Shown here: positions 1-64,000 of the stretch, one piece after another
How positions within the stretch are numbered: position 1 is the first letter of the stretch
How the letters are laid out: each line of letters starts with the position of its first letter
Origin: Desulfobacterales bacterium
GTDB taxonomy: Bacteria; Desulfobacterota; Desulfobacteria; Desulfobacterales; UBA11574
NCBI GenBank assembly: GCA_030145345.1
Contig: JAQYVT010000004.1
Coordinates: 992 to 64,991, forward strand
Reading direction: 5' to 3'
Length of the DNA: 64,000 nt
The notes under the pieces: generated by a model
What the model saw: the letters and a program-made list of their open reading frames with translations, nothing else
What the model was told of the DNA's origin: nothing
Database searches by the model: none
Position numbers and translations under genes: made by a program

Positions 1-1020
1 ACCGAATGCGTCCAGAGAATCATCATAACCGATCTTATTTTTAAGGACCGCGACACTGTAAAATCCGACAATTCCGGCCACAAGCCCGATGATCAGCGAT
101 GCCTGAAGATTTACAAACCCGGCCGCCGGCGTTATGGCGACCAGTCCTGAAACAATACCCGATGCGAGTCCCAGTACTGTCGGCTTTTTGTTGACCGCCC
201 ATTCGGCGAACATCCATGACAACCCCGCTGTGGCCGCCGAGGTATTGGTCACCAGGAACGCCGATCCGGCTACCCCATCGGCAGCCAGCTCACTCCCGGC
301 GTTAAACCCGAACCAGCCGAACCACAGCAGGGCCGCTCCCAGACTTGTCAGTGCGATACTCGATGGGAACATGGCTTCCTTGCCGAAACCGATCCGTTTA
401 CCCAATATCAGGGCCAGTACAAGCCCGGCAACCCCTGCGTTAATGTGGACCACGGTGCCGCCTGCAAAATCAAGGGCGCCCATGTCGCCCATCCATCCGC
501 CACCCCATACCCAATGAGCTATAGGAGAATAAATGAAGGTAATCCAGAGAACGGAAAATACAATCCAAGACGAAAACTTCATCCGGTCGACCACGGAACC
601 TAGGACCAGGGCAACGGTAATGCAGGCAAAGGTCATCTGGAAAAGGACGAACACATACGTGGGGATCGTACCGGAAACGCTGCCCACATGGATGCCTGAA
701 AGCAAGAAATGATTCAGTCCCCCTATGATACCGTACTTTGTGGAACCGAAAGCCAGGGTGTATCCCCACAGCATCCAGACGACACTCGAAAGGCAGTACG
801 CCACGAAGGTCATTGCAAGGGTATTCAGAAGATTTTTATACCGCGACATCCCGCCGTAAAATAGGGCGAGACCGGCCGGTGTCATCATCATGACCAGCGC
901 GGTGGAAACCATGACCCACGCCGTATCTCCGGAATTAATAACATCTTCTCCCGCAAATACTGAAGACACTGGAAGAAAAAAGAAAATGGAAATAAAGATC
1001 ATTTTTTTAAATTTCATCAT
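1..1020 (-). CDS. amt: Ammonium transporter (Amt family), C-terminus runs off the left edge of the window
   Basis: Not in the ORF track because no stop lies in the window. Reverse translation from ATG 1020/1017 gives MMKFKKMIFISIFFFLPVSSVFAGEDVINSGDTAWVMVSTALVMMMTPAGLALFYGG..., the typical Amt N-terminus. The frame stays open to position 1. Confidence 0.9.
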   Translation of the reverse strand, partial: MMKFKKMIFISIFFFLPVSSVFAGEDVINSGDTAWVMVSTALVMMMTPAGLALFYGGMSRYKNLLNTLAMTFVAYCLSSVVWMLWGYTLAFGSTKYGIIGGLNHFLLSGIHVGSVSGTIPTYVFVLFQMTFACITVALVLGSVVDRMKFSSWIVFSVLWITFIYSPIAHWVWGGGWMGDMGALDFAGGTVVHINAGVAGLVLALILGKRIGFGKEAMFPSSIALTSLGAALLWFGWFGFNAGSELAADGVAGSAFLVTNTSAATAGLSWMFAEWAVNKKPTVLGLASGIVSGLVAITPAAGFVNLQASLIIGLVAGIVGFYSVAVLKNKIGYDDSLDAFG

Positions 1021-1098
1021 ACGCTCCCTGCACATTTAACCCGCTGTTCATCGTTTCTGTTTCTTGACGAATTCTGCCTCAAACTAAACCCCTTTAAC

Positions 1099-1113
1099 GC
1101 AAAGGGTGTGCCA
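1099..1113 (-). promoter_or_regulatory. Sigma-54 (-24/-12) promoter for amt
   Basis: The minus strand reads TGGCACACCCTTTGC, with GG and GC spaced exactly as in the consensus TGGCACG-N4-TTGCW. It lies about 80 nt upstream of the amt ATG. Nitrogen-regulated amt genes are classically sigma-54/NtrC dependent. Confidence 0.6.
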
Positions 1114-1408
1114 CCGGAGCATTCCCTTACGATTCTTATTGTGTAGCCCTTTGTAATCCCAGGGAAAATTTAGATATTACGGATCGTTTCTTTTGTTTGC
1201 GCAATGCTGTTTTAAAGCATTTTTACAACATTATTGTATTTAATCTAATCAAAATTAACAAATATGTAATTTGTCGAGAATTCAGCTTAAAGGGGGTATG
1301 AACATTTATAAACATTGACTTTTGTGCTAAAGGTAATGCATCTTTTCCCAAAAGAAGCGAAACATTAACGCTTAGGCCTTGAAAAGGCTTTTCAATAAGA
1401 GATTTAAC

Positions 1409-1912
1409 ATGCTCAAACAGAAATGTTTACAGGCCATTTGGCAATGCAGCGCCCTGATCGTTTTTGCTTCTCTGCTGGCGTTTTCCATCAATTACTTGCG
1501 AAATGATCGCTTACAGCTGTTCGGCAACGGGTCCCCGGAAGCCCGGCTGATGGACCCCTCCGGCAAACGGCTTGATATATCTTTGCCTGAAGCAAAAAAG
1601 TTGTTTTTACAGCAGTCCGTTGTTTTCATCGACGCCCGTCCTCAGGACGATTATGAAAAAGAACACATCAAAGGGGCACTCGGTCTCCCCTGGAATGAGG
1701 TCGACCGGAACTTTATGCGGGTGACAGAGGATATTTCTCCGGACACACCGATCATTACCTATTGTGACGGAGAAACCTGCGAATTGAGCCACAACCTTGC
1801 AATCTTTCTGCGCGATATGGGCTTTCGTAACGTCAGAATACTGATAAACGGATGGGCCCTTTGGAAAGAAGAAGATCTTCCCATAGAATCCGGCAAGGTC
1901 AACGGCGGTTGA
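1409..1912 (+). CDS. Membrane-anchored rhodanese-domain sulfurtransferase
   Basis: Has an N-terminal hydrophobic anchor and a rhodanese-like core with an active-site-loop Cys (YCDGETCELS). The track ORF starts at TTG 1379; ATG 1409 is the more likely start. Confidence 0.7.
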   Translation: MLKQKCLQAIWQCSALIVFASLLAFSINYLRNDRLQLFGNGSPEARLMDPSGKRLDISLPEAKKLFLQQSVVFIDARPQDDYEKEHIKGALGLPWNEVDRNFMRVTEDISPDTPIITYCDGETCELSHNLAIFLRDMGFRNVRILINGWALWKEEDLPIESGKVNGG

Positions 1913-1952
1913 ACATTTTCAACGGGCACCCATAGTAGGGCCAAGAGAAAAA

Positions 1953-2417
1953 ATGGATAAAAAAAGAAAAAACCTTTCCCGCTTTCCATACTATGTCGCA
2001 CGATGGATTCTGGGAGGGGTATTTATATATGCCAGCTATGACAAGATCTTGCACCCGGCTGGATTTTCCAAAATCATCTATAACTATCAGATCGTTCCGG
2101 ATGGTCTCATAAATTTAACGGCTCTGGTCCTGCCCATGCTTGAGCTTATAATGGGAATCTTTTTTTGGATCGGGTTCTGGATGCCGGGTACGGTTATGCT
2201 GAGCAATATCCTGCTGGTATCGTATATGGGGGCATTGACGTTTAACCTGGCACGGGGCCTCGATATAAATTGCGGGTGTTTTTCCACGTCTTCGGGGAGT
2301 TCCATTAACATCGAAACTATTTTATGGGATGCAGCTTTTCTCCTACTTTCAGTCTGCCTGACCGTTGCTGTTTTCGGGTCGGAAAACGGCCGTGCATCAA
2401 AACAGATCCATGGGTAA
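1953..2417 (+). CDS. MauE/DoxX-family integral membrane protein
   Basis: Four hydrophobic segments and a C-terminal CGCF motif typical of MauE-like proteins. Paired with the rhodanese gene. Confidence 0.6.
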   Translation: MDKKRKNLSRFPYYVARWILGGVFIYASYDKILHPAGFSKIIYNYQIVPDGLINLTALVLPMLELIMGIFFWIGFWMPGTVMLSNILLVSYMGALTFNLARGLDINCGCFSTSSGSSINIETILWDAAFLLLSVCLTVAVFGSENGRASKQIHG

Positions 2418-2503
2418 ATTCACAAAGGGAACATCCACGGCTTCTTCCACGGCATCATCCACCTAGGCCTTGCCCGTACAGCGATATTCCATCGATAATT
2501 TGT

Positions 2504-3766
2504 TCACCTTCGATACAGGCTATCAAATACATTCCAGAAATCCGGAAACGATTTTTCAACGCACGTTTCATCCCGGATAACGATACCCGGGGTTTTAAGT
2601 CCGGCAAGTGCAAAACTCATGGCCATGCGATGATCCCCGTACGTATCGATTTCAGCACCATGGGGGCGGCCGCCTTTGATTTCCATGCCGGTTTCGCTAC
2701 AGCTTGCGTCGATACCGATTTTGGAAAGCTCTTTTACAACAGACCCCAAACGATCGCTCTCTTTGGCTTTCAGGTGCCCCACATTTTTGATAACCGTAGT
2801 TCCCTTTGCAAAGGCCGCAACAACGGCCAGCGTGGGAACCATGTCCGGCATATCGGACATATCCGCCGTAATCGCCGAAAGGGGTCTGCCCGAGACGGTA
2901 ATGCCGTCCGCCCCATGATCGATGTTACACCCCATTTTTTCGAGAAGTTCGGTAAAACGGACATCACCTTGCCGCGATATTGTTGTGGTTCCCTTTACTT
3001 TGATATCCGAGCCGGATATTGCGGCAGCCGCCCAGAAATATCCGGCCTGTGAACAGTCCGGTTCCACTTCATAGGATCCTGCCCTGTAGATCTGTCCCCC
3101 GGCGACACTGAAATACTCATAACCGTCACGTCGAACTTCAATGCCGAGTTCTTCCATGACATCCACCGTCATATCCACATAAGGTCTGGATACGGGCCCT
3201 TCGATGACATTTATTTCAACCCCTTGTGTTGTGTAAGGCGCTATCAGAAGCAACGCAGAAAGGAACTGGCTGCTGACGCCGCACTTGAGCGCAACACCGC
3301 CGCCCCAGACTTTACCCCCTTTGACTTCAACAGGCGGACATCCATTGGCCTTTACCGACCGTGCGTCCACCCCCATCTGGACAAGACCGTCCAACAGATC
3401 CTGGATGGGCCGCTCTCCCATCCGCTGGGTCCCCGTAAGGGTGTAAACCCCTTGTCCCAGAGCTGCCACGGCGGTTAAAAGGCGTACTGAAGTTCCGGAA
3501 TTTCCAAGATAGACAGGATCGATACAGGGCTTTAACATCCCTTTTGTACCGTGCACCACAAAACGGTCATCCTTTACATGGATGTTTATGCCCATCTGCC
3601 TTAAAGCACCCAGGGTGAGGAGGGTATCTTCGCTTTTAAGTCCGTTGTATATGGTGCAAATCCCGTCAGACAGGGCTGCAGAGATGAGTATCCGGTGCGT
3701 ATAGCTCTTTGAACCCGGAACAATGACTTCACTGTTATGAATTTTCTGGGAACTTATCTCAATCAT
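2504..3766 (-). CDS. aroA: 3-phosphoshikimate 1-carboxyvinyltransferase (EPSP synthase)
   Basis: 420 aa. N-terminus reads VPGSKSYTHRILISAALSDG, with full-length EPSP synthase similarity. Confidence 0.95.
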   Translation of the reverse strand: MIEISSQKIHNSEVIVPGSKSYTHRILISAALSDGICTIYNGLKSEDTLLTLGALRQMGINIHVKDDRFVVHGTKGMLKPCIDPVYLGNSGTSVRLLTAVAALGQGVYTLTGTQRMGERPIQDLLDGLVQMGVDARSVKANGCPPVEVKGGKVWGGGVALKCGVSSQFLSALLLIAPYTTQGVEINVIEGPVSRPYVDMTVDVMEELGIEVRRDGYEYFSVAGGQIYRAGSYEVEPDCSQAGYFWAAAAISGSDIKVKGTTTISRQGDVRFTELLEKMGCNIDHGADGITVSGRPLSAITADMSDMPDMVPTLAVVAAFAKGTTVIKNVGHLKAKESDRLGSVVKELSKIGIDASCSETGMEIKGGRPHGAEIDTYGDHRMAMSFALAGLKTPGIVIRDETCVEKSFPDFWNVFDSLYRR

Positions 3767-3780
3767 CGAATGGGTACCCG

Positions 3781-4773
3781 TTACTTTTCCGTGATGGACT
3801 CTTCTATCTTGATACCGAAATGACGTCCGCCCGCTTCCATGGCCACCAACACCTTGTCGCCGGGAACAAGGCTCACAACCGATACGGCATTGCCTTCGGG
3901 ATCGGTGAGCCGGATGGTTTCCGCGTTCTGGACGATGGTGGCAATCTCTTGGCCGTCAAAGACTGCTTTTATCAGCATCAACGGACGTTTCTCGATCTTT
4001 AAACGACCCACTATACCGGTTGATGTATTTCCTTTAAAGTCAACGATCAACACCGAATCTCCGGCCGAAAGCTCTGAAAGGTACCTCGTTTTCCCCCCTG
4101 GAATCCGGGTGTATGAATGCACCGGACCTGCATTAACCCTGAAAGGTCTTGGAGAGACGTACGGGTTGAAAATGCTTTCGGAATGAATTAAAAACAAAGC
4201 ACTGCTGCTGTTTCCCACCAGCATCCCCTGGCCCATGCCCATGGATGTGCAGGTATCCACACAGACCCGATCTCCCATCCCCACAGGTCTGACCTCAACG
4301 ATCTCGGCAGTCTGAAGGGAAATTTTATCTCCTTCCGAACGAAGCCAGGAGAGCACCTTTTTCAGTTCCACCACATCGTCTGGGTGGAAAAGAACGTGCC
4401 CCACGCCTTTTTCGAGAATACCGAAAGCCGTCTGCGCCTCGTCAAGATTCTTAACCTGGGCAATGACATCAGCGCCTTTGGCGATCAGGTTCTCAAGGGG
4501 GATAATGGTCCAGTCGCTGCATTGAAGAATGACACGTTTTGTCTGACTGAGCTTCGTAATTTCTTCTTCATCCTCGCCGCTTTTGATCTCGAAAAAAACC
4601 ACATCTTTTCCCAGCTTTAAATCACCGTCTTCGGAAATGGTCTGAACCCTTCCCAGAGCTTTTACTTTTTCGGAAAATCCCTTTGGAACCACGATACCGT
4701 CTGCACCGCCTTCAAGTGCAGTGGTCACCATGTTCTTGTCCCAGGGATCCACCTTTACCCATATCTTTCGCAT
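3781..4773 (-). CDS. 3-dehydroquinate synthase II (archaeal-type, AroB-prime)
   Basis: 330 aa. The MRKIWVKVDPWDKNMVTTALEGGADGIVV N-terminus is typical of the MJ1249-like DHQ synthase II family. Adjacent to the ADH synthase gene and aroA. Confidence 0.85.
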   Translation of the reverse strand: MRKIWVKVDPWDKNMVTTALEGGADGIVVPKGFSEKVKALGRVQTISEDGDLKLGKDVVFFEIKSGEDEEEITKLSQTKRVILQCSDWTIIPLENLIAKGADVIAQVKNLDEAQTAFGILEKGVGHVLFHPDDVVELKKVLSWLRSEGDKISLQTAEIVEVRPVGMGDRVCVDTCTSMGMGQGMLVGNSSSALFLIHSESIFNPYVSPRPFRVNAGPVHSYTRIPGGKTRYLSELSAGDSVLIVDFKGNTSTGIVGRLKIEKRPLMLIKAVFDGQEIATIVQNAETIRLTDPEGNAVSVVSLVPGDKVLVAMEAGGRHFGIKIEESITEK

Positions 4774-4808
4774 TGCATTGTTCCCCTTTTAAAACCTCGA
4801 CCCGAATA

Positions 4809-5606
4809 CTATCCCAGAATCTTCAGTGCATCTTCCACGCTGCTGTCATCATGGACGATGGCGGAGATCGCACGTACCATGCGCGTCGGGTTTTCATGCT
4901 GAAAAACATTCCTGCCGATGGAAACACCGGCACCGCCGGCGTCGATGGAACCTCTTACCATTTCGAGGATATCCCGATCGGAATCCATTTTAGGGCCGCC
5001 GGCAATCACCACGGGAATCGAACAACCGGCCACAACTTCTTTAAACGTTTCCACCGAGCCGGTATAGGATACCTTGACAATGTCCGCACCCATCTCTTTT
5101 CCAACACGTGCAGCATGTTTTATCACGTTTACATCATACTCGTCCTTAATTTTTTCCCCTCTGGGATAGATCATTGCAAGCAACGGCATCCCCCATTTAC
5201 GGGCCTCACTGCTGACCGTCCCAAAATCATGCAGCATCTCTTTTTCCTGCCCGTTCCCAAGATTTACGTGTATGGATACGGCATCTGCACCCAGTTTGAT
5301 CGCCTCTTCGACGGTACACACCAGAGTTTTGACATTGGGATACGGTGAAAGACTGGTAGATGCAGACAGGTGGATGATCAGACCGATATCTTTACCCTTC
5401 CCGCGATGCCCTTCACCCACAAGCCCTTTATGTTCCACGATGGCATTTGCGCCCCCTTCCGCCACTTTTTGGATGGCATCCTTCATATCCTTCAGGCCGT
5501 CGATAGGGCCCATTGAAATGCCGTGATCCATTGGAACAATTACGGTTCTCCCTGTATTCCGGTTTTTTATCCGCTCGATTCGGATATGTTTGCCTAAATA
5601 CGTCAT
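4809..5606 (-). CDS. 2-amino-3,7-dideoxy-D-threo-hept-6-ulosonate (ADH) synthase, DhnA-type class I aldolase (AroA-prime)
   Basis: DhnA/MJ0400-like sequence ([31 protein letters not shown]). I chose ATG 5606 as the start because AGGAGG sits 7 nt upstream. The track ORF start at 5699 would read through the terminator hairpins. Confidence 0.8.
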
Positions 5607-5623
5607 GTTACAATCCTCCTTTG

Positions 5624-5660
5624 AAAACAAAAAAGGCCGTGAAGTTTTTTCTCCACGGCC
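5624..5660 (-). terminator. Leader terminator hairpin T1 (proximal), immediately before the operon RBS
   Basis: Minus-strand GGCCGUGGAG-AAAAAA-CUUCACGGCC (10 bp including one G-U pair) followed by UUUUUUGUUUU. The RBS and ATG 5606 follow about 15 nt later. Confidence 0.6.
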
Positions 5661-5663
5661 CTT

Positions 5664-5702
5664 AAAAACAAAAAACCGTGGGGTTTTCTGTCTACCCACG
5701 GT
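5664..5702 (-). terminator. Leader terminator hairpin T2 (distal)
   Basis: Minus-strand ACCGUGGG-UAGACAGAAAAC-CCCACGGU (8 bp) followed by UUUUUUGUUUUU. Confidence 0.6.
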
Positions 5703-5730
5703 TATTTTCGCTTTGCAAGTTGTTCTTGTA

Positions 5731-5808
5731 TCAGCGCACCCCAGGCAGACTGGTATTAAAAAAATACCAATAATAAAAATAATACCTGCCCGATATATTA
5801 TGCACCAT
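5731..5808 (-). CDS. Candidate attenuation leader peptide [25 protein letters not shown]
   Basis: ATG 5808 is preceded by AAGGA with 8-nt spacing. The ORF is 25 codons with TGA at 5733-5731. Codons 9-17 (5784-5758) are nine consecutive aromatic codons: 5 TAT, 3 TTT and 1 TGG. Confidence 0.65.
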
Positions 5809-5845
5809 TTATTTTTTCCTTATTTTAAATAAAATTCTTGCAACC

Positions 5846-5872
5846 ATTATCTTATCGACTTTTTCATGTCAA
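5846..5872 (-). promoter_or_regulatory. Candidate sigma-70 promoter for the leader and shikimate operon
   Basis: The minus strand has a perfect TTGACA (5872-5867). Then either N15 to GATAAT (5851-5846) or N17 to TAATGG. It lies about 40 nt upstream of the leader ATG. Confidence 0.35.
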
Positions 5873-5916
5873 GACTTTTTTGTGTCTTGTCGATCCAGAA
5901 TATGGGTGTCACGCTT

Positions 5917-7122
5917 TTATAGCGGAACCGCTGCCTTGTAAAAGGTGGCATTTCCTTGGATACGGTACTTTTCCACAACTGCAGGGATAACAATCGATTT
6001 TCCCCGCTCAACGAAAACGTTTTCATTTTTGCCAAGGTCCGTAATCGTTGCACGCCCGTCTGTGCAGAGGATGATTTCAACGCTCCTGCGGTCGGCGCTG
6101 TGATAGCCGATCTCTTCTGTTACAGAAATAACAGACAGGAAAAACTCTTCAGCAGGGGTTTCATATGCGAATTCACATTTGTCGATTTCACCGGCAAAAA
6201 GGATGTTTATTTCACGTTCTTCAAAATTAAGAACGTTCAAGAGCTCCTGAACATCGATATACTTGGGGGTCAGCCCCCCCCTTAATACGTTGTCCGAGTT
6301 TGCCATGAGTTCTATTCCGACGCCATCCAGATATGCGTGAAGTTCTCCGGACGGAAGAAACATGGCCTCACCGGGTTTTAGACAGATCAAATTCAACAGT
6401 ATAGGGGAAAACACACCGATATCCTTCGGATATTCCTTGTGAAGATCGATCATCCATTGATAAGCCGCGTGGTTATCTGCAAAATTTTGTACCTTTTTTA
6501 TGGCATCCGCGATGATTTCCGCCCGCTGCTTTTCATCCAGGGTCATCAGTGCCTGAAAAAAATTTTTTAACCCCATGGAATCCGGCTGTTCACGGAGAAG
6601 ATCGAGGGTCGTTTTCAAACCCGGGGGGCAAATTTTGTCCATCAGAGAATGGATGTCGGAAATTTTTCGAAACCCATTCAAAGCCCAGAAATCGGTCATT
6701 GCACAGATACACTCGGGTTTGTGGTTATCATCCTTGTAATTACGGTGGTATGCATCTAAAGGAATCCCGAGTCTGTTTTCCCTTTCAAAACCTTCTTTTG
6801 CCTGAACCCGGCTGGGATGGGCTTGAATGGACAGGGGTTTTGCCGCTGCCAGCACCTTGAAAAGATACGGAAGCCTGTTATCAAATTTTTCAGCAACCTT
6901 TTCCCCAAGAATATCTTGCGGATTTTCCGAGATCAATTCCAACACGGAGCGCCACACACCATCACATTTTACCATAGAGGGTGCCTTGGGATGAGCGCCC
7001 ATCCATAGCTCTGCCTGGGGCCTGCTTGCCGGAGCGTCATGGCCGAGAAGTTCGGGAATGGCGGTGTACGACCCCCATGCATATTCCTGAACGGAATTTT
7101 TCAGTAAACGGATACGGTCCAT
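5917..7122 (-). CDS. manA: Mannose-6-phosphate isomerase, class I
   Basis: Type I PMI similarity from MDRIRLLKNSVQEYAWGS onward. ATG 7122 chosen because the upstream extension to 7176 lies inside repeat copy A. Confidence 0.85.
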   Translation of the reverse strand: MDRIRLLKNSVQEYAWGSYTAIPELLGHDAPASRPQAELWMGAHPKAPSMVKCDGVWRSVLELISENPQDILGEKVAEKFDNRLPYLFKVLAAAKPLSIQAHPSRVQAKEGFERENRLGIPLDAYHRNYKDDNHKPECICAMTDFWALNGFRKISDIHSLMDKICPPGLKTTLDLLREQPDSMGLKNFFQALMTLDEKQRAEIIADAIKKVQNFADNHAAYQWMIDLHKEYPKDIGVFSPILLNLICLKPGEAMFLPSGELHAYLDGVGIELMANSDNVLRGGLTPKYIDVQELLNVLNFEEREINILFAGEIDKCEFAYETPAEEFFLSVISVTEEIGYHSADRRSVEIILCTDGRATITDLGKNENVFVERGKSIVIPAVVEKYRIQGNATFYKAAVPL

Positions 7123-7139
7123 TATTTTGCCAATTCCAA

Positions 7140-7333
7140 TTTGACGGCTTCGTAAAAAGTCTTTTGTGAGCGACATCGAGCAATTTTGGAGAAAGATTCA
7201 TGATGCGTCTGGCGTTAAAAGTTGCAAGCTGTTTGAGGGCGTTAGCCCGAGTTCTTGCAATTTAGCCAGACGCATCATGAATCCCAAAATTGCTTGCGGA
7301 GCGAACAAAATCAGACTTTTTACGAGTTCATCA
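7140..7333. repeat. About 194-bp long-hairpin palindromic intergenic repeat, copy A
   Basis: Nearly identical to 17512-17704 and 60144-60326. The termini CGTAAAAAGTCT...AGACTTTTTACG are inverted repeats. Internal arm pairs are GCAATTTTGG/CCAAAATTGC, GATTCATGATGCGTCTGGC/GCCAGACGCATCATGAATC and TTGCAAG/CTTGCAA, around a GGGCGTTAGCCC centre. Confidence 0.9.
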
Positions 7334-7499
7334 AATTTCCCATGTAAAATCTGTAAAAAAACCAAAACCGTCCAATAAGACCCAACAGGCTACAGATATC
7401 ACACAATGCCATGATAGGGCAAATGTTCGTTTACTTCCGAATTTCAACTTGATATAAATACAGGAATCGAGCCAAATTAGCACGAAAAGAGGTTTCCGT

Positions 7500-8144
7500 A
7501 TGACACTTTTAGTGAACGAAATATTCCACAGCATACAAGGCGAATCCATTTACAGCGGCCGGCCCTGTATATTTGTCAGGCTCACCGGATGCAATTTAAG
7601 ATGCACATACTGCGACACCCGCTATGCCTATGAAGAAGGGGTAGAGATGGAAATTGCCGAAATCACCCGCCGTGTGGCCGCCTACAACTGCCGCCTGGTT
7701 GAAATTACCGGCGGAGAACCCCTACTTCAAACCGAAACGCCGCTTTTAATTTTCAGGCTGCTTGAAAATGGATATGAAGTCATGATGGAGACCAACGGAA
7801 GTCTCGATATCAGTAAAGTCGACCCAAGGTGTGTAAAAATCGTCGATATCAAATGCCCCTCAAGCGATGCGTCCGAAAAAAATGATCTGGAAAATTTAAA
7901 AAGATTAAATCCCAAAGACCAGATTAAATTTGTCATCGGAAACCGCACAGACTACGTGTATGCCAAAAAAACAATCGAGTTGAATCGCCTGGATTTTTCC
8001 AAAGATCACATTCTTTTTTCTCCGGTATCCGGAAAAATGCCGCCCGCAGACCTTGCACAATGGATACTTGAAGACAACCTGAACGTCAGGCTGCATCTTC
8101 AAATACAAAAGATTATATGGCCTGACAGGGAAAAAGGCGTATAA
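7500..8144 (+). CDS. queE: 7-carboxy-7-deazaguanine synthase (radical SAM)
   Basis: N-terminus NEIFHSIQGESIYSGRPCIFVRLTGCNLRCTYCDT carries the QueE CxxxCxxC-type cluster motif. Confidence 0.9.
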   Translation: MTLLVNEIFHSIQGESIYSGRPCIFVRLTGCNLRCTYCDTRYAYEEGVEMEIAEITRRVAAYNCRLVEITGGEPLLQTETPLLIFRLLENGYEVMMETNGSLDISKVDPRCVKIVDIKCPSSDASEKNDLENLKRLNPKDQIKFVIGNRTDYVYAKKTIELNRLDFSKDHILFSPVSGKMPPADLAQWILEDNLNVRLHLQIQKIIWPDREKGV

Positions 8145-8302
8145 CCCTAATTGAGCAAAAGTTTAGGATGCCCCAGATCCAAGGCATCAAGGACCAAGCC
8201 CCGCTGATAAAGCGGGATAAACCTTCCTCGTCTGCTGCGAGCCCCCGATAACGAAATGGAACATGCGGTCAAGGCAGTTGGCATCGTGTAGCCGGAAATC
8301 AG

Positions 8303-9631
8303 CTATTCCGAATAGCGCTGCATCAGCTTATAGATTGCATTTGTTCCAAAATCAATCGACTCAGCGGGAACACGCTCGTCTACCGAGTGGATCGTTTTTG
8401 CAAAATCAAAGCCTTTGGGGAGAGGCATCGGCAAAAAGCCGTAGGTCTGAATACCCAGGCGGGAAAAAAAACGTCCATCTGTGGCTCCGCTCATAAGGAG
8501 AGGCACGGGTATGCACCCGGGATCGTCTTCGACCAGTATGGCGGACAGCGTGTCAAACAGTCCCATATCCGGTTCGACCGGACCTTCATCATAGCGGGTA
8601 ACTTCAAATTCAACTTCGCTTCCGATGATTTTTCGAAGTTCTGCAAACATGTCCTCTGGACGATAACCCGGCAATAATCTTCCGTCTAACTCAACGGTTA
8701 CTTCACTGGGTATTACGTTGATTTTCTCGCTTCCGTGCAAGATGGTCGCACTTACCGTATTATGCAGCAGCGGGTCAAAAGTACGGCCCCGTTCGCCGAG
8801 AAGGTTTAATATCGTGTTTGTAAGCGGCGGGTTTGTCAGTTGTCTGATCATCAGGCCGGATATGCCGCCAAGCTCGGAAGCTATTGTAGTGAACATTTGA
8901 CGGGCTACCGGTGTAATGTGAACGGGCAGGCGTTTTCTGTCAAGGTTTTGAAGGATTTGAGCAAGTTTTGCCATGGACCCATTACGAACAGGCAGTGAAC
9001 CATGTCCGCCCGGACCGCGAACAATTGCTTTCATCCAGCATGGATGCTTTTCCGCCACCATAATCGGGTAGAAGCGTTTGTTTCCGATATCCAATGAAAA
9101 TCCACCGAACTCTCCGATGGCGTATTGAACGTTCTCAAAGAAATGCGGATGGTTGTCTACGAGATACTTGGCGCCCAAATCACCACCGGCTTCTTCATCG
9201 CTGACGATGGTTAAAATAATATCCCCCGGCAGTTTCGCCCCTTCGGATTTTGCACGTAAAAATGCGGAAACCATCATGGCGACGCCGCCTTTCATATCCA
9301 GGGCGCCGCGTCCCCATATAAAGCCATCGACCAGTTTTCCTTCAAATGGGGGGTATTGCCATTTTTGTTTGTCTGTGGTTACAACATCGACATGTCCGTA
9401 AAGCAAAAGAGGGGCGGCATTACCCTGACCTGCCAATCGTGCGATCAGGTTGGGGCGTTTCGGTGTCTGAGCCGCAATGGTTGTTTCGATCCCCGCATCT
9501 TTTAGCAACTCACCGATAAACTGAATACATTCCGCTTCATTGCCGGGTGGATTCGTGGTGTTGAACTGAATGAGTTTTTGCAGGAGTTCTGACGGGCGCT
9601 GATGGACAGATGATTTTCTTTTTGATTTCAT
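8303..9631 (-). CDS. M20/M25/M40-family metallopeptidase (dipeptidase/deacylase-like)
   Basis: Motifs HVDVV, GRGALDMKGG and SDEEAGG. ATG 9631 (MKSKRKSS) is preferred over the GTG at 9688. Confidence 0.8.
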   Translation of the reverse strand: MKSKRKSSVHQRPSELLQKLIQFNTTNPPGNEAECIQFIGELLKDAGIETTIAAQTPKRPNLIARLAGQGNAAPLLLYGHVDVVTTDKQKWQYPPFEGKLVDGFIWGRGALDMKGGVAMMVSAFLRAKSEGAKLPGDIILTIVSDEEAGGDLGAKYLVDNHPHFFENVQYAIGEFGGFSLDIGNKRFYPIMVAEKHPCWMKAIVRGPGGHGSLPVRNGSMAKLAQILQNLDRKRLPVHITPVARQMFTTIASELGGISGLMIRQLTNPPLTNTILNLLGERGRTFDPLLHNTVSATILHGSEKINVIPSEVTVELDGRLLPGYRPEDMFAELRKIIGSEVEFEVTRYDEGPVEPDMGLFDTLSAILVEDDPGCIPVPLLMSGATDGRFFSRLGIQTYGFLPMPLPKGFDFAKTIHSVDERVPAESIDFGTNAIYKLMQRYSE

Positions 9632-10346
9632 AAGGCCGCTTTCGATTATCGATAGTTTCCCATAAAGTTCATGCCGGAATGGTCGCACTGTCTGGGTTTC
9701 TGTTTCGCGTCATCAATCTTTCAAACAAGTTTTTGCATCCTATGGATTTGTTTTTGTTCCTAATCTCAGATTTTTTTGTATTATAGTAAAAAGGATTAAT
9801 TATTCAACAAAATAATAGGTAATTGATTAGCATTAAAGAGGCACTCACAACCCTCCCCATAACTGTCTCATTTCACCTTTTTATTTCAAAGAGAGCGCGC
9901 TTTGCATAACCTATAGAATTTTTGGCGGCCAAGCCAAGACCATCCTTCAAAACTCTGCGGATCTTAATCTATAATATTTCGTTAAAAATCCACACAAAAA
10001 AAAGTCTTTTAATTATGCATTATTAGTTGCAATTAAAGATGATATGTGTCATGCTTTCTTAAAAAATCAAGGGGATTGAAATTCTTAAAGCTGGACACCG
10101 TATAAGGTGGTTAGGTGCGCCCGGTGAACAAAAATCGGGTAGATCACCATAAAATGAGCCTCTTGCGAGGCTAAAATGCAGATTGATAATAGGCCATTGT
10201 CCTTATTTTAAGAGTAATTTGCTGTAATTCTCAACGCTGCTTCTTAAAAATTTTGACAAAATCCTAAACTCGGTAATCCAGCGAGTTTTTCAAACCTCTC
10301 AGAAAATGAGAAAGATGGACGACTGTAGACATAGGAGAATAATAGC

Positions 10347-12374
10347 ATGTCAGACCAAGAAATCCGCATAGAGGTTCAGCCTCTAAAATTAAAGTTAAAA
10401 TCAACTTTTCGCCATGCAGGGAAAGAAAGAAATGAAGGTGAAAGCATCTGGGTTATAGCCAACCGAGGGGGAATAACAGGATACGGCGAAGGATGTCCAA
10501 GATCCTATGTGGCAGGAGATGATCTGAAATCGAGTGTTCAATGGGTAGAGAAAAACTTTTCAAGCGGAAACATCTTTTTTAATACATTGGATGATGTAAA
10601 AAACTGGATGAAAGAGAATGATAGCTTAATCGACAGTTATCCCTCAGCCTGGTGTGCAATAGAAATGGCATTGCTGGATCTCTTCTCGCAGGAGAAGAAT
10701 TGTAGTGTGGAAGCAATGCTCGGCATTGACAATTTCAGAAGACAAGGGAGATATACGGCTGTTCTGGGTGATGACAAGAGATGGAAGTATACTACCATAG
10801 TTGATCAATATCTGGTCCGCGGATTTTCAGATTTTAAAATCAAGTTAAACGGAGACCTTGAAAGGGACAGGGACAAGATTGCTATTCTAAAGGATCTGTG
10901 TGAACAGCATGGGACATCAGATGTTCGTATACGCCTGGACGCCAACAACTTATGGGACAGCAGGCCTGAAGAAGCTATCACACACTTGAAAGCATTGGAT
11001 GGACCCATATTTGCGATAGAAGAACCCGTTGGCTCCAAAAACGCTCCTGATATAATCAGGGTAAGCGCAGCTACTGGGTTGCCCGTGATTCTGGACGAAA
11101 GTCTGTGTAAGTTGAGTGAACTATCACTGTATAAAAATTCTTTAGGGAAATTCATCGTGAATATTAAAATTTCACGAGTGGGTGGACTTATTCGGTCCCT
11201 GAAAATAATTGACGAAATAAAAAAACTGGGCTGGCCCATAATTATTGGCTGCCATGTCGGGGAAACATCCTTGTTAACCCGCGCCGCACTCATCCCTGCT
11301 GCTGCGGCCGGAGAAAACCTGATAGCTCAGGAAGGGGCGTATGGTGATTATTTGGTTGAACGGGAACCTGTAGAACCGATTCTGAAGTTTGGTCGCCATG
11401 GGCAGTTGGATCTGAGTCTTCCGTATTACTACAAAACTTTTCAAGGGCTTAAAGTAATACCAACGGAAAACTGGAACACAGGATTGGGCATGCTTTGTCG
11501 ATGGCCCACCCTTCCTGATAATGGCCACCCTGAAATTTTAACTATAAAAATGCCGGATAAGTATAAGATTCATTACCGACATTGGGGTAAAACCCAGGGG
11601 GAAGATGTTTTGCTGGTCCTGCATGGCGGCATGAGCCATTCGGGATGGCAGGCGCCTCTAGGCAATGCCTTGAAATCCCTATCCGGAAATTTAGCGATGG
11701 TGGCACCGGATCGCAGGGGCTGTGGATTAAATAATGACCGTGGAGATCTAGGTTCGGTTCACCTGGTAATAGAAGATGTGGTAAAACATATTGAATTTTT
11801 AAAACGCTCGTTCAAGCGGGTCCATCTGGCAGGATGGTGCCAGGGAAGTCAATACGCCACGGTCGCTGCCGCCCAAGCAGGAGATCTGCTTTCCAGTCTT
11901 ATCTTATTAACCCCCGGCTTTTTCTGGAATGAACGTTTCAGGTCCGTCATTCGTATTGCGGAAAGTAATATATTCAACATGGTGTCTGAACTTAAATTAA
12001 GGCCGGACCGTAACCAGGCATATGTTCCAATCCCGATGGAAGGAACCGATTTTACAATGGATGAAGAATGGCTTGATTTTATTGAAAACGATGAACTCAA
12101 AACCACCATGATTACCATGAAAACCGCACATATCATGGATGAGATCCAGGAACTTTCCTGGCAAGCGCTCTTTCAAACAAATCTTCCCATGTTAAGCATT
12201 CTGGCGGAACAGGATCGAATTGTGGATAATAATAAATTCCAGCAATTTACTGGCCATATGTTTTCAGGGAAAAACCACAACAGGCTGGTAAAACTGGAAA
12301 GCGGGCATGCCATACAATTTGAAATGCCTGAACAAATTGCCGGGGAGATTATCAGTTTTATCCAAACAATATAG
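10347..12374 (+). CDS. Fusion protein: N-terminal enolase-superfamily (MLE subgroup) domain plus C-terminal alpha/beta-hydrolase domain
   Basis: RBS AGGAG lies upstream. Enolase-superfamily catalytic pattern: FKIKL (K164/K166), LDAN (D198), IEEP (E225), LDES (D250), NIKISR (K274). The C-terminal half has HGG (LHGGMSHSGW), a nucleophile elbow G-W-C-Q-G (C498, TGC 11838-11840), EQDRIVD, and SGHAIQFE. Confidence 0.8.
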   Translation: MSDQEIRIEVQPLKLKLKSTFRHAGKERNEGESIWVIANRGGITGYGEGCPRSYVAGDDLKSSVQWVEKNFSSGNIFFNTLDDVKNWMKENDSLIDSYPSAWCAIEMALLDLFSQEKNCSVEAMLGIDNFRRQGRYTAVLGDDKRWKYTTIVDQYLVRGFSDFKIKLNGDLERDRDKIAILKDLCEQHGTSDVRIRLDANNLWDSRPEEAITHLKALDGPIFAIEEPVGSKNAPDIIRVSAATGLPVILDESLCKLSELSLYKNSLGKFIVNIKISRVGGLIRSLKIIDEIKKLGWPIIIGCHVGETSLLTRAALIPAAAAGENLIAQEGAYGDYLVEREPVEPILKFGRHGQLDLSLPYYYKTFQGLKVIPTENWNTGLGMLCRWPTLPDNGHPEILTIKMPDKYKIHYRHWGKTQGEDVLLVLHGGMSHSGWQAPLGNALKSLSGNLAMVAPDRRGCGLNNDRGDLGSVHLVIEDVVKHIEFLKRSFKRVHLAGWCQGSQYATVAAAQAGDLLSSLILLTPGFFWNERFRSVIRIAESNIFNMVSELKLRPDRNQAYVPIPMEGTDFTMDEEWLDFIENDELKTTMITMKTAHIMDEIQELSWQALFQTNLPMLSILAEQDRIVDNNKFQQFTGHMFSGKNHNRLVKLESGHAIQFEMPEQIAGEIISFIQTI

Positions 12375-12550
12375 CCTGGCTGAAGTTTATACGGATTACC
12401 CTTATCTTTAGATTTTCCAGGCGTTTTTGTAGGTACATTTCCGCATGATGCTGACCAGTCAATAACATCAAACTCTGCGAGTACCACATCCTTCACCTAC
12501 GGTTGCAAACTTAATTTTGTTGCTAAATGACAGGGCCGTATTCCTTCTAA

Positions 12551-14119
12551 TTATTCTTTGTCCAGAACACTCCTTATTTTCTTTGAAAGAGTTTTCATAT
12601 CAAATGGTTTCTGGATAAAACCATTACAACCACGATCCAGTATTTCGGTCGCTTGACCTTTGATACCGTATCCGCTCGAAAGGAGAACCTTGATATCAGG
12701 ATTTATCGTTTTTAATTTATCATAAGTTTCTCCACCGTCCATGACCGGCATAATTATATCCAGCAGAACTATATCGATCTTTTCCATGTTCTTTTCATAA
12801 ATCTCTAAAGCTTCTTTTCCATTCTCTGCAATCAAAACTTCATACCCTAAGCTTTCAATCATGTCCTTGCCGACCTTCACAATTATATCCTCATCATCAA
12901 CAAAAAGAATCGTTTCTGAGCCCCTAAGCACCTTTTCATAGACCTTCTTTTCTTTTACAGGCTCCTTTTCCGAGACCGGTAGATGTATCTTTAACGTTGT
13001 TCCGATATCTTTCTCGCTGTAAACATCTATAAACCCACCATGATTCTTGATGATACCATACACAGAGGCCAGCCCCAGCCCGGCACCCCTGTCCATTCTC
13101 TTGGTTGTAAAAAATGGATCGAATATTCTTTCCTGGGTCGCTTTATCCATACCCACACCAGTATCTGTTAAAGAAATTTGAACATACTGGCCGGGTTCAA
13201 CTTGATACGGCCTTTTAAAATTCTCATCAATTACAACGTTTTTTGTCTGGATGTATAGATCTCCCCCTCCGGGCATCGCCTGGTGGGCATTGACATATAG
13301 ATTTAAAAGCACTTGTTCAATTTGTTTTTGGTCTACTTCTACCGGCCAAATATCCGTTTGACTCTTTAAATGAATGGTAACCTCTTTTTTTATTCGCCCA
13401 AACCTATCGGCGCTTTTATCGATGATTTCGTTCATGTCCGTCGGTTTGACTTCGTATTTCCCCCCTCTGGCAAATCCCAAGAGTTGTTTTGTAAGTTTTA
13501 CTGAGCTCTTTATGCAATCCTCTATTCCTTTGAGGTGTTCAAAATGGGGGTGATCAGGACCAGTTTGCAAATACATCAAGGCAGTCCGCCCCTGTATTCC
13601 CATTAGCAGATTATTGAAGTCGTGAGCAATGCCACCGGCCAATGTGCTGATGGCCTCCATTTTCTGAATCTGTTGAAATTGTCTTTCCAGCTTTTTTTGT
13701 TCGCTGATGTCTCTTAGATCTAAAGCACTGCCCCTTGGGTTTCCTTCCCTATCCCTGTATACAGCTCCGCTTATACTTACATGGATAATGCTTCCTTCTT
13801 TTGTGTAGCAATGAGTTTCAATGCCTGAAAAACTTTTACCAGCCAGCAATTTATCGCTCATCGTTTTGATTTCTGGCCAAGCATCCTCTGGCACAAAAAA
13901 ATTCATCGACTTGCCAAAACACTCATTTAAAGTCCACCCGAAAACACTTGTGAAGGCAGGGTTGAAATATTCTACTTTGCACTCAATATCGAAAAGGACA
14001 ACTGGGTCAGGGATTGTCTCTATAATCGTACGGTATTTTTCATCGCGCTGTTCTAAAGCACTTTCAACTTGCTTGTTTTCCGAGACATTTTTAGTATATG
14101 AAAGCATTCCTATGCCCAT
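12551..14119 (-). CDS. PAS-domain hybrid sensor histidine kinase with C-terminal receiver
   Basis: PAS region, H-box AHDFNNLL, HATPase N/G boxes (NLYVNAHQAM, DTGVGM, GAGLGL), and a REC domain (ILFVDDED...LLDIIMPVMDG). No transmembrane segment is evident. Confidence 0.85.
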   Translation of the reverse strand: MGIGMLSYTKNVSENKQVESALEQRDEKYRTIIETIPDPVVLFDIECKVEYFNPAFTSVFGWTLNECFGKSMNFFVPEDAWPEIKTMSDKLLAGKSFSGIETHCYTKEGSIIHVSISGAVYRDREGNPRGSALDLRDISEQKKLERQFQQIQKMEAISTLAGGIAHDFNNLLMGIQGRTALMYLQTGPDHPHFEHLKGIEDCIKSSVKLTKQLLGFARGGKYEVKPTDMNEIIDKSADRFGRIKKEVTIHLKSQTDIWPVEVDQKQIEQVLLNLYVNAHQAMPGGGDLYIQTKNVVIDENFKRPYQVEPGQYVQISLTDTGVGMDKATQERIFDPFFTTKRMDRGAGLGLASVYGIIKNHGGFIDVYSEKDIGTTLKIHLPVSEKEPVKEKKVYEKVLRGSETILFVDDEDIIVKVGKDMIESLGYEVLIAENGKEALEIYEKNMEKIDIVLLDIIMPVMDGGETYDKLKTINPDIKVLLSSGYGIKGQATEILDRGCNGFIQKPFDMKTLSKKIRSVLDKE

Positions 14120-14675
14120 TCCCTCAAGAATTAAAAACAGTTAAAACACAACAGGATTTGGCCAGATTTCTTCATCTTGATAGAAAAATCGATTTATTGG
14201 CAAAAATTTATATCGTTATACTCTTTGATGTTTCTTCCCAGGGGATGTTAGTTAAAAAAAAGCGATCAACTAAATCGCCCTTCTCAAAGATTATCAAGAC
14301 AGGTCGAGAATCCTACAAGGCTCTTGCCACATATAATAGTCTCCCGAGATGCCGTTATTAACACCTGGATATATCTTCTCTTTTTATTAAGATTTTGAAG
14401 ATGCCCGGCTGAAAAGATGCACGCATTTCCGAGAAATTCTATTGGCTAAATTAAGGTAAAGCAAAAAACGTGCAAAGTTAAACATTCTATTTTTAAAAAT
14501 AGATATATAACTATATTTCAACGGGTTATATTTTGTTTGCAGGTTGCACGGCAAAAGTATTTGACAATATTTGACAGTAATTTTGCTATTTTTTGCCAGT
14601 TTTAAACTATCTGGAGGAATATTAGGCGAAAGTTAAATCTGAAAAATCTAAACCGCTACAGGTTTATCAAAAGAG

Positions 14676-14717
14676 TCCTCACAAATAGGGTGCAATGCCG
14701 CTTCAGGGAATCCACTC
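14676..14717. repeat. 42-bp repeat, partner of 33928-33969 in inverted orientation
   Basis: TCCTCACAAATAGGGTGCAATGCCGCTTCAGGGAATCCACTC matches the reverse complement of 33928-33969 at 40 of 42 positions. Confidence 0.85.
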
Positions 14718-14947
14718 TGAGAATTGGAGCCGGGCCACAGGAATATGTTGCTATTATAGATAATACATTTAATTTTTGAGTCAAATAAGGCTGTGAATTC
14801 AACTCATAAGTGCAACAGAATTTGGTGGTTAAAAGATGAGTTAACTGCTATACATTAAGTGATCCTTCACCGCCAGCGGCCTGATTACGAGTTCCCCAGA
14901 CATTGGTAACAAGGCTTTTAAATGTTGAATATAGGAGAAAATCAATC

Positions 14948-16120
14948 ATGAAATACACTCGATGGTATGTTCCTGTAGCTCTGTTTATTATATTTATTTT
15001 TTTTAACACACAGATCACAAGCGGGCAAACTTCCCTTGATTCAAAGCTTAAACCTTACCTCAGTCAATATGATTTGCCTGCCATAGCAGCATCCGTAGTG
15101 AAGAGCGGTGAGATCGTCTCATCCGGTGCTCTTGGAACGCGCAAATTAGGCTCGACCATTCAAGTAACGATAAACGACCGCTTTCATTTAGGCTCCGATA
15201 CGAAAGCGATGACCGCTTTGCTGGCGGCCATAATGGTGGAAGAAGGAAAACTTAATTGGCATTCAACCATAGCGGGGGTTTTTCCGGAAATTGCTGACAA
15301 AATGGATCCAAGAGTACGAAAAGTCACCCTTGAACAACTTCTTTCACATACAAGTGGCATGCCGGCTGACAACGAAGATTTTGTCAATCTGCTCAAAGCA
15401 TCTTTCAACCAAGAAGGGAATCTTGATGAATTGCGATATTGGCTCGTTGAACAGTGGTGTAAGCGACCTTTAGCATCCGATTCGGGTACAAAATTTGCCT
15501 ATTCCAATATGGGCTATACGATTGTCGGTGCTATGATTGAACGTGTTGGCGGAGAGACTTGGGACGAATTAATTACAAAACGTATCTTTATGGCTTTTGG
15601 ATTAAAAACGGCCGGTCTTGGATGCCAGTCCTCCCTTGGCAAAATTGATGCACCTCTGGGTCATTCGGTCCTAAATGGTAAAGTGAAAGCTCATCTGGCA
15701 GGGCCCAATGGTGACAATCCCTCCATTTTAGGCCCTGCCGGGATAGCACATATGTCCGTCCTTGATTTTGCTCGGTGGGCCGGATGGAACGCAGGTAATG
15801 GAAGTCGAGAGCCTTTTATAGTAGGGCTTGAAACTATAGAAAAGCTTCATACGCCGGTTATTACGATCCCCCCAATGAAAGATGCGCCACCTGGCACACC
15901 CCCTCGCGGCAAGTATGCACTTGGCTGGGGGGTCGTAGATGTAGAATGGGCACCATACCCCCTTCACCATCATGCCGGCTCGAATGGAATGAACTTGACG
16001 CACATCTGGTTAGATAAAAAGCGTGACATCGCTATGGTCATCGTTACGAATATTGGCGGGAAGAAGGCCGATGAGGCATTGCGCAAGCTTGCCTCCGAAT
16101 TATATAAGGGGGTAAAGTAG
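14948..16120 (+). CDS. Secreted serine hydrolase, beta-lactamase/PBP (class C-like) family
   Basis: Signal-like N-terminus and an SxxK motif (GSDTKAMTA). ATG 14948 has AGGAG upstream. Confidence 0.8.
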   Translation: MKYTRWYVPVALFIIFIFFNTQITSGQTSLDSKLKPYLSQYDLPAIAASVVKSGEIVSSGALGTRKLGSTIQVTINDRFHLGSDTKAMTALLAAIMVEEGKLNWHSTIAGVFPEIADKMDPRVRKVTLEQLLSHTSGMPADNEDFVNLLKASFNQEGNLDELRYWLVEQWCKRPLASDSGTKFAYSNMGYTIVGAMIERVGGETWDELITKRIFMAFGLKTAGLGCQSSLGKIDAPLGHSVLNGKVKAHLAGPNGDNPSILGPAGIAHMSVLDFARWAGWNAGNGSREPFIVGLETIEKLHTPVITIPPMKDAPPGTPPRGKYALGWGVVDVEWAPYPLHHHAGSNGMNLTHIWLDKKRDIAMVIVTNIGGKKADEALRKLASELYKGVK

Positions 16121-16167
16121 GATAAGTGAGATGCGCTGCTAAAAGGAATAACTATCTCCCGTCATAA

Positions 16168-16593
16168 TCACTCAATGGTTTTTTCTTCTAATTCATAACC
16201 GTATTCAGCGAGCCGGTCCCTGAGAATCTCTTTTAACCTATTGTCTTTATATTCGAAAAATTTCTTTTGTATATCTGGATAATCTGCGAGGGTATTTTTG
16301 AAGTTAAAAAAGGGTTTTTTTCGCTCAAGTGCATCGAACATTTCATTCCTTATTTCATCGGATTCAAGGGATGCAGCAAAATCTTGCATTATTTCATAAC
16401 CTTCATGACTGGCAACGGGTTCAATAAAAAAATATCTGTCATCATTCTCCGCATCTTCATCACCGACATCCGCATCAACATCCGGCAATACAACTTCGCC
16501 GTTGAGCAAATCGATATAGCATGAACTCGCAAACCCGGAACTATCTTCCATGTAATACAAAATTGGATCTATAAAGAGCTTGATCTTTTTCAT
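16168..16593 (-). CDS. Small acidic hypothetical protein (UPF0158-like)
   Basis: 141-aa ORF with an acidic middle region. The resemblance to the UPF0158 family is from memory only. Confidence 0.5.
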   Translation of the reverse strand: MKKIKLFIDPILYYMEDSSGFASSCYIDLLNGEVVLPDVDADVGDEDAENDDRYFFIEPVASHEGYEIMQDFAASLESDEIRNEMFDALERKKPFFNFKNTLADYPDIQKKFFEYKDNRLKEILRDRLAEYGYELEEKTIE

Positions 16594-16722
16594 CTCTTAT
16601 CATCCTTTCAAGGTCCTAAGTGACCTTCCGGTCGATAGCATCTCAACGTGGCAACGGCCCGTTTCCCGCTCTGTTCAGCGGGCGAATCGACAGCCCCGTC
16701 TTATCCGAAGATCCCGTCTTTT

Positions 16723-17478
16723 TTAGAATTTCTCCATGGCTTCCCGCAATCGTTCACGCACCGCTTCCGAATACCAGCTTTCAATGAAATACCGCTCCTT
16801 CTCCGTTTCCCGTGCCAGCACCTCTGCCACTGTTGTCTCGACACGATGCCGTTTGATCATTCCATATGCTGTTTCAGGCAAAGAGCCCAACTTCTCGGCG
16901 TGTGCCACGGCCTTATTCACGACTTCCTCCACGGGCAGGACTTCGTCCACCATGCCCATTTCCAGAGATTCCGCAGGCGCATAAAAATCGCCACTCTCCA
17001 TCATCTTGCGGGCGTGCCGAACCCCTGCCAAAGCGTGCAGCACCCGGTCTGCCAGGTACGGCACCGGAACGCCCAGCTTAACCTCGTTCAGTCCCATCAG
17101 TTTCCGCCCTTCCGCAATGAATCGCCAGTCACAACAAAGCGCCAGTATACACCCGCCGGCCAAGGCATGGCCGGTTATCGCCGCGACGGTCGGTTTGGGC
17201 AGGGTGTACAGATCCATACAGACCCGGTTGAACACTCGAAAGAAGTCTCGGAAATCTTCCCTGTCCAGCGCATACAGATCGGGGATATCAAGCCCTATGG
17301 AGAAGAATTTCTCATTGGAACTCCCCAGCACAAGACCGCGCACAGTGGCGTCGCTTTCGGCCCTCTGAAGAACCTCGCCCAGCTCCTGAACGAACTCCGG
17401 ATTCAATGCATGGGTGACGCCGCGATTAAACTTAGCGAGCATCACACTCCCGCGATAATCGACCGAAATCATTTCCAT
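16723..17478 (-). CDS. Enoyl-CoA hydratase/isomerase (crotonase) family protein
   Basis: Crotonase fold signatures (ALNPEF..., AAITGHALAGGCILALCCD). AGGAG lies 7 nt upstream of ATG 17478. Confidence 0.85.
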   Translation of the reverse strand: MEMISVDYRGSVMLAKFNRGVTHALNPEFVQELGEVLQRAESDATVRGLVLGSSNEKFFSIGLDIPDLYALDREDFRDFFRVFNRVCMDLYTLPKPTVAAITGHALAGGCILALCCDWRFIAEGRKLMGLNEVKLGVPVPYLADRVLHALAGVRHARKMMESGDFYAPAESLEMGMVDEVLPVEEVVNKAVAHAEKLGSLPETAYGMIKRHRVETTVAEVLARETEKERYFIESWYSEAVRERLREAMEKF

Positions 17479-17511
17479 TTTGACTCTCCTTCAAGTGGCA
17501 CGACAACAGAT

Positions 17512-17704
17512 TTTGACGGCTTCGTAAAAAGTCTTTTGTGAGCGACATCGAGCAATTTTGGAGAAAGATTCATGATGAGTCTGGCGTAAAAAATTGCAAG
17601 CTGTTTGAGGGCGTTAGCCCGAGTTCTTGCAATTTAGCCAGACGAGTCATGAATCCCAAAATTGCTTGCGGAGCGAGCAAAATCAGACTTTTTACGAGTT
17701 CATC
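17512..17704. repeat. Long-hairpin palindromic intergenic repeat, copy B
   Basis: About 95% identical to copy A by eye. Shares the flanks TTTGACGGCTT and AGTTCATCA. Confidence 0.9.
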
Positions 17705-17715
17705 AGATTTTGCTT

Positions 17716-18282
17716 TTATGATTTTTTTCCGACCTCAAATGCTTTCCCGATAAATTTGCCAATGGTATGATATTTTCGGACTTCAGGGCTGAAGACAATG
17801 GGACGAATTTTTTCGATATCCGGCGTGCCTTCATCGGTCAACATACTGTTCTCTATCTTGACATCCAGAATTTCTCCGACAAAATGGGTATGCAAGCCTA
17901 TTTCATAATGATGAATCACCTTGCATTCCAAAATCATCGGAAATTCAGCCACATACGGTGCATCGACACGTTCTGATTTCATGGGTGTCAGACCGCTTTC
18001 CTTGAATTTATCCGTGTTTCGCCCGGATACCATGCCAAAGTAATCCGCTTCCTGAACATGATGTTCAGACGGTACACTGAGGGTATACGCCTTCCTTTCC
18101 ATTATATTGCCATAGGTATAAGTGGCCTTGCGAAGCGAAATGGTCACACAGGGCGGTTTGGAACAGCAGATGCCGCCCCAAGCAATGGTCATAACGTTGG
18201 GGGCACCCTTCGTATCGTAGGACCCGACACACCAGACCGGTGTGGGAAAAATTAGCGTTTTAGCACCAAATGATTTTTTCAT
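17716..18282 (-). CDS. Flavin reductase-like (FMN-binding split-barrel) protein
   Basis: 188 aa with flavin_reduct-like sequence (PNVMTIAWGG). AAGGAG RBS upstream. Confidence 0.75.
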   Translation of the reverse strand: MKKSFGAKTLIFPTPVWCVGSYDTKGAPNVMTIAWGGICCSKPPCVTISLRKATYTYGNIMERKAYTLSVPSEHHVQEADYFGMVSGRNTDKFKESGLTPMKSERVDAPYVAEFPMILECKVIHHYEIGLHTHFVGEILDVKIENSMLTDEGTPDIEKIRPIVFSPEVRKYHTIGKFIGKAFEVGKKS

Positions 18283-18693
18283 AATGCAAACTCCTTTTCA
18301 TTCTATCCGATAGTGGGATAAATAACGTGGCAAAATGAGTTTAAAGACAATAATGAACAGCAGTTCTAGACTTTTTTTCTGGTTTGATGGAATTGGATCC
18401 AAGTGGCATCGAATAGATAGTGAAAACAGCCCGGTATTTACCCAATGTTTGGGTAAACTTCGAGTCGGACAAGCTTCACATAACGACTAAAAAATTAATA
18501 CCACATATTACGATTAATTTCATCAAATTATAATAATTGTTCCCAAGCCGTAAAATCTCGACTACCTTTAAATGGTTCGATTACGCCAACACGCCATTAT
18601 TCCAATATTCCAGTTTAACGATTAAAATGGCATCGCCGTTGTTTTTAACCTGGCCCAGAGGGCCGGGGGTTCCATATTCAAACAAATTGATTC

Positions 18694-18722
18694 TTGCAAT
18701 CCCGTGAGGGGTCGCTTATATT
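18694..18722 (+). promoter_or_regulatory. Candidate sigma-70 promoter of queC
   Basis: TTGCAA (18694-18699), N17, TATATT (18717-18722). The queC ATG is at 18732, which implies a very short leader or none. Confidence 0.35.
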
Positions 18723-18731
18723 TTGTCGATT

Positions 18732-19424
18732 ATGAGCCATTTAAAAAAAGCCGTTGTTCTTTCAAGTGGGGGACTCGATTCCACCACGGCAATGGCCATC
18801 GCAAAATACGAAGGTTTTGAAATCTATAGTCTAAGTTTTTCCTACGGGCAGCGTCACGCCTTTGAGCTTGAAGTCGCTCAAAAGGTGGCGGACGCTTTGG
18901 GTGTCACCGAACACCTCGTAATTAATATAGATTTAAATAAAATAGGGGGGTCATCCCTTACCGATGATATTGATGTGCCAAAAGAAAGGGATGAACGGGC
19001 AATGACCCGGGAAATACCCGTTACATACGTTCCGGCCAGAAATACCATCTTTCTTTCCTTTGCCCTGGCATGGGCCGAGGTTCTCGAATCATCTGATATT
19101 TTCATCGGGGTTAACGCAGTCGACTACAGCGGTTATCCGGACTGCCGGCCTGAGTATATCGACGCATTTGAACGTATGGCAAATCTTGCCACAAAGGCGG
19201 GTGTGGAGGGCATAACAAAAATCAGGATAAGGACGCCCCTTATCCATTTGACCAAAGCGCAGATCATCCAAAAAGGTATGGAACTGGGGGTCGATTACGC
19301 TTTAACCCACAGCTGCTATGACCCTTCACCCCAAGGCCTGGCATGCGGTGAATGTGACAGCTGTTTTTTAAGAAAGAAAGGTTTTAAAGAAGCCGGTGTC
19401 AAAGATCCGACAAAATATATATAG
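18732..19424 (+). CDS. queC: 7-cyano-7-deazaguanine synthase
   Basis: [16 protein letters not shown]-loop and a C-terminal CGECDSC zinc motif. Confidence 0.9.
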
Positions 19425-19474
19425 ACCCTAACCCTAACTATCCCACCGACCTCATTTTTATTGAAGAAATCCCG

Positions 19475-20071
19475 TTAACCGAGTTGGCCTGCCGCGGAAA
19501 AACCGAGCTCGAAAGCCTTTAAGTTCGATTCGACAAAGGCTTTTTTTGTTTTTGTTTTAATCGCCTCTTTTACCGTTTCTGAAGATAATGGAATTTTGCC
19601 GGTCTGTATCAGGGCACCCAAGAGAACCATATTGACCGACAAAACATTTCCGGCTTCAATGGCAAGCGCCTCAGCATCAAAAGCAATAAGGTGTGCCGTC
19701 TTGGCCCGAATCAATGACTGGAGCACATCCAGATCTGGATAAATGCCGCTCCCCACTGCAACCGTAAACGGCGGAAGCGGCGCAAGGTTGGTAATCACCA
19801 CGGTGTTGGAATTACACTTGTTCAAGGCTCGAAGGGTTTCCGAAGGCTCAAATCCCACCAGCACGTCAGCCTCGCCGTCTGAGATAATGGTACTTCGAGC
19901 GGTCCCGAATACAATGCTGCTTTCAACCACGCCGCCCCTCTGGGCCATACCGTGTATTTCGCTCATGCGAACCGGGACATCCGCAAGAAGTGCGGATTCT
20001 CCGATAACTCTGGAGACCAGAAGATTTCCCTGTCCTCCCACAGCCACTATGATTAATCTTGTTGGATTCAT
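19475..20071 (-). CDS. iorB: Indolepyruvate:ferredoxin oxidoreductase, beta subunit
   Basis: 198 aa, IIVAVGGQGNLL motif, immediately downstream of iorA. Confidence 0.85.
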   Translation of the reverse strand: MNPTRLIIVAVGGQGNLLVSRVIGESALLADVPVRMSEIHGMAQRGGVVESSIVFGTARSTIISDGEADVLVGFEPSETLRALNKCNSNTVVITNLAPLPPFTVAVGSGIYPDLDVLQSLIRAKTAHLIAFDAEALAIEAGNVLSVNMVLLGALIQTGKIPLSSETVKEAIKTKTKKAFVESNLKAFELGFSAAGQLG

Positions 20072-20178
20072 TTTATTACCGTCCGTTGTGGAATCTTTAA
20101 AAAACTGTTCCGTTTTCCTGCCCGGTTAAATCCGTTGGTAACCGGATAAAGCTCTGATTGCTTATAATCAATGGAATT

Positions 20179-22035
20179 TTAGGCGTCATCCTTTAAGGGC
20201 AAAATAGCATGCTCCGGGCAAATCTGGGCACAGACCGTACAGCCCGAACACAGGACAGGATCGATTTTAACCTGGTTATCCTCAATGACAAAAGCCGGGC
20301 ATGCCAGCTCATTGATGCAGTCTCTGTGGTTTTTACATTTTTCACTGACAAAAAAAGATCTTCCACGGGGTTTCTTCAGCGCCTTTGCAAACAGCGTGCA
20401 TTCCTCCTTTGAAATAACCACCGAAACACCTTTAAAATTCAGAGCCTCTTTGATGGATTCAATACTCTTTTTAACCCGGTAGGGCCGGATGATGGAAACA
20501 TGCGGCACCCCCACGGCCCTCACGATTTTTTCGATGGACACGTGAGCATATCCTTCCATGTTCAGCGCTTTCATATCGACCCCTGGATGAGGCTGATGCC
20601 CGGTCATGGCAGTAATGCCATTGTCAAGAATAACCAGCGTAAAATTGTGGTTGTTAAAGACGGCGTTAATCAACCCGGGTATTCCGGTATGAAAAAAAGT
20701 GGAATCCCCGATAAAAGAGATGACCTTTTTGTCTGTTACCTTGGAAAAACCGCAGGATGTCCCCACGGAAGCCCCCATACATATCAAAAAATCTCCCGTG
20801 GAAAGCGGCGGCATAAATCCGAGGGTATAGCAACCGATGTCCGTGGGGCAAATCGTTTCCATGCCCTCTGTTGCCTTGTTAACCGCATAAAAAGTGGCCC
20901 TGTGAGAACACCCGGCACAGAGGCTGGGCGGACGCTGGGGGATTTCGGGAACATCAGAGAGATTGACACCTGCCACCGGTTTGTATGTCACGTCAAAATA
21001 TGCGGCCAAACATTGTCTGACCAGTGCCGGGTTGTATTCGTAGAGACGTGAGAAAAGGTTATTCCCCTTACCATTTATGGGAAGCGTCAAACCTACTTCC
21101 TGGGCAAACGCCTTGATGGTCTCTTCCATAAAAGGCTCGCCTTCCTCCACGACCAGCACCTTTTCACACCCTTTTAAAAAGTCTATGATCAAAACCCGGG
21201 GCATGGGGTGTGAAAATCCGACGCGAAATATTTTAACTTTGTCCGCGATATTCAGATCTTTTACCGCATCAGAAATATAGTTGTAACTCACACCATTGCA
21301 GACAATTCCCCATGCGCCGTCCCCGGTGATAAAATTGTACTCAGACGTTTCGGAAATCGTTTCAGCCGTTTTTAATTTTTCAAGCAGTTTGATATGGAGA
21401 TTTCTGGAAACTGCAGGAACCGTCACATAATTGAAAGGATCTTTTGTAAAATCACCTTTTGTTATGGGTGTCTGCATATCGCCCAGCACCACGACCTCGG
21501 TGGAATGATTGATCCGGGTGGTGGTTCTGAAGATAACCGGCTGCTGAAGCTTTTCGGACAAATCGAATGCAAACGCCACCATATCTTTTGCCTCCTGTGC
21601 GGAAGACGGCTCCAGCATGGGGAGACCGGCAAGCTTGCTGTAATACCGGTTGTCCTGTTCGTTCTGGCTTGAAAACATGAAAGGATCGTCGGCTGTAAGA
21701 ATCACCAGACCGCCTTTAACACCCAAATATGCCAGTGTCATGAGCGCATCGGCAGCCACATTCATACCCACATGTTTCATCACGCACATGCTGCGAACTC
21801 CGGAATTTGCAGCAGCGGCCGCCACTTCAAGGGCCACCTTTTCGTTGGTGCTGTATTCAAAATAAAGGTTGCCTTCTTGGGATATCTGAAAAAAATTCAG
21901 TGAAATTTCCGAAGATGGTGTTCCCGGATATGTTGTTGCAACGGCGACTCCGGCCTCGATCGCACCCCTGGCAATGGCTTCGTTGCCTAAAAGGAGCATC
22001 TTTTGACCGGGATTCACGGCAAGTAGTTTGTGCAT
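20179..22035 (-). CDS. iorA: Indolepyruvate:ferredoxin oxidoreductase, alpha subunit
   Basis: 618 aa with a TPP-binding region and a C-terminal ferredoxin-type cluster motif (CSGCTVCAQICP). Confidence 0.9.
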   Translation of the reverse strand: MHKLLAVNPGQKMLLLGNEAIARGAIEAGVAVATTYPGTPSSEISLNFFQISQEGNLYFEYSTNEKVALEVAAAAANSGVRSMCVMKHVGMNVAADALMTLAYLGVKGGLVILTADDPFMFSSQNEQDNRYYSKLAGLPMLEPSSAQEAKDMVAFAFDLSEKLQQPVIFRTTTRINHSTEVVVLGDMQTPITKGDFTKDPFNYVTVPAVSRNLHIKLLEKLKTAETISETSEYNFITGDGAWGIVCNGVSYNYISDAVKDLNIADKVKIFRVGFSHPMPRVLIIDFLKGCEKVLVVEEGEPFMEETIKAFAQEVGLTLPINGKGNNLFSRLYEYNPALVRQCLAAYFDVTYKPVAGVNLSDVPEIPQRPPSLCAGCSHRATFYAVNKATEGMETICPTDIGCYTLGFMPPLSTGDFLICMGASVGTSCGFSKVTDKKVISFIGDSTFFHTGIPGLINAVFNNHNFTLVILDNGITAMTGHQPHPGVDMKALNMEGYAHVSIEKIVRAVGVPHVSIIRPYRVKKSIESIKEALNFKGVSVVISKEECTLFAKALKKPRGRSFFVSEKCKNHRDCINELACPAFVIEDNQVKIDPVLCSGCTVCAQICPEHAILPLKDDA

Positions 22036-22345
22036 TGTTTTTTCCTTATGGTTAAATGCGTAATTTCAGCTTTTGGTTATCGTGTGGTTTTTTAGGAACC
22101 AACCCTGATTGTTGAAACCGTCGAGTTGGCAAAGGTACAAGACGGATAGGAAGAAGCGGTCCTAAACGACTTCATGTGTTTGTCAACGCGGCAGATTCGA
22201 AAGAATCGTCGCTCGCAAAGTTCAGGTAATATACCAGCACAGCCGGTCGTGTAAAGAATTTTCTGCGAGCCAACAACCAATTGAAAAAACTTTACAAATA
22301 TTTAACCATGAATTATAGTATCAATTTTCTTAATAATTTATACAG

Positions 22346-22530
22346 CAATCAACGGGCTGTTGCCCAAATCATATTCGCTGGCTCCGAAACGTTTTTTGAT
22401 ACATATAGGGCTCGCCCTTCGGGCTCAAACAGTTGGAATCGCATTTCTTTCACTTCGCCAAGATGTATGAACAAAAACCGTCTCGATGAGCGCTCAAAGA
22501 AATTATTGTTTGGGCAACCGGCCGTCAATA
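22346..22530. repeat. About 185-bp imperfect palindromic element, a degenerate relative of the repeat family
   Basis: Arms pair GTTGCCCAAA/TTTGGGCAAC, CGAAACGTTTTTTGATACAT/ATGTATGAACAAAAACCGTCTCG, and so on. The centre carries CTCAAACAG (reverse complement of CTGTTTGAG) next to a GCCC-TTCG-GGC hairpin. Confidence 0.5.
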
Positions 22531-22582
22531 AATGGTTATGGAATTTATTGTAAAATCGAATTTATCCTGAATCGAGGTTCCC

Positions 22583-23224
22583 ATGCAACATCAAATTATA
22601 CTTGTTATTGCCACACGCAACAAAGGTAAAACAAAAGAAATCAAAGATCTTTTTAAGGATTTTCCGGTTGACATTAAAGATCTATATGACTTTGGCCCAG
22701 TTCCGCACCTGGAAGAAGACGGCGACACCTTTGAGGAAAATGCATACAAAAAAGCGAGTTTCGCAGCCCGAATCCTCGGGCTGCCGGCATTGGCTGACGA
22801 TTCGGGACTGACGGTGGAAGCCTTGAAAGGTGCTCCCGGTGTTCATTCCGCTCGCTATGCAGGGGAAAACGCAACCGATGAACAAAGATATTTAAAGTTG
22901 CTCAGCGAAATGGAAGGGATGTCTAACCGCAAGGCAGCTTTTGAATGCGTCCTATCCATTGCCGTTCCAACAGGCCCTGCCCTGACATATGAAGCGCGCT
23001 GTGAAGGGCTGATCACTGAAGTGCCTGCCGGTTCAAATGGATTCGGATACGATCCCGTTTTCTATTATCCACCGTATAAAAAAACATTCGCTGAATTAAC
23101 CAGACAAGAAAAAAACCGTATAAGTCACCGGGGAAAAGCACTTGCCGAACTCAAAGATGAGTTTGACAAGGTCTTAATCTGGATCCGTCAAAATATGCCC
23201 GTGCGGAAGAAACGACATGGTTAA
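22583..23224 (+). CDS. rdgB: Non-canonical purine NTP pyrophosphatase (RdgB/HAM1)
   Basis: Motifs VIATRNKGKTKE, ADDSGL, GVHSARYAG, FGYDPVF and SHRG. Confidence 0.9.
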   Translation: MQHQIILVIATRNKGKTKEIKDLFKDFPVDIKDLYDFGPVPHLEEDGDTFEENAYKKASFAARILGLPALADDSGLTVEALKGAPGVHSARYAGENATDEQRYLKLLSEMEGMSNRKAAFECVLSIAVPTGPALTYEARCEGLITEVPAGSNGFGYDPVFYYPPYKKTFAELTRQEKNRISHRGKALAELKDEFDKVLIWIRQNMPVRKKRHG

Positions 23225-23288
23225 CCCCTTAATGGGTGCAAACAGAGTCGATAACATTGGTAAAAAATTAAATTCTAATAGTTATATT

Positions 23289-23404
23289 TGATGGTCTCGT
23301 ATAAAGTCCGTTTTGCTCGCTCAGTGACCATTTGGGGGCGTTTCAAACACTGGATCCCCAAATGATTAGATCTCGCTCACAAAAGACTTTTTACGAGTTT
23401 GTCA
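23289..23404. repeat. Short (about 116 bp) internally deleted member of the palindromic repeat family, copy D
   Basis: The right arm CCCCAAATGATTAGATCTCGCTCACAAAAGACTTTTTACGAG is the reverse complement of the copy-A left-arm type. The left arm is CGTATAAAGTCCGTTTTGCTCGCTCAGTGACCATTTGGGG. The central 80 bp is missing. Confidence 0.75.
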
Positions 23405-23462
23405 TATTTTACCCATATTTTTTGACATCACAGTCATTGAGAAGAATGAGGAGTCAAATTTT

Positions 23463-24041
23463 ATGATCGCGGATTTGATTAGAAAAAACAGAAGTTGCCG
23501 CAGATTTTTCCAGGAACACATCGTGGATCTGGAAACTTTAACAAAACTCGTCGACCTCGGGAGACTCTCGGCATCGGCAGCAAACCTACAGCCATTAAAA
23601 TATATTCTTTCCGCCAATCCTCAAAAGAATGCTCTGATTTTTTCGTGTCTGGGCTGGGCGGGTTATATCGAGGACTGGCCGGGTCCAGAGGAGGGGGAAA
23701 GACCTTCGGGATATATCATTATTCTGAGTGATTCCCAAAAAGCCAATGATTATGTTGGATACGACTGCGGTATCGCCAGCCAGAGTATTCTTTTGGGCGC
23801 CAGAGAAAAAGGGCTTGCCGGCTGTATGATCGCATCGATAAAACGTCAAAAGCTCCGGGACATACTCAATATTGACCCCCGGTTTAAAATACCCCTCGTC
23901 ATTGCAATCGGAAAACCCAAAGAAGAAATCGTCATCGAAGACGTTGGCAGCGACAACGCCATCCGCTACTGGCGGGACAGCAAGGGCGTCCATCATGTGC
24001 CCAAAAGAAAATTAAAAGATATTATCATCGGTTCATATTAG
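23463..24041 (+). CDS. Nitroreductase-family protein
   Basis: N-terminus IRKNRSCRRF...SASAANLQP is typical of the nitroreductase fold. Confidence 0.8.
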   Translation: MIADLIRKNRSCRRFFQEHIVDLETLTKLVDLGRLSASAANLQPLKYILSANPQKNALIFSCLGWAGYIEDWPGPEEGERPSGYIIILSDSQKANDYVGYDCGIASQSILLGAREKGLAGCMIASIKRQKLRDILNIDPRFKIPLVIAIGKPKEEIVIEDVGSDNAIRYWRDSKGVHHVPKRKLKDIIIGSY

Positions 24042-24117
24042 CCGGCAATGGCATGAAGACCATCAAGCATAACGTTAAAAAAACCGAAAATGGCAACTCA
24101 TACCAAGGAGAACCTGC

Positions 24118-26079
24118 ATGTTCCAAAAAAAGGAGGGTATAGATATTGCTGTCGATATTGGAGGCATCACATCTTTTGAAGCAGCAATGCGACTTTTTGA
24201 AAATAGATTAGACGAAAAAAATCTATCGAGGATACAGAAAATAAAAAATACGGAAGTTGCTGTTAAAATTGCAAATTCAATAGCAATGTGTGAACCGGAA
24301 ACTGTTTTTATCAATACCGGATCTGAGTCGGATAAAGCGTATATCAGGGAGATGGCATTAAAAAATGGAGAAGAAGCCAACCTCCCAATGGACGGACACA
24401 CCATCCATTATGATCTCAAAGACGAACAGGGAAGGATTATCGATCGCACCTATTATATCTCCAATGAAGGGGAAGATATCAGTTCTCTTGCCAACAAAAT
24501 GGACCGGGCAAAAGCACTGATAGATATTCGGGATAAGATGACAGGTATTATGCGCGGCAAAACCATGATCGTCGGATTTTATATTCGGGGGCCCGTCGGC
24601 TCGCCGGCATCAAACCCGGCACTGGAGATCACCAGTTCAGCGTATGTATCGCACAGTGCTGAAATCCTTTACAGAAATTCTTTTTCTGATTTTGACAAGG
24701 AGGTGGACAGACTGGGTCACTTTTACACCAATATCCACAGTGAAGGGCGGAACAGACCCGAAGATCTGCCCAATGCACGGGTATTCATGGATCGAAGTCA
24801 TCAAACCACATACAGTTTTAATTGTACCTACGCCGGAAATACGTTGCTGTTGAAAAAAGGAAATCACCGGTTTTCCGTCGACAAAGCCGTGTATGATAAC
24901 AGAGGCAATGAGCTGTCGGAACATATGTTCATTACCGGAGTAAACGGAAAGGGAGGCCGTATCACCTGGTGCACCGGCGCCGCACCCAGCGGTTGCGGCA
25001 AAACGACCACCGCCATGGCGGGAAACCATTTCGTAGGCGACGACCTTGCTCAGATGTGGATCGACGAAAACGGGAGTATCCGTTCAATCAACCCCGAATG
25101 CGGTATTTTCGGTATTGTCGAAGATGTAAACTGGGAAGGGGATCCATATCTTATGAAACTTCTCAGAGAACCGGGTACAGAAGTGATATGGTCGAATGTT
25201 CTCATCGATGAAAACGGCATCCCCCACTGGACCGGAAATGGAGAAGACCCTCCCCTTCGCGGTAAAAACTTCCAAGGTTACTGGGAAAAAGGGATGACCG
25301 ATGAAAATGGAAAAGAGATCCCCATATCTCACCCCAATTCAAGATGCACCCTAACCTCATCTGCTCTGGCAAATTATTCGCCGATGTCGGCGGATCCCAA
25401 CGGCGTTGAAACAAGAGTGATTACATACAGCGGCAGAGACAGTGACACCATGCCGCCGGTCTGGGCGGCTCAAAATTCGGATCAAGGGGTCGTCATCGGT
25501 GCCTGCATTGTGTCAGCGGCAACGGCCACTGAAGTCGGGGCAACCGGAGTTAAACGCGCCCCGTGGGCCAATGCCCCCTTTATCCCCGGATCCCTGGCAG
25601 AGTATATGGATGCTCAATTTAAATTCTTTGGAAATGAAAAAATCGCCCAAGACAAAAAGCCTGTAATGGCAGGATTGAATTATTTTCTTACGGATAAAGC
25701 CAGAGGCGGGACTTCCAACAAGCTGATCGGAGAAAAAAGGGATGTAAAAGTCTGGTTGGCCTGGCTGGAAAGACTTGCGCACAATGACGTCGATGTGATT
25801 AAAACTCCCGTAGGAAATTTGCCGACTTTCGATGACCTGAAAAATCTGTTTAAAACGATCATCGACAAAGAATATACCCAAGAACTGTATGTTAAGCAGT
25901 TTTCTCTGTACATAGACAATATCGTTTCCAGAATAGACTTGCAGATAAGGGCATACGGGAAAGAACCCGATATTCCCGAAAAACTGTTCGAAATTCTTAA
26001 AGCGCAAAAGGAAGGCCTTGGGGCGCTGAGAAATACATATGGCCCGGTCGTAACACCGTCTCAACTTGAGGAATTATAA
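24118..26079 (+). CDS. pckG: Phosphoenolpyruvate carboxykinase (GTP)
   Basis: 653 aa with a GAAPSGCGKTT kinase motif, HPNSR, and full-length GTP-PEPCK similarity. Confidence 0.9.
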   Translation: MFQKKEGIDIAVDIGGITSFEAAMRLFENRLDEKNLSRIQKIKNTEVAVKIANSIAMCEPETVFINTGSESDKAYIREMALKNGEEANLPMDGHTIHYDLKDEQGRIIDRTYYISNEGEDISSLANKMDRAKALIDIRDKMTGIMRGKTMIVGFYIRGPVGSPASNPALEITSSAYVSHSAEILYRNSFSDFDKEVDRLGHFYTNIHSEGRNRPEDLPNARVFMDRSHQTTYSFNCTYAGNTLLLKKGNHRFSVDKAVYDNRGNELSEHMFITGVNGKGGRITWCTGAAPSGCGKTTTAMAGNHFVGDDLAQMWIDENGSIRSINPECGIFGIVEDVNWEGDPYLMKLLREPGTEVIWSNVLIDENGIPHWTGNGEDPPLRGKNFQGYWEKGMTDENGKEIPISHPNSRCTLTSSALANYSPMSADPNGVETRVITYSGRDSDTMPPVWAAQNSDQGVVIGACIVSAATATEVGATGVKRAPWANAPFIPGSLAEYMDAQFKFFGNEKIAQDKKPVMAGLNYFLTDKARGGTSNKLIGEKRDVKVWLAWLERLAHNDVDVIKTPVGNLPTFDDLKNLFKTIIDKEYTQELYVKQFSLYIDNIVSRIDLQIRAYGKEPDIPEKLFEILKAQKEGLGALRNTYGPVVTPSQLEEL

Positions 26080-26205
26080 CTCAAGGTTCGCAGTCAATCT
26101 TTTTTGTAAAGGCATCTTATGGTGATGTTTTTATCCGATTTTACAGTGTAGGATTATGGAAAATCATTCGAATAAAACCTTCCCGGGCGATATCAGATAA
26201 GGCGT

Positions 26206-27471
26206 TTGTTGAACAGAGGGTTGCGAAACTTGAGGTATAACGGGAAACCCATACTCAGCGTAATTTTCAGCGGCCGCATGCTGGTCGCCCTTCTTATGGG
26301 TTTTGCCTGCGGATTGCCGCTTCTTCTGACCATAACCGTATTGCAGGCTTGGATGAAAGAAGAAGGCGTGGATCTGACGATAATAGGAATGATGGCCCTG
26401 GTGGGCCTTCCCTATACGTTGAAGTTCATCTGGGCACCGGTTCTGGACCGTTTTACCCTGCCCTTTTTGGGCCGCAGAAGAGGGTGGCTCATAATCGCTC
26501 AAGTGGCCTTGATTCTTTCGATCTCGGGTCTGGGTCTCACGGACCCGGGAAAAAGCCCTTGGATGGTGGCCTTTATCGCTTTTCTGGTAACCTTCTTCAG
26601 CGCTTCCCAGGATATTGTTGTCGATGCGTATCGGAGAGAAGATCTTCCGGATGAAGAATTGGGACTGGGCTCTTCGCTGTATGTCAACGGATACCGGGTA
26701 GGAATGCTCCTGGCTTCCGGCGGCGGCCTGATCATGGCAGACCACATGCCGTTTTCCATGGTCTATCAGATTATGGCGGCCTGCCTGTTGCCGGGGGTTG
26801 CAACGACGCTTCTGGCACCGGAGCCTGAAATTCATGTAGGAACTCCGAAAACCATAAGGGAAGCGGTCTTTGATCCTTTGATGGAATACTTCCATCGGCA
26901 GGGCGCACTGTGGATACTGGCCTTTATTCTTTTATACAAAATCGGCGACACAATGGCCAGCGCCATGACCACACCGTTTTATCTTGACATCGGGTTTTCA
27001 AAAACCCAAATCGGCGCTGTGGTAAAACTTTTCGGATTCTGGGCGACTGTTGGCGGCACGCTGATCGGTGGTATGATGATGCTCAAGCTTGAAATCAACC
27101 GAAGTCTCTGGATTTTTGGTTTTCTTCAGGCCATGTCCACCGCAGGTTTTGCAGTACTGGCAAGAATCGGCAACAGCCTTCCTGCGCTGTCAGCGGTCAT
27201 TGCCTTTGAGAACTTCAGCAGCGGAATGGGAACCGCGGCGTTTGTGGCTTTCATGGCGAGCATTACCAACAAAAAATTTACCGCCACACAGTATGCGCTG
27301 CTCAGCAGCCTCATGGGGGTTCCCAGAGTGGTGGCTTCAGCACCCACCGGCTTTATGGTCAAAAAGTTCGGCTGGGAAACCTTTTTTATACTCTGTACGT
27401 TAATTGCTGCTCCAGGGATACTGCTGCTTCTGAAATTTGCACCCTGGAGCCGGGCCGGTAATCATCGATGA
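26206..27471 (+). CDS. ampG: AmpG-family muropeptide/MFS permease
   Basis: Multi-TM MFS protein with an AmpG-like N-terminus (LLMGFACGLPLLLT...LPYTLKFIWAPVLDR). The exact start is uncertain (TTG 26206). Confidence 0.8.
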   Translation: MLNRGLRNLRYNGKPILSVIFSGRMLVALLMGFACGLPLLLTITVLQAWMKEEGVDLTIIGMMALVGLPYTLKFIWAPVLDRFTLPFLGRRRGWLIIAQVALILSISGLGLTDPGKSPWMVAFIAFLVTFFSASQDIVVDAYRREDLPDEELGLGSSLYVNGYRVGMLLASGGGLIMADHMPFSMVYQIMAACLLPGVATTLLAPEPEIHVGTPKTIREAVFDPLMEYFHRQGALWILAFILLYKIGDTMASAMTTPFYLDIGFSKTQIGAVVKLFGFWATVGGTLIGGMMMLKLEINRSLWIFGFLQAMSTAGFAVLARIGNSLPALSAVIAFENFSSGMGTAAFVAFMASITNKKFTATQYALLSSLMGVPRVVASAPTGFMVKKFGWETFFILCTLIAAPGILLLLKFAPWSRAGNHR

Positions 27472-29216
27472 ACGAAAATAAAGAAAATAAAAAAATCATC
27501 GCGCGAATCAAAAATTTAGCGCGGCAGAGAAAAGAAATCCTTTCTTTGTCCCCTGAAAAAGCCCTTGATGCGATTCTCGACTCGCCCCAATCAGCGGCCC
27601 TGGTCCATTCACTTTCAGAAGAAGATTTTCATTTTTTAATCCATGATATCGGGATTGAAGACGCGCTCCCACTTCTTCGTCTTGCATCCGACAAACAGTG
27701 GGAATATATCGTCGATCTCGAGGTATGGGAAAAAGATCGAATGGATCTTGCATCTGTAACAAAGTGGTTTGACCTACTGTTTAAAATAGATCCGAGTCGA
27801 TTTATAAAATGGTTTCTCCATCAGAAGACCGAGTTGATGGAATTTTATCTATTCAAAAATATCGAAATAAGGATCAGAGAAACCGATGAGGATCCATCCG
27901 ACTTTGGGGAGGCGTTTTTTACGTTCGACGACGCTTTTTATGTAAAGTTTCTCGACAAACCCTTTGACCTGGAAACCGATTTAAGCGATGGGGAAAAGAC
28001 CACCAAAAATCACCGGGACGATTTTCTTTCAAAATTTCTTGAAACGCTTTTAGCCTATGATCACTTCACATACCAGAAGGTTCTGTTAGAGACGTCCGGC
28101 GTTATACCGGCAGAGACTGAAGAAGAAGCCTATCGATTGAAAAATGTAAGACTGGCGGAAAAAGGGTTTCTTCCGTACGCGGAGGCCGTCGGCATTTATC
28201 AGCCGCTCAAAGTACAGGATTTCAAGCAACAGCCCACAAAATTCATCGTTTCAGAGCCTGAACGAAAACTTTTCTTTCCGGTTCCCTTCTATCACACCGA
28301 CTTGCTGGAACAAGAGGATTATTTTACAAACGCATTAAAAAAAATCGACATCGATGATGTTCTGGAGCAAATTCAGATCGAGTTTGCCAGTCTGTGCAAC
28401 CTGATTATTTCTGCGGACCAAAAAAAAATCCGGGAAAAAGATCAACTTAAAAGTGTCGTAAAAAAGGCCTGCGGATATATAAATATCGGACTCGAGAAGC
28501 TCACCGAAGATGACGGGGATATCGATGCCGACCGTTGTGCCGCAGTGGTACAAAGGTGCCCCCTTTCGAATATTTTTAAAGTGGGATTCGGGCTTGCTCT
28601 TGAACTGAAGTGGCGTGCCGAAAAATGGCAGGAAAAGAGCTGGTTTAAACGAAACGGATTGCTTCTGGGCTTCTGGGACCAAGATTGGATGGGGGTGCTG
28701 GGCGGACTTCTGATAAAAAAGCCGCTGTTTTATGACAATTATAAAACCGGTGTGCTTTACAGAGAATTTGTCACCCTACAAGACATCGAGGACACTGAAA
28801 ATACATTAAATGAAATTGTCGCCTTTGACGAAGTTCTCTCCCTTATGAACATTGACCCGGAGCTGGTTCCGGAGGGGTATCTAACCTATAAGAATTTTGT
28901 GCTGACACTCTGGGCCCGGAATTATATGGGCCTGTCCGAAGAACTTCTACCGTTGCCCCTGGATGCGTTCAAAAACTTTTTTAATGATCTGTGGACCGGT
29001 AAGGACAAACCGCGTAAAACGCGCCGGACAATGAAAGAATCTTTTTTAGACTGGCTTTCAGACAAGACAGGGTTCACACATTATGAGATCACTCAGAAAT
29101 TGGGCCAAACCCTGGAAAATCTTTTTAATGAGATCGAAAGCGAGGTTGGGGAAGTATCCCGCGAAGACCTTGATCCCAAATATATTCATCTTTTTTTAAT
29201 AAATCCGGATATATAA
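27468..29216 (+). CDS. Conserved hypothetical protein, 582 aa, acidic and helical
   Basis: Long uninterrupted ORF. Its ATG overlaps the ampG stop (ATGA at 27468-27471). No catalytic motif recognised. Confidence 0.6.
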   Translation: MNENKENKKIIARIKNLARQRKEILSLSPEKALDAILDSPQSAALVHSLSEEDFHFLIHDIGIEDALPLLRLASDKQWEYIVDLEVWEKDRMDLASVTKWFDLLFKIDPSRFIKWFLHQKTELMEFYLFKNIEIRIRETDEDPSDFGEAFFTFDDAFYVKFLDKPFDLETDLSDGEKTTKNHRDDFLSKFLETLLAYDHFTYQKVLLETSGVIPAETEEEAYRLKNVRLAEKGFLPYAEAVGIYQPLKVQDFKQQPTKFIVSEPERKLFFPVPFYHTDLLEQEDYFTNALKKIDIDDVLEQIQIEFASLCNLIISADQKKIREKDQLKSVVKKACGYINIGLEKLTEDDGDIDADRCAAVVQRCPLSNIFKVGFGLALELKWRAEKWQEKSWFKRNGLLLGFWDQDWMGVLGGLLIKKPLFYDNYKTGVLYREFVTLQDIEDTENTLNEIVAFDEVLSLMNIDPELVPEGYLTYKNFVLTLWARNYMGLSEELLPLPLDAFKNFFNDLWTGKDKPRKTRRTMKESFLDWLSDKTGFTHYEITQKLGQTLENLFNEIESEVGEVSREDLDPKYIHLFLINPDI

Positions 29217-29284
29217 TGAACGCCTTGGCAACTAATTTTTTAATTTTAAGCGGAATTTAAAATAATTTATGAGGAGGTTGTATT

Positions 29285-29524
29285 GTGGAACCGATGGGCG
29301 ATGCTTGGGTAAAAAAATTTAAGACGGTAAAAGTTAAGTTAAAGGACGGTACGATTATTAACGGGCAATTGAATATCGGCGAGTATGCGAGGGTGTTCGA
29401 TTATTTTAGAAGTTCTCCGGACCACTACTTTATTCTGTCCGATGCCGAACACGATGGCCAATCCGGAAGGGTCGTCATCATCAATAAAAATGAAATTGTG
29501 TGGGCTGAGCCGGAAGACACCTAG
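29285..29524 (+). CDS. Small hypothetical protein (79 aa)
   Basis: GTG start with AGGAGG 7 nt upstream. No recognisable family. Confidence 0.45.
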   Translation: MEPMGDAWVKKFKTVKVKLKDGTIINGQLNIGEYARVFDYFRSSPDHYFILSDAEHDGQSGRVVIINKNEIVWAEPEDT

Positions 29525-29596
29525 CCTCAATTTCTCATGAAGAACATCAAAGGCCGACCCTGTTGTATATGCAGGGTTGGGGTTAGGGCTATCCGG

Positions 29597-30691
29597 TTAT
29601 CCATAAGAAGACTTTGGAACGCGCCAGAAGCGGTGGCTAAAGAGACGACACGCCGGCGTAAGGTTGTAGATGGCATCTGCGGCAATCAGGACCGCAGCAT
29701 TGGTCCAAGTGGTTTTATATTGGGGCCAAATGGTCATGTCCGGACACGTAAATCCGCACCAGTATGACCCGTCTTTGTTGGTTCTGTTCTGAATCCAGTT
29801 AAACACCCGCTCTGAAAGACGCAGGTTGCCCATGGCCGACAATGCCAGCGTCAGTTCGCACGTTTCTGCAACCGTTATCCAGGGCCGGCTGGATACACAC
29901 CGAACGCCTTGACCGTTGATCACGAATTTTTCCCAGAACTTTTCGATTCTCTGGTGCGCCCTATGGCCGGTGATGACGCCCGAGAGTATCGGATAGAACC
30001 AGTCCATTGAATAATTGGATTTGGACCTGTTAAAAAGATCGGGTTTATACTGAATCGCATATTTTAACCTTGATAATCCTTCAATCCATTCCGGCATCGT
30101 ATACCCGAGTTGTTCTGCAACAGCCAGCGCACATTTGATGCTCATGTAGACAGAGCTGGATCCGGTCAGAAGCGACATAGGATCGACGCGCCCTGCCGGG
30201 CTTATGGCCCAGTAGATCTCACCACCGGGAGCCTGCATGTCGAGAGCGAAGTTTATGGCCGATTTTATGGTGGGCCACATCTCTTCAAGAAAGGTTAAAT
30301 CACCGGTTATAAGATAGTAGTGAAAAACACCCACAGCAATGTAGGACGACAGGTTCGTATCCCGGGTCTTATCCTTGGGAATACCATCCATGTACGAGGC
30401 ATACCAGCTTCCATCCTCAAGCTGAATTCGGGCCGACCATTTATAGGCCTTCTGCGCCGCTTTCAAAAACCCGCCGATGCTGAGCCCCATTGCAGCCTCT
30501 ATATGATCCCACGGATCAGTTTTTTCATCTTCGCACCAGGGTATTTCACCGCTTTCTCTTTGTGTTTTTGCGATCATGCCGCCGACAAGATCAACGTCAA
30601 TCGATACATTCTGTTTGCGCGCGTAGAGATTTAGTCCTGTACACATGATATCTTTATCGATGAAAAATTCCAGAATTGTTAATAAAAGCAC
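29597..30691 (-). CDS. Alpha/alpha-toroid protein (prenyltransferase/terpene-cyclase-like or GH15-like repeats)
   Basis: Repeated [ED]DGS[WY] and GGEIYW type motifs spaced about 50 aa apart. The start is uncertain (GTG 30691 or ATG 30646). Confidence 0.5.
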   Translation of the reverse strand: MLLLTILEFFIDKDIMCTGLNLYARKQNVSIDVDLVGGMIAKTQRESGEIPWCEDEKTDPWDHIEAAMGLSIGGFLKAAQKAYKWSARIQLEDGSWYASYMDGIPKDKTRDTNLSSYIAVGVFHYYLITGDLTFLEEMWPTIKSAINFALDMQAPGGEIYWAISPAGRVDPMSLLTGSSSVYMSIKCALAVAEQLGYTMPEWIEGLSRLKYAIQYKPDLFNRSKSNYSMDWFYPILSGVITGHRAHQRIEKFWEKFVINGQGVRCVSSRPWITVAETCELTLALSAMGNLRLSERVFNWIQNRTNKDGSYWCGFTCPDMTIWPQYKTTWTNAAVLIAADAIYNLTPACRLFSHRFWRVPKSSYG

Positions 30692-30818
30692 TGTCCATGG
30701 AGCGGTTCAACAAAGAGAACATCCCGATCCCTGATATTCGGTAAAAAGGTTTGCAACCATCTTGATTTGTGATAATTTACATATAAATCTTCAACCCGCT
30801 TTGTGGACTATAACATAG

Positions 30819-32414
30819 ATGCCCATTAATCAATTAAAAAGCGCACTGCGTTTTTATTTCATTACCGATGAAGATGTCACCGGCTTTTCTCCGGTGAAGC
30901 AGGTACAGATTGCCATAAAAGCCGGAGCGACCATTGTCCAATACCGAAACAAATCTTTTTCTCCGCGGTTTTTCGAACAAGTTGTCGTTATAAAAAACAT
31001 CTGTAAATGTAACGCGATTCCTTTTATTATCAATGACGACATCCTGCTTGCCAAGGCGGTGATGGCCGATGGGGTCCACCTCGGTCAGGACGATGAAGAT
31101 CCTGCTCTGGCGAAACGCATTTTAGGTCCTCAGGCAATTATTGGCACGTCCGTATCCAATCTTGATGAACTGAACGCTTCAGATCTGTCCGTTTGTGACT
31201 ACATCGGAACAGGCCCTGTTTTCTCGACCCTAACAAAAGTCGATGCAAAAAAGGTTATCGGGCTTTCCGGCCTAAAAGCCGTTGTAAAGGCATCCCCGGT
31301 TCCGGTGGTCGCCATCGGCGGTATTGACCAGACAACCGCAGCATCCTGTTTCGAACAGGGTGCTGCAGGCGTCGCAGCAATCAGTGTCGTTACCCGGGCC
31401 AAGGACCCTTTGCAAAACGCTTTACAAGTCGCATCGGCTTGCGGATGCAAGCCCCCTTCTGCAGTTGCTTCGCCGTGGAATGATGAATTCGCACTGATCA
31501 AAAAGCTAATTAAAAAAATGCCGGCCGATTCATATCTTCGAATTCCACCCGGCGATGATGCCTGTCTTCTGATGCCGATAAACCACCCGGTCATCACAAC
31601 AGATACGCAAAAAGAGGGGGTTCACTTCAGACTCGAGTGGCAGACGCCTGAAGAGGTGGGCAGCAAAGCCGTGGAAGTTACACTCAGCGATCTCGCGGCT
31701 TCGTATGCTGCGCCCATAAGCTTTTTTGTCAATCTCGCACTTCCGGGTTATATTTCAGATCAAACCGTCGAAAATATCTATAAAGGGATTAAAAAATCCC
31801 TGGCAAAACACAACTGCACATTGGGCGGCGGTAATATTTCCGCCGGGTTTGAGCTGACGTTAGATCTTTTTGCAATCGGCCAGGGGCGCAAAGATATCTT
31901 CCCGGTACGTTCAGCGGCGCTACCCGGGTATAACCTATATAGTACGGGGCTCCTTGGACTTTCCCGTGCCGGCTTAGAGGCATTGATCAGAAAAGATGAC
32001 ACATTCGACGAACTGATCGCAAAATTCAAATCCCCCTCGGCCCGGTTTGACGCAGCACAGGTACTGGCAGAAAACAAGGTCACCTGTGTTATTGATGTCA
32101 GCGACGGCCTGGCAGGTGATGCAAAACGGATCGCAGAAGCATCTGAAATTTCCGTATCCATCGATTTAACGTCCAGGGCATTCCACCCGACACTGGTATC
32201 ATTCTGCGAAAAATACCGGCTGATTCCCGAAGAAATGGTCCTGGCCGGCGGTGAGGATTACGAACTTTTGTTTGCTTGTACCCCGGACCTGTTTGAAACT
32301 ATGAAAAAAGATCTTCCATCGGCGTTTAAGGTCGGCCGCTGTCTCGAATTTCAAGGGACACATATGGTGAATATGCCGAGGAATATTTCATCTTTTCAGC
32401 ACGGACTACGATAA
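30819..32414 (+). CDS. Bifunctional thiamine-phosphate synthase / thiamine-monophosphate kinase (ThiE-ThiL fusion)
   Basis: The N-terminal 210 aa are ThiE-like (FYFITDE..., GADGVHLGQDD, IGGI). The C-terminal 320 aa are ThiL-like (EFALIKKL...GDDACLL, DTQKEGVHF, DVSDGLAGD, GGEDYELLF). Confidence 0.85.
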   Translation: MPINQLKSALRFYFITDEDVTGFSPVKQVQIAIKAGATIVQYRNKSFSPRFFEQVVVIKNICKCNAIPFIINDDILLAKAVMADGVHLGQDDEDPALAKRILGPQAIIGTSVSNLDELNASDLSVCDYIGTGPVFSTLTKVDAKKVIGLSGLKAVVKASPVPVVAIGGIDQTTAASCFEQGAAGVAAISVVTRAKDPLQNALQVASACGCKPPSAVASPWNDEFALIKKLIKKMPADSYLRIPPGDDACLLMPINHPVITTDTQKEGVHFRLEWQTPEEVGSKAVEVTLSDLAASYAAPISFFVNLALPGYISDQTVENIYKGIKKSLAKHNCTLGGGNISAGFELTLDLFAIGQGRKDIFPVRSAALPGYNLYSTGLLGLSRAGLEALIRKDDTFDELIAKFKSPSARFDAAQVLAENKVTCVIDVSDGLAGDAKRIAEASEISVSIDLTSRAFHPTLVSFCEKYRLIPEEMVLAGGEDYELLFACTPDLFETMKKDLPSAFKVGRCLEFQGTHMVNMPRNISSFQHGLR

Positions 32415-32448
32415 AATGAAAAATTCGGGTTGAAAAAGGGAGGTTCTC

Positions 32449-33114
32449 TTGCAGATCGCAAATAACATTCATGCATTTATGTGGGAATCGATGTCCGCCA
32501 ACAACTGCAACACCTATTTGATCGACGGCCCCACCCGTATTCTCATCGACCCTGGGCACCGGCACCTGTTTGATCATGTGCACCAAGGGCTAATGAAATT
32601 AAATTTAACCCTCGAAGATATCGGATTGATCATATGCACCCATGCCCATCCGGATCACATGGAAGCCGTTCAGTTGTTCAGTAAAACCCATGCCCTAATA
32701 ACGCTCCACCCTAAAGAATGGAGTTTTTTAAAAACCATGGACAAACAGTTAGGCGATGCCATTGGTTTAGACATCGATTTAATTGCACCCGATTTTTTTC
32801 TAACAGAAGGTGACCTTTCTGTACATCGTTTAAATATGGATGTGATTCACACCCCGGGGCATTCACCGGGATCCATCTCCCTTTATTTGCCGGAAACAAA
32901 GATACTTTTTACGGGTGACCTGTTGTTTAAAGGCGGTGTCGGTCGTACGGATCTTCCGGGAGGCAATGGTTCACAGCTCAAAGAAAGCATCGAAAGCCTG
33001 ACACAGCTGGAAATCGAATGGCTTTTGCCCGGTCACGGCGAGATCCTTTCAGGCGGGACGGATATCAAAACCAACTTCGATCAAATCGTCCGGTCTGTGC
33101 TCAACTACATCTAA
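32449..33114 (+). CDS. MBL-fold metallo-hydrolase
   Basis: THAHPDH motif. TTG start with GGGAGG upstream. Confidence 0.8.
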   Translation: MQIANNIHAFMWESMSANNCNTYLIDGPTRILIDPGHRHLFDHVHQGLMKLNLTLEDIGLIICTHAHPDHMEAVQLFSKTHALITLHPKEWSFLKTMDKQLGDAIGLDIDLIAPDFFLTEGDLSVHRLNMDVIHTPGHSPGSISLYLPETKILFTGDLLFKGGVGRTDLPGGNGSQLKESIESLTQLEIEWLLPGHGEILSGGTDIKTNFDQIVRSVLNYI

Positions 33115-33326
33115 CCTAAGCTGAGCGTTTCAGGGTTCAACGTTCTGGGTTGAAAAAACCTCAAACAGCTCGCATCCATGTGATACCGGCTTCATCGTGG
33201 TTTCAAAACCGTTCCAACCGATAGGTTATGGCAGGCATTCCGGTTTTTGATCAATATTTTGAGCAGGTTCAATCGGTTTTAACCCTTGAACTTTGAACCC
33301 AAAACCTGGAACCGATCAGTTTAGGT

Positions 33327-33875
33327 CTAAATTTCAGACGACGACCCGGCTGTCAAACGGCCCTTTTCTCTGGTCAGAATCTGATCGAACCTTCCCTTGA
33401 TGTCACCCAGCATCGACAGCCATTCACGGTCACCCTCGAGATTCGGAACAACTGCGGCGCCTGAAATAAATCGTTTTTTTTCAAGATCTGCTTTTATCTC
33501 GTTGACCCTTCGTTCAGTGGCAGACTTAACTTCCCCCTTAAAATCCTGAAATATCTTCTCGAGCCCTGATACATTTAAGCCACAAATTTCATTTAACAGT
33601 TCAAGATACATTTTATAGTGGCGGCCGGGTTCAAGGCTGCTCAAAAGCAAATTTAACAGAATTGGATCCACATTCATGTCATATGTTTTTTTCAAGATAT
33701 CCAGCTCTTTTCCCAGACGATCCTTCCGCAACAGGTCGTCCTGATATTTCTGCACCAGGCCTTTTAATCTCTTATGGACCTCGACCTTCGTTTGCGCATC
33801 CTTTTCCTCCCGACTGAGGGTAAGATGCCGGGTCCTTTCCATAACTAGATCGAGCGTGCTTTTTATTTTTCCCAT
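33327..33875 (-). CDS. Hypothetical helical protein (182 aa)
   Basis: Clean ORF with coding-like composition. No family recognised. Confidence 0.5.
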   Translation of the reverse strand: MGKIKSTLDLVMERTRHLTLSREEKDAQTKVEVHKRLKGLVQKYQDDLLRKDRLGKELDILKKTYDMNVDPILLNLLLSSLEPGRHYKMYLELLNEICGLNVSGLEKIFQDFKGEVKSATERRVNEIKADLEKKRFISGAAVVPNLEGDREWLSMLGDIKGRFDQILTREKGRLTAGSSSEI

Positions 33876-33927
33876 TTGACACCTCTTTATGGGGTTTTAC
33901 TAACGGGGTTAAAAGCCACTCGACATT

Positions 33928-33969
33928 GAGTGTATTCCCTGAAGCGGCATTGCACCCTATTTATGAGGA
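33928..33969. repeat. 42-bp repeat, inverted partner of 14676-14717
   Basis: Identical at 40 of 42 positions to the reverse complement of 14676-14717. Confidence 0.85.
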
Positions 33970-34090
33970 TTCTTAGCACAGCGGAAGAAGGCGACCTGAA
34001 CTGTTTGAGCGCCGCCAAAGGCGAAACGAGTTTTTAGAGCGCCCGGAGCAAGCTTTAGAAGCGTTCAAATGGCCAATGAAGGGAGTTTGC

Positions 34091-34585
34091 TCAATGTCGA
34101 ATAATCGATGAACTCCTTAGTTGATGATTGATATTTTCGTCGTCCGTCAAATGACTTTTTATCACTGCATCCATGTTTGACCGGACAATGTCCAGAATCT
34201 GAACTTTGGAATAGCGCGGCCCGCAACCGATCCCCGGGCATTCCTTGGATGTTCGTTTCCATTTTTTGAGGGAACGTAGATTCTCAAACCAAAAAGGAAA
34301 TGTCCCGCACTGGTGGGGCCGCACGGGATAGATGGTGCACCCGTTATCATAAAACAAACACCGTCCATCAGAATGTTCTCTGATGCTGTGCCCTTCCCTT
34401 ATCGGATAAAGATACGCGTCGATGAAAGCGGAAACCCCAACAGAAAGGTATTCGGCGATGCGCACAATTTCATCTCTATCGACATATATTGTACCCGGAT
34501 CCCCGGTACAGCAGGCGCCACACCGCCGGCACTCAAAACGAATGCCTTGATCAAAAAAATAGGATCGATGGTATAATTTTTCCAT
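34091..34585 (-). CDS. YkgJ-family (UPF0153) cysteine-cluster protein
   Basis: CxxCxxCC motif (FECRRCGACCTG) and a second Cys group near the C-terminus. Confidence 0.75.
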   Translation of the reverse strand: MEKLYHRSYFFDQGIRFECRRCGACCTGDPGTIYVDRDEIVRIAEYLSVGVSAFIDAYLYPIREGHSIREHSDGRCLFYDNGCTIYPVRPHQCGTFPFWFENLRSLKKWKRTSKECPGIGCGPRYSKVQILDIVRSNMDAVIKSHLTDDENINHQLRSSSIIRH

Positions 34586-34767
34586 AAGTGTTCCGTAAAG
34601 GTCGAGCAGCCTGTTTCATAACATGCTCCATCGATTATATCAACTCGGATGGCCATACCCTTTCCGTGCTGCAACATCATTTTATCTTACCGTCTCCTTG
34701 CTTGACATAAGGCTTTAATTTCATTATGCTCTTCAAGCAAGATTTGCAAAATTGGGAGGAGAAAAAC

Positions 34768-35037
34768 ATGAAAATCGATATTAAAAAACCCACAGATCGG
34801 GATCTTGAGGCAAAAGGCGTCTTGGCCTGGCCCATATGGGAAAAAGAAATTTCTCGTTTTGACTGGAATTACGACAGCACCGAGGAATGTTATCTGCTGG
34901 AGGGCAGGGTTACGGTCGAAACAGAGGACGGGGATACCGTGGAATTCGGAAAAGGAGATTTCGTTACATTCCCCAAAGGTCTGTCTTGCATTTGGGATAT
35001 TAAGGCGCCGGTAAGAAAACACTATAATTTCAAATAA
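34768..35037 (+). CDS. Small cupin (DUF861/cupin_3-like)
   Basis: ATG 34768 has GGGAGG upstream. The sequence ...CYLLEGRVTVETEDGDTVEFGKGDFVTFPKG is cupin-like. Confidence 0.7.
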   Translation: MKIDIKKPTDRDLEAKGVLAWPIWEKEISRFDWNYDSTEECYLLEGRVTVETEDGDTVEFGKGDFVTFPKGLSCIWDIKAPVRKHYNFK

Positions 35038-35064
35038 AAAATCAAGATTAAAACCCCTTATAAA

Positions 35065-35098
35065 CCCGTATCGCAATCAGACAATTCGGTTTTTTTTT
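35065..35098 (+). terminator. Probable rho-independent terminator after the cupin gene
   Basis: A weak hairpin (CCGTAT...ATTCGG) followed by T9. Shares a 24-bp module with 46765-46788. Confidence 0.4.
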
Positions 35099-35174
35099 GT
35101 CTCAAACGCTTAAAAAGACCTTCTGTTTGCTTCTTTCCTCTGGCTTTTCCACAACACGACAGGAGTGTTACGAT

Positions 35175-36197
35175 ATGAAACTCGGGATTATCGGTCTTCC
35201 CAGATCCGGCAAATCGACGATATTTGAAGCATTAACACAGAATATCCTTCCCGAAGGCCACAAGGGAGAAAGCCGTATCGGTACCATCCGTGTGCCGGAC
35301 ACGCGCGTGGATGTATTGAGCGGCATCTATAAACCCAAAAGAACCGTTTATACCCAGGTTGAGTATTTTCTTCCGGACGTTCTGCGACAAAAAAAAGATC
35401 AGAAAGTTTGGGTCCAGGTCAGGGATTGTGATGCCTTGATTCATGTGGTGCGCAATTTCGGTGGATACGGTTTTGAAAATCCGACACCATTTTTAGATTT
35501 TCAAACCATAGACCAGGAACTGATTTTAGCGGATCTTGTGGTGATCGAAAAAAAGTTGGAAAGTATCGAACTCGACAGAAAACGGGTCAAAGAGACTTCC
35601 CCGGCGGAACTTTCTCTTTTAAACCAGTGCCTAAAAAACCTTGAAAACGAAATACCGCTCAGGAAGGTGCCCGACCTTGCCTCAGACCACCGGCTCAAGG
35701 GGTATGCCTTTCTCTCCGCAAAGCCGATGCTGGTCCTGTTCAACAACGAAGATGACGACGACGCTATCCCCGAGACCCGAGACTTGTCGTCCCAAGAAAA
35801 TTGTATGGTTATACGGGGGAAGCTCGAACAGGAACTTGCTCAGATGTCGGATGAAGACGCCGAGGAATTTTTATCTGAGTTTAATATTACGGCATCCGCC
35901 ATGGACAGGGTCATCAAGCGATCTTATGAACTCCTCGGCCTTATCTCTTTTTTTACCGTGGTCAATCATGAGGTAAAGGCTTGGACCGTAAAAAAAGATA
36001 CCCAAGCCGTTGACGCGGCGGATACCATCCATACGGACATGAAAAAAGGGTTTATCCGTGCAGAAGTGGTTTCCTATGATGACCTCATGGCTGCAGGATC
36101 CTATCCGGAGGCCAGAAAAAAGGGGATTGTCCGATTAGAGGGAAAAACTTACGAGGTCCAGGACGGGGATATTATAGAATTCCGTTTTAATGTGTGA
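35175..36197 (+). CDS. ychF: YchF/OLA1-family GTPase/ATPase
   Basis: MKLGIIGLPRSGKSTIFEALT P-loop and a C-terminal TGS-like end. ATG 35175 is preceded by AGGAG. Confidence 0.85.
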   Translation: MKLGIIGLPRSGKSTIFEALTQNILPEGHKGESRIGTIRVPDTRVDVLSGIYKPKRTVYTQVEYFLPDVLRQKKDQKVWVQVRDCDALIHVVRNFGGYGFENPTPFLDFQTIDQELILADLVVIEKKLESIELDRKRVKETSPAELSLLNQCLKNLENEIPLRKVPDLASDHRLKGYAFLSAKPMLVLFNNEDDDDAIPETRDLSSQENCMVIRGKLEQELAQMSDEDAEEFLSEFNITASAMDRVIKRSYELLGLISFFTVVNHEVKAWTVKKDTQAVDAADTIHTDMKKGFIRAEVVSYDDLMAAGSYPEARKKGIVRLEGKTYEVQDGDIIEFRFNV

Positions 36198-36267
36198 CCT
36201 GTCAGGGCAGATTCAGATATGAGCGATTCTATATGAGACATCCGGGCCAACCCGGATGTCTCAAGGG

Positions 36268-38082
36268 TTAAGGCTGTTCCCACGTAACCCTCAGCACCTC
36301 CTGATAGGTGGTCTTGCCGGCGAGCAGTTTTTTCAAAGCATTGCCTCGCAGCGAAACCATCCCCTCTGCCTTGGCCTGATTGCGAATGGTTTCTATATCC
36401 ATACTGGCGTTTGTCATTTTTTTCAACGACTCCGAATACGGAACCACTTCGAAAATACCGGTTCTCCCGTAATAACCGGTGCCCCGGCATTTCTGACACC
36501 CCCTGCCCCGATAAAGCGTTATCCGTCCGTTTTTTTCAACATCCAGCCCCATGGTCCTCAGTTCCGCCGTTTCCATATCAAAGGGTTCCATGCAGTGGTT
36601 GCAAATCTTTCGAACCAGGCGCTGAGCCATTATGCCCACCAGGGTACTCTGGATCAGAAACGGAGGGACCCCGAGATCAAGGAGTCGTGTGATCGACGAA
36701 GGCGCGTCGTTGGTATGGAGGGTCGACAAAACCAGATGACCGGTCAATGCCGCCTGAACCGCATTTTCAGCGGTCTCGAGATCTCTCATCTCCCCGATCA
36801 TGATGATGTCCGGGTCCTGCCGTAATATATTTCTCAGGATCGTCGCAAACGCAATTCCGATTGCCGGTTGAACCGCAATCTGGTTAAACTCCTCGCACAC
36901 CATCTCGATGGGGTCTTCTATGGTTGTAATATTAATCTCAGGCGAATAGATATCTTTGAGCGTTGAATAAAGGGTGGTCGATTTGCCGCTCCCCGTGGGA
37001 CCGCAGACCAACACGATTCCATGGGGCATATTGATAAATTTATTGTAGCGAATCAAATCCGTAGATGTAAAACCGAGCTTTTCCAGATCCTGAAAAAGGA
37101 CATCCGGATCCATGATCCGCATGACCAACTTCTCTCCAAAGGCTACCGGTATGGTCGAAACCCGCATCTCCACCTCAACACCGCCTTTATCGGTTTTAAT
37201 TCTTCCATCCTGGGGCCTTCTCTTTTCTGCCATGTCCAGCCTGGACAGGTTCTTTATCCTGCTGACAATGGCGGAATGAACATTCTTGGGAAGTTGATGC
37301 ACGGTATGCAGAACGCCGTCAATACGCATCCTAACCAGGCTTACATCCCGTTTGGGCTCGATATGAACGTCACTGGCCCGCTGATCAAAAGCGTATGTGA
37401 AAAGGTAGTTCACGGCATTCACCACATGCTGATCGGTGGACGGAAGTTCGTCTGCGGATTTCAACCGCACATACTGCTCGAGATTCCCCAGATCAACCGA
37501 AGGACCTGCAAACTGGTGTTCTGCTGCAGCAATAGAGCGTTTAAAGCCAAAGAATTCATTGATCAGCTTAACGATGTCGGATTTTGAGGTGACAACCACC
37601 TTGACTTTAAGCTGACTGGCCCGGGCAATATCTTCCATAACCTCCACGTTAAAAGGATTGGGGGTTGCAACGGTGAGGTGCCCGTCCTTTATGGCAATGG
37701 GGAGTACCAGATGTTTCATGGCAAAGCTTCGCGGAATCGTAGTGGTCACCAGATTGAGATCCAGCTTTAAGGGATCGATTTTCTTGAACGGGATTTTCCA
37801 TTCGTCTGCAAGGGTTTGGAATATGAGTTCCTCATCCACCACTCTGGAATCAGCACCCGAACATTCCAAATTCAAAGCGGCAATGATATCGATGCTGGTG
37901 ACGGGATTTACAGACCTTCTCCCTGAAGCCGAGTTACGGTTCTTTTGCTTTTTTAGCCTGGCCTCCAGCACATCCTTTTTTTTAAGGATTTGCTCTGCCT
38001 GGCCGGATGTAATGAGCCCTTTTTTTAAAAGCGTCCGGCAAACATTTTTTGCGGACAATCGGCTCTGCATGTCATTTTTCAT
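36268..38082 (-). CDS. GspE/PilB-family type II secretion / type IV pilus assembly ATPase
   Basis: 604 aa with Walker A GPTGSGKST, an Asp box and His box, and a C-terminal tetracysteine (CNHC...CQKCRGTG). Last gene of the pilus module. Confidence 0.9.
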   Translation of the reverse strand: MKNDMQSRLSAKNVCRTLLKKGLITSGQAEQILKKKDVLEARLKKQKNRNSASGRRSVNPVTSIDIIAALNLECSGADSRVVDEELIFQTLADEWKIPFKKIDPLKLDLNLVTTTIPRSFAMKHLVLPIAIKDGHLTVATPNPFNVEVMEDIARASQLKVKVVVTSKSDIVKLINEFFGFKRSIAAAEHQFAGPSVDLGNLEQYVRLKSADELPSTDQHVVNAVNYLFTYAFDQRASDVHIEPKRDVSLVRMRIDGVLHTVHQLPKNVHSAIVSRIKNLSRLDMAEKRRPQDGRIKTDKGGVEVEMRVSTIPVAFGEKLVMRIMDPDVLFQDLEKLGFTSTDLIRYNKFINMPHGIVLVCGPTGSGKSTTLYSTLKDIYSPEINITTIEDPIEMVCEEFNQIAVQPAIGIAFATILRNILRQDPDIIMIGEMRDLETAENAVQAALTGHLVLSTLHTNDAPSSITRLLDLGVPPFLIQSTLVGIMAQRLVRKICNHCMEPFDMETAELRTMGLDVEKNGRITLYRGRGCQKCRGTGYYGRTGIFEVVPYSESLKKMTNASMDIETIRNQAKAEGMVSLRGNALKKLLAGKTTYQEVLRVTWEQP

Positions 38083-38108
38083 AGTTCAACACTTCCGTTA
38101 AGAAATTA

Positions 38109-38969
38109 TTACTTCCCGGGAGATGGTTTGGTTCTCCCCAATTCTTTATCGATCAACACCTGGAATTCTTTGGGCGACCAATTCCTCAAAAGTCGTCCGC
38201 CAATAAAAACAGTGGGCGTCCCCCTGATGCCGGCCTGGTTTCCATCGAGAATATCCTGTCGTATTTGGCCCAGAATTCCGGAATCTTTCATCTGTTTTTC
38301 AAATTTTTCCATATCAAACCCCAGATCTCGGGCAATATCTTTTATCTTTTGATCACTGAGCTGTTTATAATTTTCAAAAAGTCGGTCATGGAACGCCCAG
38401 AATTTTCTCTGTCCGTCGGCTGCAAGCGCTGCTATAGCGGCCTGTGTCGCATATTTATGTCTTCTGAGGGGAAAGTTCTTAAAAACAATTTTTACGTTTC
38501 CCGGATTATTCTCGAGCACCTGCTCGAGGAGAGGCACGATCCTCGCGCAGTACGGTCACTGAAAATCGCTGAACACAGCGATCACCACCGGCGCGTCTAC
38601 CGGTCCCTTAAAAGGCGATCCGGAGATGTTGATTTTGTGGATAAAATCGATGGCAAGAACCTCAACCGTTTTGTTCTTGCGGCTGCTGAGTAGAAGCAGG
38701 TTATCTTTAGGGCCGACCCTGATTTGATCCACATGACTTCCAACGCTCATTTTATCTTCTAATTTTCCTTTTGACGAATAGATCAGAATGTTTCCTGAGT
38801 CGTTGAGAACGAAAATCCATTTCCCGTCCGTGGACACCGCAACATCCACAGGGGGGGTATCCATTTTCAATTTCTGCTGGACATCCCATTCAACACGGGC
38901 AAAACTTTCTGCAGAAAAAACCACTATCGTCAAGACCGCCGCCAGGAAAATCAAAATTTTTTGTTTCAT
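38109..38969 (-). CDS. Predicted selenoprotein: secreted DsbA-like thioredoxin-fold oxidoreductase with in-frame TGA (Sec) at 38558-38556
   Basis: Track ORFs 38556-38969 and 38109-38537 are in the same frame. Reading through gives ...VVIAVFSDFQ-TGA-PYCARIVPLLEQVLENNPGNVKIVFKNFPL..., so the TGA sits at the first Cys of the CPYC motif of a DsbA-type domain. Only the upstream part has a signal peptide. The downstream part has no ATG or SD of its own. Confidence 0.75.
38511..38545 (-). promoter_or_regulatory. Candidate bacterial SECIS hairpin(s) downstream of the UGA
   Basis: mRNA: UGA CCG UAC UGC GCG AGG AUC GUG CCU CUC CUC GAG CAG GUG CUC GAG. Hairpin a is GAGG-AUCGUG-CCUC, with its loop 16-21 nt after the UGA. 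Hairpin b is CUCGAG-CAGGUG-CUCGAG, with its loop 34-39 nt after the UGA. Both loops contain GU. Confidence 0.4.
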
Positions 38970-38992
38970 GTTAAAACCCTTCGTTAAAACGG

Positions 38993-41900
38993 TTAATCTT
39001 TCTCCATCCAGCTGGTACTGCCGGTCTTTACACTTTTCAGCGGCAGATTGGGCTGAGGAATCTCAACAATGGTACCGGTACTGGTTTGAACGAAAGCTTT
39101 GCTTCCTTCCTCTTTCCCCACATGGAGATCCGGCGTTGTGGCCAGACCACGCCCCAGATCCATGCGGGCCTCAACATTGCCGTTCCCGTCGAGTGCATTG
39201 TCACCAAATACGCTCTCATACCATGCGGTTCCGGTTCGAAAATAAACCCCGTGAAGATAAGAAAACCCCTCGGCCAGGCAGACATCATCATAGGGCTGAT
39301 AGGTTGTGAATGTAAGTAATCCGCCCAAAAGAGCGCCCTGCCCCAGATTCCGTTCTCTATCGTCGGCAAATTCCTTGTACCATCCGTCGGTTCCGGTGGA
39401 GTAGCTCCGGCCTACCGGCGCCGTCCCGTCATCACAGCCGGTTCCGGCAATGTAACTCTCCAGTGCCGAAAACGTGGTAATTCCGGTGGGGAGACAGTTG
39501 GTTGTCAGGTCGACACATGAAAGGGCGGCATTCGCAGCAGTGGTTGCTTCTTGGACCAGAATATCACCGACCTGCAGCAATCCCTGGGATCCGGGGGTGG
39601 TGTTGAAGGTTCCGGTCTTTTCTACGGTTTCCCAGGTGAATCCGTCACAGTTTCGCGGCTCTTTGATGCCGAAATAAGCCTCCTGAGCATTGCTGCTGGA
39701 ATCGGTTTTATCGTCTGAATCTAAAAATCGTCCGGTGCCGAAATAGATCCAGTAATTCGTGCCGTCGGTTCCGATGGACGCTGCACCGGTCACCGGCCGG
39801 CCCGCATCGATCAGGTAAAGGGGATTGCTCAGCGGACTTATCAGCGTGGACCAGTCGCTGGGACTGGTCACCAGCTGACTTCGAGGGGTACCACTGTCCA
39901 TTTCTCGGGTGACCATCCGGTATAGGCCGCCCCCCCAGCTGCCCCAGGTGCCAGAGACCGTCCCGAAATATACGGCATCTGTCTTGTAATTACTTTCAAG
40001 CTCAACGTCCACGGATATCAGATCCGATACAAAGCTGTTGGCGGTCAGCGTAAAAGTGCCGCCTTGGTCATTGGCCACCGTCGGTATTGCGTCGGGAATT
40101 CGGAGCGCCTTGGGGGTTCCCACCAACCAGCTTAAAGGCAGGACCGCAAGTTTGGCGTCCTGGGTGCTCGTACCGTCCACATTCGTCGGTCCGCTGCCAA
40201 GAATCAGATACCAGCTTGTGTCGCTAACGTCAGCACCGTTTTTCATGCTCACCATTGTCGGTGAAGCTGTTGTATATCCAAGATCCACTTCGGTACCGCC
40301 GGTTGTCAGGGTTATCTCGCCCAGCAGTGTCGGCGGGCCTTCGGGATCGGTAATGTCGAGAATAACATACGCAGAGGTGAACTCTCGTGTGTCGGCCGGA
40401 TAATCCGCAGAACCGTTATCATCCAGATCCAGTGTGCCCGGAAGGATCTTGGCACCGCCGAACCGCATCCCCTGAACCATAATCGTCCCCCAGCCGCCGG
40501 TATGAACGCCGTCGGTGGGATCGAAAATCCGCACGTCAAAGACTCTCGGGTGCAAATCCACGAAATATTTGTGCTCATATGAAGGATCTGTCAAACATTT
40601 TAGATGCGGCAACAGATTATAGGGAACATACGCCCACAACTCAGCACCCAGCTCCGGTCCCGCTGTTTCTGACTGGCAATCGGCGGTCAGGCAGAATTTT
40701 TTTTGGGTTTCATTATAAAACCCGCCGTTGACGGCATGGATCATGCCGTCGTTGGCCCCAAAGTAGATCACATTCCGGCGGTTCTTATAGGTGTTCACAA
40801 ATTGTGCATAAGAAGTGTCCCGGTATAGAAAATGAAAGCCTTCACTGGGTCGGGTCACTGAAATGGGCGTCGAGTGGACCACATCCCCGAGCCGCCAGGT
40901 AACATCCGCCGGGTTGCCGTCCAGATCGAAGTCGAAGGGCATCTCCCGGCTGCGCTGCCCGGCCTGATCATAGCCCCGCACCCATTTTACGATCTCGTTC
41001 ACCTCGGCAGTGGTCTGCAAACCAAAATCGAGGGGCACCGGGCCCCGGGAAGCGTCGACGGTCAGTGCGGCCCAGTCGTTGGTGGTGTCAAAATCGAGAA
41101 TTTCACTGCTGTCGACAATACCGTCATTGTCGAGATCATTCCAGGTGAAAACATAGCGTTTTTTTACATTGGAAATGAATCCGGTGGTGGTTCCCACCGA
41201 AATTCTGTTGACAAGGATGTTCGTATTCGCATCAGATGCCGTGGGGGAAATATCTGCAAGCCATTCTGATGCAGACCACATGTAATGAATATCTTCCAGT
41301 CCTTTGGATGTTCCGTTGCAGGTGCCGTCCGTATTCAACTCGCCGTTGCAGGCTTTGGTCGTGCCCGCGGATTCGTCGTAATAAATCACCACCGTCGCAT
41401 CGGCGGCATCCAGGGTCCTGTCGCCGTTGGTGTCTTCATACAGGTTCGCGTATTCGTCCACGAACAGGGCATGCACCTCTCCGATCCAGTCGACAGAACC
41501 GCCACCGGACAGTTCCACCGTAGGCCAGAAAATGGCCTGATAGACCGCCCCTTCACCCCCCCGGGACGCAGATATGACCGAAGCGGCGGAGCCGGCTGCA
41601 GCGCCTGCCCGGATCGACTCAAAGGCGTTTCGGAGGGCGGTTTCCAGCTGGGCGGGGTCTGATGCACTGTAAAGCGTGGTACCCCCGTTGGTGGCAGCCT
41701 CTGCCAAGAGGACGTCGGGACTGCATTCATCGGCCCCGGTGGACCGCAAGGTTCCTGCAACCACGATGTGGGTGTTAACGTTCTGTTTGTCCTCTCCGTT
41801 GAGCTGTGTGGGATAAAGACTGCTGCTGTTCTGGGCATAATAGGTCAAGTCATCCAGATACGAGCTGCCGGAAAGCGAACCGCAGTCCACACTGTCTTCA

Positions 41901-44035
41901 CTGTCCAGATCATTCTGTCCCTCGGCCGCGACAAAGGCGCCGACGGTACCATTCAAATCTGCTGTGGACGCCCCTTCGGTGATGATAAGGATATTGTTCT
42001 TCTGGCAATAGGCGGTAATGGGATCATAACCGGAGCCGATGTTAAAATCATTGCTGTCCAGACGGAGCGCACTGTTCTGGCTGTAGTATCCCAAGGCATT
42101 ATAAAAGGCCTCGGCCAGGGGAGTCCAGGATGTGGCCTTGATATCGTTGACGGCATCCACCAGATTTGTGGTATGGGAACTCGACTTGTCGATATCCGAG
42201 ATGACCTGGCCCCCGTCCCGGTTCGACGGGTCCGAACAGTTATACAGGATAAAAGGATCCGGCTGACTGCACTCGCTGTTGGAGCCTTCGAAGTTAAACG
42301 CCATGGCCCCCATCCGGATGTCGTCGGAAAACTCCTGGATGAGCCCGCTGGGTGCGGACGATTTCGAAATATACCCCTGAACCACCCCAAGGGGCTCACC
42401 GATCTGGGCAACGACCCCCGAATCGATGAGCACCGCCGGGATATTCCAGAACTCACCGGTTTCGCCGGCCTGATCACTGGGGTCCACGACTTCGGGAATT
42501 TCCATATTGCCGCAATAGTCTTGCATGGCCGTTTCGATACAGGTATCCACATCCGCATATCCGGCAGCATCCCAGCCGGGTAAAGTACCCCCCACATATT
42601 CCCATTTCTTGCAATCACCGGTTTTGGGTCCGGAAGTAAAGTAACCGCCGGTGCAGGTCAGTACTGCGCCCGCCCCCGGATTCCAGCAGCGGCCCACATA
42701 GCCGAGTTGATTGGCCGGAACAGCGGCATAGAGTCCATAGCATATATAACCACGATCGTCGGATTCGATGTTCCACGGTTCTATGTTTGAGTATATGTCC
42801 TCACAGACATTCTTCGTGGAACTAACCACTCCCACCCCCGGTGGCCAGTCACCGTTTTTTGTCTTATACCAGCAGTTGTGAATGGCATGGTTAAAGGCTG
42901 CATGGGAGTTAGCCTCGGGACTACTTCCTCCGCCCTCCGAATACCCCATGCAGTCGTCGATATACACCTTCAACTGGCCCTGGTTGGGGCTGTCCTTGCC
43001 CAGCTCGGTTACGGCATTTTGGCAGGCGCTGTTATCAAACCCGTTTGTGGTTACAGGAAATATTTCAATATGGGTGAGATTGTAGGGAACCCAGTCTGTT
43101 ATGCCGGTATCATTGTCAACGCCGGTTCCGCCGGCCGTGCCGCCGACGGCGGTGATGTACAGCCGGCCTTCATCGATGGTATTGGCTTTGCCGGGATCCA
43201 CGACAATACTGCCGGCCGGATACGTGGCGCCGCTGGTCCACCGTGTGAGGGTGTAAGGTGTCCAGGACACCCCGGTATCATCGCTGGTGCTGCTTCCGGA
43301 CGAAGTGCCGGCAGAGGTTGCGATATACAGCTCTCCTGCGTCGTTGACCACATCCCCCACCGCATAGGCGGTTGCATCTTCCCACGGATCGAATTGTTGC
43401 TCCCGGGGCGGCCGTACGGCCAGGGTCAAATACTTTGTTCCCCCGTTTATATTGTCGGTAACCTGTACCTGCTTGGTATAGCGCCGGTCGAGGCAGCCCC
43501 TCGATTCCATGACGAGTCTGTTGTTGGTGCTGTCATATTTGCCGCCGGTGAGGATCTCTTTTTGAACGTCAAATTTCGAGGCCATGACCCAGTTGAAGAA
43601 GTTCCCGAATGCCACAAATGCCGTGGGGCTGGGGGTGGAATCGAGCAGTATCCAGACATACCCGTTGTAGTACCAACCGCCGGTACTGTCCTTTCCGGTC
43701 CAGTGAGCCGCAATGGAATAGACTTCGAAATAGTCGCCTGAAAAATTGTATGCATACAGAGTATTCCGATCGAAATATCCGGCATAGGTGCTACTGTGAT
43801 TGTAAGTGTCGTCAAAACACTGGCTGCCGTCTTCGACATACGCCATATCGATCATGCTCCCGGAGTTGTCGATCAAAAGGAGAAGATTCGGGTCCACGCC
43901 GCCGGCCAGAAACGGCGGCAGTGCCACACCGCTGCCGCAATAGTCAACAGCGTACAAATTCGGCGGTGCCGATCCGCTGAACAACAGCAAAATAATAAAC
44001 ACCATCAATGGGATATGTCTCTTGAAGCGTGTCAT
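38993..44035 (-). CDS. pilY1: Giant PilY1/PilC-like type IV pilus tip adhesin with N-terminal vWA (MIDAS) domain
   Basis: ATG 44035 (AGGAG upstream) gives a signal peptide MTRFKRHIPLMVFIILLLFSGSAPPNLYA. Also has LLLLIDNSGSM (DxSxS), later vWA elements (IRMGAMAFN, SWTPLAEAF, ILIITEGAS), a PilY1 C-terminal-domain start (WRLGDVVHSTP), and several DxDxDG-type loops. Confidence 0.8.
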   Translation of the reverse strand: MTRFKRHIPLMVFIILLLFSGSAPPNLYAVDYCGSGVALPPFLAGGVDPNLLLLIDNSGSMIDMAYVEDGSQCFDDTYNHSSTYAGYFDRNTLYAYNFSGDYFEVYSIAAHWTGKDSTGGWYYNGYVWILLDSTPSPTAFVAFGNFFNWVMASKFDVQKEILTGGKYDSTNNRLVMESRGCLDRRYTKQVQVTDNINGGTKYLTLAVRPPREQQFDPWEDATAYAVGDVVNDAGELYIATSAGTSSGSSTSDDTGVSWTPYTLTRWTSGATYPAGSIVVDPGKANTIDEGRLYITAVGGTAGGTGVDNDTGITDWVPYNLTHIEIFPVTTNGFDNSACQNAVTELGKDSPNQGQLKVYIDDCMGYSEGGGSSPEANSHAAFNHAIHNCWYKTKNGDWPPGVGVVSSTKNVCEDIYSNIEPWNIESDDRGYICYGLYAAVPANQLGYVGRCWNPGAGAVLTCTGGYFTSGPKTGDCKKWEYVGGTLPGWDAAGYADVDTCIETAMQDYCGNMEIPEVVDPSDQAGETGEFWNIPAVLIDSGVVAQIGEPLGVVQGYISKSSAPSGLIQEFSDDIRMGAMAFNFEGSNSECSQPDPFILYNCSDPSNRDGGQVISDIDKSSSHTTNLVDAVNDIKATSWTPLAEAFYNALGYYSQNSALRLDSNDFNIGSGYDPITAYCQKNNILIITEGASTADLNGTVGAFVAAEGQNDLDSEDSVDCGSLSGSSYLDDLTYYAQNSSSLYPTQLNGEDKQNVNTHIVVAGTLRSTGADECSPDVLLAEAATNGGTTLYSASDPAQLETALRNAFESIRAGAAAGSAASVISASRGGEGAVYQAIFWPTVELSGGGSVDWIGEVHALFVDEYANLYEDTNGDRTLDAADATVVIYYDESAGTTKACNGELNTDGTCNGTSKGLEDIHYMWSASEWLADISPTASDANTNILVNRISVGTTTGFISNVKKRYVFTWNDLDNDGIVDSSEILDFDTTNDWAALTVDASRGPVPLDFGLQTTAEVNEIVKWVRGYDQAGQRSREMPFDFDLDGNPADVTWRLGDVVHSTPISVTRPSEGFHFLYRDTSYAQFVNTYKNRRNVIYFGANDGMIHAVNGGFYNETQKKFCLTADCQSETAGPELGAELWAYVPYNLLPHLKCLTDPSYEHKYFVDLHPRVFDVRIFDPTDGVHTGGWGTIMVQGMRFGGAKILPGTLDLDDNGSADYPADTREFTSAYVILDITDPEGPPTLLGEITLTTGGTEVDLGYTTASPTMVSMKNGADVSDTSWYLILGSGPTNVDGTSTQDAKLAVLPLSWLVGTPKALRIPDAIPTVANDQGGTFTLTANSFVSDLISVDVELESNYKTDAVYFGTVSGTWGSWGGGLYRMVTREMDSGTPRSQLVTSPSDWSTLISPLSNPLYLIDAGRPVTGAASIGTDGTNYWIYFGTGRFLDSDDKTDSSSNAQEAYFGIKEPRNCDGFTWETVEKTGTFNTTPGSQGLLQVGDILVQEATTAANAALSCVDLTTNCLPTGITTFSALESYIAGTGCDDGTAPVGRSYSTGTDGWYKEFADDRERNLGQGALLGGLLTFTTYQPYDDVCLAEGFSYLHGVYFRTGTAWYESVFGDNALDGNGNVEARMDLGRGLATTPDLHVGKEEGSKAFVQTSTGTIVEIPQPNLPLKSVKTGSTSWMEKD

Positions 44036-44192
44036 ACCATGATCTCCTATATCGAGAATATCGAGAACTCCATTCCCCTCTTTCACCCGGCTATTTCTTA
44101 ATTACAACATGCCGTGGTTCCATGAAAGTGCAATAGATCCTTGCTCTACTTTAGACGCTATAATTTCAACCGCTTGTATCAGCTTTGCCCGG

Positions 44193-44807
44193 TCAGTAAT
44201 TACAAGCCCCTTCCTGGCCGACCAAATGTCTCCATTGACTCATAATCTCTGCCTGACTGTTGCTGGTTCCCAGGTGCTGCGAATAGACTCTATAAACGAT
44301 ATAAGCTCCGCCGGCACCGGCGCCTTTGCCCTTGCCCTCGTATCCGGCGGACATTTGAATGGCACTTCCGGTGGACAGCTGGGTGGCGCCGTAGATGCTT
44401 AAATTGGTGTGGGGACCTGTGTCTGTAGTGTATACTCTGATATCCCTTTCCGAATTAGAGGGATAGTCGCTGGTGGGTTCAGACTCCTGGAGCCAGAAAT
44501 CCTTGGTGTACACCCGGACATCGGTGCCGATATCCAGATATCCGACCCCTTCGTTAAAGGTGGAAAAACCGCCGGGGCAGGCAATATTCTGCTCCAGCAT
44601 TTCGAACCCCACCTCGGTTCCACCATCGGCTTCATAGAGCGCCTGTTTATGACGATCATCGTTTCCGGCAATCTGAACTTCGATGCTGGACGTCATGGTC
44701 GCGGAAATCCCCAAAAGGGTCAAAAGCGCCAGCATGATCAACGCAAGCACCGTAATGGAGCCGTTTTCAGGGTTTAAAATTCTTTTTTCTTTCAAAAATT
44801 TGTTCAT
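44193..44807 (-). CDS. pilX: PilX-like minor pilin / pilus assembly protein
   Basis: The N-terminus NGSITVLALIMLALLTLLGISATMTSSIEVQIAGN resembles a PilX_N domain. Its position between pilV and pilY1 fits. Confidence 0.65.
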   Translation of the reverse strand: MNKFLKEKRILNPENGSITVLALIMLALLTLLGISATMTSSIEVQIAGNDDRHKQALYEADGGTEVGFEMLEQNIACPGGFSTFNEGVGYLDIGTDVRVYTKDFWLQESEPTSDYPSNSERDIRVYTTDTGPHTNLSIYGATQLSTGSAIQMSAGYEGKGKGAGAGGAYIVYRVYSQHLGTSNSQAEIMSQWRHLVGQEGACNY

Positions 44808-44904
44808 AAATCGTTCCAGCTCAGCCGGTTAAAAAATTGTCACGTTACGTCTCAATGCGTAAAGGCACCGCCTGGATATCCAGATTTTTCAAGAAGATAC
44901 AGGG

Positions 44905-45294
44905 TTACCAGTCCGATTTCATACAGGTCAGTCGGGATGTTTTCCCCTTCCCGGTCACCGTTACGACGATTCGTTTTGTATTGGGAACCGGGGTGTTGTC
45001 GGCAATATCCCACCTTACGGCATACCCGTCTGAAGTCGTTTGCTCATGGGTATTTCCGGCCGAATCCACGCCAGAGGGGTTCCCGGCGGCTTCAAGCCAG
45101 GGATCGGAAAACGGCAGTGCCTTCAGTTCTTCCATCTTGTCCTGGGCCCAGTTCATCCGGGTGGTCATTTGACCCGCAGCTGAATTCACCTGAATGGCAG
45201 AGGTCTGCATGGCGGCAACACCCAGCAGACCCACGGCCAGAATAGAAATGGCGATTACCACTTCGATGATTGTAAAACCGGCATCGTTTTGCAT
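44905..45294 (-). CDS. pilV: Type IV minor pilin PilV-like
   Basis: Prepilin signature MQNDAG/FTIIEVVIAISILAVGLLG with Glu at position +5. ATG 45294 chosen. Confidence 0.75.
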   Translation of the reverse strand: MQNDAGFTIIEVVIAISILAVGLLGVAAMQTSAIQVNSAAGQMTTRMNWAQDKMEELKALPFSDPWLEAAGNPSGVDSAGNTHEQTTSDGYAVRWDIADNTPVPNTKRIVVTVTGKGKTSRLTCMKSDW

Positions 45295-45354
45295 TGCTCT
45301 GTTTTCAGTTCCCCGATTTTTATGATCTGCTGAACCTAATCTCATCCGATCATC

Positions 45355-46020
45355 CTATATACCCAAATTGCGGCATTTGATAAATGTTGTCATAGACTTG
45401 CGGCTGAAATTGTCATTTTGCGCACCCAGAATCTGGGTCCCTTGCTGGTTATAATACAGGTTGTTATCCTTGGTAACTCTCAACGCCCTGCTGGTTCGGG
45501 CCACGATGGTTATCTCCACGGATCTGATATCCGTCAGCGTTGCCGTTGTATTTCCGTCCGCGTCCAGATAGGCAAAATCGAGGGCATCGATATTTTCAGC
45601 CACCACCTGATTCCCGCCGCCGGTATCCCTGACAAGATTATTTTCGGACAGGGCATAGGCGATGCCTTCATTGGGATCATTGGTCGCCCCATCCGGGTCA
45701 CTGCCGTCCGCATCACCCCGGACATCCTCTGTAAAACTGATAGAATTGGCGTTTGCCGTAAGAATTCCGGCCCCGGCATTACCGGTGGGATCGCACCCTG
45801 CCATCCGGATTTCCTTGGTCATGTAAAACATTGCGGTCCTGATATTCTGCTGCATGGCGGCAACTTCCTCCTGCATCAAATACGATTTATGCTGGGACTG
45901 AAACGTCGAATAGATTCCCCCAAGAACCAGCAAAAATATGGTCATGCTAACCATTAGCTCGATGAGGGTAAGGCCCTGATTTGAAACTTTTGGGTATCTC
46001 AGTGTCTGTTTTAGCGTCAT
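45355..46020 (-). CDS. pilW: Type IV minor pilin PilW-like
   Basis: Prepilin signature ...SNQG/LTLIELMVSMTIFLLVLGG. ATG 46020 overlaps the fimT stop (ATGA). Confidence 0.75.
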   Translation of the reverse strand: MTLKQTLRYPKVSNQGLTLIELMVSMTIFLLVLGGIYSTFQSQHKSYLMQEEVAAMQQNIRTAMFYMTKEIRMAGCDPTGNAGAGILTANANSISFTEDVRGDADGSDPDGATNDPNEGIAYALSENNLVRDTGGGNQVVAENIDALDFAYLDADGNTTATLTDIRSVEITIVARTSRALRVTKDNNLYYNQQGTQILGAQNDNFSRKSMTTFIKCRNLGI

Positions 46021-46484
46021 TCCCATGAACTCCCACCGACCCATTTCTGCAATTTAATCACCCCGGAGGTCAGCGGACCGACCCTGAAATATACCGTGTT
46101 ATTCGAATTTGACAGGTAGGCATACCCCGCATTGCTCGTCCCCCGGGAATTAAACGTTATCGTTGTGACGGCAAAGGTTTCATCGTCCGGACCGTTAAAA
46201 TTTACACCACTGCCGTAATCCTCCAGAACAACGGTTTTGCTTAAAGCACCGCTTAAAACATACTGGTCCGGATCGGTGCTATAGGTAACCGTGCAATTTA
46301 CATTGGACTTAACCGCCGTCATTTTTGCCAGCTGCATGTTGGAATAAAGATCCCTGGCCGCACTTTTCAAGCGATATTTTGGAATCCAGCTCATAAAATT
46401 GGGGACGCCTATCGCAACGAATATAGATAAAACAGCGAGCACCACCACAAGTTCGACCACGGTAAATCCCGATTTTTTTTTCAT
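46017..46484 (-). CDS. fimT: GspH/FimT-like minor pilin
   Basis: MKKKSG/FTVVELVVVLAVLSIFVAIGVPNF prepilin signature. The ORF extension up to 46547 would cover the promoter. Confidence 0.75.
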   Translation of the reverse strand: MKKKSGFTVVELVVVLAVLSIFVAIGVPNFMSWIPKYRLKSAARDLYSNMQLAKMTAVKSNVNCTVTYSTDPDQYVLSGALSKTVVLEDYGSGVNFNGPDDETFAVTTITFNSRGTSNAGYAYLSNSNNTVYFRVGPLTSGVIKLQKWVGGSSWE

Positions 46485-46518
46485 GACTCCCATCCTAATA
46501 AGCCCCCGATGTTTTTTA

Positions 46519-46534
46519 TACAAATTTCGTGCCA
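46519..46534 (-). promoter_or_regulatory. Candidate sigma-54 promoter of the minor-pilin operon
   Basis: The minus strand reads TGGCACGAAATTTGTA. The -24 element is perfect (TGGCACG), the spacing is correct, and the -12 element is TTGT instead of TTGC. It lies 34 nt upstream of the fimT ATG. Confidence 0.45.
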
Positions 46535-46693
46535 AGGGGGTTGCCATTATTAAGGGACTTTAAAAAATGAACTCGATCAAACTACATTATGATTATATCG
46601 ATTTGATATAATTAGCAATAACCGAGAGGAACTTTGAGGGCTTTAGAATTGATAACTTCGGATTTGAAGTGAAGCAATGCATTAAAGGCTATT

Positions 46694-46733
46694 AAATTGT
46701 TTTATAGTGCCATAAAATTGTTTTATAGTGCCA
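46694..46733. repeat. Tandem direct repeat (2 x 19 bp, 21-bp period), possible enhancer-binding-protein site
   Basis: AAATTGTTTTATAGTGCCA occurs at 46694-46712 and again at 46715-46733. This is 160-215 bp upstream of the candidate sigma-54 promoter. Confidence 0.5.
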
Positions 46734-46764
46734 AAATCCTGTACGCATCGGGTATGAAACGTTT

Positions 46765-46800
46765 AAAAACCGAATTGTCTGATTGCGACAATCCTTTTTT
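46765..46800 (-). terminator. Probable terminator downstream of purQ (potentially bidirectional)
   Basis: Minus-strand GGAUUGUC-GCAAUCA-GACAAUUC (8 bp including one G-U pair) followed by GGUUUUU. The plus-strand version is followed by TTTTTT. Confidence 0.5.
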
Positions 46801-46813
46801 AGGAGTGCAACAC

Positions 46814-46872
46814 TTGATGGTCTCGTAAAAACTCCCTTTTGCCCGCTCAGTGACCATTCGGGGTCGTTTCAA
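46814..46872. repeat. Half copy (left arm only) of the palindromic repeat family, copy E
   Basis: TTGATGGTCTCGTAAAAACTCCCTTTTGCCCGCTCAGTGACCATTCGGGGTCGTTTCAA parallels the left arm of copy D (23289 onward). Confidence 0.6.
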
Positions 46873-46896
46873 GATTCTTAATGCCGGTTATAGCTA

Positions 46897-47715
46897 CTAT
46901 TTGTTGCGGATATATTCGACCGCATTTTTAAAAATGCGTATGCCGACGGTGGGGCTGTCCTCCCCCTTGCCGCCCCCGCGCTTTAGGGTTTCCTTGATAC
47001 GGGTCCAGTCGGGGTGGTTGGTCGGGTGGTTAAAGGCTTCGGGATGGGGCATCAGGCCGAAAATCCGGCCGCTGGGATCACAGATTCCGGCAATATCATA
47101 AACGGATCCATTGGGATTGAAAGGAAATTTCAGATCTGCGGACCTGCCGTCGGGCATGGCATATCGGGCCACCACCTGCTTTTCATCGATCAAACGTCGT
47201 ATGGTGGATTCGTCCGCATAAAATTTTCCTTCACCGTGTCTTACCGGCAGTTCCAAGGTATCCAGACCCGCGGTAAATATGCAGGGAGATGTTGAAGCAA
47301 TCTTCAGGGTAACCCATTGGTCTCTGAAATTTCCACAGTCATTGAAGGTCATGGCAACGGATCGTTGGGTGTAGTCACGGTCAAATCCCGGTAAAAGACC
47401 CAGGTTGACAAGGGTCTGGAATCCATTGCAGATGCCGAGGACAAGATTCCCGGCATCGATAAATTCCATGATTTTTTCCCCCAGATTGGTTTTCATGCGG
47501 ACCGCCTGGACGACACCTGCACCGTGATCGTCTCCCCAACTGAACCCGCCGCCGAATACCATGATCTGAAAATCCTTCAAGCTGACGGTTCCGTCAATCA
47601 GCGCGTTGATATGAACGCGGCGAGCAGCGGCACCGGAAAGCTTCAAAGCATAAGCGGTCTCATAATCGCAGTTCAGACCGTACCCGGTGAGCACGAGGGC
47701 CTTTACATCAATCAT
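46897..47715 (-). CDS. purQ: Phosphoribosylformylglycinamidine synthase, glutaminase subunit
   Basis: 272 aa class I amidotransferase (GICNGFQ; HPE near the C-terminus), directly downstream of purL. Confidence 0.9.
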   Translation of the reverse strand: MIDVKALVLTGYGLNCDYETAYALKLSGAAARRVHINALIDGTVSLKDFQIMVFGGGFSWGDDHGAGVVQAVRMKTNLGEKIMEFIDAGNLVLGICNGFQTLVNLGLLPGFDRDYTQRSVAMTFNDCGNFRDQWVTLKIASTSPCIFTAGLDTLELPVRHGEGKFYADESTIRRLIDEKQVVARYAMPDGRSADLKFPFNPNGSVYDIAGICDPSGRIFGLMPHPEAFNHPTNHPDWTRIKETLKRGGGKGEDSPTVGIRIFKNAVEYIRNK

Positions 47716-50711
47716 ATCAATTCTCCGAACGGCTTTTTCCAGGCAGCCTTAAGATTCTGAACCGAAACTTTCATGATGCGCCGGTTGTCAATCCCCTGGA
47801 TTACAAATTCGGGGGTGTCGGTTACAACGCCGATGCAACTGCAGGCAAGCCCGTTGAAAGTTCTTTCAAAAACCGCCCGGTTCTTCGGGTCGATGGTTAC
47901 GATGAATCGGCCGGCGGATTCCGAGAACAGAATCAAATCATTCCGCTCGATCTGTTCTGCAGGGACACGCCCCATATCTACCGACATGCCGAGATTACCG
48001 CCCATGGCAACCATGGCAAGGTGTACCCCAAGGCCCCCGCGATAGATGCCGTGGGCCGAAGCGACGATCTCTTTGTCGATGGCATCGCCCAATGCCTTGT
48101 ATAAAACAACAAACTCGTCGGGAATCACTTTGGGAACATTCAGCCCTACATACCCGAGATGCGCATAGTATTCGGACCCGCCAAGTTCGTTACGCGTCGT
48201 ACCCAGGATATACACCAGATCCCCGGACACCTTGCTGTCCAGGGTCACACATTTGGTGATATCTCTGACCACCGATGTGGTGGAAAATTGAAGGGTCTCA
48301 AGGGCCGAAACCTTGTGGGTTTCGCCGTAACGCCCCGGAAGATGGCCGTCAACGTACATACTGTCTTTGCCTGAAAGGAGCGGTATCTCATACGCCATAC
48401 AGATTTCACGCAAAGCCCGGCAGGATCTCACAAGCTGGGCTGCCTTAAATTTGCCGTCTGGATTGTCCTGGGGATGATATTGAATATTGGGCCAGCAGAA
48501 ATTATCGACCCCGCCGATATGTTCCATGTCTGCACCGACGGCAACCACCCTGCGAACCGCTTCGTCAACGGTACAGTGCGTCATGTGATAGGCGTCTATG
48601 GCCGAATAGGCCGGCAGCAGGGCCTGTGCAAAAGCAAGTCCCTTTTGGGCGTCAAGAACCGGTCTAATAACCGCTGCATCACTGTTGACATCACGTTCCA
48701 AACCCACCAGAGGCTTAATGACGCTGGTGCCCTGCACTTCATGATCATACTGCCGCGTGATCCATTCCTTGGAACAGATATTGGGACGTGAAAGCAGGTC
48801 CTCGAGTAAAATTTCGTAATCATCGGGCTCCTTTAACACCGGCTCGAACAGTCCGCGTCTTTCCGGTGTCAGCCATTGGGCATCAAACGTCCATTGGGGG
48901 AAACCCGACGTCAATAAATCCATGTCCACATAGGCACAGGTCCGGCCGTCATAGGTGACATGAAGCTTGCCGGAATCCGTGTATTGTCCGATAACCGTGC
49001 TCTCCACTGCATGCATTTTTGACAGTTCCAAAAATCGATCGAGATCTTCAGGCCTCACCGCTACGGTCATCCTTTCCTGGGATTCGGAGACCCAGATCTC
49101 CCATTGATTCAGCCCCTCATATTTCAAGGGAATCTTTTCAAGCTGGATTTCGCATCCGTTGCTGAAGCGTGCCGATTCACCCACTGACGATGAAAGCCCC
49201 CCGCCGCCGTTGTCTGTAATAAACTGTATCAATCCCTCGTCCCGGGCCTCTAAAAGAAAGTCATGCATTTTTTTCTGGGTATACGGGTCTCCGATCTGAA
49301 CATGACCTGCCGGCGTGTGCTCGGAAAACGTCTCCGAAGAAGCGGTAACGCCATGAATACCATCCTTGCCGACCCGACCGCCACACATGATAACCAGGTC
49401 TTTGGATGCGGTTCTCTTTTTTTCCGCCGGGCGTCCTTTGACCAGAGCCGGCATAATCCCCACTGCGGTTACAAAAACCAGGCATTTCCCCAGGTATCCT
49501 GAGTCAAAAAGAACCTGGCCGAACGTGGTCGGAATTCCGCTCTTGTTACCGCCGTCACGCACGCCTTCGATGATGCCATCCAAAAGCCGTCTCGGATGGA
49601 GGTGCGGTTTAAGGCTCCCGCTGTAATCTCTTGGACCGACACAAAAACCGTAACCGCCCATCACCAGCTTCGATCCCAGGCCCGTCCCCAAAGGATCACG
49701 GTAAACCCCCACGATGCCGGTGATAGCCCCGCCGTAGGCTTCCATGTTGGATGGAGAATTATGGGTTTCTCCGGTAATGACGTAGTAATGTTCGTCGTCA
49801 AAACGCCCGACACCGGCATTATCCCACAACACCGATACCACCCAAGATTTTCTTTCTTTTAATGTCAGGGTCGGCATCTCGATACATGTTTTAAAAAGAT
49901 TGTCCACAATATCCGTTTCACCGGTGACAAGATCCTTGTAGCGAAACAATCCTCGGAATGTATTGTGGTTGCAGTGATCGCTTCTGGCCTGGGAGATATA
50001 TTCAAGTTCTATATCTGTTGGATCGGACAGCCCCTTTGCCGCCCTTTCGGCCTGGACTTTTTCGCTCAAAAAATAGGATCTTATGAAGGGGATATCGGCG
50101 GGGTTCAATGCCAGACCCCGCTGATCACTGACTTTCTTCAGGGTAGCGTCGCTATGGACTGGAATGGTGGTAACCGTCGGTGTATGATCGAGAATCACCT
50201 TTGGGATGATCATACCGATCCCCTCTGCAGGATCCCATTCATCGGCTGGAAAAATTTTCCACTGCTGGATAATGTCATTGGCCAGAAGTTCGCCGGCAAC
50301 CATATTGACCGCTTCGAAGGTCAGGCCTGAACCTTTCAGACAATACCGTTTTGAAGTATAGATGGCTTCATCGGGGCCGAATTTTATCCCCAGAATATCT
50401 TCCACCGCCTCAACGGCGGTACTCCCTGGATTATCTCTGACCCCCGGACGAAAGCCCACCCAGATGGTCCAGTCAAAATCGATCTGAAGGGAATCATAAG
50501 CGGAGATCTGGGTCACAGGGTTTGTAAAGATGTCGGTTTGAACGGTTTTCAGCTGTTCAGCTGAAAGGTCCGCATCAATGGTGATGACCTGAATGCTGCG
50601 GACATGGGCAAGCTCAATCCCAAAATAGTTTTTCGCCTTCTGGCGAATTCCATGGCCTTCGGCATCAAAAAGATCCGGTTTCAGTGCAATTTCGAGTCGG
50701 TATGGCATCAA
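47712..50711 (-). CDS. purL: Phosphoribosylformylglycinamidine synthase, PurL with N-terminal PurS-like domain
   Basis: 999 aa with FGAM synthase AIR-synthase-like repeats. The N-terminal 80 aa or so are PurS-like. Confidence 0.9.
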   Translation of the reverse strand: MMPYRLEIALKPDLFDAEGHGIRQKAKNYFGIELAHVRSIQVITIDADLSAEQLKTVQTDIFTNPVTQISAYDSLQIDFDWTIWVGFRPGVRDNPGSTAVEAVEDILGIKFGPDEAIYTSKRYCLKGSGLTFEAVNMVAGELLANDIIQQWKIFPADEWDPAEGIGMIIPKVILDHTPTVTTIPVHSDATLKKVSDQRGLALNPADIPFIRSYFLSEKVQAERAAKGLSDPTDIELEYISQARSDHCNHNTFRGLFRYKDLVTGETDIVDNLFKTCIEMPTLTLKERKSWVVSVLWDNAGVGRFDDEHYYVITGETHNSPSNMEAYGGAITGIVGVYRDPLGTGLGSKLVMGGYGFCVGPRDYSGSLKPHLHPRRLLDGIIEGVRDGGNKSGIPTTFGQVLFDSGYLGKCLVFVTAVGIMPALVKGRPAEKKRTASKDLVIMCGGRVGKDGIHGVTASSETFSEHTPAGHVQIGDPYTQKKMHDFLLEARDEGLIQFITDNGGGGLSSSVGESARFSNGCEIQLEKIPLKYEGLNQWEIWVSESQERMTVAVRPEDLDRFLELSKMHAVESTVIGQYTDSGKLHVTYDGRTCAYVDMDLLTSGFPQWTFDAQWLTPERRGLFEPVLKEPDDYEILLEDLLSRPNICSKEWITRQYDHEVQGTSVIKPLVGLERDVNSDAAVIRPVLDAQKGLAFAQALLPAYSAIDAYHMTHCTVDEAVRRVVAVGADMEHIGGVDNFCWPNIQYHPQDNPDGKFKAAQLVRSCRALREICMAYEIPLLSGKDSMYVDGHLPGRYGETHKVSALETLQFSTTSVVRDITKCVTLDSKVSGDLVYILGTTRNELGGSEYYAHLGYVGLNVPKVIPDEFVVLYKALGDAIDKEIVASAHGIYRGGLGVHLAMVAMGGNLGMSVDMGRVPAEQIERNDLILFSESAGRFIVTIDPKNRAVFERTFNGLACSCIGVVTDTPEFVIQGIDNRRIMKVSVQNLKAAWKKPFGELI

Positions 50712-51775
50712 CTTAAGAACACCCGTGCAATATCATTATAAAACACATATATCATCAGCAGAATCAGCACAAAAATTCCGGCTTGCTGGGCGATCTCACG
50801 TATCTTTATGCTCACCGGACGTCCGGTGACCGCCTCGACAAAAAAGAACAGCAGATGTCCGCCGTCCAAAACCGGTATGGGAAGAAAATTTAGAATCGCA
50901 AGATTTATGCTGATAAGCGCAATGAAAAAGATCAAATTGACCGCCCCTTCCCTGGCCTCCTGACCTGCCATCTGTGCGATCATTATTGGGCCGCCCAATG
51001 TTTTTGGCGAAACAGTACCCTGGAAAAGTTTTACGACACCCTTTACGGTCAAAGCTGTTATTTGATAGGTTTGTATGAAGCTCTGTGAAAAGGCCTGAAG
51101 AACGTTCAAATCCTTGGCAAAGAAATCACCGGAAGCGGTAACTCCGATGACATAGCGCTCGATATCCTCGTTGAATATATTTTTAAATATTTTCGGTTCC
51201 GGCGTAACGTCCACAACATGCATGGAATTACCGCGAATCACAGATATGGATAGGGTCTTTCCTTTGCTCGTGGTAATCATCTTGGCCATGTCTTCCCAGC
51301 TTGAAATCTTCACGCCATCGATGGATTCTACCAGATCACCCTTTTTCAGCCCCATCCTGTAAGCGGGGGCACCTTCATTGACCTCTCCGATGGAGGGTTT
51401 TAATATTAACATGCCCGATATTTGAAAAATACCGTAGAATATGATCAGCGCCAGAAGGATATTAAAAAAGGGCCCGGCGGCAACGATTAAAATCCGTTTA
51501 AAGACATGTTTGTGCGTAAAAGAGAGCGGAATATCAGCGGGGTCTAAGTCGGCATCCGGTTGCTCACCCACCATTTTGACATATCCGCCGAGGGGTATGG
51601 CGGAAATCCGATAATCGGTAATGCCGATCTTTTTACTGATCATTTTTGGACCAAAGCCGAGTGAAAATGTCTCCACTCCGACACCCAGCAACCTTGCCAC
51701 AAGGAAATGCCCCAGTTCATGAAAAAATATCAGTACGCCCAGTACGATGACCAATGCAAATATATTAACACTCAT
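50708..51775 (-). CDS. rseP: RIP site-2 metalloprotease RseP
   Basis: HELGHF zinc motif, a PDZ region and multiple TM segments. Conserved position after dxr. Confidence 0.85.
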   Translation of the reverse strand: MSVNIFALVIVLGVLIFFHELGHFLVARLLGVGVETFSLGFGPKMISKKIGITDYRISAIPLGGYVKMVGEQPDADLDPADIPLSFTHKHVFKRILIVAAGPFFNILLALIIFYGIFQISGMLILKPSIGEVNEGAPAYRMGLKKGDLVESIDGVKISSWEDMAKMITTSKGKTLSISVIRGNSMHVVDVTPEPKIFKNIFNEDIERYVIGVTASGDFFAKDLNVLQAFSQSFIQTYQITALTVKGVVKLFQGTVSPKTLGGPIMIAQMAGQEAREGAVNLIFFIALISINLAILNFLPIPVLDGGHLLFFFVEAVTGRPVSIKIREIAQQAGIFVLILLMIYVFYNDIARVFLS

Positions 51776-51937
51776 TTTGTTTCTCTGAATTCCGAATCCG
51801 GTTAAACCGGATAAGAAAATTTTTCCTTTTATATATCACGAGATATGGATAATTCTATAAATATAATATCACAAACACCCCAACATAGTAAAGAACCAGA
51901 CCTGGATAAATAATCAGGCTTTCCCATGGGGACGCCC

Positions 51938-53098
51938 TTATTCCAAATTCCGTATCAGGGCTTGGGCCTGTTCTCTGGCCCACCGGTCTGCTCGAAGAAT
52001 ATCCTGAAGCGTTGGATCTGCAATTACCGTATGCGGGTCCATGGTTCCCCGGATAATTTCCGGTATTTTCAAAAAGGAGATCCGCTTTCTTAAAAAGGCC
52101 TCCACAGCCGCTTCATTTGCGGCATTTAGTACCGCCGGGAGGGTCCCGTCTGTTTCACAGGCCTGATATGCCAAGGCAAGACAAGGGAACTTTTCCAAAT
52201 CAGGTTCTTCAAAAGTAAGTGCACCGATGCTCACAAAATCCGGTAGCGGCTGCTCAAGCGCAAGACGTTCCGGATAGGACAGGGCATATGCAATGGCGCC
52301 CTTCATATCGGGGATGCCAAGCTGTGCCATTACCGTTCCATCTTTAAAGGAAACCATGGAGTGGATAACGCTTTGGGGGTGAATCACCACCTCAATCATT
52401 TCATGTGAAATACCAAAGAGACGTTTTGCCTCTATAATCTCAAGCCCTTTGTTCATCAGCGTTGCTGAATCGACACTAATTTTTTTGCCCATACGCCAGG
52501 TTGGGTGATTCAGAGCAGCTTCGGGTTTAATGGACCCAAACTCATTTCTCGGCAAATTTAAAAACGGGCCGCCGGAGGCTGTAAGAAATATCTTATCCAA
52601 ATCCTCACGTCGATTCCCCGAAATGCATTGAAAAATCGCGCTGTGCTCGCTGTCGATGGGGAGTATCTTTGACCCATTTATTGTCGCCCTTTTTACAACG
52701 ATCTCACCGGCCATAACAAGGGCTTCCTTGTTCGCCAGGGCAATGTTTTTACCCGCTTCGATGGCTGCCAGGGTCGGGATCAGACCGGACGCCCCCACGA
52801 ATGAAACCACGACCATATCAACGGATTGGTAGGCTGCAGCAGCTTTGTACCCGTCTTCTCCGTACAATACTTCAACGCCAACTCCCGAGGGGAGGATGTT
52901 TTGCAGATCAACCGCGCTGGATTCATCATAAACAACGGCAATTTCAGGATGGAATCTTTCGATCTGCCTGGACAGTAAAGAAATGTTACGTTTGGCTGCA
53001 AGTGCCTTGACTGCAAACCGTTGTGGAAACATCTCTACGATCTTAAGGACATTACAGCCGATGGATCCTGTGGATCCCAATATGGAAAGATTTTTCAT
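51938..53098 (-). CDS. dxr: 1-deoxy-D-xylulose-5-phosphate reductoisomerase
   Basis: N-terminus MKNLSILGSTGSIG with full-length Dxr similarity. Confidence 0.9.
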   Translation of the reverse strand: MKNLSILGSTGSIGCNVLKIVEMFPQRFAVKALAAKRNISLLSRQIERFHPEIAVVYDESSAVDLQNILPSGVGVEVLYGEDGYKAAAAYQSVDMVVVSFVGASGLIPTLAAIEAGKNIALANKEALVMAGEIVVKRATINGSKILPIDSEHSAIFQCISGNRREDLDKIFLTASGGPFLNLPRNEFGSIKPEAALNHPTWRMGKKISVDSATLMNKGLEIIEAKRLFGISHEMIEVVIHPQSVIHSMVSFKDGTVMAQLGIPDMKGAIAYALSYPERLALEQPLPDFVSIGALTFEEPDLEKFPCLALAYQACETDGTLPAVLNAANEAAVEAFLRKRISFLKIPEIIRGTMDPHTVIADPTLQDILRADRWAREQAQALIRNLE

Positions 53099-53176
53099 AG
53101 CACTCGAATATGGTAGCCAAAGGGCTCTTGTCTTAAAAAACAAGCGAAAGACCGGCTAAAAAACGCCAATTACCGG

Positions 53177-54013
53177 TTACCCGGTTAGTACAAATTCCTT
53201 AAAAAAATACGCCACAGGTGCAGCGAACAACAAGGCATCAATCCGATCGAGGATACCGCCGTGACCCGGAAATAATGTCCCGGAATCCTTTATATGGGAC
53301 GCCCGCTTTAATTCAGATTCGAACAGATCTCCCACCTGGCCGGCCGCACCGATGGAAAAAAAACACAGGAGACTTAAACCCCATGATAACGACGGCATAA
53401 AAAAATATTTAAACAAAGCGCCCGCGACCAGGGTGGCAGCAAGACCGCCCACAGAGCCCTCGATGGTCTTATTCGGACTTACGGCAGGACACAGTTTGTG
53501 CCGCCCAAAATAAGTGCCGGCATAATAGGCGCCGGTATCACCGATAAATACGAGTATTAACAGAAAAAATATCCAGGAAATACCATCATTCCCGTTTCGG
53601 ATCAAAACCAGAAATGAAAGAAAAAACGGGATATAGATAACCCCAAGAACCTGTTTGAAAACCATTCCCAAAACAGACGAATCAAATTTAAATTTTGGGA
53701 AAGAGACCAGGGCGCAGCCGATAAAATTAAAACTAATACTGCAAAGAACCATTTCGAACGAATGAAAATATGCAGCCCAGATGACGGCCGAACCTGTGAA
53801 AAAAGCTAAACCCTGAAAGCTCAAAATGGAAATGCTTTGAGCCTTCAACTTTTCGCTTTCAGCGGTATTCAGACCCATCCGAAAATATTCCCAAAGTGCG
53901 ATAATGACCGCGGCATTGATAACAACGGCAAGCAGAAATGACCCCCCGATGCTTATTAATAAAATAAGAAACGGGATGATCACAATCGCTGTAATCCATC
54001 GTTTCAAATGCAT
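53177..54013 (-). CDS. cdsA: Phosphatidate cytidylyltransferase
   Basis: Multi-TM protein with the C-terminal CTP-transferase signature (SELKRASHIKDSG...PGHGGILDRID). Confidence 0.85.
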   Translation of the reverse strand: MHLKRWITAIVIIPFLILLISIGGSFLLAVVINAAVIIALWEYFRMGLNTAESEKLKAQSISILSFQGLAFFTGSAVIWAAYFHSFEMVLCSISFNFIGCALVSFPKFKFDSSVLGMVFKQVLGVIYIPFFLSFLVLIRNGNDGISWIFFLLILVFIGDTGAYYAGTYFGRHKLCPAVSPNKTIEGSVGGLAATLVAGALFKYFFMPSLSWGLSLLCFFSIGAAGQVGDLFESELKRASHIKDSGTLFPGHGGILDRIDALLFAAPVAYFFKEFVLTG

Positions 54014-54187
54014 AATGCCTCGCCTTGGAAATATTTCAACCTACTAATTTAATGTGGTTCCTTGAGACAAAGTCTTTTGGTATCGCACCTGGGATACCGA
54101 AATAGCGGAATGTCGATTGTTAGAAGAGTTTCGATGTATAAAATATTTTTACTTCCTTATCAAAATGGATAGTATCAACACCCCAGT

Positions 54188-54235
54188 ATTCCATCATTCC
54201 AGCATTCCATCATTCCAGCATTCCGACATTTCAAT
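54188..54235. repeat. Six tandem 8-bp units ATTCCNNC (minus strand: GNNGGAAT)
   Basis: ATTCCATC ATTCCAGC ATTCCATC ATTCCAGC ATTCCGAC ATTTCAAT, lying between uppS and cdsA. Confidence 0.85.
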
Positions 54236-54284
54236 TATGAACGAAACGAATTAAGTTCTGAACCCGAGGTTGAAAAATGCTGGA

Positions 54285-55034
54285 TCAGGATCCGGTTCTA
54301 CCGAATCTTCGCTCACGGCGCTGATAGTCTTTCAGAATTTGCACAAATTCATCCTTTCCAAAATCGGGCCACAAAGTATCTGTGATACAAATTTCCGTAT
54401 ACGCGATCTGCCACAGTAGAAAATTACTGATGCGCATTTCGCCGCTGGTTCTGATCAGAAGATCAGGATCCGGCATATCACCGGTATAAAGATGCTCGGA
54501 TATAAGTTCAGAGGTTATTAAATCTGGATCGATATGACCATCTTTAACCTTTATTGCAATCTGTTTGACCATCCTTAGAATCTCAGACCGTCCGCCGTAA
54601 CTCAGTGCGAGATTAAGGCGCAAACCGTCATTCTTTTTTGTTAAATCCATGGTCTTATACAGTGTCTTCCGGACATTTTCCGGCAATCGTTCGGTCTGGC
54701 CGATGGCATTCAGTCGAATATTGTTGTCCAGCATCTCTGTTTTTTCGGATTCGAGGAACTTTTTAAGGAGGGACATGAGAGCGGTGACCTCGGATTTGGG
54801 TCGCTGCCAGTTTTCGGTGGAGAAAGCATACAGCGTCAAAATGGGGATTCCGATTTCACGGCAGGTCCGAACAATGGTTCGAACGGTTTCGGAACCCTTT
54901 TCATGACCTTTGATCCGATTTAATAGGCGTTTTTTGGCCCATCGACCGTTACCATCCATAATGATGGCCACATGGGCGGGTAATTTTTCAGGATTAAGAT
55001 CTGTGCTAACAACAGAAGGTGTATTAGAATTCAA
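54285..55034 (-). CDS. uppS: Undecaprenyl-diphosphate synthase
   Basis: HVAIIMDGNGRWA motif. Start uncertain: TTG 55034 has AAGGAG upstream, and the longest ORF starts at 55088. Confidence 0.9.
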   Translation of the reverse strand: MNSNTPSVVSTDLNPEKLPAHVAIIMDGNGRWAKKRLLNRIKGHEKGSETVRTIVRTCREIGIPILTLYAFSTENWQRPKSEVTALMSLLKKFLESEKTEMLDNNIRLNAIGQTERLPENVRKTLYKTMDLTKKNDGLRLNLALSYGGRSEILRMVKQIAIKVKDGHIDPDLITSELISEHLYTGDMPDPDLLIRTSGEMRISNFLLWQIAYTEICITDTLWPDFGKDEFVQILKDYQRRERRFGRTGS

Positions 55035-55581
55035 GGATCTCCTTCTCTTTATCTTTACAGACTTCATCGACAAGCTTGATATACTCATCGGTTATTTTCT
55101 GTATCTGATCTTGAGCCTTGAAAGCATCATCTTCCGAAATTTCGCCATCCTTCTTCAAGCCTTTCAGCAGATCGTTGGCATCACGTCTTTGATTGCGCAC
55201 TGCAACCCGATGTTCTTCGCCCTTTTTATATACGACTTTTGCAAGCTGTTTTCTTCTCTCTTCGGTCAGCGGCGGAATGGAGATCCGTATCAGCTTGCCG
55301 TCATTTGAAGGCGTGAGACCGAGATCGGACTTCAATAGGGCCTTTTCAATATCCTTGATAACGGATACATCCCACGGTTGTATGGTAATCAGCCGGCTTT
55401 CGGGAACAGCAAGGGATGCCATCTGGTTAAGGGGTGTCAGTGTGCCGTAATAATCGACCCGAATGCCATCCATAATTGAAAGGGAAGCACGTCCTGTCCG
55501 GATCCTTTTTAATTCATTTCCTAGCGCATCTATCGACTTTTGCATACCATCTCTGGTCTCTTGATATATCGATTCAATCAT
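55024..55581 (-). CDS. frr: Ribosome recycling factor
   Basis: MIESIYQETRDGMQKSIDAL... is a typical Frr. ATG 55581 chosen. Confidence 0.9.
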   Translation of the reverse strand: MIESIYQETRDGMQKSIDALGNELKRIRTGRASLSIMDGIRVDYYGTLTPLNQMASLAVPESRLITIQPWDVSVIKDIEKALLKSDLGLTPSNDGKLIRISIPPLTEERRKQLAKVVYKKGEEHRVAVRNQRRDANDLLKGLKKDGEISEDDAFKAQDQIQKITDEYIKLVDEVCKDKEKEILEF

Positions 55582-55592
55582 GGCGTCTTCCT

Positions 55593-56309
55593 TTAATGGT
55601 TTATCTGGGTTCCCTCCGTTTCTCCGCACACCACCTTTTTAATATTTCCCTTATGGGTCAAATTAAAGATAATAAGCGGAAGCTTATTATCCATTGCCAG
55701 AGAAATCGCTGTCATATCCATAACGTGGAGTTGCTTTTCGATAACCTCCATATATTTGATTTCTCTTATAAATTTAGCATTTTTATCGACCACGGGATCT
55801 GCATCGTAGAGTCCGTCAACCTTCGTCGCCTTTAAAAGGATCTCCGCATGTATTTCCTGGGCCCTGAGAACCGCAGCAGTATCTGTGGTAAAGTAAGGAT
55901 TCCCGGTACCTGCTGCAAATATAACCACCCGTCCCTTTTCCAGGTGGCGAACAGCCCTTCGAGCGATAAAGGGTTCCGCCACTTCATGCATTAAAATAGC
56001 GGTCTGAACACGGGTCACAACCCCCTTTTTTTCCAAAGCATCCTGTAACGCAAGGCTGTTAATGACAGTGGCCAGCATTCCCATTCGATCGGCAGAGACC
56101 CGATCCATGCCGTATGAGGAGGCGGCGATGCCTCTGAAAATATTACCACCGCCGACCACGATGGCAATTTGAACCCCGAGGTCAAATATAGAACGGACCT
56201 CCCCTGCCACGGACTTTATCATCTCGGGACTTATCCCAAAACTCTGATCGCCCATCAGTGCTTCACCGCTAAGTTTCAGCAGGATCCTTTTATATTTGGG
56301 CATGGTCAA
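55593..56309 (-). CDS. pyrH: UMP kinase
   Basis: [12 protein letters not shown] motif with full-length PyrH similarity. Confidence 0.9.
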
Positions 56310-56312
56310 AGT

Positions 56313-56912
56313 CTATAATTCCCCAATCCTGAATCTTGCGAATCGTTTGATTGAAATATTCTCACCGATTTTTGCAATCATTTCATTTAATAGATCTTCA
56401 ACAGTGATATCGGGGTCACGAACATACGCCTGATTCATCAGGCAACTTTCCTTGAAATATTTCTGCATCTTACCTTCTACAATTTTATCCGCTATGTTTT
56501 CAGGCTTGCCCATTTCCAGTACCTGGCCCCGATAGATTTCCTTTTCCCTGTTGAGGGTCTCTTCGGGAACGTCTTCGGATCGGATTCCAACAGGATTGGT
56601 GGCTGCAATGTGCATGGCAATATTTTTTGCAAATTCCTTGAAATCGTCATTTTTTGCAACAAAATCGGTCTCACAATTAACTTCAACCAGAACCCCAAGC
56701 TTGTTGTCCATATGGATATAAGACTCGATTATCCCCTCTGTCATCGACCTTCCGGCGCGTTTAGCAGCCGTCGCCAAACCTTTTTTTCTCAAAAAATCGA
56801 CGGCCTGACTCATATCACCATCACACGCTGCAAGTGCTCCTTTACAATCCATAATTCCGGCGCCGGTCTTCTCGCGAAGCTCCTTAACCATTGTCGCACT
56901 AATTGTTGACAT
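56313..56912 (-). CDS. tsf: Elongation factor Ts
   Basis: ATMVKELREKTGAGIMDCKGAL N-terminal UBA-like domain. Confidence 0.9.
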   Translation of the reverse strand: MSTISATMVKELREKTGAGIMDCKGALAACDGDMSQAVDFLRKKGLATAAKRAGRSMTEGIIESYIHMDNKLGVLVEVNCETDFVAKNDDFKEFAKNIAMHIAATNPVGIRSEDVPEETLNREKEIYRGQVLEMGKPENIADKIVEGKMQKYFKESCLMNQAYVRDPDITVEDLLNEMIAKIGENISIKRFARFRIGEL

Positions 56913-56914
56913 CA

Positions 56915-57835
56915 CTATTCTCCATTTCCTTTTGCTTCAGTTTTTTCTCCGGATTCTTCGCTGTCAGAATGTTTTATTTCATCGGAGCCAGGTTCAACTT
57001 CAGGTGTTGTTCTTTTAATTATCTCTACAACGGGACCGTCTGAACCGTCTGAAATCACCTTCCGTTCACCCGGTTTCAACTCCGCGCTGGCAGCTTCCAC
57101 AGCAGACACCTCTTCTATCTCTTTGTCGGCTTCGGCCTGCTGTTTTTCAGCCAGACGCTCTCTTCCTTCGATACAAGCAGTGGCCATTCTGGATGTAATG
57201 AGCCGTATTGCACGGATTGCATCATCATTCCCCGGTATAATATAATCGATTTCATCAGGATCGCAATTGGTATCCACAATCGCGATGATAGGGATCCCCA
57301 GACGTTTTCCCTCCCGGACGGCAATGGCTTCATTTTTGGGGTCGACAACGAAAATCGCCCCTGGGAGCCCGTTCATGGTTCTGATTCCGCCAAGATTGTT
57401 ATCGAGCTTTACGCGCTCCTTTCTTAATTTCAGCCGCTCTTTTTTGGGAAAAAGATCAATGGTTTGATCGTTTACGATGCCGTTAAGATAGTTCAAACGG
57501 TCTATACTTTTTCTGATGGTGTGAAAATTTGTCAACATTCCGCCCAGCCACCGGTTATGAACGTAAAACATCTCACATCGATTCGCTTCTTCATAGATCG
57601 ATTCTCTCGCTTGTTTCTTTGTACCCACAAAAAGCAGCGATTTGCCATTTTCCACCGTATCAACGACAAAATCGTACACGGTTCTGAACATCCGAACGGT
57701 TTTCTGAAGATCGATAATATAGATACCGTTTCGGGCCCCAAAGATATAAGGTTTCATCTTCGGATTCCAACGTTTTGTCTGATGACCAAAATGAACTCCG
57801 GCTTCAAGAAGTTCTTTCATTGTAATATAAGCCAT
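56915..57835 (-). CDS. rpsB: 30S ribosomal protein S2 with a long acidic C-terminal tail
   Basis: [30 protein letters not shown] 57835 has AAGGGAG upstream. Confidence 0.9.
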
Positions 57836-58019
57836 TTTTTCTCCCTTCTTAATCGGTTTTTCCACCGCCCATATCACTCCTGCATCCGACCCCGCCATTC
57901 GGGGCACCGGGAAACAGGTCCAAAGGCGTACGAATTTATTAAACTGATATACTTAACAAAGAAAATATCGACTCGCAACCATTTTTTAAATTTTTTGCTT
58001 TTAAAACGCCGAGTTTTTG

Positions 58020-58934
58020 TTAGGTTCTCTTTTTCTGCATCTGAACAATACGATCGTATCCGCTGTAATCTTTTGTAAAGATGACTTCTTCATAATTCCC
58101 GGACTGATCGATGATTTTCAGAACATCATCTTTCTGATCATGGCCGATCTCCAGCAACAGGGAGCCCTCCCGGCTGAGATGCAAATGCGCGGCATTCACG
58201 ATAGATCTTAAGCTTGAAAGTCCGTCTTCTCCACCGTCAAGGGCCGAAATCGGCTCATACCGGTTAATTTCAGGTTGAAGTCCGGCAATCACCCCGCTCG
58301 GAACATACGGTGGATTGGATACAATGACATCAAACACCGGTTTGCCGTAACCGAAAGTATCAAACCAGTCCGAACAAAAAAAATTGACACATTGATGGAG
58401 GCCATGACGCGTTGCATTTTGCTTGGCCAGCACCGCCGCGGCAACAGCCCGATCCGATGCAAAGAAAAGATGATTGGGCCGCATGGATGCAAGTGCCAAA
58501 ATTACAGCCCCGGATCCCGTGCCCAGCTCTAATATTCGCTTTTGTGTTCGGTGTTGTTTGGATTTTGAATCTTCCGGCAACAGTTTTAATGCAGTCTCAA
58601 CCAGAAACTCGGTTTCAGGTCTCGGAATCAGAACATCTTTTGTTACTGCAAAATCCATGGACCAGAATTCTTTGAATCCCAAAATGTATGCAACCGGCTC
58701 CCGTTTAACCCGCCGTTTTATCAACGCCTTAAACCGTGACAATTCTTCTGCACATAGCGGCTGATCGTACCGCAAATACAAATCTATCCTTTTTAATTCT
58801 AAAACATGGGCAAGAAGTATTTCAGCGGTCGCTCTTGGGCTTTCTATATCTCGGGATTTAAAATAAGAAGTTGTCCACTTGAGGAGTTTTATTATGGTCC
58901 ATTCAGAATCAATGGAGTTCGCCGGGTTCTGCAT
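58020..58934 (-). CDS. prmC: Release-factor glutamine N5-methyltransferase
   Basis: NPPY motif (VSNPPYV) and SAM-binding LELGTGSG. Overlaps the prfA 3-prime end. Confidence 0.85.
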
Positions 58935-59988
58935 TCTGTAATGCCTGGGTCTGATAAAAAGTTGCAAGCTCTTCTATGACTTCATCTATTCCGCCCTGCA
59001 GAATCTGTTCCAGTTTGTATAGAGTGAGCCCAATTCGGTGATCGGTAACTCTGCCCTGGGGAAAGTTATAGGTTCTTATTCTTCCGCTTCTATCTCCATC
59101 TCCGATCTGGGTTTTTCGCTCTTGGGATCTCTTTTCGTTCTGCGCCCGGATCATACGATCAAGAATGCGGGCACGGAGGACTTTCATGCCTTTGTTTTTG
59201 TTCTTTAATTGCGATTTTTCGTCCTGGCATGTAACAATGATTCCGGTGGGCAGGTGGGTAAGACGTACGGCGGAGTCGGTTGTGTTGACACTCTGACCGC
59301 CCGGTCCGGTGGATCGGAATACATCGACTTTAATCTCACTCGGATCAATATGGAGTTCGACATCCTCGGCTTCGGGCAGAACCGCAACGGTAACCGCAGA
59401 CGTGTGTATCCGTCCCTGTGTCTCGGTTTCCGGAACACGTTGGACACGATGGGTACCACTTTCATATTTAAAACAGCTGTATGCCCCTTTTCCATGGATC
59501 ATGGCGACAATCTCTTTTAACCCACCGACACCGGTGGCGTGATGGCTTAAGACTTCGACTTTCCAGTTCTTGTTTTCAGCATACCTGCTGTACATTCTGA
59601 AAAGATCACTGACAAACAGTCCGGCCTCTTCTCCACCTGTACCGGCACGTATTTCAAGGATAACATTCTTGGCGTCATTGGAATCTTTGGGCAAAAGTAG
59701 CTTCTTGAGATCGGTTTCAAAGCGCTCTTTTTTGAGGGTAAGGGCATTGACTTCTTCACGGGCCATCTCTTTGATATCCGGATCTTTATCTTTCAACAGC
59801 TCCATGCTGTCATTGAGTTCCGATTGGACCTGTTTATACTTTCGGAAAACGGATACAATCTTGTTGAGATCCGAATGTTCCCGGCTGTACTTCTGGTATG
59901 CCTCCAGATCCTGAACAATTGCAGGATCGCTTAAAAGCTTTTCAACCTCAAAAAAACGATTTTCAACACCTGTTAATTTATCGAACAT
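58909..59988 (-). CDS. prfA: Peptide chain release factor 1
   Basis: GGQ motif ([12 protein letters not shown]) and a PxT-type RF1 domain. Confidence 0.95.
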
Positions 59989-60143
59989 GGTTTATATTCA
60001 GCGATGCACGAGGGTTATCCGCCTCGAGAGGATCAGGCCGTTAAAAACCGGATTGTTTGAATGTTCCATCCTTTCAACGGCCTAAAATGTTATGTAAAAA
60101 CAAGTGGCAAAGGTTTATGCCGAAAAAATATCACTTAAAAAAT

Positions 60144-60326
60144 GATGGCGTCGTAAAAAGTCTTTTGTGAGCGACATCGAGCAATTTTGGAGAAAGATTC
60201 AGGATGCGTCTGGCGTTAAAAATTGCAAGCTCTTTGAGGGCGTTAGCCCGAGTTCTTACAATTTAGCCAGGCGAATCATGAATCCCAAAATTGCTTGCGG
60301 AACGAGCAAAATTAGACCTTTTACAA
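60144..60326. repeat. Long-hairpin palindromic intergenic repeat, copy C (most diverged full copy)
   Basis: Collinear with copies A and B, with scattered substitutions. Lies between rpmE and prfA. Confidence 0.85.
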
Positions 60327-60401
60327 AATCATAAAAAATAAAACGCCCATCATCGTTTGCTTCATTATCTGAAGATTTAAAAGAATACGTGAATGGGCTG
60401 T

Positions 60402-60611
60402 CTATTTTTTCTGAAATTTTTCATATTTCTTGCGGAAACGCTCAATTCGACCGGCAGTGTCCACAAGTTTCTGTTTTCCCGTAAAAAAAGGATGACATTT
60501 TGAACAGATCTCAACGCGTATATCCGATTTTGTCGAGCCAGCCTCCAACACATTTCCACATGCGCACTTTATGGTTGTATCTGAATACTCAGGGTGAATG
60601 TCCGCCTTCAT
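60402..60611 (-). CDS. rpmE: 50S ribosomal protein L31 (Zn-ribbon type)
   Basis: MKADIHPEY... with CxC...CSKCH. AGGAGG RBS before ATG 60611. Confidence 0.9.
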
Positions 60612-60636
60612 GTATTTTAAACCTCCTATTTCCTTT

Positions 60637-61884
60637 TTATGCATTCATGGAATTTAGAAAATGTTTATTATCCTTGGTTCCATTCATTTTATCAAGCAAA
60701 AATTCGAGACTGTCTACAGGATTTAACGATGAAAGTAGCTTTCTTAAAATCCATACCCGTGTCAAAGTATCATGATCCAGAAGGAGCTCTTCCTTACGCG
60801 TACCGGATTTTTTGATATCAATTGCGGGAAAGACGCGTTTGTCGGCAAGTCTTCTATCGAGTTGAATCTCCATATTGCCGGTGCCTTTGAATTCTTCAAA
60901 AATAACCTCATCCATACGGCTTCCGGTATCCACCAGGGCCGTTGCAATAATGGTCAGGCTTCCGCCCTCTTCAATGTTTCTGGCAGCACCGAAAAAGCGT
61001 TTCGGGCGTTGAAGCGCATTTGAATCAACGCCGCCGGAAAGGATTTTTCCACTGGGAGGGATAACCGAATTGTATGCCCGAGCAAGTCTGGTGATACTAT
61101 CCAATAAGATAACAACGTCCTTTTTATGCTCCACAAGGCGCTTGGCTTTCTCTATGACCATTTCTGCGACTTGCACATGCCTTTCGGCAGGTTCGTCAAA
61201 GGTGGAACTGATCACTTCACCATCCACGGATCGTTGCATATCCGTAACCTCTTCCGGTCGCTCATCAATGAGCAGTACAAACAGAATAATATCCTTATGA
61301 TTGGCGCTGATACTATTGGCAATCGACTGCAAAAGCATTGTCTTACCGGATCTGGGAGGTGAAACAATCAATCCTCTCTGGCCAAAACCGATGGGCGTCA
61401 AAAGGTCCATTATTCTCATGGAATAATTGTCAGAATCGGCTTCGAGCATTGTCTTTCTGTCAGGATAAAGCGGCGTCAGATTGTCAAAAAGGATTTTTTC
61501 TCTGGCCACCTCCGGATCTTCATAATTGACCGCTTCGACCTTTAACAGCGCGAAATATCTTTCCGTCTCCTTTGGCTGACGGATCTGGCCGGAAACCGTA
61601 TCACCGGTTCTTAAATTGAAACGACGTATCTGCGATGGTGACACATAAATATCGTCAGGTCCCGGCAAATAATTGTAATTCGGTGCGCGCAAAAATCCGA
61701 ATCCATCGGGCAGAATTTCGAGCGTGCCTTCTCCGAATATCAAACCGGTCTTCTCGATTTCGGCCTGTAGCAGGGCAAAAATGAGATCTTGCTTTCTCAT
61801 CCCAGCGGCGCCGTCAATTTTGAAAGTTTTGGCCATCTGGTTCAGCTCGCTGATTTTCTTTTCCTTAAGCTCAACAATATTCAT
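60637..61884 (-). CDS. rho: Transcription termination factor Rho
   Basis: 415 aa with an N-terminal RNA-binding domain and a RecA-type ATPase ([10 protein letters not shown]). Confidence 0.95.
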
Positions 61885-62207
61885 TAAAAAATTATCCCTC
61901 CAAGTAAGTAAATATTATGGTTTTATATTTTATAGGTATTTGAAAATATGTTTTTTCCCTGTCTACAGGTTAAATCAGAAATTTTTAGCCGGAGCAGAAT
62001 TTTTCTTTTTTTCACTGGAACCGTTATTTTGTGGATTCTATTATTCCCTGTTTAACAGGAAGAATTTACAAAACAATTTTTCAAAATGGATCCATTTTGG
62101 CTTTAATGAAAGAATATGGATTTTCAGTGAATTAAAATAGAAGAATTAGGCATTCTCTCCAAATGGCGGGATCCAACAGGTATGTTATTATTTTCCTGGA
62201 AATTATA

Positions 62208-62864
62208 TCATGATTTTGTGGCTGTCAAGGGCTTTTTCTTTTTTTTGTACGGTTTGAAAGATTTTTCATATAAAAAATCGACAGCCGCCATCAGTCGCGC
62301 CGTTGAACCCCCATTCGACAATACAAAATCAGCACGTCCAATTTTGTCTTTTTCCGGCATCTGGACATGAATGAGGTTTTCAGCCTCATCACGGGGTATG
62401 TTGTCCCGGGCCATCAGTCTTTTAACCCGCAATTCGTGATCGGCGCTTACAAGAATAATCCAATCGAACTGTTCTTGCATATTCAGTTCAAAAAGGAGTG
62501 GGACTTCTACCACGACAATTTCACAACCTTTATTTTCCGCACAGGCGATCTTTTCCCGCATAAGGTTCGATATTTCAGGGTGAACAATACGCTCCAGAGT
62601 CAACCGTGCAGCATCATCGTTGATGATCATTCGCCGCAGCATTTTACGATTCAATGTCGCATCGCTAAGCAAGACCGTCTCCCCGAAAAAATCCACGATT
62701 TTTTTATGCGCCGTCGAGTTCGGAGCAACAGCTTCCCTTGCCATGGCATCGGAGCTTATGACCTTTATCCCCAGTTCCTTCAACCGGTTGCAAACAGAGG
62801 TTTTTCCAGATCCGGCACCGCCGGTCACAGCAACTCTTAAAACTTTTGTTCTTGCTTTATTCAT
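62208..62864 (-). CDS. coaE: Dephospho-CoA kinase
   Basis: VAVTGGAGSGKTSV P-loop. ATG 62864 chosen because the longer ORF adds an implausible hydrophobic extension. Confidence 0.85.
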   Translation of the reverse strand: MNKARTKVLRVAVTGGAGSGKTSVCNRLKELGIKVISSDAMAREAVAPNSTAHKKIVDFFGETVLLSDATLNRKMLRRMIINDDAARLTLERIVHPEISNLMREKIACAENKGCEIVVVEVPLLFELNMQEQFDWIILVSADHELRVKRLMARDNIPRDEAENLIHVQMPEKDKIGRADFVLSNGGSTARLMAAVDFLYEKSFKPYKKKKKPLTATKS

Positions 62865-62971
62865 ATGGGTATCCGGATAGACACAGACATAAAATGATGA
62901 TAATAAACATACACCCAAGAAAATCAAGAACGCAATGAAATTAACCATCCCGTTGCAAACGGATGGGGCAT

Positions 62972-64000
62972 ATGACGAATAACTTCATGATTCCATTCAA
63001 TAAAGACATCTTGCCCGAAACAAAAGATACATACATCGTCGGCGGGACGATCAGGGATCTGCTTCTCCACCGGACCCCCACCGACTATGACATTGCAGTC
63101 ACCGGAAATCCAGAAAATTTTGCTGAAAAGATGGCCGTAAAGACCAAAGGGCACGTTATCAAGCTTGGCAAACCGGGGCAAACGACGATCAGGGTGGCAT
63201 CGGGCGACAAGATATTCGATATAACATCTTTAAACGGGGCATCCATAGAAGATGATCTTAAAAAAAGAGATTTTACCATCAACGCCATGGCATACCATGT
63301 GTATTCAGAGGAAGTTATCGACTGCCTGGGTGGGCTCCAGGATCTTGCCGATAAAAAAGTTCGTATGGTTTCACGGAAAATTTTCATTAAGGATCCTGTA
63401 AGGCTGATACGTGCTTATAGAATAGGCGCTCATCTGAATTTCAGGATTGAATCCCAGACAGCGTCGACGATAAAATCTGATGCGGGACTGATACATAATA
63501 CAGCCGGAGAGCGAATTCGTGTTGAACTTTTTTCAATGCTCGGCACATCCAAATCGTACGATTATCTTTCCCAAATGGACAACAGCGGGCTCTTAACCGA
63601 AATCCTCCCGGATCTTGCCCCCCTAAAAGGGTGCCTCCAGAACCGTCATCATCTTTACGATGTTTTTGAACATACCATGAAGGCATATGATCATCTCGAA
63701 ATCCTGTTGAATGAGTTGAAAAAAGTCCATCCGGATGCGGTTACCCAAATTCGACAATATGTCGACAAAAACAGACCGGCGCTGGTCAAGTGCGCGATCC
63801 TTTTGCACGATATCGGGAAGCCCCTGGTAAAAAGCACAGACAGCAACGGCAGAAGCCACTTTTACGGTCATGCCCGGAAAAGTGCAGATCTGGCTCAAAA
63901 AATCAGCCAGAAACTTAGATTTTCTAACCATGAAAAGCAGTTCATCGATTTTATCATCCGCAATCATATGAAACCGCTGTTTCTTTTTACTGCGCATGAA
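62972..64000 (+). CDS. cca: CCA-adding enzyme / poly(A) polymerase-family tRNA nucleotidyltransferase with HD domain (3-prime end outside the window)
   Basis: Not in the ORF track because no stop lies in the window. Translation from ATG 62972: MTNNFMIPFNKDILPETKDTYIVGGTIRDLLLHRTPTDYDIAVTG...RDFTINAMA...ILLHDIGKP. Confidence 0.85.
   Translation, partial: MTNNFMIPFNKDILPETKDTYIVGGTIRDLLLHRTPTDYDIAVTGNPENFAEKMAVKTKGHVIKLGKPGQTTIRVASGDKIFDITSLNGASIEDDLKKRDFTINAMAYHVYSEEVIDCLGGLQDLADKKVRMVSRKIFIKDPVRLIRAYRIGAHLNFRIESQTASTIKSDAGLIHNTAGERIRVELFSMLGTSKSYDYLSQMDNSGLLTEILPDLAPLKGCLQNRHHLYDVFEHTMKAYDHLEILLNELKKVHPDAVTQIRQYVDKNRPALVKCAILLHDIGKPLVKSTDSNGRSHFYGHARKSADLAQKISQKLRFSNHEKQFIDFIIRNHMKPLFLFTAHE

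Follow-up and report, generated by a model that had tools for sequence, protein, structure and literature searches.

The window analyzed here, a 64-kb stretch of Desulfobacterales DNA, carries on its minus strand an apparent operon that begins with the gene for ADH synthase (2-amino-3,7-dideoxy-D-threo-hept-6-ulosonate synthase), continues with that for 3-dehydroquinate (DHQ) synthase II and ends with that for EPSP synthase (Table 1). No clear terminator was found after the EPSP synthase gene. Upstream of the operon is a leader region with a promoter-like sequence, a short open reading frame (ORF) rich in aromatic codons and two predicted terminators, T2 and T1. The gene upstream of the leader is manA, a conserved neighbor in 76 related loci, defined as those with an ADH synthase 80-99% identical to that of the window.

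Table 1. Positions in the window of the operon genes, the leader ORF and the RNA segments discussed in the text.
Feature	Position	Strand	Basis
-35 hexamer TTGACA, with an A-rich tract before it	5867..5872	-	sequence
-10 candidate: GATAAT (15-nt spacing) overlapping TAATGG (17-nt spacing)	5844..5851	-	sequence
Shine-Dalgarno AAGGA of the leader ORF, then 8 nt to the ATG	5817..5821	-	sequence; SD-like motif in 66/73 leaders
Leader ORF, 25 codons + TGA	5731..5808	-	sequence; homologues in related loci
Segment 1 (UCGGGCAG), 5' strand of leader hairpin P1, directly 5' of the aromatic run	5786..5793	-	MFE fold
Putative regulatory codons 9-17: nine uninterrupted aromatic codons (5 Tyr, 3 Phe, 1 Trp)	5758..5784	-	sequence
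Segment 2, 3' strand of P1/P0 and 5' strand of AT1; codes ...LPGVR	5733..5750	-	folds, covariation
Segment 3, AGCG (5712-5709) + T2 left arm/loop ACCGUGGGUAGAC (5702-5690), 3' strand of AT1	5690..5712	-	masked folds, covariation
Predicted terminator T2: stem ACCGUGGG/CCCACGGU, 12-nt loop, U-run UUUUUUGUUUUU	5664..5702	-	MFE, RNAalifold, covariation
Segment 4, T2 right arm + first U's, 5' strand of second antiterminator AT2	5673..5683	-	folds, covariation
Predicted terminator T1: 13-bp stem AAGGGCCGUGGAG/CUUCACGGCCUUU, then U-run	5624..5663	-	scanner, MFE, covariation, RNAalifold
Segment 5, T1 left arm GGGCCGUGGAG, 3' strand of AT2	5651..5661	-	covariation
Shine-Dalgarno AGGAGG of the ADH synthase gene; ATG 5606-5604	5615..5620	-	sequence
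ADH synthase, first gene under the proposed control	4809..5606	-	TIGR01949, 384.6 bits, cut-off 299
3-Dehydroquinate synthase II	3781..4773	-	NF002627, 500 bits, cut-off 392
EPSP synthase (aroA), last gene of the apparent operon	2504..3766	-	TIGR01356, 439.8 bits

Leader ORF and promoter

Read on the minus strand, the leader ORF starts at ATG 5808-5806 and stops at TGA 5733-5731. We re-read every position given in the preliminary description of this stretch and found that its minus-strand coordinates all hold, including the nine aromatic codons that it placed at codons 9-17 (5784-5758). This run is unique: across the six frames of the 64 kb no other nine-codon window is fully aromatic (the runners-up score 7/9), and the local base composition leads one to expect about 3e-5 runs of this kind per window. 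The aromatic codon share in the window's genes is 8.6%. We also considered an ORF at 7412-7320, upstream of manA, as a second aromatic leader, and rejected it: it has no Shine-Dalgarno sequence, and the region aligns only in loci whose manA is ∼84-92% identical.

Among 71 related loci, 65 keep the perfect -35 hexamer TTGACA, at a distance of 53-81 nt (mode 61) on the 5' side of the leader start. Past this hexamer, a T at position 18 and an A at position 19 are conserved in 58/65 and 59/65 loci, respectively. The -10 element itself is weak, and because of this weakness (GATAAT at 15-nt spacing, TAATGG at 17-nt) a promoter scanner made no call. The promoter proposed earlier stands as regards its conserved TTGACA at 5872-5867, while its -10 candidate is weak and drew no response from the scanner.

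A comparison of the regions upstream of ADH synthase orthologues had been suggested as a check, and it revealed what had been anticipated: a short ORF with a Y/F/W run precedes the ADH synthase gene in 72 of the 76 related Desulfobacterales loci, and the RNA stems covary. These leaders share one design, xxSG-(Y/F/W run)-TGLPGVR-stop, with terminator hairpins after it, nearly always two. No extra leader copies were found in the related loci examined.

RNA structure and covariation

The 246-nt leader folds with an energy of -78.7 kcal/mol (z = -5.5), a value that 0 of 200 shuffles equaled. Both hairpins with U-runs that had been read as terminators were recovered, at 5702-5664 (T2) and 5663-5624 (T1), by the MFE fold and by RNAalifold. 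A simple terminator scan flagged T1 and missed T2, because the 12-nt loop of T2 exceeds the scanner's limit of 8. On the MAFFT alignment, RNAalifold recovered only the cores of T2 and T1, and the gap-rich leader part was not predicted; we therefore tested the named helices instead.

In the related loci, T2 is paired at 97.6% (median -16.0 kcal/mol), T1 at 95.1% (-19.8 kcal/mol) and the leader hairpin P1 at 87.8%, with changes on both sides in 5 of its 8 pairs. The first antiterminator, AT1, pairs segment 2 with segment 3: its part AT1a is paired at 94.6%, with compensatory changes in 5 of 9 pairs, and in 21 further sequences AT1a is paired at 95.2% and AT1b at 96.8%. Median energies for the leader hairpin, AT1 and AT2 are -22.8, -24.0 and -15.6 kcal/mol, respectively. 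The two alternative pairings noticed by eye in the preliminary description, 5750-5743 with 5697-5690 and CCACGG with CCGUGG, are both present and both covary.

Taken as complete states, the terminated fold has 87.0% of its cells paired and 26 pairs changed on both sides, and the antiterminated fold has 86.6% and 16; in each case 0 of 500 shuffles were as high and slid controls reached 33-46%, although these controls leave some phylogenetic signal in. Of the bases common to two helices, 86-92% are able to pair in both (90% for those shared by P1 and AT1).

Folds with masked ribosome footprints, also proposed earlier, bear out the predicted exchange of T2 for AT1, with the size of the footprint as an assumption. 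In the folds that have codon 9 or codon 11 in the A site, which mask segment 1, AT1 forms instead of T2; placing the stop codon there yields T2 as well as T1. With masks at codons 13, 14, 15 and 17, the equilibrium fold pairs segment 1 across the ribosome, a pairing that we discount on steric grounds.

A proposed two-terminator relay

The region is laid out in the manner of a leader-peptide attenuator. The promoter is followed, ahead of the first structural gene, by a short ORF that has a Shine-Dalgarno sequence, a start and a stop and is enriched in codons for the end products of the pathway. Two predicted intrinsic terminators, T2 and T1, separate the leader from the structural gene, and an exclusive antiterminator, AT1, uses the 3' part of the leader ORF (90-92% of the shared bases are able to pair both ways). 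The geometry also fits: segment 2 (5750-5733) ends at the UGA (5733-5731), where a ribosome on the stop codon would mask it. Finally, P1, T2 and T1 stand against AT1 and AT2 as in the six-segment relay of hisL, a resemblance of topology only.

We propose that transcription starts at the conserved promoter, ∼30 nt 5' of the 25-codon ORF. When aromatic amino acids are plentiful, the ribosome would pass the nine codons and reach the UGA, covering segment 2 (GUCUGCCUGGGGUGCGCU); upon its release, segment 2 would re-pair with segment 1. Segments 3 and 4 would form T2, segments 5 and 6 would form T1, and transcripts would presumably stop before the ADH synthase gene. When the charging of aromatic tRNAs is low, the ribosome would instead stall in the run and sit on segment 1, leaving segment 2 free. 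Segment 2 could then form AT1 with the left arm and loop of T2, blocking T2 and freeing its right arm, which would pair with the left arm of T1 on emergence (AT2). By delaying T1, AT2 may give the polymerase enough time to enter the operon. The cascade sketched in the preliminary description, GUCUGCCU with GGGUAGAC followed by the T2 right arm with the T1 left arm, involves the same helices that the comparative data favor.

Because the leader and its terminators are conserved in about a hundred Desulfobacterales sequences, the element is very probably an on/off switch of aromatic amino-acid synthesis, sensed by the ribosome. We put at roughly 0.85 the probability that the shikimate-pathway entry operon is controlled here by a ribosome-mediated (leader-peptide) transcription attenuator, which would couple operon expression to how fully tRNA-Tyr, tRNA-Phe and, in most lineages, tRNA-Trp are charged. 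The attenuator interpretation had been put forward from the window alone, and comparison supports it strongly through the ORF, the indels in 3-nt steps, the covarying terminators and antiterminators, the geometry and the promoter. The transcription start, termination at both U-runs, the response to amino acids and the kinetic relief of T1 are what we infer from the sequences. A broader proposal has, in our judgment, slightly better than even odds: that one sensor of Tyr, Phe and Trp supply governs two successive terminators by a five-helix relay (1:2, 3:4 and 5:6 against 2:3 and 4:5), and that this module is the main transcriptional control of shikimate entry across Desulfobacterales and related Desulfobacterota, kept or moved between ADH synthase/DHQ synthase II and classical DAHP synthase/DHQ synthase.

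If the element is an attenuator, the relay might still be simpler than we propose, and this alternative, which differs from our explanation only over T1, is possible but doubtful. The leader ribosome would control T2 only; T1 would be an unregulated terminator that lowers output or serves as a fail-safe for manA read-through, and the complementarity of T2 and T1 would be a by-product of duplication. Indeed, part of the AT2 signal could come from shared origin by duplication, because the T2 and T1 stems are similar. In equilibrium folds T1 re-forms as the MFE structure after its right arm is transcribed, even with AT1 present, and by median energies AT2 is ∼4 kcal/mol weaker than T1, so that relief of T1 in the relay rests on a kinetic argument. 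One terminator also suffices in a few lineages (L035, L038, L040, L206). However, an efficient unregulated terminator right after a regulated one would cancel the regulation, and both stems are conserved far beyond the need of free-standing terminators. AT2 is itself paired at 88.9%, with three compensatory pairs, and at 92.6% in the 21 further sequences. It is still paired where T1 has a C-A or A-C mismatch (L039, L051, L054, L079), and the segments of L153, L160, L169 and L196 likewise keep AT2 despite a T1 mismatch. Those of L110 and L156 have an A-C mismatch in T2 where AT1 gains an A-U pair. The antiterminators appear to win such local conflicts with the terminators, in keeping with a relay that includes T1.

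Conservation of the leader peptide

The 73 leaders compared are 20-31 codons long (mode 25), and a start codon is present in every one (55 ATG, 13 GTG, 5 TTG). Tyr and Phe occur together in all 73 and Trp in 55; summed over the set, Tyr accounts for 330 codons, Phe for 261 and Trp for 60. These properties bear on the question of whether a ribosome is needed at all. A protein or small ligand might bind the leader hairpin (TRAP-like, PyrR-like or as a riboswitch), the ORF being incidental; conservation as RNA is seen in the leader hairpin and in both terminators, and the constraint on segment 2 acts at the RNA level and not at the peptide level. Yet such a switch is very unlikely, since the spacing between the conserved flank motifs (31...49) varies by multiples of three in 64 of the 70 loci, a coding signature that is independent of ORF calling. 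In addition, the ORF keeps its Shine-Dalgarno sequence, start and stop, and its reading frame alone is enriched in aromatic codons (34%, compared with 13-18% for the two remaining frames). Between the flanks, Tyr, Phe and Trp codons readily replace one another in an otherwise drifting sequence, and the region matches no Rfam family.

At the 3' end of the ORF, the C-terminal residues and a UGA stop are conserved (60 of 73 leaders), and a proline lies close to the C-terminal end. This pattern could be expected of a TnaC-type arrest peptide, whose nascent ...GLPGVR end would stall the ribosome at the UGA on free aromatic amino acids. We consider this explanation even less probable, because the sole variable base of segment 2, at 5741, is unpaired in AT1 and occupies a non-synonymous second codon position, so that the residue can be G, E, V or A, and because the residues are altered in GC-rich lineages (DPPGVR, GPPAVR). 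Moreover, by covering segment 2, a stall at the UGA would favor termination when amino acids are abundant, which ordinary translation already does. The conserved peptide ends (SG..., ...GLPGVR) thus reflect RNA pairing rather than peptide function.

Distribution

We scanned metagenomes without regard to genes, using a 19-nt segment-2 pattern, and obtained 64 aromatic leaders for which sufficient sequence lay downstream. Every one stands before a pathway-entry enzyme: 46 precede an ADH synthase and 18 the non-homologous class-I (classical) DAHP synthase. Eight more loci, reached through seven DAHP synthase proteins (66-87% identical to two queries), have the leader too. Thus the link to the archaeal-type operon made in the preliminary description is correct in that ADH synthase operons carry the leader, but classical DAHP synthase operons carry the same one. 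About 48 of 120 metagenome pattern matches have no aromatic leader and were treated as chance or unrelated, among them at least 15 contigs that read ...TPFFF...LPAVR-stop without a leader-like layout. The element turned up here in public metagenomes from sediment and subsurface, much of whose sequence comes from Desulfobacterales, which are sulfate reducers.

These loci also make it just as improbable as the arrest peptide that the ORF encodes a functional small aromatic-rich protein, with the hairpins as ordinary terminators for it or for manA: the ORF is conserved and so is manA upstream, but the same leader stands at DAHP synthase operons beside other neighbors (SSF transporter, trpA, aquaporin/unknown gene, HAD hydrolase), its length and sequence vary while aromatic run and RNA pairing persist, five representative leader peptides had 0 matches at E ≤ 10 in NCBIfam and Pfam profile searches, and constitutive terminators directly 5' of the Shine-Dalgarno sequence would silence an essential biosynthetic operon.

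Relation to known attenuators

In the Escherichia coli pheL-pheA and pheM-pheST attenuators, exclusive 1:2, 2:3 and 3:4 pairings set terminator formation (PMC3082878, PMC11802643). The element resembles pheL and pheM (Rfam Phe_leader, RF01859) in having a short ORF with an aromatic (Phe) run and a terminator before an aromatic-pathway gene. In contrast, those gammaproteobacterial leaders have Phe codons only and one terminator, and control a terminal-branch gene or a synthetase, whereas here Tyr, Phe and Trp codons and two terminators lie before the pathway entry.

The aroR leader of Corynebacterium glutamicum (Phe-Tyr-Phe) attenuates aroF, which encodes DAHP synthase (Neshat et al. 2014, as cited in PMC11802643), and is reported there to respond to Phe and not to Tyr (PMC11802643). 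As in our case, a mixed aromatic leader peptide precedes the gene for the first common-pathway step. By that description, and not by sequence, the actinobacterial aroR differs in having three regulatory codons, none of them Trp, compared with 5-11 codons here. It is not known to have a second terminator.

The hisL leader of Salmonella and E. coli, as reported by Johnston et al. in 1980, has six segments that pair in two alternating registers (A:B, C:D and E:F against B:C and D:E), so that a stall at the 5' end is relayed through the intermediate hairpin to the final terminator. Our element shares the six segments and the two registers, which implies no sequence relationship. In hisL, with its His codons, the middle hairpin C:D is not known to be a terminator, whereas its counterpart here, T2, is followed by a U-run of its own, and one sensor would thus govern two successive terminators. 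Multivalent attenuators are known in thrL (Thr and Ile) and the ilvGMEDA leader (Leu, Val and Ile). These too combine, in one leader, codons for more than one end product of the same pathway, but for other amino acids, with a single terminator, and in Gammaproteobacteria.

A gathering-level Rfam scan of the window and five related loci gave 0 matches, and no Rfam leader family (Phe_leader, Trp_leader or others) was listed for the region even at E ≤ 10; the matches at that level (psRNA14, mir-2813, trpB motif, L20 leader) scored 13-26 bits, compared with gathering thresholds of 36-100, and were set aside as chance. We found no earlier description of the element in Rfam 15, Pfam, NCBIfam or the literature searched, in agreement with the initial impression that no case was known for this operon and group. 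An aromatic leader in Desulfobacterota is not described in that literature, including Rodionov 2004, and PMC4833913 and PMC1262725 were not relevant on checking. What is new is a variant of classical leader-peptide attenuation, with pheL, C. glutamicum aroR and the hisL relay as its nearest known parallels.

If our reading is correct, leader-peptide attenuation would extend to a lineage, and to a step, where it is rarely seen: the Corynebacterium aroR leader is the only other attenuator of common-pathway entry that we found. The control of two terminators by one sensor would provide a clean system for studying co-transcriptional folding kinetics, and the about 100 sequences known could serve as the seed of a new RNA family, for use in annotating genomes. 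It would be the first regulatory mechanism found in our search for aromatic amino-acid biosynthesis in Desulfobacterales. Because the same leader stands at two non-homologous entry enzymes, it would mark the bacterial ADH synthase and DHQ synthase II as true aromatic-biosynthesis genes, and the relay module would give evidence, from the side of regulation, for a role of the archaeal-type route in making aromatic amino acids in these bacteria.

Leader and operon in the window

The preliminary description proposed, in order, a promoter, a leader ORF with its own SD, an aromatic codon run, two terminators and the SD and start codon of a shikimate operon, and we found this layout on the minus strand (see table). 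A window of nine codons that are all aromatic occurs only once across the six frames of the 64 kb, where ∼3e-5 such runs would be predicted from base composition, and the leader region folds far better than shuffled sequences (-78.7 kcal/mol, z = -5.5). The genes downstream encode ADH synthase (the archaeal-type pathway entry), DHQ synthase II and EPSP synthase, and manA lies upstream of the leader. The true ADH-synthase start is ATG 5606, with AGGAGG ahead of it, and not an upstream GTG: the GTG-started 296-aa ORF at 4809-5699 (minus) is an artefact of the mechanical ORF list and traverses both terminators.

Features of the leader region. T2 and T1 are the first and second terminators 3' of the leader ORF; AT1 and AT2 are the alternative, antiterminating helices.
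Feature	Coordinates	Strand	Basis or remark
-35 element TTGACA	5872-5867	minus	sequence
Leader SD AAGGA	5821-5817	minus	then 8 nt to ATG
Leader ORF, 25 codons	ATG 5808-5806, TGA 5733-5731	minus	sequence
Nine uninterrupted aromatic codons	5784-5758	minus	sequence
T2, hairpin and U-run	5702-5664	minus	sequence
T1, hairpin and U-run	5663-5624	minus	sequence
ADH-synthase SD AGGAGG	5620-5615	minus	sequence
ADH-synthase start ATG	5606-5604	minus	AGGAGG precedes
AT1	5750-5733 with 5712-5690	minus	window fold
AT2	5683-5673 with 5661-5651	minus	window fold

Conservation of the leader and its promoter

Using the ADH-synthase protein as query against 185,579 species genomes, we obtained 80 loci (L-numbers denote related genome or metagenome loci), with ADH synthases 80-99% identical to the query and annotations that all read Desulfobacterales, Desulfobacteraceae, Deltaproteobacteria or similar. 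The anticipated short aromatic ORF, of the form ...SG-(Tyr/Phe/Trp run)-TGLPGVR*, is present in 72 of the 76 loci whose upstream sequence extends 250 nt or more, usually ending 100-150 nt before the ADH-synthase start. Over 73 leaders, including the window's, the start codon is ATG in 55, GTG in 13 and TTG in 5, an SD-like motif is found in 66, and the length is 20-31 codons (mode 25). Tyr and Phe occur in all 73 leaders and Trp in 55, with codon totals of 330 Tyr, 261 Phe and 60 Trp. Independently of ORF calling, the spacing between the flanking motifs CAGGCAG and CUGCCUG (31-49 nt) falls in one modulo-3 class in 64 of 70 loci, a signature of translated sequence. The leader of L014 is degraded, with Cys and Gly in place of aromatic residues, and no convincing leader was found at L061, L066, L071 and L048.

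The perfect TTGACA claimed for the promoter is likewise conserved: it follows an A-tract in 65 of 71 loci, and its distance to the leader start downstream is 53-81 nt (mode 61). Counting from it, position 18 is T in 58/65 and position 19 is A in 59/65; the -10 candidate is otherwise weak. The order manA (5917-7176, minus, in the window), aromatic leader, ADH synthase is kept in 76 loci; any link of manA to the pathway might lie, for example, in mannose-6-phosphate isomerase supplying sugar precursors. Because the manA alignments of relatives start at residue 12-19, the gene may truly begin downstream of the called start at 7176. Just upstream of this called start lies an 18-bp perfect inverted repeat (7198-7283, GATTCATGATGCGTCTGG ... 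CCAGACGCATCATGAATC), and a nearby piece of ∼43 nt (about 7308-7350) recurs elsewhere, in other orientations, in L005, L121, L133 and L150, possibly as a small repeat or an insertion of the MITE type. A 30-codon ORF upstream of manA (7320-7412, minus, MALCDICSLLGLIGRFWFFYRFYMGNLMNS) has 7/9 aromatic codons; it is probably due to chance, having no SD and lying in a region that aligns only in loci with ∼84-92% identical manA.

Two competing sets of helices

Numbering the segments 1 to 6, the terminated state comprises P1 (1:2), T2 (3:4) and T1 (5:6), and the antiterminated state AT1 (2:3) and AT2 (4:5). In alignment A1 (62 leader regions) we counted pairs for helices named from the window's own folds. 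The terminated state (P0/P1, inner hairpin, T2, T1) is paired in 87.0% of cells, with 26 pairs changed on both sides, a level reached by 0 of 500 shuffles. The antiterminated state is paired in 86.6% of cells, with 16 compensatory pairs; its values were reached by none of 500 shuffles on four of five measures and by 3 on the fifth. Both stem sets thus covary, and the proposed alternative pairings, of segment 2 with the T2 left arm and loop and of the T2 right arm with the T1 left arm, are borne out as AT1 and AT2. Sliding the partner by 1-3 columns lowers pairing to 33-46% for both states. AT1a by itself is 94.6% paired, its outer pairs alternating among GC, AU and GU. When the set was extended, with columns unchanged, by 21 sequences, of which 16 are DAHP-linked (see below), the added sequences were paired at 95.2% (AT1a), 96.8% (AT1b), 92.6% (AT2), 93.4% (T2) and 87.9% (T1).

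Bases common to two competing helices permit both pairings in 86-92% of cells. Where helices conflict, the antiterminators often win: L039, L051, L054 and L079 have a C-A or A-C mismatch in T1 and retain a standard pair in AT2, the aligned segments of L153, L160, L169 and L196 likewise read as mismatched in T1 and paired in AT2, and those of L110 and L156 show an A-C mismatch in T2 where AT1 acquires an A-U pair. A blind RNAalifold run predicted T2 and T1; L035, L038, L040 and L206 have a single terminator (T2 only).

The pairing data also bear on the possibility that the product is an arrest peptide or a functional small protein. Segments 1 and 2 encode its SG... and ...GLPGVR* residues, and conservation of segment 2 bases is 81% or higher (87% or higher for most), with the sole exception of window position 5741 (alignment column 118; G32/A15/T9/C5). 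This is a second codon position, at which the residue varies among G, E, V and A, and the single unpaired bulge of AT1 in the window fold. The one variable base is thus non-synonymous and unpaired, indicating that constraint acts on the RNA, not on the peptide, against either peptide-based reading.

Folding with a stalled ribosome

Folds computed with a 30-nt ribosome mask agree with the switch envisaged for a ribosome-mediated attenuator. Placing the A site at codon 9 or 11 hides segment 1; AT1 then forms once segment 3 is transcribed, T2 does not form, and AT2 appears by 180-188 nt from the freed T2 right arm and the T1 left arm. Placing it at the stop codon hides segment 2 instead, and T2 forms, followed by T1. 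Over 59 sequences the median energies are -22.8 (leader hairpin), -24.0 (AT1), -16.0 (T2), -15.6 (AT2) and -19.8 kcal/mol (T1). AT1 thus beats T2 outright, while AT2 is weaker than T1, which is the equilibrium structure after its right arm emerges; relief of T1 would therefore have to be kinetic. In the E. coli trp leader the antiterminator is likewise the weaker structure.

A ribosome stalled on the aromatic codons would thus cover segment 1, letting AT1 form and block T2; the freed T2 right arm would then pair with the T1 left arm, relieving T1 kinetically. A ribosome at the stop codon would cover segment 2, allowing T2 and T1 to terminate transcription. The conserved ORF, modulo-3 spacing, both pairing states, masked folds and downstream pathway-entry genes all support the proposed attenuator, to which, from sequence, we assign a probability of roughly 0.85. 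We consider relief of T1 by way of the AT2 relay more likely than not.

Association with a second pathway-entry enzyme

We scanned a metagenome collection with the 19-nt segment-2 pattern alone (TCTGCCTGNGGTGCGYTGA), blind to gene content, and obtained 120 stretches. An aromatic leader is followed by ADH synthase in 46 and by class-I DAHP synthase in 18 (TIGR00034 aroFGH, 463-484 bits); in six the sequence after the leader is too short, and in two a leader truncated at the contig edge has ADH synthase or DAHP synthase next. No aromatic leader is present in the other ∼48, four of which carry the script's 'leader' label only through a Phe run. All leaders followed by sufficient sequence (64/64) precede a pathway-entry enzyme. 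Class-I DAHP synthase catalyses the first step of the pathway in its classical form and is non-homologous to ADH synthase. The leader also occurs at 8/8 further loci, reached via seven DAHP-synthase proteins with 66-87% identity to two DAHP-synthase queries. Its placement upstream of the archaeal-type operon stands (72/76 loci), but DAHP-synthase operons carry it too.

Where enough sequence follows, the DAHP-linked operon encodes DAHP synthase, DHQ synthase, shikimate dehydrogenase and EPSP synthase, in some cases with shikimate kinase and chorismate synthase next. GC-rich lineages have shorter aromatic runs, e.g. FFYY. Named relatives of the DAHP-linked enzymes are again Desulfobacterales or Deltaproteobacteria MAGs, apart from one labelled Hyphomicrobiales, a suspected binning error. 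The neighbours of these leader copies differ from manA. L202 (1-3623) has an aromatic supercluster, in which trpG-D-C-F-A end directly before the leader and its DAHP-synthase operon. In L206 (1-2218) the upstream side carries two divergent genes, another member of the DAHP_synth_1 family and a pheA-like gene (CM_2, PDT, ACT).

At least 15 metagenome contigs, a lower bound as L091-L093 and the unlisted L163-L198 matches were inspected in part, share the 19-nt pattern in a frame reading ...SLTPFFF(S/L/P)...LPAVR* (twelve of them: L082, L083, L085, L092, L113, L116, L117, L137, L143, L162, L199 and L200). None has the aromatic-leader layout, and among those tested only one (L162, 96 aa) has a same-strand ORF of at least 90 aa within 600 nt; the group resembles a single chance match from an abundant organism.

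Discussion

Judged by its sequence, the Desulfobacterales leader would work as the classical pheL, trpL and hisL attenuators do. It shares its topology with the six-segment relay of hisL, except that here the middle hairpin (T2) is itself a terminator. The closest functional precedent is aroR of C. glutamicum, a leader with Phe-Tyr-Phe that precedes aroF, the gene for DAHP synthase (PMC11802643).

The element matches no Rfam leader family, no Rfam family reaches gathering score anywhere in the 64-kb window, and the leader peptide matches no NCBIfam or Pfam model. Literature searches yielded no report for Desulfobacterota, ADH synthase or a double-terminator aromatic leader; older Russian-school attenuator surveys, outside the literature searched, could contain a prediction. 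This is a well-conserved family of very probable attenuators for which we found no description, and it would be new in combining mixed Tyr/Phe/Trp sensing, in runs that reach nine or more codons, with two terminators joined by a relay and with pathway-entry control in two non-homologous versions of the pathway. The natural variants (L014, the four leaderless loci and the single-terminator lineages) could serve as controls. The element is useful for annotation and for the study of folding kinetics, and mechanistically it extends a classical theme.

Follow-up and report, generated by a model that had tools for sequence, protein, structure and literature searches.

A known route from D- to L-amino acids starts with a GNAT succinyltransferase, continues with an MLE-subgroup N-succinylamino-acid racemase (NSAR) and ends with a desuccinylase of the M20 type (Sakai et al. 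2006, as cited in PMC12006748). GNAT domains are also found in signalling proteins: PixB from M. xanthus is a c-di-GMP effector with the domain order PilZ-PilZ-GNAT, in which binding of c-di-GMP was proposed to boost the acetyltransferase activity, and for which protein acylation has been considered (PMC8316039). Among enzymes of the alpha/beta fold other than dienelactone hydrolases, a Cys-His-Asp triad is present in PHA synthase and in Cys thioesterase domains such as MacB-TE (PMC13288461), and OlsI, an alpha/beta hydrolase that can O-acylate a lyso-ornithine lipid, exemplifies acyltransferase activity of this fold on an N-acyl amino acid (PMC12493201). The window analyzed here (the whole stretch of 64,000 nt) contains a gene in which an enolase-superfamily domain is fused to an alpha/beta hydrolase with a cysteine in the nucleophile position. 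Both halves come from well-studied superfamilies and their combination is uncharacterized; our literature search found no paper describing such a fusion, which the initial annotation, too, had not recognized as a described enzyme. In databases the protein is named only "alpha/beta fold hydrolase" or bears a compound COG-style name, and the former label, like a MenC/MenH-like one, is uninformative or wrong.

Domain architecture and catalytic residues

The fusion gene (P0001) occupies positions 10347..12374 of the forward strand, including the stop codon, and encodes a complete protein of 675 aa. As originally described, it is a single open reading frame with a good ribosome-binding site, the Shine-Dalgarno sequence AGGAG (10333..10337, forward strand; read from the sequence) lying 9 nt 5' of the ATG. 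A part of the 5' leader of about 230 nt (10071..10302, forward strand) is present here and missing in the close relative L014; an Rfam search of this part returned zero matches at E <= 1. Pfam and the conserved motifs agree with the earlier view that two catalytic domains are joined, and the AlphaFold2 model of the fusion has a pLDDT of 88.9 and a pTM of 0.85. All conservation counts given below refer to an alignment of 51 fusions with 46–84% identity.

The N-terminal MLE-subgroup domain (10347..11501, forward strand; residues 1 to ~385) comprises a capping domain, a TIM barrel and a conserved C-terminal tail with a final ENWxxGxG motif, and the sequences of stand-alone relatives stop at the position that corresponds to residue ~385. 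Pfam detects MR_MLE_C at residues 152–343 (5.6e-24) and gives a weak match to MR_MLE_N. The full MLE catalytic set listed in the initial annotation is conserved in 50–51 of the 51 fusions; on the forward strand it consists of the KxK motif K164-I-K166 where barrel strand 2 ends (10836..10844; K164 50/51, K166 51/51), the three invariant metal ligands D198 (RLDANN, end of strand 3; 10938..10940), E225 (IEEP, end of strand 4; 11019..11021) and D250 (LDES, end of strand 5; 11094..11096), each 51/51, and the strand-6 lysine K274 (NIKISRVGG; 11166..11168), also 51/51. K166 is the presumed acid/base, and K274 is the second acid/base that a two-base racemase needs. The domain is a complete MLE-subgroup catalyst: three carboxylates serve as metal ligands, and the two lysines face each other from opposite sides. 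Arg takes the strand-6 position in 113 of the 132 aligned sequences of the wider stand-alone family.

The model of this domain shows the capping domain and modified TIM barrel of the MLE subgroup, with Foldseek TM-scores (normalized to the target) of 0.83–0.90 to the dipeptide epimerases 3jva, 1jpm and 3q45 (0.90 to 3jva, E 1.6e-21) and of 0.85 to the N-succinyl Arg/Lys racemase 2p88; 2zc8 and 1sja are also among the fold matches. Profile searches place the dipeptide epimerase 3jva (5e-31) and 3r0k (6e-31) closest among solved structures, with further matches to 2p88 (2.8e-28) and YkfB 1jpm (2e-27). Judged by these comparisons, dipeptide epimerases and an N-succinylamino-acid racemase are the nearest characterized relatives. 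All NCBIfam equivalog scores, including that of the second-best match, the N-acetyl-D-Glu racemase DgcA, are far below cut-off, so that no characterized specificity can be transferred to the fusion.

The C-terminal domain (11532..12371, forward strand; residues ~396–675) is an alpha/beta hydrolase of the monoglyceride-lipase/lysophospholipase type. Pfam assigns Hydrolase_4 (PF12146), Abhydrolase_6 (PF12697) and Abhydrolase_1 (PF00561) to residues 420–665 (3.6e-19 to 3.3e-11), Hydrolase_4 passing its gathering score with 69.5 bits against a 27-bit cut-off (residues 420–642), and sequence matches in the PDB include monoglyceride lipases, human MGL among them (~1e-7). All four motifs named in the initial annotation, HGG, EQDRIVD, SGHAIQFE and GWCQG with TGC at 11838–11840, are present on the forward strand. 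The oxyanion-hole motif H426-G-G428 (HGGMSHSGW; 11622..11630) is nearly invariant (H426 50/51, G427 51/51, G428 50/51). Cys498 (codon TGC, 11838..11840) lies in the elbow G-W-C-Q-G, which replaces the G-x-S-x-G of Hydrolase_4, and is Cys in 49 of the 51 fusions, with one Ser and one Gly as exceptions. Of the two invariant aspartates of EQDRIVD, D623 (12213..12215, 51/51) and D627 (51/51), we take D623 to be the triad acid from the ADRLCD motif of human monoglyceride lipase; the triad histidine is H654 in SGHAIQFE (12306..12308, 51/51). The nucleophile of the domain is a conserved cysteine, in a presumed triad C498-D623-H654 with the HGG oxyanion hole, in line with the Cys-Asp-His triad suggested before. 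The conservation of Cys498 in orthologues, for which a check had been recommended, shows that the cysteine characterizes the family and did not arise as a substitution in this strain. Stand-alone hydrolase relatives (P0134, P0205, P0265) also have GWC(Q/F)G. In a genome of Actinacidiphila (Streptomyces group), a stand-alone relative sits after an NRPS in which Pfam finds no thioesterase domain, a context that hints at thioester or transacylase chemistry. Cys nucleophiles in the alpha/beta-hydrolase fold are as typical of transferases and lactone hydrolases as of amidases.

The hydrolase domain thus shares the HG-G...HSG oxyanion-loop motif and the placement of Asp and His with monoglyceride lipases and lysophospholipases, but differs from them in its cysteine and in the enolase-superfamily domain in front of it. 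With dienelactone hydrolases it shares the Cys-His-Asp triad on the nucleophile elbow, from which an acyl-thioester intermediate would be expected, whereas no dienelactone-hydrolase Pfam match was found at E <= 0.01; PHA synthase and MacB-TE have the triad in common with it without membership in the same sequence family. In the modified ortho pathway, chloromuconate cycloisomerase (an MLE-subgroup enzyme) and dienelactone hydrolase (Cys-His-Asp) act consecutively, and the fusion could be imagined to unite a cycloisomerase and an enol-lactone/dienelactone-type hydrolase as consecutive steps of a muconate-like ortho-cleavage branch. Muconate and chloromuconate cycloisomerases are indeed among the fold and sequence matches, and there are weak matches to 3-oxoadipate enol-lactonase models. 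We nevertheless consider this very unlikely: the mucon_cyclo and pcaD models score only 57.7 and 20 bits against cut-offs of 334.95 and 255.85 bits, the hydrolase domain belongs to Hydrolase_4, aromatic-catabolic genes do not recur beside the gene, whose conserved neighbours encode GNATs and signalling proteins instead, and most hosts, by their taxon names, fall into anaerobic groups (such as Desulfobacterales, Syntrophales and Smithella), which are not known to carry out oxygen-dependent ring cleavage.

The initial annotation had also raised the possibility of a MenC-MenH-like bifunctional enzyme, which would combine the o-succinylbenzoate synthase and SHCHC synthase of the classical menaquinone route. 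A plant enzyme, PHYLLO, does fuse MenC-like and MenH-like modules, and menC models are the top NCBIfam matches by E-value (3e-22); their bit scores, however, are far too low (79.1 vs 200.65 bits for TIGR01928 and 66.3 vs 130.55 bits for TIGR01927), as are those of the other OSBS models (27–35 vs 236–288 bits) and of menH (TIGR03695, 20.2 vs 208.55 bits). The nucleophile of MenH is Ser, and that of the fusion is Cys498. MenD is absent from this genome, which is 97.8% complete (best TIGR00173 match 59 vs 244 bits), and two genes of the MqnA/MqnD family score over cut-off (233 and 194 bits), which indicates that the genome has the futalosine route. The remark that no men genes are nearby was correct but too narrow, as they are missing from the whole genome; none was found in the ~90 related loci either. 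The MenC-MenH identity is refuted for this genome and we regard it as practically excluded; the fusion probably has no role in vitamin K2 synthesis.

Phylogenetic distribution and genomic partners

The two-domain architecture recurs in more than 1,400 full-length homologues, and relatives were found in 556 GTDB species genomes from at least six phyla, the fusion spanning several hundred species that range from sulfate reducers and syntrophs to Acidobacteriota, Actinomycetota and Burkholderiales. The N-terminal domains of 53 fusions form one clade (support 0.988) without unrelated stand-alone members, which implies a single fusion event. Orthologues from different phyla likewise have the two halves joined, which disposes of the concern that the gene might be a frameshift-healed artefact of two separate genes; the fusion is real, old and of single origin. 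A nested lineage has lost the hydrolase domain and retains the GNAT neighbour, so that the two activities are separable.

A GNAT acyltransferase is encoded no more than three genes away in 46 of 53 species-level loci (~87%; each species counted once, and only loci flanked by 3.5 kb or more on either side), and in 39 of the 53 it is adjacent. Clustering of the neighbours in ~90 loci revealed a ~700-aa protein in 45 and a GAF-PAS sensor, which often follows the acyltransferase gene, in 38. The N-terminal half of the ~700-aa protein (structure model pLDDT 87) matches tandem PilZ proteins of the MrkH/YcgR/VCA0042 type and its C-terminal half matches tandem GNATs (VipF, 2wpw, MshD, N-myristoyltransferase). 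In Acidobacteriota and Gemmatimonadota the gene directly upstream of the fusion encodes a 370-aa protein that consists of the tandem GNAT alone (hhalign probability 100%, E 1.5e-39), and in 6 of 7 cases its stop overlaps the start of the fusion by 4 nt, i.e. the genes are translationally coupled. The partner in Actinomycetota and Burkholderiales is a GNAT with a cNMP-binding domain. The acyltransferase thus comes in three forms, PilZ-PilZ-tandem-GNAT, bare tandem GNAT, and GNAT with a cNMP-binding domain; usually it bears PilZ domains of the c-di-GMP type or a cNMP-binding domain, and the partnership of the fusion gene with PilZ- or cNMP-binding-domain acyltransferases is near-obligatory. The reverse does not hold: among genomes of the class, PilZ-GNAT is present in 39 of 121, including 5/5 of those with the fusion (one of these being MLE-only), and occurs without the fusion in 34 of the 39, which makes the fusion an accessory to the module and not one of its core components. 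The GNAT could also acylate a protein, as considered for PixB (PMC8316039). As evidence for function, gene neighbourhood is indirect.

Among studied proteins, PixB is the nearest analogue of the partner, though not of the fusion; it likewise has two PilZ-type domains followed by GNAT, and the partner differs in carrying a tandem GNAT. No Myxococcus sequences were present among the best 120 partner homologues, and the likeness is therefore taken as one of domain order.

In this genome the fusion gene is monocistronic and stands apart from the homologues of PilZ-GNAT and of the GAF sensor, which are found near the termini of two different contigs; the window has no adjacent GNAT, as is the case in 7 of the 53 loci. 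The gene has become displaced from its partners here and resembles a swapped-in allele. A convergent PAS-HisKA-HATPase-REC hybrid sensor kinase (12551..14119, reverse strand; Pfam) follows it and may, tentatively, be its companion in this genome: the segment 12365–14938, which includes the kinase, is missing from the relative L014 (otherwise 93–98% identical), and a convergent hybrid kinase likewise lies downstream of the gene for the nearest fusion orthologue (L097), the two kinases being only 38% identical.

Upstream, a divergently transcribed gene (8303–9688) encodes an M20 peptidase (Pfam). Such a neighbour would suit the peptidyl variant of the epimerase/hydrolase idea in the initial annotation, namely a fusion of dipeptide epimerase and cysteine peptidase that might serve cell-wall peptide recycling; the first domain would epimerize the C-terminal residue of a dipeptide and the S33-like second domain would cleave it, and Pfam indeed describes Hydrolase_4 as "Serine aminopeptidase, S33". 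Dipeptide epimerases (E. faecalis 3jva, B. subtilis YkfB 1jpm/1tkk) are the top sequence and structure matches (target-normalized TM-score 0.85–0.90) and have identical catalytic residues, at ~21–25% identity in Foldseek alignments. The capping domain of the fusion, however, has its own invariant residues (R28, C50, R52, Y54, C103), a hydrolase domain is attached, and the L-Ala-D/L-Glu epimerase equivalogs score 52 vs 500 bits (NF041118) and 40.5 vs 343 bits (NF011708). Dipeptide epimerases such as YkfB and YcjG bind the alpha-ammonium group of the dipeptide with a DxD motif on strand 8; at the presumed strand-8 position the fusion reads L-I-A-Q-E329-G-A-Y-G-D-Y without DxD (E329 is conserved in 50/51), and its alignments with the profiles of 3jva, 1jpm and 3q45 break off at residues 317–324, before strand 8. 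The M20 neighbour itself is limited to this window and L014 and does not occur in the other ~80 loci, and the conserved acyltransferase partner would be superfluous in a purely catabolic dipeptide route. We consider the peptidase interpretation improbable.

A proposed role in N-acyl amino acid metabolism

The near-constant GNAT neighbour suggests that the fusion probably reshapes or removes the N-acyl-amino-acid product of the GNAT. We tentatively propose that it is a racemase/epimerase combined with a Cys-dependent deacylase or transacylase, acting on an N-acyl amino acid made by a GNAT that is gated by a second messenger, and, with similar reservation, that it may be a cytoplasmic bifunctional enzyme downstream of a GNAT-family N-acyltransferase. 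An epimerase/racemase coupled to hydrolysis of the same substrate was already among the initial suggestions and agrees with this best explanation, for which the GNAT partnership proved decisive. In the proposed scheme, a GNAT activated by a nucleotide second messenger would N-acylate an amino acid or a comparable carboxylate with an alpha-amino group; the enolase domain would hold the carboxylate of the N-acyl amino acid on Mg2+, while K166 and K274 would take and give back the alpha-proton, inverting C-alpha. The Cys hydrolase domain would then attack the acyl group of one stereoisomer to form an acyl-thioester enzyme intermediate. Its hydrolysis would amount to deacylation, with net stereoinversion of the amino acid or turnover of the acylated product; alternatively, the acyl group could be handed to another acceptor by transacylation.

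The NSAR pathway offers several parallels to this scheme. An MLE-subgroup domain with the residues KxK, D, E, D and K is present in the fusion, GNAT and hydrolase genes are linked to the racemase there just as here a GNAT accompanies 46 of 53 loci and the hydrolase is fused, and 2p88 is one of the four best PDB profile matches, although the similarity to the NSAR/OSBS subfamily is distant. There are also differences. The hydrolase is a fused Cys alpha/beta hydrolase and not a separate protein, the known NSAR-pathway hydrolase having a metallo-amidohydrolase fold; the entry GNAT is tandem or bears PilZ or cNMP-binding sensor domains; the module lies among GAF-PAS signalling proteins and not among amino-acid catabolic genes; and, as for DgcA, the equivalog scores are all far below cut-off.

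The same neighbourhood could also be read in terms of lipids. The enolase domain would epimerize the head group of a GNAT-made N-(hydroxy)acyl amino acid and the Cys hydrolase would act as an OlsI-like O-acyltransferase or a lipid esterase, tailoring an aminolipid or lipo-amino acid into a membrane or signalling lipid whose synthesis would be under c-di-GMP or cNMP control. Several observations fit: one relative of the N-terminal domain (41% identity; P0149/L009) forms part of a fusion with a fatty-acid hydroxylase resembling OlsE and a GH3 N-acyl-amino-acid synthetase resembling OlsH, the C-terminal domain belongs to the monoglyceride-lipase/lysophospholipase family, N-myristoyltransferases are among the fold matches of the tandem GNAT, and the Actinomycetota/Burkholderiales partner weakly matches Acetyltransf_5, a Pfam family that presumably includes OlsB-type N-acyltransferases. 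Cys nucleophiles suit acyl transfer, e.g. in PHA synthases, and OlsI provides a precedent for acylation of lyso-ornithine lipid by an alpha/beta hydrolase (PMC12493201). On the other hand, the GH3-fused relative has Arg in place of the strand-6 Lys, as does most of the wider family (the 113/132 sequences mentioned above), and may thus do different chemistry from the fusions. No OlsI-named model is among the NCBIfam matches at E <= 0.01, fatty-acid hydroxylase, GH3 and lipid-export genes do not recur beside the fusion in the ~90 loci (no GH3 gene adjoins any fusion locus), and sequence reading and predicted secondary structure show no signal at the N-terminus and no obvious membrane segment in either the fusion or PilZ-GNAT. 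We regard the lipid-tailoring role as unlikely.

Extending the proposed deacylase/transacylase role to the whole neighbourhood, the fusion, the PilZ- or cNMP-binding GNAT and the GAF-PAS sensor might form an unrecognized relay from a nucleotide second messenger to a small metabolite, an idea that we offer as a rather improbable one. In such a relay an N-acyl amino acid would be made once c-di-GMP or cNMP turns its synthesis on. The fusion would fix the stereochemistry of this compound (as an N-acyl-D-amino acid) and, by deacylating it or transferring its acyl group with the Cys nucleophile, also how long it persists. The GAF-PAS protein would detect the metabolite and feed back on c-di-GMP (HD-GYP output), on a phosphorelay or on cyclase output. 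If this were true, the long-sought substrate class of PixB-like PilZ-GNAT effectors would be a small molecule and not a protein.

What distinguishes the family is the fusion of a racemase-type domain to a hydrolase whose fold differs from that in the known racemase pathways, a conserved Cys nucleophile in a normally serine-using family, and the near-obligatory pairing with acyltransferases that have c-di-GMP- or cNMP-binding domains. If the logic proposed here is right, second messengers would directly gate small-molecule acylation and stereoinversion chemistry, the fusion would offer a testable lead to the substrates of PilZ-GNAT effectors such as PixB, and it would constitute a new functional family in the enolase superfamily.

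The fusion gene, its conservation and its origin

The gene at 10347-12374 (+) is a single intact ORF of 675 aa with an AGGAG sequence (10333-10337) located 9 nt 5' of its ATG, as the initial annotation had reported in describing a fusion with a good RBS, and every motif listed there for the enolase-type and hydrolase domains was found in the protein. Pfam searches assigned residues 152-343 to MR_MLE_C (E-value 5.6e-24), with a weak match to MR_MLE_N, and residues 420-665 to Hydrolase_4, Abhydrolase_6 and Abhydrolase_1. AlphaFold2, given 51 homologues, models the protein with high confidence (mean pLDDT 88.9, pTM 0.85). An Rfam E-value scan of positions 9500-12700 revealed no known RNA or riboswitch in the 660-nt leader.

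In a word-indexed search the fusion gave over 1,400 significant matches, of which the best 120 are all full-length, display the same Pfam architecture and share 64-85% identity; this rules out a split-gene or frameshift artefact. When one genome per species was scanned, 556 species proved to have a relative, and the 80 loci kept for analysis come from Desulfobacterales, Syntrophales/Smithella, Spirochaetota, Acidobacteriota, Gemmatimonadota, Burkholderiales and Actinomycetota. Among the hosts in culture are Desulfoluna spongiiphila, D. limicola, D. butyratoxydans, Smithella sp. D17 and SCADC, and Nocardioides immobilis. Among 51 fusions (46-84% identity) the catalytic residues of the enolase-type domain are essentially invariant: K166, D198, E225, D250 and K274 are present in all, and K164 in 50. 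The same is true of the hydrolase domain, in which G427, D623, D627 and H654 are found in all 51 sequences and H426 in 50. Residue 498, encoded here by TGC (11838-11840, +), is Cys in 49/51 members, the exceptions being one Ser and one Gly, the latter in a second paralogue; the Cys at the nucleophile elbow is thus a family trait rather than a strain-specific substitution. The motif GWC(Q/F)G occurs also in stand-alone homologues of the hydrolase half.

In a maximum-likelihood tree, the N-domains of all 53 fusions group together in a clade (support 0.988) from which unrelated stand-alone proteins are absent; the fusion therefore has a single origin. The only "half gene" we found, P0122 (397 aa, 58% identity), is followed by a gene for a PilZ-GNAT protein and not by a hydrolase half. 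Since P0122 sits twelve nodes deep within the fusion clade, it has lost the hydrolase domain secondarily. The two-domain gene is genuine, its halves being joined in orthologues from at least six phyla.

Relationships of the two domains

In profile comparisons with proteins of solved structure, the N-domain comes closest to the dipeptide epimerase 3jva (E-value 5e-31), the putative dipeptide epimerase 3r0k (6e-31), the N-succinyl Arg/Lys racemase 2p88 (3e-28) and YkfB (1jpm, 2e-27). The fold comparison, in which enolase-domain matches filled the whole-model Foldseek list of 50, also ranks dipeptide epimerases first (target-normalised TM-scores 0.83-0.90), followed by NSAR/NAAAR enzymes and muconate cycloisomerases. 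Where the fusion is aligned with dipeptide epimerases by profile, the alignments stop at about residue 320, and the strand-8 segment of the fusion shows no DxD motif; we regard a dipeptide epimerase coupled to a peptidase as rather improbable. The fusion scores far under the cut-off of every NCBIfam equivalog: 79 against 200.65 for menC (TIGR01928), 68.5 against 400 for DgcA, 57.7 against 335 for mucon_cyclo and 52 against 500 for L-Ala-D/L-Glu epimerase. It thus falls within the MLE subgroup but outside every characterised family. A cycloisomerase joined to a dienelactone-type hydrolase, a pairing that the muconate cycloisomerases in the fold ranking might bring to mind, is disfavoured by these family scores, by the gene context and by the hosts, which are mostly anaerobic as judged from taxon names; we consider it very improbable.

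The MenC-MenH bifunctional enzyme suggested in the initial annotation can be ruled out. The menC score lies far below its cut-off, and a search of the genome that contains the window (3.57 Mb, 97.8% completeness) did not find MenD, the best TIGR00173 match reaching 59 bits against a cut-off of 244. The genome contains two MqnA/MqnD-family genes (233 and 194 bits), the mark of the futalosine route. The lack of men genes in the neighbourhood, already pointed out, extends to all related loci, none of which has one near the fusion.

The C-domain is, from its sequence, of the monoglyceride-lipase/lysophospholipase type, and its PDB matches are to human MGL (E-value about 1e-7). Its segment HGGMSHSGW resembles the oxyanion loop of MGL. 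A stand-alone GWCFG relative of this half is encoded in an Actinacidiphila (Streptomyces-group) locus (L008 1623-10894), directly after an adenylation-PCP protein and a 2,071-aa NRPS, with an MFS transporter next. Pfam finds condensation, adenylation and PCP domains in the NRPS and no thioesterase domain; the GWCFG protein could serve as a Cys release enzyme acting in trans.

Stand-alone relatives of the N-domain (P0125-P0270, about 370 aa) retain the KxK motif and the metal ligands, and 106 of the 132 aligned carry the motif N-x-R-V-S-K, with Arg at the position of the canonical strand-6 catalytic Lys and a Lys three residues on. To judge from these residues, this MLE-subgroup clade is unable to use the classical two-lysine mechanism. 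The gene for one stand-alone relative, P0127, forms a divergent pair with that of a two-subunit AcnX-type dehydratase (L010 8113-11167, and L011), flanked by HDOD and Cache-PAS signalling proteins. Another relative, P0149 (L009 2023-5646), has 1,207 aa and unites three parts: an OlsE-like fatty-acid hydroxylase, a GH3 enzyme (an OlsH-like synthetase of lyso-ornithine lipid) and an MLE-type enolase domain. It adjoins a heptosyltransferase-family gene and is a candidate N-acyl-amino-acid lipid enzyme. The union of OlsE-like and OlsH-like domains with an enolase domain, together with the precedent of OlsI, an alpha/beta hydrolase working as an O-acyltransferase (PMC12493201), would suit an aminolipid route for the fusion studied here as well. 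However, P0149 and 113/132 sequences of the wider family have Arg in place of the strand-6 lysine kept by all fusions, so that their chemistry may differ from that of the fusion. This weakens the transfer of function from P0149, and we consider the aminolipid route unlikely.

Gene neighbourhood and the locus in the window

ORFs were called in about 90 loci; the neighbours of the fusion were grouped by all-against-all BLASTP, and clusters that recurred were annotated. In Desulfobacterota and Spirochaetota the genes downstream of the fusion typically encode a PilZ-GNAT protein of about 700 aa, a sensor (an unassigned N-terminal region, GAF, PAS and a variable output: HD-GYP, HisKA-HATPase-REC or nucleotide cyclase) and often a B12-binding radical-SAM enzyme. 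The spacing of these genes is consistent with an operon; in L006, 105 nt separate the fusion from the PilZ-GNAT gene, which overlaps the sensor gene by 4 nt. Pfam detects the PilZ domain alone in the 700-aa protein; in its AlphaFold2 model (pLDDT 87) the N-terminal half resembles MrkH/YcgR/VCA0042-type double PilZ proteins, and the C-terminal half resembles tandem GNAT acyltransferases (VipF, the tandem GNAT 2wpw from the clavulanate pathway, MshD, a glucosamine N-acetyltransferase and N-myristoyltransferases). In Acidobacteriota and Gemmatimonadota a 370-aa gene without Pfam match lies directly upstream of the fusion on the same strand, its stop overlapping the fusion start by 4 nt in 6/7 loci; profile-profile comparison identified its product as the tandem-GNAT half alone (probability 100%, E-value 1.5e-39). 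The neighbouring gene in Actinomycetota and Burkholderiales encodes a GNAT (weak Acetyltransf_5 match) joined to a cNMP-binding domain. Counting a single locus per species, with 3.5 kb or more of sequence on either side, one of these GNAT proteins lies no more than three genes from the fusion in 46 of 53 loci (adjacent in 39), and the GAF-PAS sensor is present in 28. Among 121 genomes sampled from the class the fusion is rare (four full-length, one MLE-only); the PilZ-GNAT gene occurs in 39, including all five with the fusion; the fusion is thus an accessory of the PilZ-GNAT/sensor module, found only where the GNAT occurs.

No Myxococcus sequence appears among the best 120 matches of the PilZ-GNAT partner, which leaves its orthology to M. 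xanthus PixB unsupported. A role in anti-phage defence was dismissed: PADLOC has no match for the fusion or the PilZ-GNAT protein, and its matches are confined to the cNMP-binding domain of the Actinomycetota partner, which is generic. In five Syntrophaceae/Smithella loci (L006, L020, L024, L044, L061) genes for an ApeP-like dehydratase, a FabG-like reductase, a LolA-like protein and a 222-aa protein without assigned function precede the fusion on the opposite strand, reminiscent of the terminal part of an aryl-polyene or lipid cluster.

In the window the fusion is flanked by a divergent M20 peptidase gene (8303-9688, -) and a convergent PAS-HK-REC hybrid kinase gene (12551-14119, -). The peptidase is conserved only with a close relative's contig (L014), as flanking synteny, and not in other lineages; we do not regard it as a functional partner. 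Homologues of the PilZ-GNAT gene and of the N-terminus of the GAF-sensor lie on other contigs of the same genome (C18:9990-11126 and C107:24617-25426), both cut off by contig ends. Searches of the assembly did not recover the C-terminal GNAT half; the module probably falls in one of its gaps. Comparison of window positions 10071-14938 with L014 9929-12195 revealed flanks of 93-98% DNA identity on both sides, whereas the fusion genes share only 72.7%, and about 230 nt of the leader (10071-10302) and a 2.5-kb kinase segment (12365-14938) are absent from L014. Such a divergent gene with extra segments between near-identical flanks suggests a swapped-in allele or cassette, and it looks as if an allele was replaced, or a cassette exchanged, at a fixed site in the chromosome. 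The nearest orthologue of the fusion in the window (84% identity, L097) belongs to a complete module of GAF-sensor, PilZ-GNAT, fusion and convergent hybrid kinase; orthology of the two kinases could not be established, as they share just 38% identity over the generic kinase core. The window also encodes a small radical-SAM protein (214 aa, 7500-8144) and QueC (18723-19424).

Proposed function

In the established pathway of D-amino-acid conversion, N-succinylamino-acid racemase, an enzyme of the MLE subgroup, works with a GNAT N-acyltransferase and a hydrolase (Sakai et al. 2006, as cited in PMC12006748). A second case of a racemase route is the N-acetyl-D-Glu racemase DgcA, whose NCBIfam equivalog is the second-best match of the fusion. 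By analogy, we tentatively propose that the fusion performs steps two and three of a comparable route. In the first step, a c-di-GMP- or cNMP-gated GNAT would acylate an amino acid. The enolase domain could then invert C-alpha through a Mg2+-bound enolate, using the K166/K274 pair, and the Cys-His-Asp domain would accept the acyl group of one stereoisomer as a thioester, to be either hydrolysed or transferred. The sets of catalytic residues, the folds, their conservation, the single origin and the linkage of the genes are results of the analysis, whereas the class of substrate, the sequence of the steps and the choice between hydrolysis and transfer are inferred.

The initial annotation did not recognise the fusion as a described enzyme; likewise, we found no publication on the fusion, its Cys variant or the link with PilZ- or cNMP-GNAT proteins, and its names in databases are generic. 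Racemase-type pathways of the enolase superfamily and alpha/beta hydrolases with a Cys triad are kinds already known; it is the regulatory setting of the fusion that is unusual.

Follow-up and report, generated by a model that had tools for sequence, protein, structure and literature searches.

A selenocysteine (Sec)-containing oxidoreductase of the DsbA family is encoded within a compact run of type IV pilus genes in a Desulfobacterales bacterium (GCA_030145345.1; genome 97.8% complete, 188 contigs). The reading favoured here, on balance, is that this run is a one-transcript priming and tip module of a type IVa pilus, in which the oxidoreductase serves the tip proteins, though not exclusively. 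A single transcription unit would then carry four minor pilins, a giant PilY1 adhesin, an exported oxidoreductase with a U-P-Y-C active site and an extension ATPase. The oxidoreductase would be co-expressed with PilY1, PilW and PilX and would form and/or reshuffle the disulfides of these proteins on their entry into the periplasm, while Sec would allow thiol-disulfide exchange to be fast under anoxic, sulfidic conditions. The enzyme would not be restricted to the pilus, and other envelope proteins would probably also be among its clients.

The gene cluster

Seven close-set genes lie on the minus strand from position 46547 to position 36268 of the window, i.e. the whole stretch of 64,000 nucleotides that was analysed. 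Their order is FimT/GspH-like, PilW, PilV, PilX, PilY1, DsbA-family selenoprotein and PilB/TfpB-like ATPase, and profile searches gave family support for each (Table 1). A preliminary description, made from the letters of the window, had already presented these as seven packed genes, and both coordinates and identities are borne out by the ORFs and the family profiles. The same is true of the ATGA overlap at the fimT/pilW junction, provided that pilW starts at 46020, and of the spacers of 23 nt between pilY1 and the dsbA-like gene and of 26 nt between the latter and the ATPase gene. The remaining spacers measure 9 nt (pilW-pilV), 97 nt (pilV-pilX) and, between pilX and pilY1, 106 nt with the GTG start of pilY1 or 157 nt with the more plausible ATG at 44035, which is the probable start. 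A GAAGG-type ribosome-binding site is found within both the 23-nt and the 26-nt spacer. No terminator-like hairpin was found in any junction of the seven-gene cluster; the one located between purQ and fimT is likely to mark the upstream boundary of the transcription unit. Co-transcription of the dsbA-like gene with pilY1 and the ATPase gene is very probable.

Table 1 Features of the pilus gene cluster, with positions in the window
Feature	Position	Strand	Remarks
Terminator-like hairpin 3' of purQ, between purQ and fimT	46772..46794	-	
FimT/GspH-like minor pilin, 176 aa	46017..46547	-	PF12019 GspH 6e-08; PF07963 N_methyl 1e-06
PilW-like minor pilin, 2 Cys	45355..46044, alternative start ATG 46020	-	N_methyl 1e-07
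PilV-like minor pilin	44905..45345	-	N_methyl 1.6e-07
PilX-like minor pilin	44193..44807	-	PF14341 PilX_N 4e-09
PilY1 tip adhesin, 1697 aa from GTG start	38993..44086	-	PF05567, residues 1066-1474
DsbA-family selenoprotein, two domains, 286 aa	38109..38969	-	PF13462 Thioredoxin_4, PF01323 DSBA; TGA read through
UGA selenocysteine codon	38556..38558	-	in frame, joins two half-ORFs
SECIS-type hairpin CUCGAGC-AGGU-GCUCGAG, 7 bp	38511..38528	-	begins 30 nt past UGA
PilB-family extension ATPase, 604 aa	36268..38082	-	PF00437 T2SSE 9e-124; PF05157 MshEN 4e-20

Prepilin features were recognized in all four minor pilins, as PF07963 in three of them and as PF14341 in the fourth. The FimT-like protein has the prepilin motif GFTVVEL, and its true start is likely to be M19 or M22. 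The match of the PilW-like protein to PF16074 is weak (22.4 bits, below the 26-bit cut-off); its orthologues in two congeners (G002, G005) and in two genomes of genus g10 (G051, G044) are 65-91% identical. The PilV-like protein scores 46.6 bits against TIGR02523, slightly under the cut-off of 52.2 bits, and the PilX-like protein has two Cys, at residues 77 and 202.

In PilY1, the N-terminal part has a vWA-like DxSxS motif, and there are also a Cys-rich region and three DxDxDG-type loops; the C-terminal beta-propeller matches PF05567 with 43 bits (cut-off 28.1 bits). The protein, encoded immediately upstream of the oxidoreductase, had been described as having a very Cys-rich insert, and the count agrees, with 28 Cys, 13 of them within residues 355-617. 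Twenty-six of these Cys are invariant across five orthologues, at identities down to 48%, and to judge by this conservation they could form about 13 disulfides.

In the ATPase, an MshEN domain is combined with a tetracysteine motif at the C-terminus. The protein is closest to TfpB (NF053534, 677 bits, below the 850-bit cut-off), with 529 bits for PilB and 536 for GspE. The only other PilB-type candidates in the genome are a T2SS GspE and a 794-aa TPR-ATPase, and the cluster ATPase appears to be the sole pilus extension ATPase of the genome. It had also been stated that the window has no pilA, pilC or pilMNOPQ. This holds, as T2SSF proteins are found only on contigs C85 and C100 and secretins only on C24 and C22, and a motif scan gave pilin motifs on this contig in three minor pilins only. 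The remaining pilus machinery is encoded on other contigs, with pilMNOPQ on C22, pilC on C85 and pilT/U on C161; a motif scan of the 188-contig assembly found no major pilin gene.

The selenoprotein and its decoding

The DsbA-family protein matches PF13462 with an E-value of 7.5e-29 and PF01323 with 5.9e-24. Its N-terminus, MKQKILIFLAAVLTIVVFSAESFA, reads as a signal peptide (residues 1-24) that has no lipobox Cys, and export to the periplasm is predicted. This is followed by a two-blade beta domain (about residues 38-108) and a DsbA/Thioredoxin_4 domain (119-275), the active site of which is U138-P-Y-C141, with Sec at the first Cys of CxxC; homologues have CPYC in those columns. An AF2 model was obtained with a pLDDT of 91.6 overall and of about 90 for the N-terminal beta domain. 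Foldseek matched the model with 3gyk, BdbD, ScsC, alpha-DsbA2 and BcfH, the target-normalised TM-scores being 0.76-0.84 against 3gyk, BdbD and alpha-DsbA2; in both structure and sequence, BdbD is among the two closest. In a profile comparison the N-terminal beta domain weakly matched 1l0q, a YVTN propeller protein. By analogy with enzymes of the ScsC, BcfH and DsbC type, this domain may be an oligomerisation module.

At the catalytic codon, 22 homologues have TGA and 19 have TGC or TGT. Of the 7 positions of the hairpin downstream of it, 6-7 are paired in every one of the 22 TGA homologues, whereas the 19 Cys homologues average 3.2. Three of the hairpin's pairs show compensatory changes; no Rfam family was matched by it. 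A tRNA-Sec gene (C39:3093-3190) and SelB (384 bits, cut-off 242 bits) are present in the genome. Because the hairpin is specific to the TGA homologues and shows compensatory changes, and because tRNA-Sec and SelB are present, the TGA is a real selenocysteine codon, and what had been put forward as a putative selenoprotein is substantiated.

Linkage to pilus genes across relatives

Three congeners (G002, G005, G001) have the gene order described above, and in three more (G003, G004, G006) the DsbA gene is followed by the ATPase gene. Other arrangements are found in other genera, namely (PilY1-)DUF4124-DsbA-ATPase in g5 and g7, PilX-PilY1-DsbA-...-pilin in g3, and MshEN-ATPase, DUF4124, DsbA in g8. 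The pilus-linked copies form one all-Sec clade (clade T; support 96/92) with members from genera g1, g3, g5 and g8, g7 being placed in it by partial sequence alone. Two genomes of sister genera (G021, G022) have an additional paralogue away from the pilus genes, while their copy at the pilus locus belongs to the linked clade. Two further loci look like members of that clade and have no pilus genes in the available flank: L005, which falls in the basal polytomy of the clade, and L013, which is too short for the tree and was judged from 64% identity and a U-K-Y-C motif.

No pilin motifs or pilus-gene matches were found at 38 other homologue loci. Homologues outside the clade are found in housekeeping contexts, beside phoH-ybeY/pdxJ in Desulfobulbales and beside heme or PTS genes elsewhere. 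Genus g10 (G051, G044) has purL-purQ-fimT-pilW-pilV-pilX-pilY1-ATPase with the same flanks and 79-84% identity, but without the DsbA gene; its DsbA-like selenoprotein is encoded on another contig and belongs to another clade. In genera g2, g9 and g11, either a DUF4124-like gene or nothing occupies the place of the dsbA-like gene. Cys-rich orthologous PilY1 proteins of g10 (79% identical, 26-27 Cys) and g2 have no adjoining DsbA gene, whereas in g5 the gene adjoins a low-Cys PilY1 of another type. As the low-Cys protein of g5 has the neighbour and the high-Cys protein of g10 does not, the Cys-richness of PilY1 is not correlated with DsbA adjacency. The linkage between the selenoprotein and type IV pilus genes is thus inherited across several related genera, but it is not universal. 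Of the idea that the DsbA-like gene always follows pilY1, what stands is the order in congeners and the linkage in four to five genera; the absences from g10, g2, g9 and g11 show that the order is not conserved in relatives, which partly refutes the idea on the terms that the preliminary description itself had set.

These comparisons bear on the possibility that the arrangement is an accident of neighbourhood, in which the gene of a general periplasmic oxidoreductase came to lie beside that of the pilus ATPase in the ancestor of a few genera and stayed there with no special functional tie to the pilus. The housekeeping contexts of out-of-clade homologues, the g10 operon that lacks the gene and the independence of PilY1 Cys content from adjacency are all in keeping with this, as is the single periplasmic DsbA-type gene of this genome and its congeners. 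Yet the linkage has persisted through at least three gene orders across four to five genera and was kept when the adjoining tip cassette was swapped. Moreover, in genomes with two paralogues the copy kept beside the pilus genes is the one from clade T, and co-expression is hard to escape with spacers of 23 and 26 nt. An accident is a serious possibility, though an unlikely one.

Possible redox partners and function

The selenoprotein is the sole periplasmic DsbA-type enzyme in this genome and in its congeners. Neither DsbB (PF02600) nor VKOR (PF07884) gave a match in the 97.8%-complete genome, while positive controls were matched, and a CcdA/DsbD_TM protein is present. With DsbB and VKOR absent and CcdA present, the enzyme may act either as an oxidase or in the isomerase/reductase direction. 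Because no other periplasmic DsbA-type enzyme occurs in this genus, a wider envelope role is probable.

A rather unlikely alternative, in somewhat weaker standing than an accident, is that the protein is a reductase/isomerase or stress enzyme of the ScsC or DsbC type which is kept in reduced form by way of CcdA and which repairs or prevents wrong disulfides or persulfides on exported proteins in a sulfidic periplasm, its many clients including the pilus proteins. This would agree with the lack of DsbB and VKOR and the presence of CcdA. By general selenoprotein chemistry, a selenenylsulfide is usually reduced or exchanged more easily than a disulfide, which may favour the same alternative. Among the near structures are multimeric enzymes that act as isomerases or reductases, namely ScsC, alpha-DsbA2 and BcfH (PMC8405906), and the model suggests that the additional N-terminal domain could oligomerise the protein. 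Against this, the domain is beta-rich, whereas the trimerisation stalks of ScsC and BcfH are helical, and an equally close structure is that of BdbD, which is a true oxidase with a competence pseudopilin as its client. A general stress role would also leave the pilus linkage unexplained.

The module favoured here can be extended to a bolder and distinctly speculative proposal, which is given a low probability. The Sec DsbA-like clade would have co-evolved with a pilus tip/motor module of the Desulfobacterales type and would install about 13 disulfides in PilY1 without DsbB or VKOR, with the partial-propeller domain oligomerising the enzyme or docking it on the pilus machine. If true, this would be a DsbB-independent, selenium-enabled route of disulfide formation in strict anaerobes.

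The preliminary description had gone further and had proposed a private oxidative-folding factor for the tip complex. Parts of that proposal are supported by the monophyletic, all-Sec, pilus-linked clade, by the extra paralogues that G021 and G022 have elsewhere and by the 26 invariant Cys of PilY1. The gene also lies directly 3' of that of the 28-Cys PilY1, and specific oxidases encoded together with their substrates are known (SrgA/PefA, DsbL/ASST, BcfH; PMC8405906). The words private and dedicated are nevertheless ill-fitting because the genome has no other periplasmic DsbA-type protein that could serve the rest of the envelope. The g10 operon does without the gene, the Cys-rich PilY1 orthologues of g10 and g2 have no adjoining copy, and the PilY1 that lies beside the gene in g5 is a low-Cys protein of a different type. 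A strictly dedicated folding factor of the PilY1/minor-pilin tip complex is accordingly improbable, and the enzyme is better called a pilus-linked helper than a proven private factor.

It is hardly credible that the TGA is a true stop in a split or decaying gene from which no functional oxidoreductase is made: gene callers do give two ORFs, and a 64-nt deletion in one congener MAG (G001) removes UPYC and the hairpin, but that deletion, which leaves pilY1 and the ATPase gene intact, may be an assembly artefact, both gene halves are strongly conserved, the TGA and hairpin are kept with compensatory changes in 22 homologues from several families, and tRNA-Sec and SelB are present.

Comparison with known systems

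DsbA-like UxxC selenoproteins are already known, as are the DsbA paralogues SrgA and BcfH of fimbrial operons. The DsbA-like selenoprotein 'form 1' (PF01323, UxxC) was listed in the prokaryotic selenoproteome catalogues of Zhang and Gladyshev, which give neither a function nor a gene context (PMC1794560; PMC13188914). Pili are mentioned neither in the 2026 review as a whole nor in what it says on DsbA (PMC1794560; PMC13188914). The protein described here shares with form 1 the DsbA thioredoxin fold, a CxxC motif whose first Cys is replaced by Sec, Cys homologues and an occurrence in anaerobic lineages of the Deltaproteobacteria type. It differs from form 1 as catalogued in its N-terminal two-blade beta domain and in the linkage of one subclade to type IV pilus genes.

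BcfH of the Salmonella bcf fimbrial operon, SrgA (pef) and UPEC DsbL/ASST are DsbA-like paralogues encoded together with their substrates, and BcfH combines an additional N-terminal part for oligomerisation with mixed oxidase/isomerase activity (PMC8405906). As in those systems, the DsbA-like gene lies within or beside a set of surface-fibre genes, although both the single transcript and the substrate are only putative here. They serve chaperone-usher fimbriae or a sulfotransferase rather than type IV pili, use Cys rather than Sec and are about 17-25% identical to the selenoprotein. They also occur alongside a primary DsbA/DsbB system. This genome has none; G021 and G022 have a second DsbA-type paralogue.

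BdbD (with BdbC) of Bacillus subtilis, TcpG of Vibrio cholerae and DsbA1-3 of Neisseria are needed for disulfides in type IV pilins or pseudopilins. They resemble the present enzyme in belonging to the DsbA family, and their best known clients include type IV filament subunits. Unlike it, they are encoded apart from minor-pilin/PilY1 genes, use BdbC or DsbB as membrane reoxidant and have no Sec (established knowledge; PMC8405906).

TfpB is the second type IV pilus extension motor in Acinetobacter baylyi (PMC8213720). The cluster ATPase is likewise a PilB-family protein distinct from canonical PilB, with TfpB as its best NCBIfam match, but it scores below the equivalog cut-off and is seemingly a sole rather than a second extension ATPase.

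The cluster resembles fimU-pilVWXY1E of Pseudomonas aeruginosa in its GspH-like pilin, PilW, PilV and PilX and in a PilY1 with vWA-like N-terminus and beta-propeller. It differs in that PilW precedes PilV, pilE is missing and the genes of the oxidoreductase and the extension ATPase are added, and its PilY1, with 1697 aa and 28 Cys, is far larger than that of P. aeruginosa.

Organization of the operon

Seven minus-strand ORFs span positions 46547-36268 of the window (see the table), and their Pfam and NCBIfam assignments, together with the spacers, confirm the compact minor-pilin/PilY1/DsbA-like/ATPase operon of the preliminary description. The fimT/pilW junction is an ATGA overlap, and the spacers, measured from inferred gene starts, are 9 nt between pilW and pilV, 97 nt between pilV and pilX, and 106 nt between pilX and pilY1 (157 nt if pilY1 starts at a more plausible ATG). 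The dsbA-like gene lies 23 nt from pilY1 and 26 nt from the ATPase gene; a GAAGG-type ribosome-binding site is present within each of these two spacers, and a double TAA stop closes the gene. No terminator-like hairpin was found at any junction of the operon. One such hairpin lies 3' of purQ (46794-46772), the operon being flanked by purL-purQ upstream and by a convergent ychF downstream. In a promoter and terminator scan of the region, sites were no more frequent than in shuffled sequence, so that the scan is uninformative on internal promoters. In the body of pilY1 (40001-44000) G+C amounts to 55%, compared with 45-50% in the flanks, which could reflect a Gly/Asp/Thr-rich composition or a cassette of foreign origin.

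Coordinates of the operon genes in the window and of DUF4124-like genes at loci of related genomes
Feature	Position	Strand	Basis
GspH/FimT-like minor pilin	46547-46017	-	Pfam/NCBIfam
PilW-like pilin	start 46044 or 46020, end 45355	-	Pfam/NCBIfam
PilV-like pilin	45345-44905	-	Pfam/NCBIfam
PilX_N protein	44807-44193	-	Pfam/NCBIfam
PilY1, 1,697 aa	44086-38993	-	PF05567 at residues 1066-1474
Thioredoxin_4/DSBA protein	38969-38109	-	Pfam, TGA 38558-38556 read through
T2SSE ATPase with MshEN domain	38082-36268	-	Pfam/NCBIfam
DUF4124-like gene	L112:1079-1648		
DUF4124-like gene	L117:2960-3490		
DUF4124-like gene	L133:6534-7256		
DUF4124-like gene	L134:6902-7579		
DUF4124-like gene	L120:3893-4663		

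The top NCBIfam model for the ATPase is TfpB, with 677 bits against a cut-off of 850, followed by GspE (536 bits) and PilB (529 bits), and no other PilB-type candidate for the pilus was found in the genome. The remaining machinery is encoded on other contigs: pilMNOPQ on C22, pilC and then a sensor kinase gene on C85, and pilT/pilU on C161; a separate T2SS is found on C100 and C24. A prepilin-motif scan in six frames of the whole genome detected no major type IV pilin (pilA), its complete list of matches being three T2SS pseudopilins (C24), GspG (C100) and the three minor pilins of the window. The failure to detect pilA may be due to an assembly gap or to an unusual leader.

Selenocysteine in the active site

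With the in-frame TGA translated as selenocysteine (U), the product is 286 aa long and carries the motif FSDFQ-U-P-Y-C. More than 600 homologues are of equal length, the sampled ones carrying C-P-Y-C at the U-P-Y-C columns, and TGA was found at exactly the U codon in 22 distinct homologue loci. An 18-nt hairpin, CUCGAGC-AGGU-GCUCGAG (38528-38511), starts 30 nt past the UGA. As an Rfam scan of the region (E<=10) gave no SECIS family and no other credible RNA, the hairpin was tested by comparing TGA and Cys homologues. It is present in all 22 TGA loci, with a mean of 6.7 of 7 pairs and a mean dG of -10.8 kcal/mol, whereas the Cys forms (n=19) have on average 3.2 of 7 pairs and -4.1 kcal/mol, despite a similar encoded peptide. 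Of the hairpin tests only this comparison was informative; folded as a single sequence, the 64 nt past the UGA did not differ significantly from shuffles (z = -1.0). In the RNAalifold consensus the hairpin was retained, with double-sided changes at three of its pairs. The TGA-specific hairpin, this covariation, a tRNA-Sec found in the genome and a SelB scoring above its cut-off bear out the earlier proposal of a putative selenoprotein, and the product of the dsbA-like gene is a genuine one. Catalogues have included DsbA-like UxxC selenoproteins from 2005-2006 onwards (PMC1794560), and these proteins appear as "form 1", with no function assigned, in a 2026 review (PMC13188914). Hence, this part of the finding is real but known.

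In G001, another genome of the window's genus, a 64-nt deletion with a frameshift is seen at about position 1547 of locus L128 (contig C465), equivalent to 38511-38574 of the window. Precisely the active-site codons (FSDFQ-U-PYC) and the SECIS hairpin are lost, with the adjoining genes for PilY1 (90% identical) and the ATPase (94% identical) left intact; the deletion could be a true inactivation or an assembly artefact, the contamination of this MAG being 7%.

Enzyme architecture and redox setting

The AlphaFold model of the DsbA-like protein (pLDDT 91.6) shows a predicted signal peptide helix at the N-terminus, seven to eight beta strands forming two four-stranded blades (residues 40-106), and a DsbA-type domain beginning at about residue 119. 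The family profile weakly matches, over its N-terminal part, a YVTN beta-propeller S-layer protein (1l0q). The top structural neighbours of the catalytic domain are a Silicibacter oxidoreductase (3gyk), B. subtilis BdbD, ScsC proteins and Wolbachia alpha-DsbA2, with C. diphtheriae DsbA and TsdA also among the neighbours and Salmonella BcfH lower in the ranking; several of these enzymes are multimeric and have isomerase or mixed activity.

The dsbA-like gene gives the sole strong Thioredoxin_4 match in the genome. Two weak matches were rejected as further periplasmic DsbA enzymes, that on C144 being a signal-less, DSBA/FrnE-like protein of 251 aa and that on C118 a fragmentary ORF. Neither DsbB nor VKOR was detected in the 97.8%-complete assembly, in which the controls were detected; a CcdA/DsbD_TM protein is encoded on C161.

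PilY1 as a candidate client

PilY1 contains 28 cysteines, 13 of which lie between residues 355 and 617, and PilW and PilX contain two each. In five PilY1 orthologues, down to 48% identity, 26 cysteines are invariant, and these orthologues include those of genera g10 and g2, where no DsbA gene is adjacent. The cysteines are clearly structural, and PilY1 therefore plausibly makes heavy demands on a disulfide catalyst. The PilY1 type of genus g5 has only 5-8 cysteines and the DsbA gene is nevertheless adjacent; Cys-richness of PilY1 has no predictive value for DsbA adjacency. A weak CBM_5_12 (chitin/carbohydrate-binding) match was seen in the N-terminal insert of PilY1 (residues 235-264, window ~43300-43385) and at the corresponding position of the orthologue in G008, which is 66% identical (L120, residues 228-257), both with E values of ~0.002-0.003, below the Pfam cut-off.

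Gene order in relatives

Of 26 full-length homologue loci of the genome_contigs collection, sampled to look outside the family, a pilus gene adjoins the dsbA-like gene only at L001, which is identical to the contig of G024 (genus g5). A tblastn search with the pilus proteins of the window against 80 genome_contigs loci likewise gave one neighbour match, the L001 ATPase; the reading drawn from it, that linkage is not conserved, was set aside when sampling inside the family showed clade-specific linkage. Elsewhere, Desulfobulbales homologues lie upstream of phoH and ybeY/pdxJ, and other neighbours are heme-synthesis, PTS or ABC-transporter genes. In two Desulfocapsaceae loci (L015:11837-13033 and L017:11912-13108), a 398-aa ORF downstream of the DsbA-like gene and phoH appears, by eye, to be a YbeY (HGxLHLxGYDH)-PdxJ fusion; the two are separate ORFs in L008.

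Inside the family, 52 genomes were compared, all MAG-type assemblies and many of them fragmented; adjacency calls hinge on contig ends. In the genus of the window (g1), the same gene order was found in G001, G002 and G005, DsbA-ATPase stands at a contig end in G003 and G004, and G006 has another PilY1 type and a DUF4124-like gene, then DsbA-ATPase-YchF. The order (minor pilins-PilY1-)DUF4124-like-DsbA-ATPase is seen in g5 (G017, G021, G024, G041) and g7 (G012), PilX-PilY1 (66% identical)-DsbA-DUF4124-like-267-aa protein-pilin in g3 (G008), and an MshEN/PilT-like ATPase, a DUF4124-like gene on the opposite strand and then DsbA in g8. In g10, G051 and G044 have purL-purQ-fimT-pilW-pilV-pilX-pilY1 (79% identical, 26-27 Cys)-ATPase (84% identical), with no DsbA gene in the 131-280 nt between the last two; the ATPase gene is immediately preceded by another PilY1 type in G049 and preceded by a DUF4124-like gene in G023. 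Genera g2, g9 and g11 have a DUF4124-like gene and no DsbA at the pilY1-ATPase position. Genomes of g10, g2, g9 and g11 retain DsbA-like selenoproteins at other loci. Conservation of the gene order is mixed inside the family, and the order is not conserved in the loci sampled outside it.

The DUF4124-like protein is secreted, Cys-free and coiled-coil, with the N-terminus AEYYKYxDxxGxxHYTD. In most genera of the family its gene occupies the position between pilY1 and the ATPase gene, where it is commoner than the DsbA gene; a hidden copy in the genome of the window was rejected, as tblastn found none. The second PilY1 type, unrelated to that of the window, occurs in some genomes of both g1 and g10 (G006, locus L112; G049, locus L131). 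These two are 79% identical to each other, and the window's PilY1 type is 79-91% identical in the genomes of g1 and g10 that carry it (L132 of G051, L138 of G044). The tip module (38993-46547) varies at a fixed locus where the flanking ATPase and ychF genes remain orthologous, which looks like old cassette variation or adhesin exchange.

Phylogeny of the DsbA-like family

In a maximum-likelihood tree of 53 DsbA-like homologues, the pilus-linked copies (g1, g3, g5, g8) all belong to a single clade (support 96/92) made up entirely of Sec forms. The sister of this clade comprises the unlinked copies found in G007 and G021; those of g10 are set apart in a long-branched clade, and the second copies present in g8 genomes belong to a third clade (FDDYQ-U-PYC). 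A pilus-linked copy is accompanied by an unlinked paralogue in both G021 and G022. The 38 loci without linkage showed no pilin motif and no match to pilus proteins, and L005 and L013, close to the linked clade, have no pilus genes in the available flank. Linkage to type IV pilus genes has been inherited and maintained within a single clade. In the simplest history, one relocation beside the pilus ATPase gene would have occurred in an ancestor within the family; the gene would then have survived several rearrangements and swaps of the tip cassette, and in g10 it would have disappeared from the pilus site.

Interpretation and comparison with known systems

Inheritance and maintenance of the association in one clade give moderate support for a functional tie between the enzyme and the pilus. 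We lean slightly towards a co-expressed, general periplasmic thiol-disulfide selenoenzyme (oxidase or isomerase), with the tip proteins among its major clients. The strong form of the earlier proposal, a private folding factor for the tip complex, is unsupported, because the enzyme is the sole periplasmic DsbA-type enzyme of the genome, and thus not "private" as an extra paralogue, because the sister genus g10 has the same operon without the gene, and because no oxidising partner was detected. Were the linkage purely historical, what remains would be an annotation correction (one selenoprotein gene, not two ORFs) and an example of operon variation.

The finding raises the question of how exported proteins acquire or keep their disulfides in strict anaerobes that have neither DsbB nor VKOR. 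In the present case the organism lives in sulfide and the candidate client is the pilus adhesin with its 26 invariant cysteines; a selenoenzyme physically tied to such a client offers a concrete, testable pair. Almost none of the many predicted thioredoxin-fold selenoproteins has a known biological role (PMC13188914), and a conserved pilus linkage would be a rare context-based functional lead.

In a literature search on PilY1, DsbA and minor pilins, no paper reporting such an operon was found, nor did we find a description that combines a type IV pilus minor-pilin/PilY1/ATPase operon with an active-site Sec, an N-terminal two-blade beta domain and the absence of DsbB and VKOR. Two elements of this combination are known already: the UxxC selenoprotein family, and the surface-fibre operon with its own DsbA-like enzyme, as in the case of SrgA and BcfH, whose genes are located in fimbrial operons (PMC8405906).

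Follow-up and report, generated by a model that had tools for sequence, protein, structure and literature searches.

A putative selenocysteine-containing DsbA/BdbD-type oxidoreductase encoded by two adjacent reading frames in a Desulfobacterales bacterium

Two adjacent open reading frames (ORFs) on the minus strand of a 64,000-nt stretch of DNA, hereafter the window, very probably constitute one gene (a probability of roughly 0.9). As judged from sequence comparisons, this gene would encode a periplasmic oxidoreductase of the DsbA/BdbD (Thioredoxin_4) type, with selenocysteine (Sec), specified by the UGA codon at 38558-38556, as the predicted nucleophile of its redox motif.

Selenoproteins with a UxxC motif of the DsbA-like and DsbG-like (Thioredoxin_4, pfam13462) kinds have been catalogued since 2005 (PMC1088965, PMC1794560, PMC9312934). 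Both UxxC classes have deltaproteobacterial members, and Deltaproteobacteria are rich in Sec (PMC1794560, PMC9312934). The replacement of Cys by Sec in thiol-disulfide oxidoreductases, to which the initial annotation of this DNA appealed, is thus an established pattern in this group, as the UxxC classes in these catalogues attest (PMC1794560, PMC9312934). The gene described here adds one more periplasmic UxxC oxidoreductase to those of the selenoprotein-rich Deltaproteobacteria and does not change any concept.

Structure of the gene

The minus-strand frame from 38969 to 38109 consists of 286 codons and contains a single in-frame TGA at 38558-38556, which is codon 138. ORF 38556-38969 (-) terminates at this TGA, and ORF 38109-38537 (-) opens in the identical frame at a GTG codon (38537-38535), 18 nt past the TGA. 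Translation across the TGA starts with VFSDFQ-TGA-PYCARIVPLLEQVLENN, and the longer stretch reads FSDFQ-[TGA]-PYCARIVPLLEQVLE. The source record annotates a 137-aa fragment only. The features of the putative gene are as follows.

38109..38969 (-): complete putative selenoprotein gene, with ATG at 38969-38967, Sec-TGA at 38558-38556 and the stop codon TAA at 38111-38109
38977..38982 (-): presumed Shine-Dalgarno-like GAAGGG, 7 nt 5' of the ATG, from reading the sequence
38898..38969 (-): predicted signal peptide for the Sec export pathway, residues 1-24 (MKQKILIFLAAVLTIVVFSAESFA), recognised by eye in the translation
38616..38888 (-): N-terminal beta domain of about two YVTN-type beta-propeller blades, residues ~28-118
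38145..38615 (-): thioredoxin-fold domain of the DsbA/BdbD/ScsC type, residues 119-275
38547..38558 (-): redox motif U-P-Y-C (TGA CCG TAC TGC), with the Sec codon at 38558-38556
38214..38216 (-): Pro252 (G-T-P-T), invariant in a 62-sequence alignment

The Pfam domain Thioredoxin_4 (PF13462) matches residues 119-275 with an E-value of 7.5e-29 (101.5 bits against a cut-off of 23.2), and DSBA (PF01323) matches with an E-value of 5.9e-24 (85.4 bits against 25.6). Because both matches span the TGA, neither ORF alone is a complete domain: the upstream ORF holds the signal peptide and the first strand of the domain, and the redox motif is missing from the downstream ORF. Consistently, a protein search yielded 623 homologues. 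Nearly all of the best 120 are single chains of ~284 aa and share the two-domain layout, so that the two halves are not normally separate genes among these best matches. The shared frame, the domain that spans the TGA and the single-chain homologues together bear out the earlier proposal that the two ORFs are one gene.

Domain architecture and fold

The upstream piece had been described as carrying a signal peptide and a short propeller-like segment. The propeller-like segment is real: positions 28-119 of the family profile match residues 64-160 of a YVTN propeller (PDB 1l0q, about two blades) with an E-value of 1.3e-11, and further propeller matches of this domain in Pfam and NCBIfam are weak. 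The signal peptide is a reading by eye, as is the predicted cleavage context, in which MKQKILIFLAAVLTIVVFSAESFA is followed by RVEW. With only about two YVTN blades, the N-terminal domain (38616-38888) is an incomplete propeller. N-terminal domains mediate oligomerisation in ScsC, DsbC and DsbG, and two-blade lectins oligomerise into a complete propeller. By analogy, the two-blade N-terminal domain might complete its propeller by oligomerisation.

The structure model used here is the AlphaFold2 model of a Cys homologue (P0002, pLDDT 93.5) that is 63% identical to the window protein. In this model, an N-terminal helix of low pLDDT, which corresponds to the signal peptide, precedes a beta domain of seven strands (pLDDT >90) and a thioredoxin fold with a helical insertion, in which the redox motif sits at the N-terminus of helix 1 and the cis-Pro loop is conserved. 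Foldseek places 3gyk and BdbD (3eu3) as the best matches of the model (E ~1e-12), followed by ScsC and DsbA structures, and the TM-scores against 3gyk and BdbD, normalised to the target, are 0.78-0.85. The C-terminal domain matches structures of 3gyk, BdbD, alpha-DsbA2, ScsC and DsbA. From DsbA and BdbD structures, Pro252 is presumably the cis-proline opposite the redox motif in the thioredoxin fold.

UGA and Cys codons among relatives

In alignments, codon 138 falls in the column of the first Cys of the homologues, which places the TGA at the N-terminal Cys position of the CxxC motif, as had been suggested. Among the best 120 of the 623 homologues, the motif is C-x-x-C, mostly in the form DFQCPYC, and both motif Cys residues are invariant or nearly so in the 62-sequence alignment. 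The initial annotation had left open whether Cys or TGA fills this column in orthologues, and both occur. The same codon is TGA in 29 further orthologues that are 41-91% identical and belong to several deltaproteobacterial lineages; these comprise 13 genome loci, 14 metagenome loci and two database proteins recorded with Trp (W) whose DNA was fetched. Of the 14 loci in genome assemblies whose motif can be read, 13 carry TGA at the exact codon and one carries TGC, and metagenome contigs carry TGA in 14 of 17 loci and TGC or TGT in three. The genome loci with TGA include orthologues of 41-48% identity from Desulfobulbia, Desulfocapsaceae, Ca. Magnetocorallium and Desulfopila sp. IMCC35008, the last of which (L006) has its TGA within a complete genome. 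In a neighbour-joining tree, Cys forms lie between the Sec forms, which make up at least four clusters, and the sister clade of the Sec clade of the window gene, P0001-P0003, consists of Cys forms.

Four database homologues (P0005, P0046, P0048 and P0110) are recorded with W at the first motif position. P0005 and P0046 carry TGA in their DNA, which was checked in loci L036 and L040. Therefore, the gene caller had used an alternative code in which TGA is Trp, and the W entries, two of the four having been checked in DNA, are a systematic mistranslation of selenoproteins. The main value of the present analysis accordingly lies in annotation. TGA orthologues in public databases are either fragments or mistranslated with Trp, and hence the Sec forms of this subfamily are largely invisible to searches at the protein level. 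In addition, the family offers a clean case of patchy exchange between Sec and Cys, with SECIS-like hairpins that persist in Cys forms of the sister group, and is useful for studying the gain and loss of Sec sites.

The window gene and 12 close loci share a frame of 861 nt that contains a single internal TGA and closes with the same TAA. Among these 13 sequences, pairwise dN/dS is 0.176 before the TGA and 0.177 after it. The UGA codon and the frame downstream of it are thus conserved under purifying selection in the orthologues.

Several copies deviate from this pattern. An orthologue of ~90% identity in the MAG AB_1215_Bin_118 (L005:2419-3212) is frame-shifted and lacks residues 133-153, and with them the redox motif and the SECIS hairpin described below; the loss is either genuine and inactivating or an artefact of the assembly. 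The locus in PVMK01163074.1 (L026:2501-3361) has many frameshifts across the orthologue and its PilY1 and PilB neighbours, and damage spread over the whole locus suggests an error of assembly or sequencing, not the decay of this one gene. The gene for protein P0058 (L039:1212-2108) has CGA (Arg) at the Sec/Cys codon and yet retains a perfect 7-bp SECIS-like hairpin downstream, which may reflect either a read error or a TGA-to-CGA change, the latter giving a redox-dead protein. In P0054 and P0064, Ser occupies the Sec/Cys position.

A conserved hairpin downstream of the UGA codon

The initial annotation had pointed to two small hairpins after the UGA. Both exist; hairpin 2 is conserved and SECIS-like, and hairpin 1 is not conserved.

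38534..38548 (-): hairpin 1, 6 bp with a GGA loop, +11 to +25 from the U of the UGA, -7.0 kcal/mol
38511..38528 (-): hairpin 2, predicted core of a bacterial SECIS, stem of 38528-38522 with 38517-38511 and an AGGU loop at 38521-38518

A bacterial SECIS (bSECIS) model describes a loop of 3-9 nt, a stem of 4-16 bp, a minimum free energy of -7.5 kcal/mol or lower, a G in the first two loop positions and a distance of 16-37 nt from the UGA (PMC13188914). Hairpin 2, CUCGAGC-AGGU-GCUCGAG at +31 to +48 counted from the U of the UGA, falls within every one of these limits, with a 4-nt loop that starts 34 nt after the UGA, a 7-bp stem and an energy of -10.7 kcal/mol. The loop has a G at position 2, followed by another G (U in L004 and L040). 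The offset of hairpin 2 is identical in every TGA orthologue. In a 14-sequence alignment, hairpin 2 is 99% paired as against 18-53% for slid controls, and four of its seven pairs have changed on both sides in a compensatory manner, with no one-sided changes. Some of these compensations couple a non-synonymous with a synonymous change, namely E>K with CUC>CUU in L006 and L>F with GAG>GAA in L011-14.

Hairpin 1 was rejected as a SECIS candidate. Its loop, 13 nt from the UGA, and its energy of -7.0 kcal/mol lie outside the bSECIS limits, and its register is not conserved between clades, with 76% pairing in the best common register. Hairpin 1 is probably not a SECIS and at most an accessory lower structure. 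In alignment columns 10-29 (window 38549-38530), the Desulfobulbia orthologues form a covarying helix, UGCGGC...GCCGCA, which is out of register with hairpin 1 and lies, within the motif region, between the codon of the second Cys and that of the Pro. This helix may be a lower stem of the SECIS that is specific to this clade.

Rfam gave no family at the gathering threshold on the whole window and only noise at E<=10 on 38440-38620.

Genetic code and Sec machinery

TGA is the ordinary stop codon of 9 of the 36 other, Pfam-verified genes of the window, and no other window gene needs read-through; therefore, the genetic code is standard. A scan of the 64-kb window for other genes split by TGA gave antisense or artefactual pairs only, and no other selenoprotein gene. 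ARAGORN found no tRNA gene, including selC, in the 64-kb window, which belongs to an NCBI contig of 71,058 bp, and Pfam scans found no SelA, SelB or SelD among the 36 window ORFs. The AIRS-domain proteins among them are only a ThiE-ThiL fusion and PurL. We infer the Sec trait of the host genome from the gene itself together with the known abundance of Sec in Deltaproteobacteria (PMC1794560, PMC9312934, PMC8318568).

In the proposed mechanism, SelB-GTP-Sec-tRNA(Sec) would bind the mRNA hairpin at 38528-38511 and deliver Sec to the UGA, and the ribosome would then continue through the remaining thioredoxin domain to the TAA. The protein would be exported by way of its signal peptide, and a selenenylsulfide/selenol-thiol couple would replace the disulfide/dithiol couple. 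The enzyme may thereby make or rearrange disulfide bonds in proteins of the envelope. In this lineage, the Cys-rich PilY1 and the pilins may be its clients.

Alternative explanations

A change of TGC or TGT to TGA could have killed a Cys-type DsbA gene, so that the 137-residue fragment or nothing functional is made. Such a change is a single substitution, Cys is found in most family members as well as in the sister clade P0001-P0003, the source record holds the 137-aa fragment only, and some assemblies contain damaged copies (L005 and L026). However, the presence of the same TGA in 29 further orthologues, the most distant of them 41% identical, a frame that stays open after the TGA with a dN/dS of 0.177 equal to that of the upstream part, and compensatory changes that keep a SECIS-type hairpin at a fixed distance rule against a nonsense pseudogene, which the initial annotation had named as a possibility and which is now extremely improbable. 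The model of two separate genes posits a secreted fragment with the propeller segment and a DsbA-like protein that has its own start at GTG 38537. It would leave the second product with neither a signal peptide nor the first beta-strand nor any of the redox motif, and the homologues are single chains of ~284 aa. ORF finders do list two ORFs, and a GAGGA lies 2 nt ahead of the GTG, so that the earlier statement that the downstream piece has no Shine-Dalgarno sequence or ATG of its own holds only in part; however, the spacing is poor, and the GTG is not conserved, being replaced by GTT in four close relatives and by GAG, GCG, GGA, GCA or CAG in distant orthologues. Given the conservation of the TGA, the dN/dS values and the unconserved GTG, neither a pseudogene nor two independent genes fits, and the probability of the latter is practically negligible. 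The UGA might be read otherwise, by near-cognate Trp or Cys read-through or by genome-wide reassignment as in codes 4/25, a reading in line with the four database homologues recorded as DFQWPYC and with the lack of Sec machinery in the 64-kb window. This reading is very improbable in view of the 9 of 36 Pfam-verified window genes that end with TGA and the lack of any other gene that needs read-through; moreover, a redox-inactive W-P-Y-C fails to explain the strict conservation opposite Cys homologues, and the conserved hairpin fits the SelB-dependent model.

Insertion of Sec could also proceed through a different or non-canonical element, with hairpin 2 being a by-product of the L-E-Q-V-L-E peptide that it encodes or having another role. 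Because the CUCGAG sequence is self-complementary, this region is predisposed to pair. When LEQVLE was codon-randomised with the codon usage of the window, however, all seven pairs formed in only 0.5% of draws, and the compensations in L006 and L011-14 that join non-synonymous with synonymous changes also speak against a by-product. Three close Cys-form homologues with the LEQVLE peptide keep 6-7 of the 7 pairs, and thus hairpin 2 is not exclusive to TGA forms, whereas the more distant Cys forms L007, L027, L028 and L031 have lost it. One hairpin-keeping Cys form, P0001, sits in the sister group of the Sec clade of the window gene in the neighbour-joining tree, which is consistent with a recent switch between Sec and Cys. 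The lack of an Rfam match, the presence of hairpin 1 and the helix at +10 to +29 that covaries within the Desulfobulbia clade are in favour of this alternative. Taken together, a peptide-driven origin of hairpin 2 is weakened although not fully eliminated, and a role of hairpin 2 other than that of a SECIS is unlikely.

Relationship to known selenoproteins and oxidoreductases

The predicted Sec-containing oxidoreductase resembles the DsbG-like class (pfam13462) in that Thioredoxin_4 is its best Pfam domain, Sec is the first residue of UxxC, the protein is predicted to be secreted and the homologues mostly have Cys. The catalogue example of this class is the Rcas_1661 (seleno)lipoprotein family of NCBIfam, of which the window protein is not a member: it scores 83.4 bits against NF041057, whose equivalog cut-off is 190 bits, and only residues 115-274 are aligned. 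On this score, the window protein belongs to a separate subfamily within the same kind. Two features separate it from the Rcas_1661 lipoproteins: its predicted signal peptide lacks a lipobox Cys, and its N-terminal part carries an additional YVTN-like domain of two blades.

The "DsbA-like protein form 1" (PF01323) was first found in the Sargasso Sea and occurs in Anaeromyxobacter, Desulfovibrio and Desulfotomaculum (PMC1088965, PMC1794560, PMC13188914). The window protein shares with this form a PF01323 match above threshold (85 bits against 25.6), the UxxC motif, deltaproteobacterial hosts and a bSECIS just downstream. However, form 1 was originally tied to COG2761 (FrnE-like), and the architecture of the window protein differs; the comparison with form 1, whose representative is NIP15863.1, is by class description.

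The closest folds and profiles are those of BdbD of B. subtilis, ScsC of Proteus, Salmonella and Caulobacter, and alpha-DsbA of Wolbachia (3gyk, 3eu3, 6eez and 4xvw). The position of CxxC, the helical insertion and the conserved proline loop are shared with these proteins, and like ScsC, DsbC and DsbG, the window protein has an extra N-terminal domain. In contrast, BdbD, ScsC and alpha-DsbA all use Cys instead of Sec, and at the N-terminus they have helical or DsbC-type oligomerisation modules rather than propeller blades.

Hairpin 2 also resembles the E. coli fdhF-type SECIS and the bSECISearch consensus, being a stem-loop within the coding region that follows closely on the UGA and has a small apical loop, an early-loop G followed by G or U, a spacing within 16-37 nt and an energy of -7.5 kcal/mol or better. 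It differs in that its spacing of 34 nt is near the upper limit and its helix is a perfect 7-bp one with no bulged U, and it is a predicted element.

Genomic neighbourhood and type IV pilus genes

The gene lies among type IV pilus genes on the same strand.

38993..44086 (-): PilY1-like protein, 1697 aa with 28 Cys, upstream neighbour at 23 nt (T4P_PilY1, E 3.8e-11)
36268..38082 (-): type IV pilus assembly ATPase of the PilB/MshE type, downstream neighbour at 26 nt (T2SSE, E 8.9e-124; MshEN, E 4.1e-20)
44193..46547 (-): minor-pilin genes farther upstream in this cluster, assigned by Pfam
44193-44807 (-): PilX-like gene of the minor-pilin cluster
45355-46044 (-): N-methyl pilin-like gene of the minor-pilin cluster
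46017-46547 (-): GspH/FimT-like gene of the minor-pilin cluster

The PilY1 propeller model matches only residues 1066-1474 of the very large PilY1-like protein, whose N-terminal ~1000 residues fall outside the match.

The PilY1 gene adjoins the oxidoreductase gene in every locus of ~90% identity that extends upstream and in the Cys-form locus L035, and the PilB gene adjoins it in every such locus that extends downstream. The Desulfobulbia orthologues adjoin phoH and ybeY-pdxJ instead, and another Cys homologue has an unrelated gene context. A family-wide linkage to pili was therefore rejected, as pilus genes adjoin the gene only in the ~90% clade and in L035, and a role in pilus biogenesis is a lineage-specific hypothesis only. 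Since the gene lies between pilY1 and pilB, the Cys-rich PilY1 and the pilins are plausible clients, and the PilY1-like protein is a possible substrate. A literature search found no paper that links Sec, DsbA and type IV pili.

By analogy, a more elaborate scheme can be drawn for this lineage, in which a Sec-containing DsbA dependent on selenium would be dedicated to the pilus. Its two-blade YVTN domain would oligomerise into a full propeller to give a multivalent isomerase for the 28-Cys PilY1, and because the UGA-containing gene is immediately upstream of pilB (a 26-nt gap), the supply of selenium could gate pilus assembly through translational polarity. This scheme as a whole is speculative and decidedly unlikely.

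Other gene arrangements

In the Desulfobulbia loci L006 (4799-5998) and L011 (4891-6093), the YbeY endoribonuclease and PdxJ are encoded in one ORF of ~400 aa downstream of phoH, an apparent gene fusion. Elsewhere in the window, a 531-aa ORF at 30819-32414 (+) joins a thiamine-phosphate synthase (TMP-TENI/ThiE) with AIRS/AIRS_C domains that are ThiL-like and not SelD, and appears to be a ThiE-ThiL fusion. At 3781-5699 (-), genes for a 3-dehydroquinate synthase II (DHQS-II) and an aldolase of the DeoC/LacD family adjoin the EPSP synthase gene, which suggests an archaeal-type entry into the shikimate pathway.
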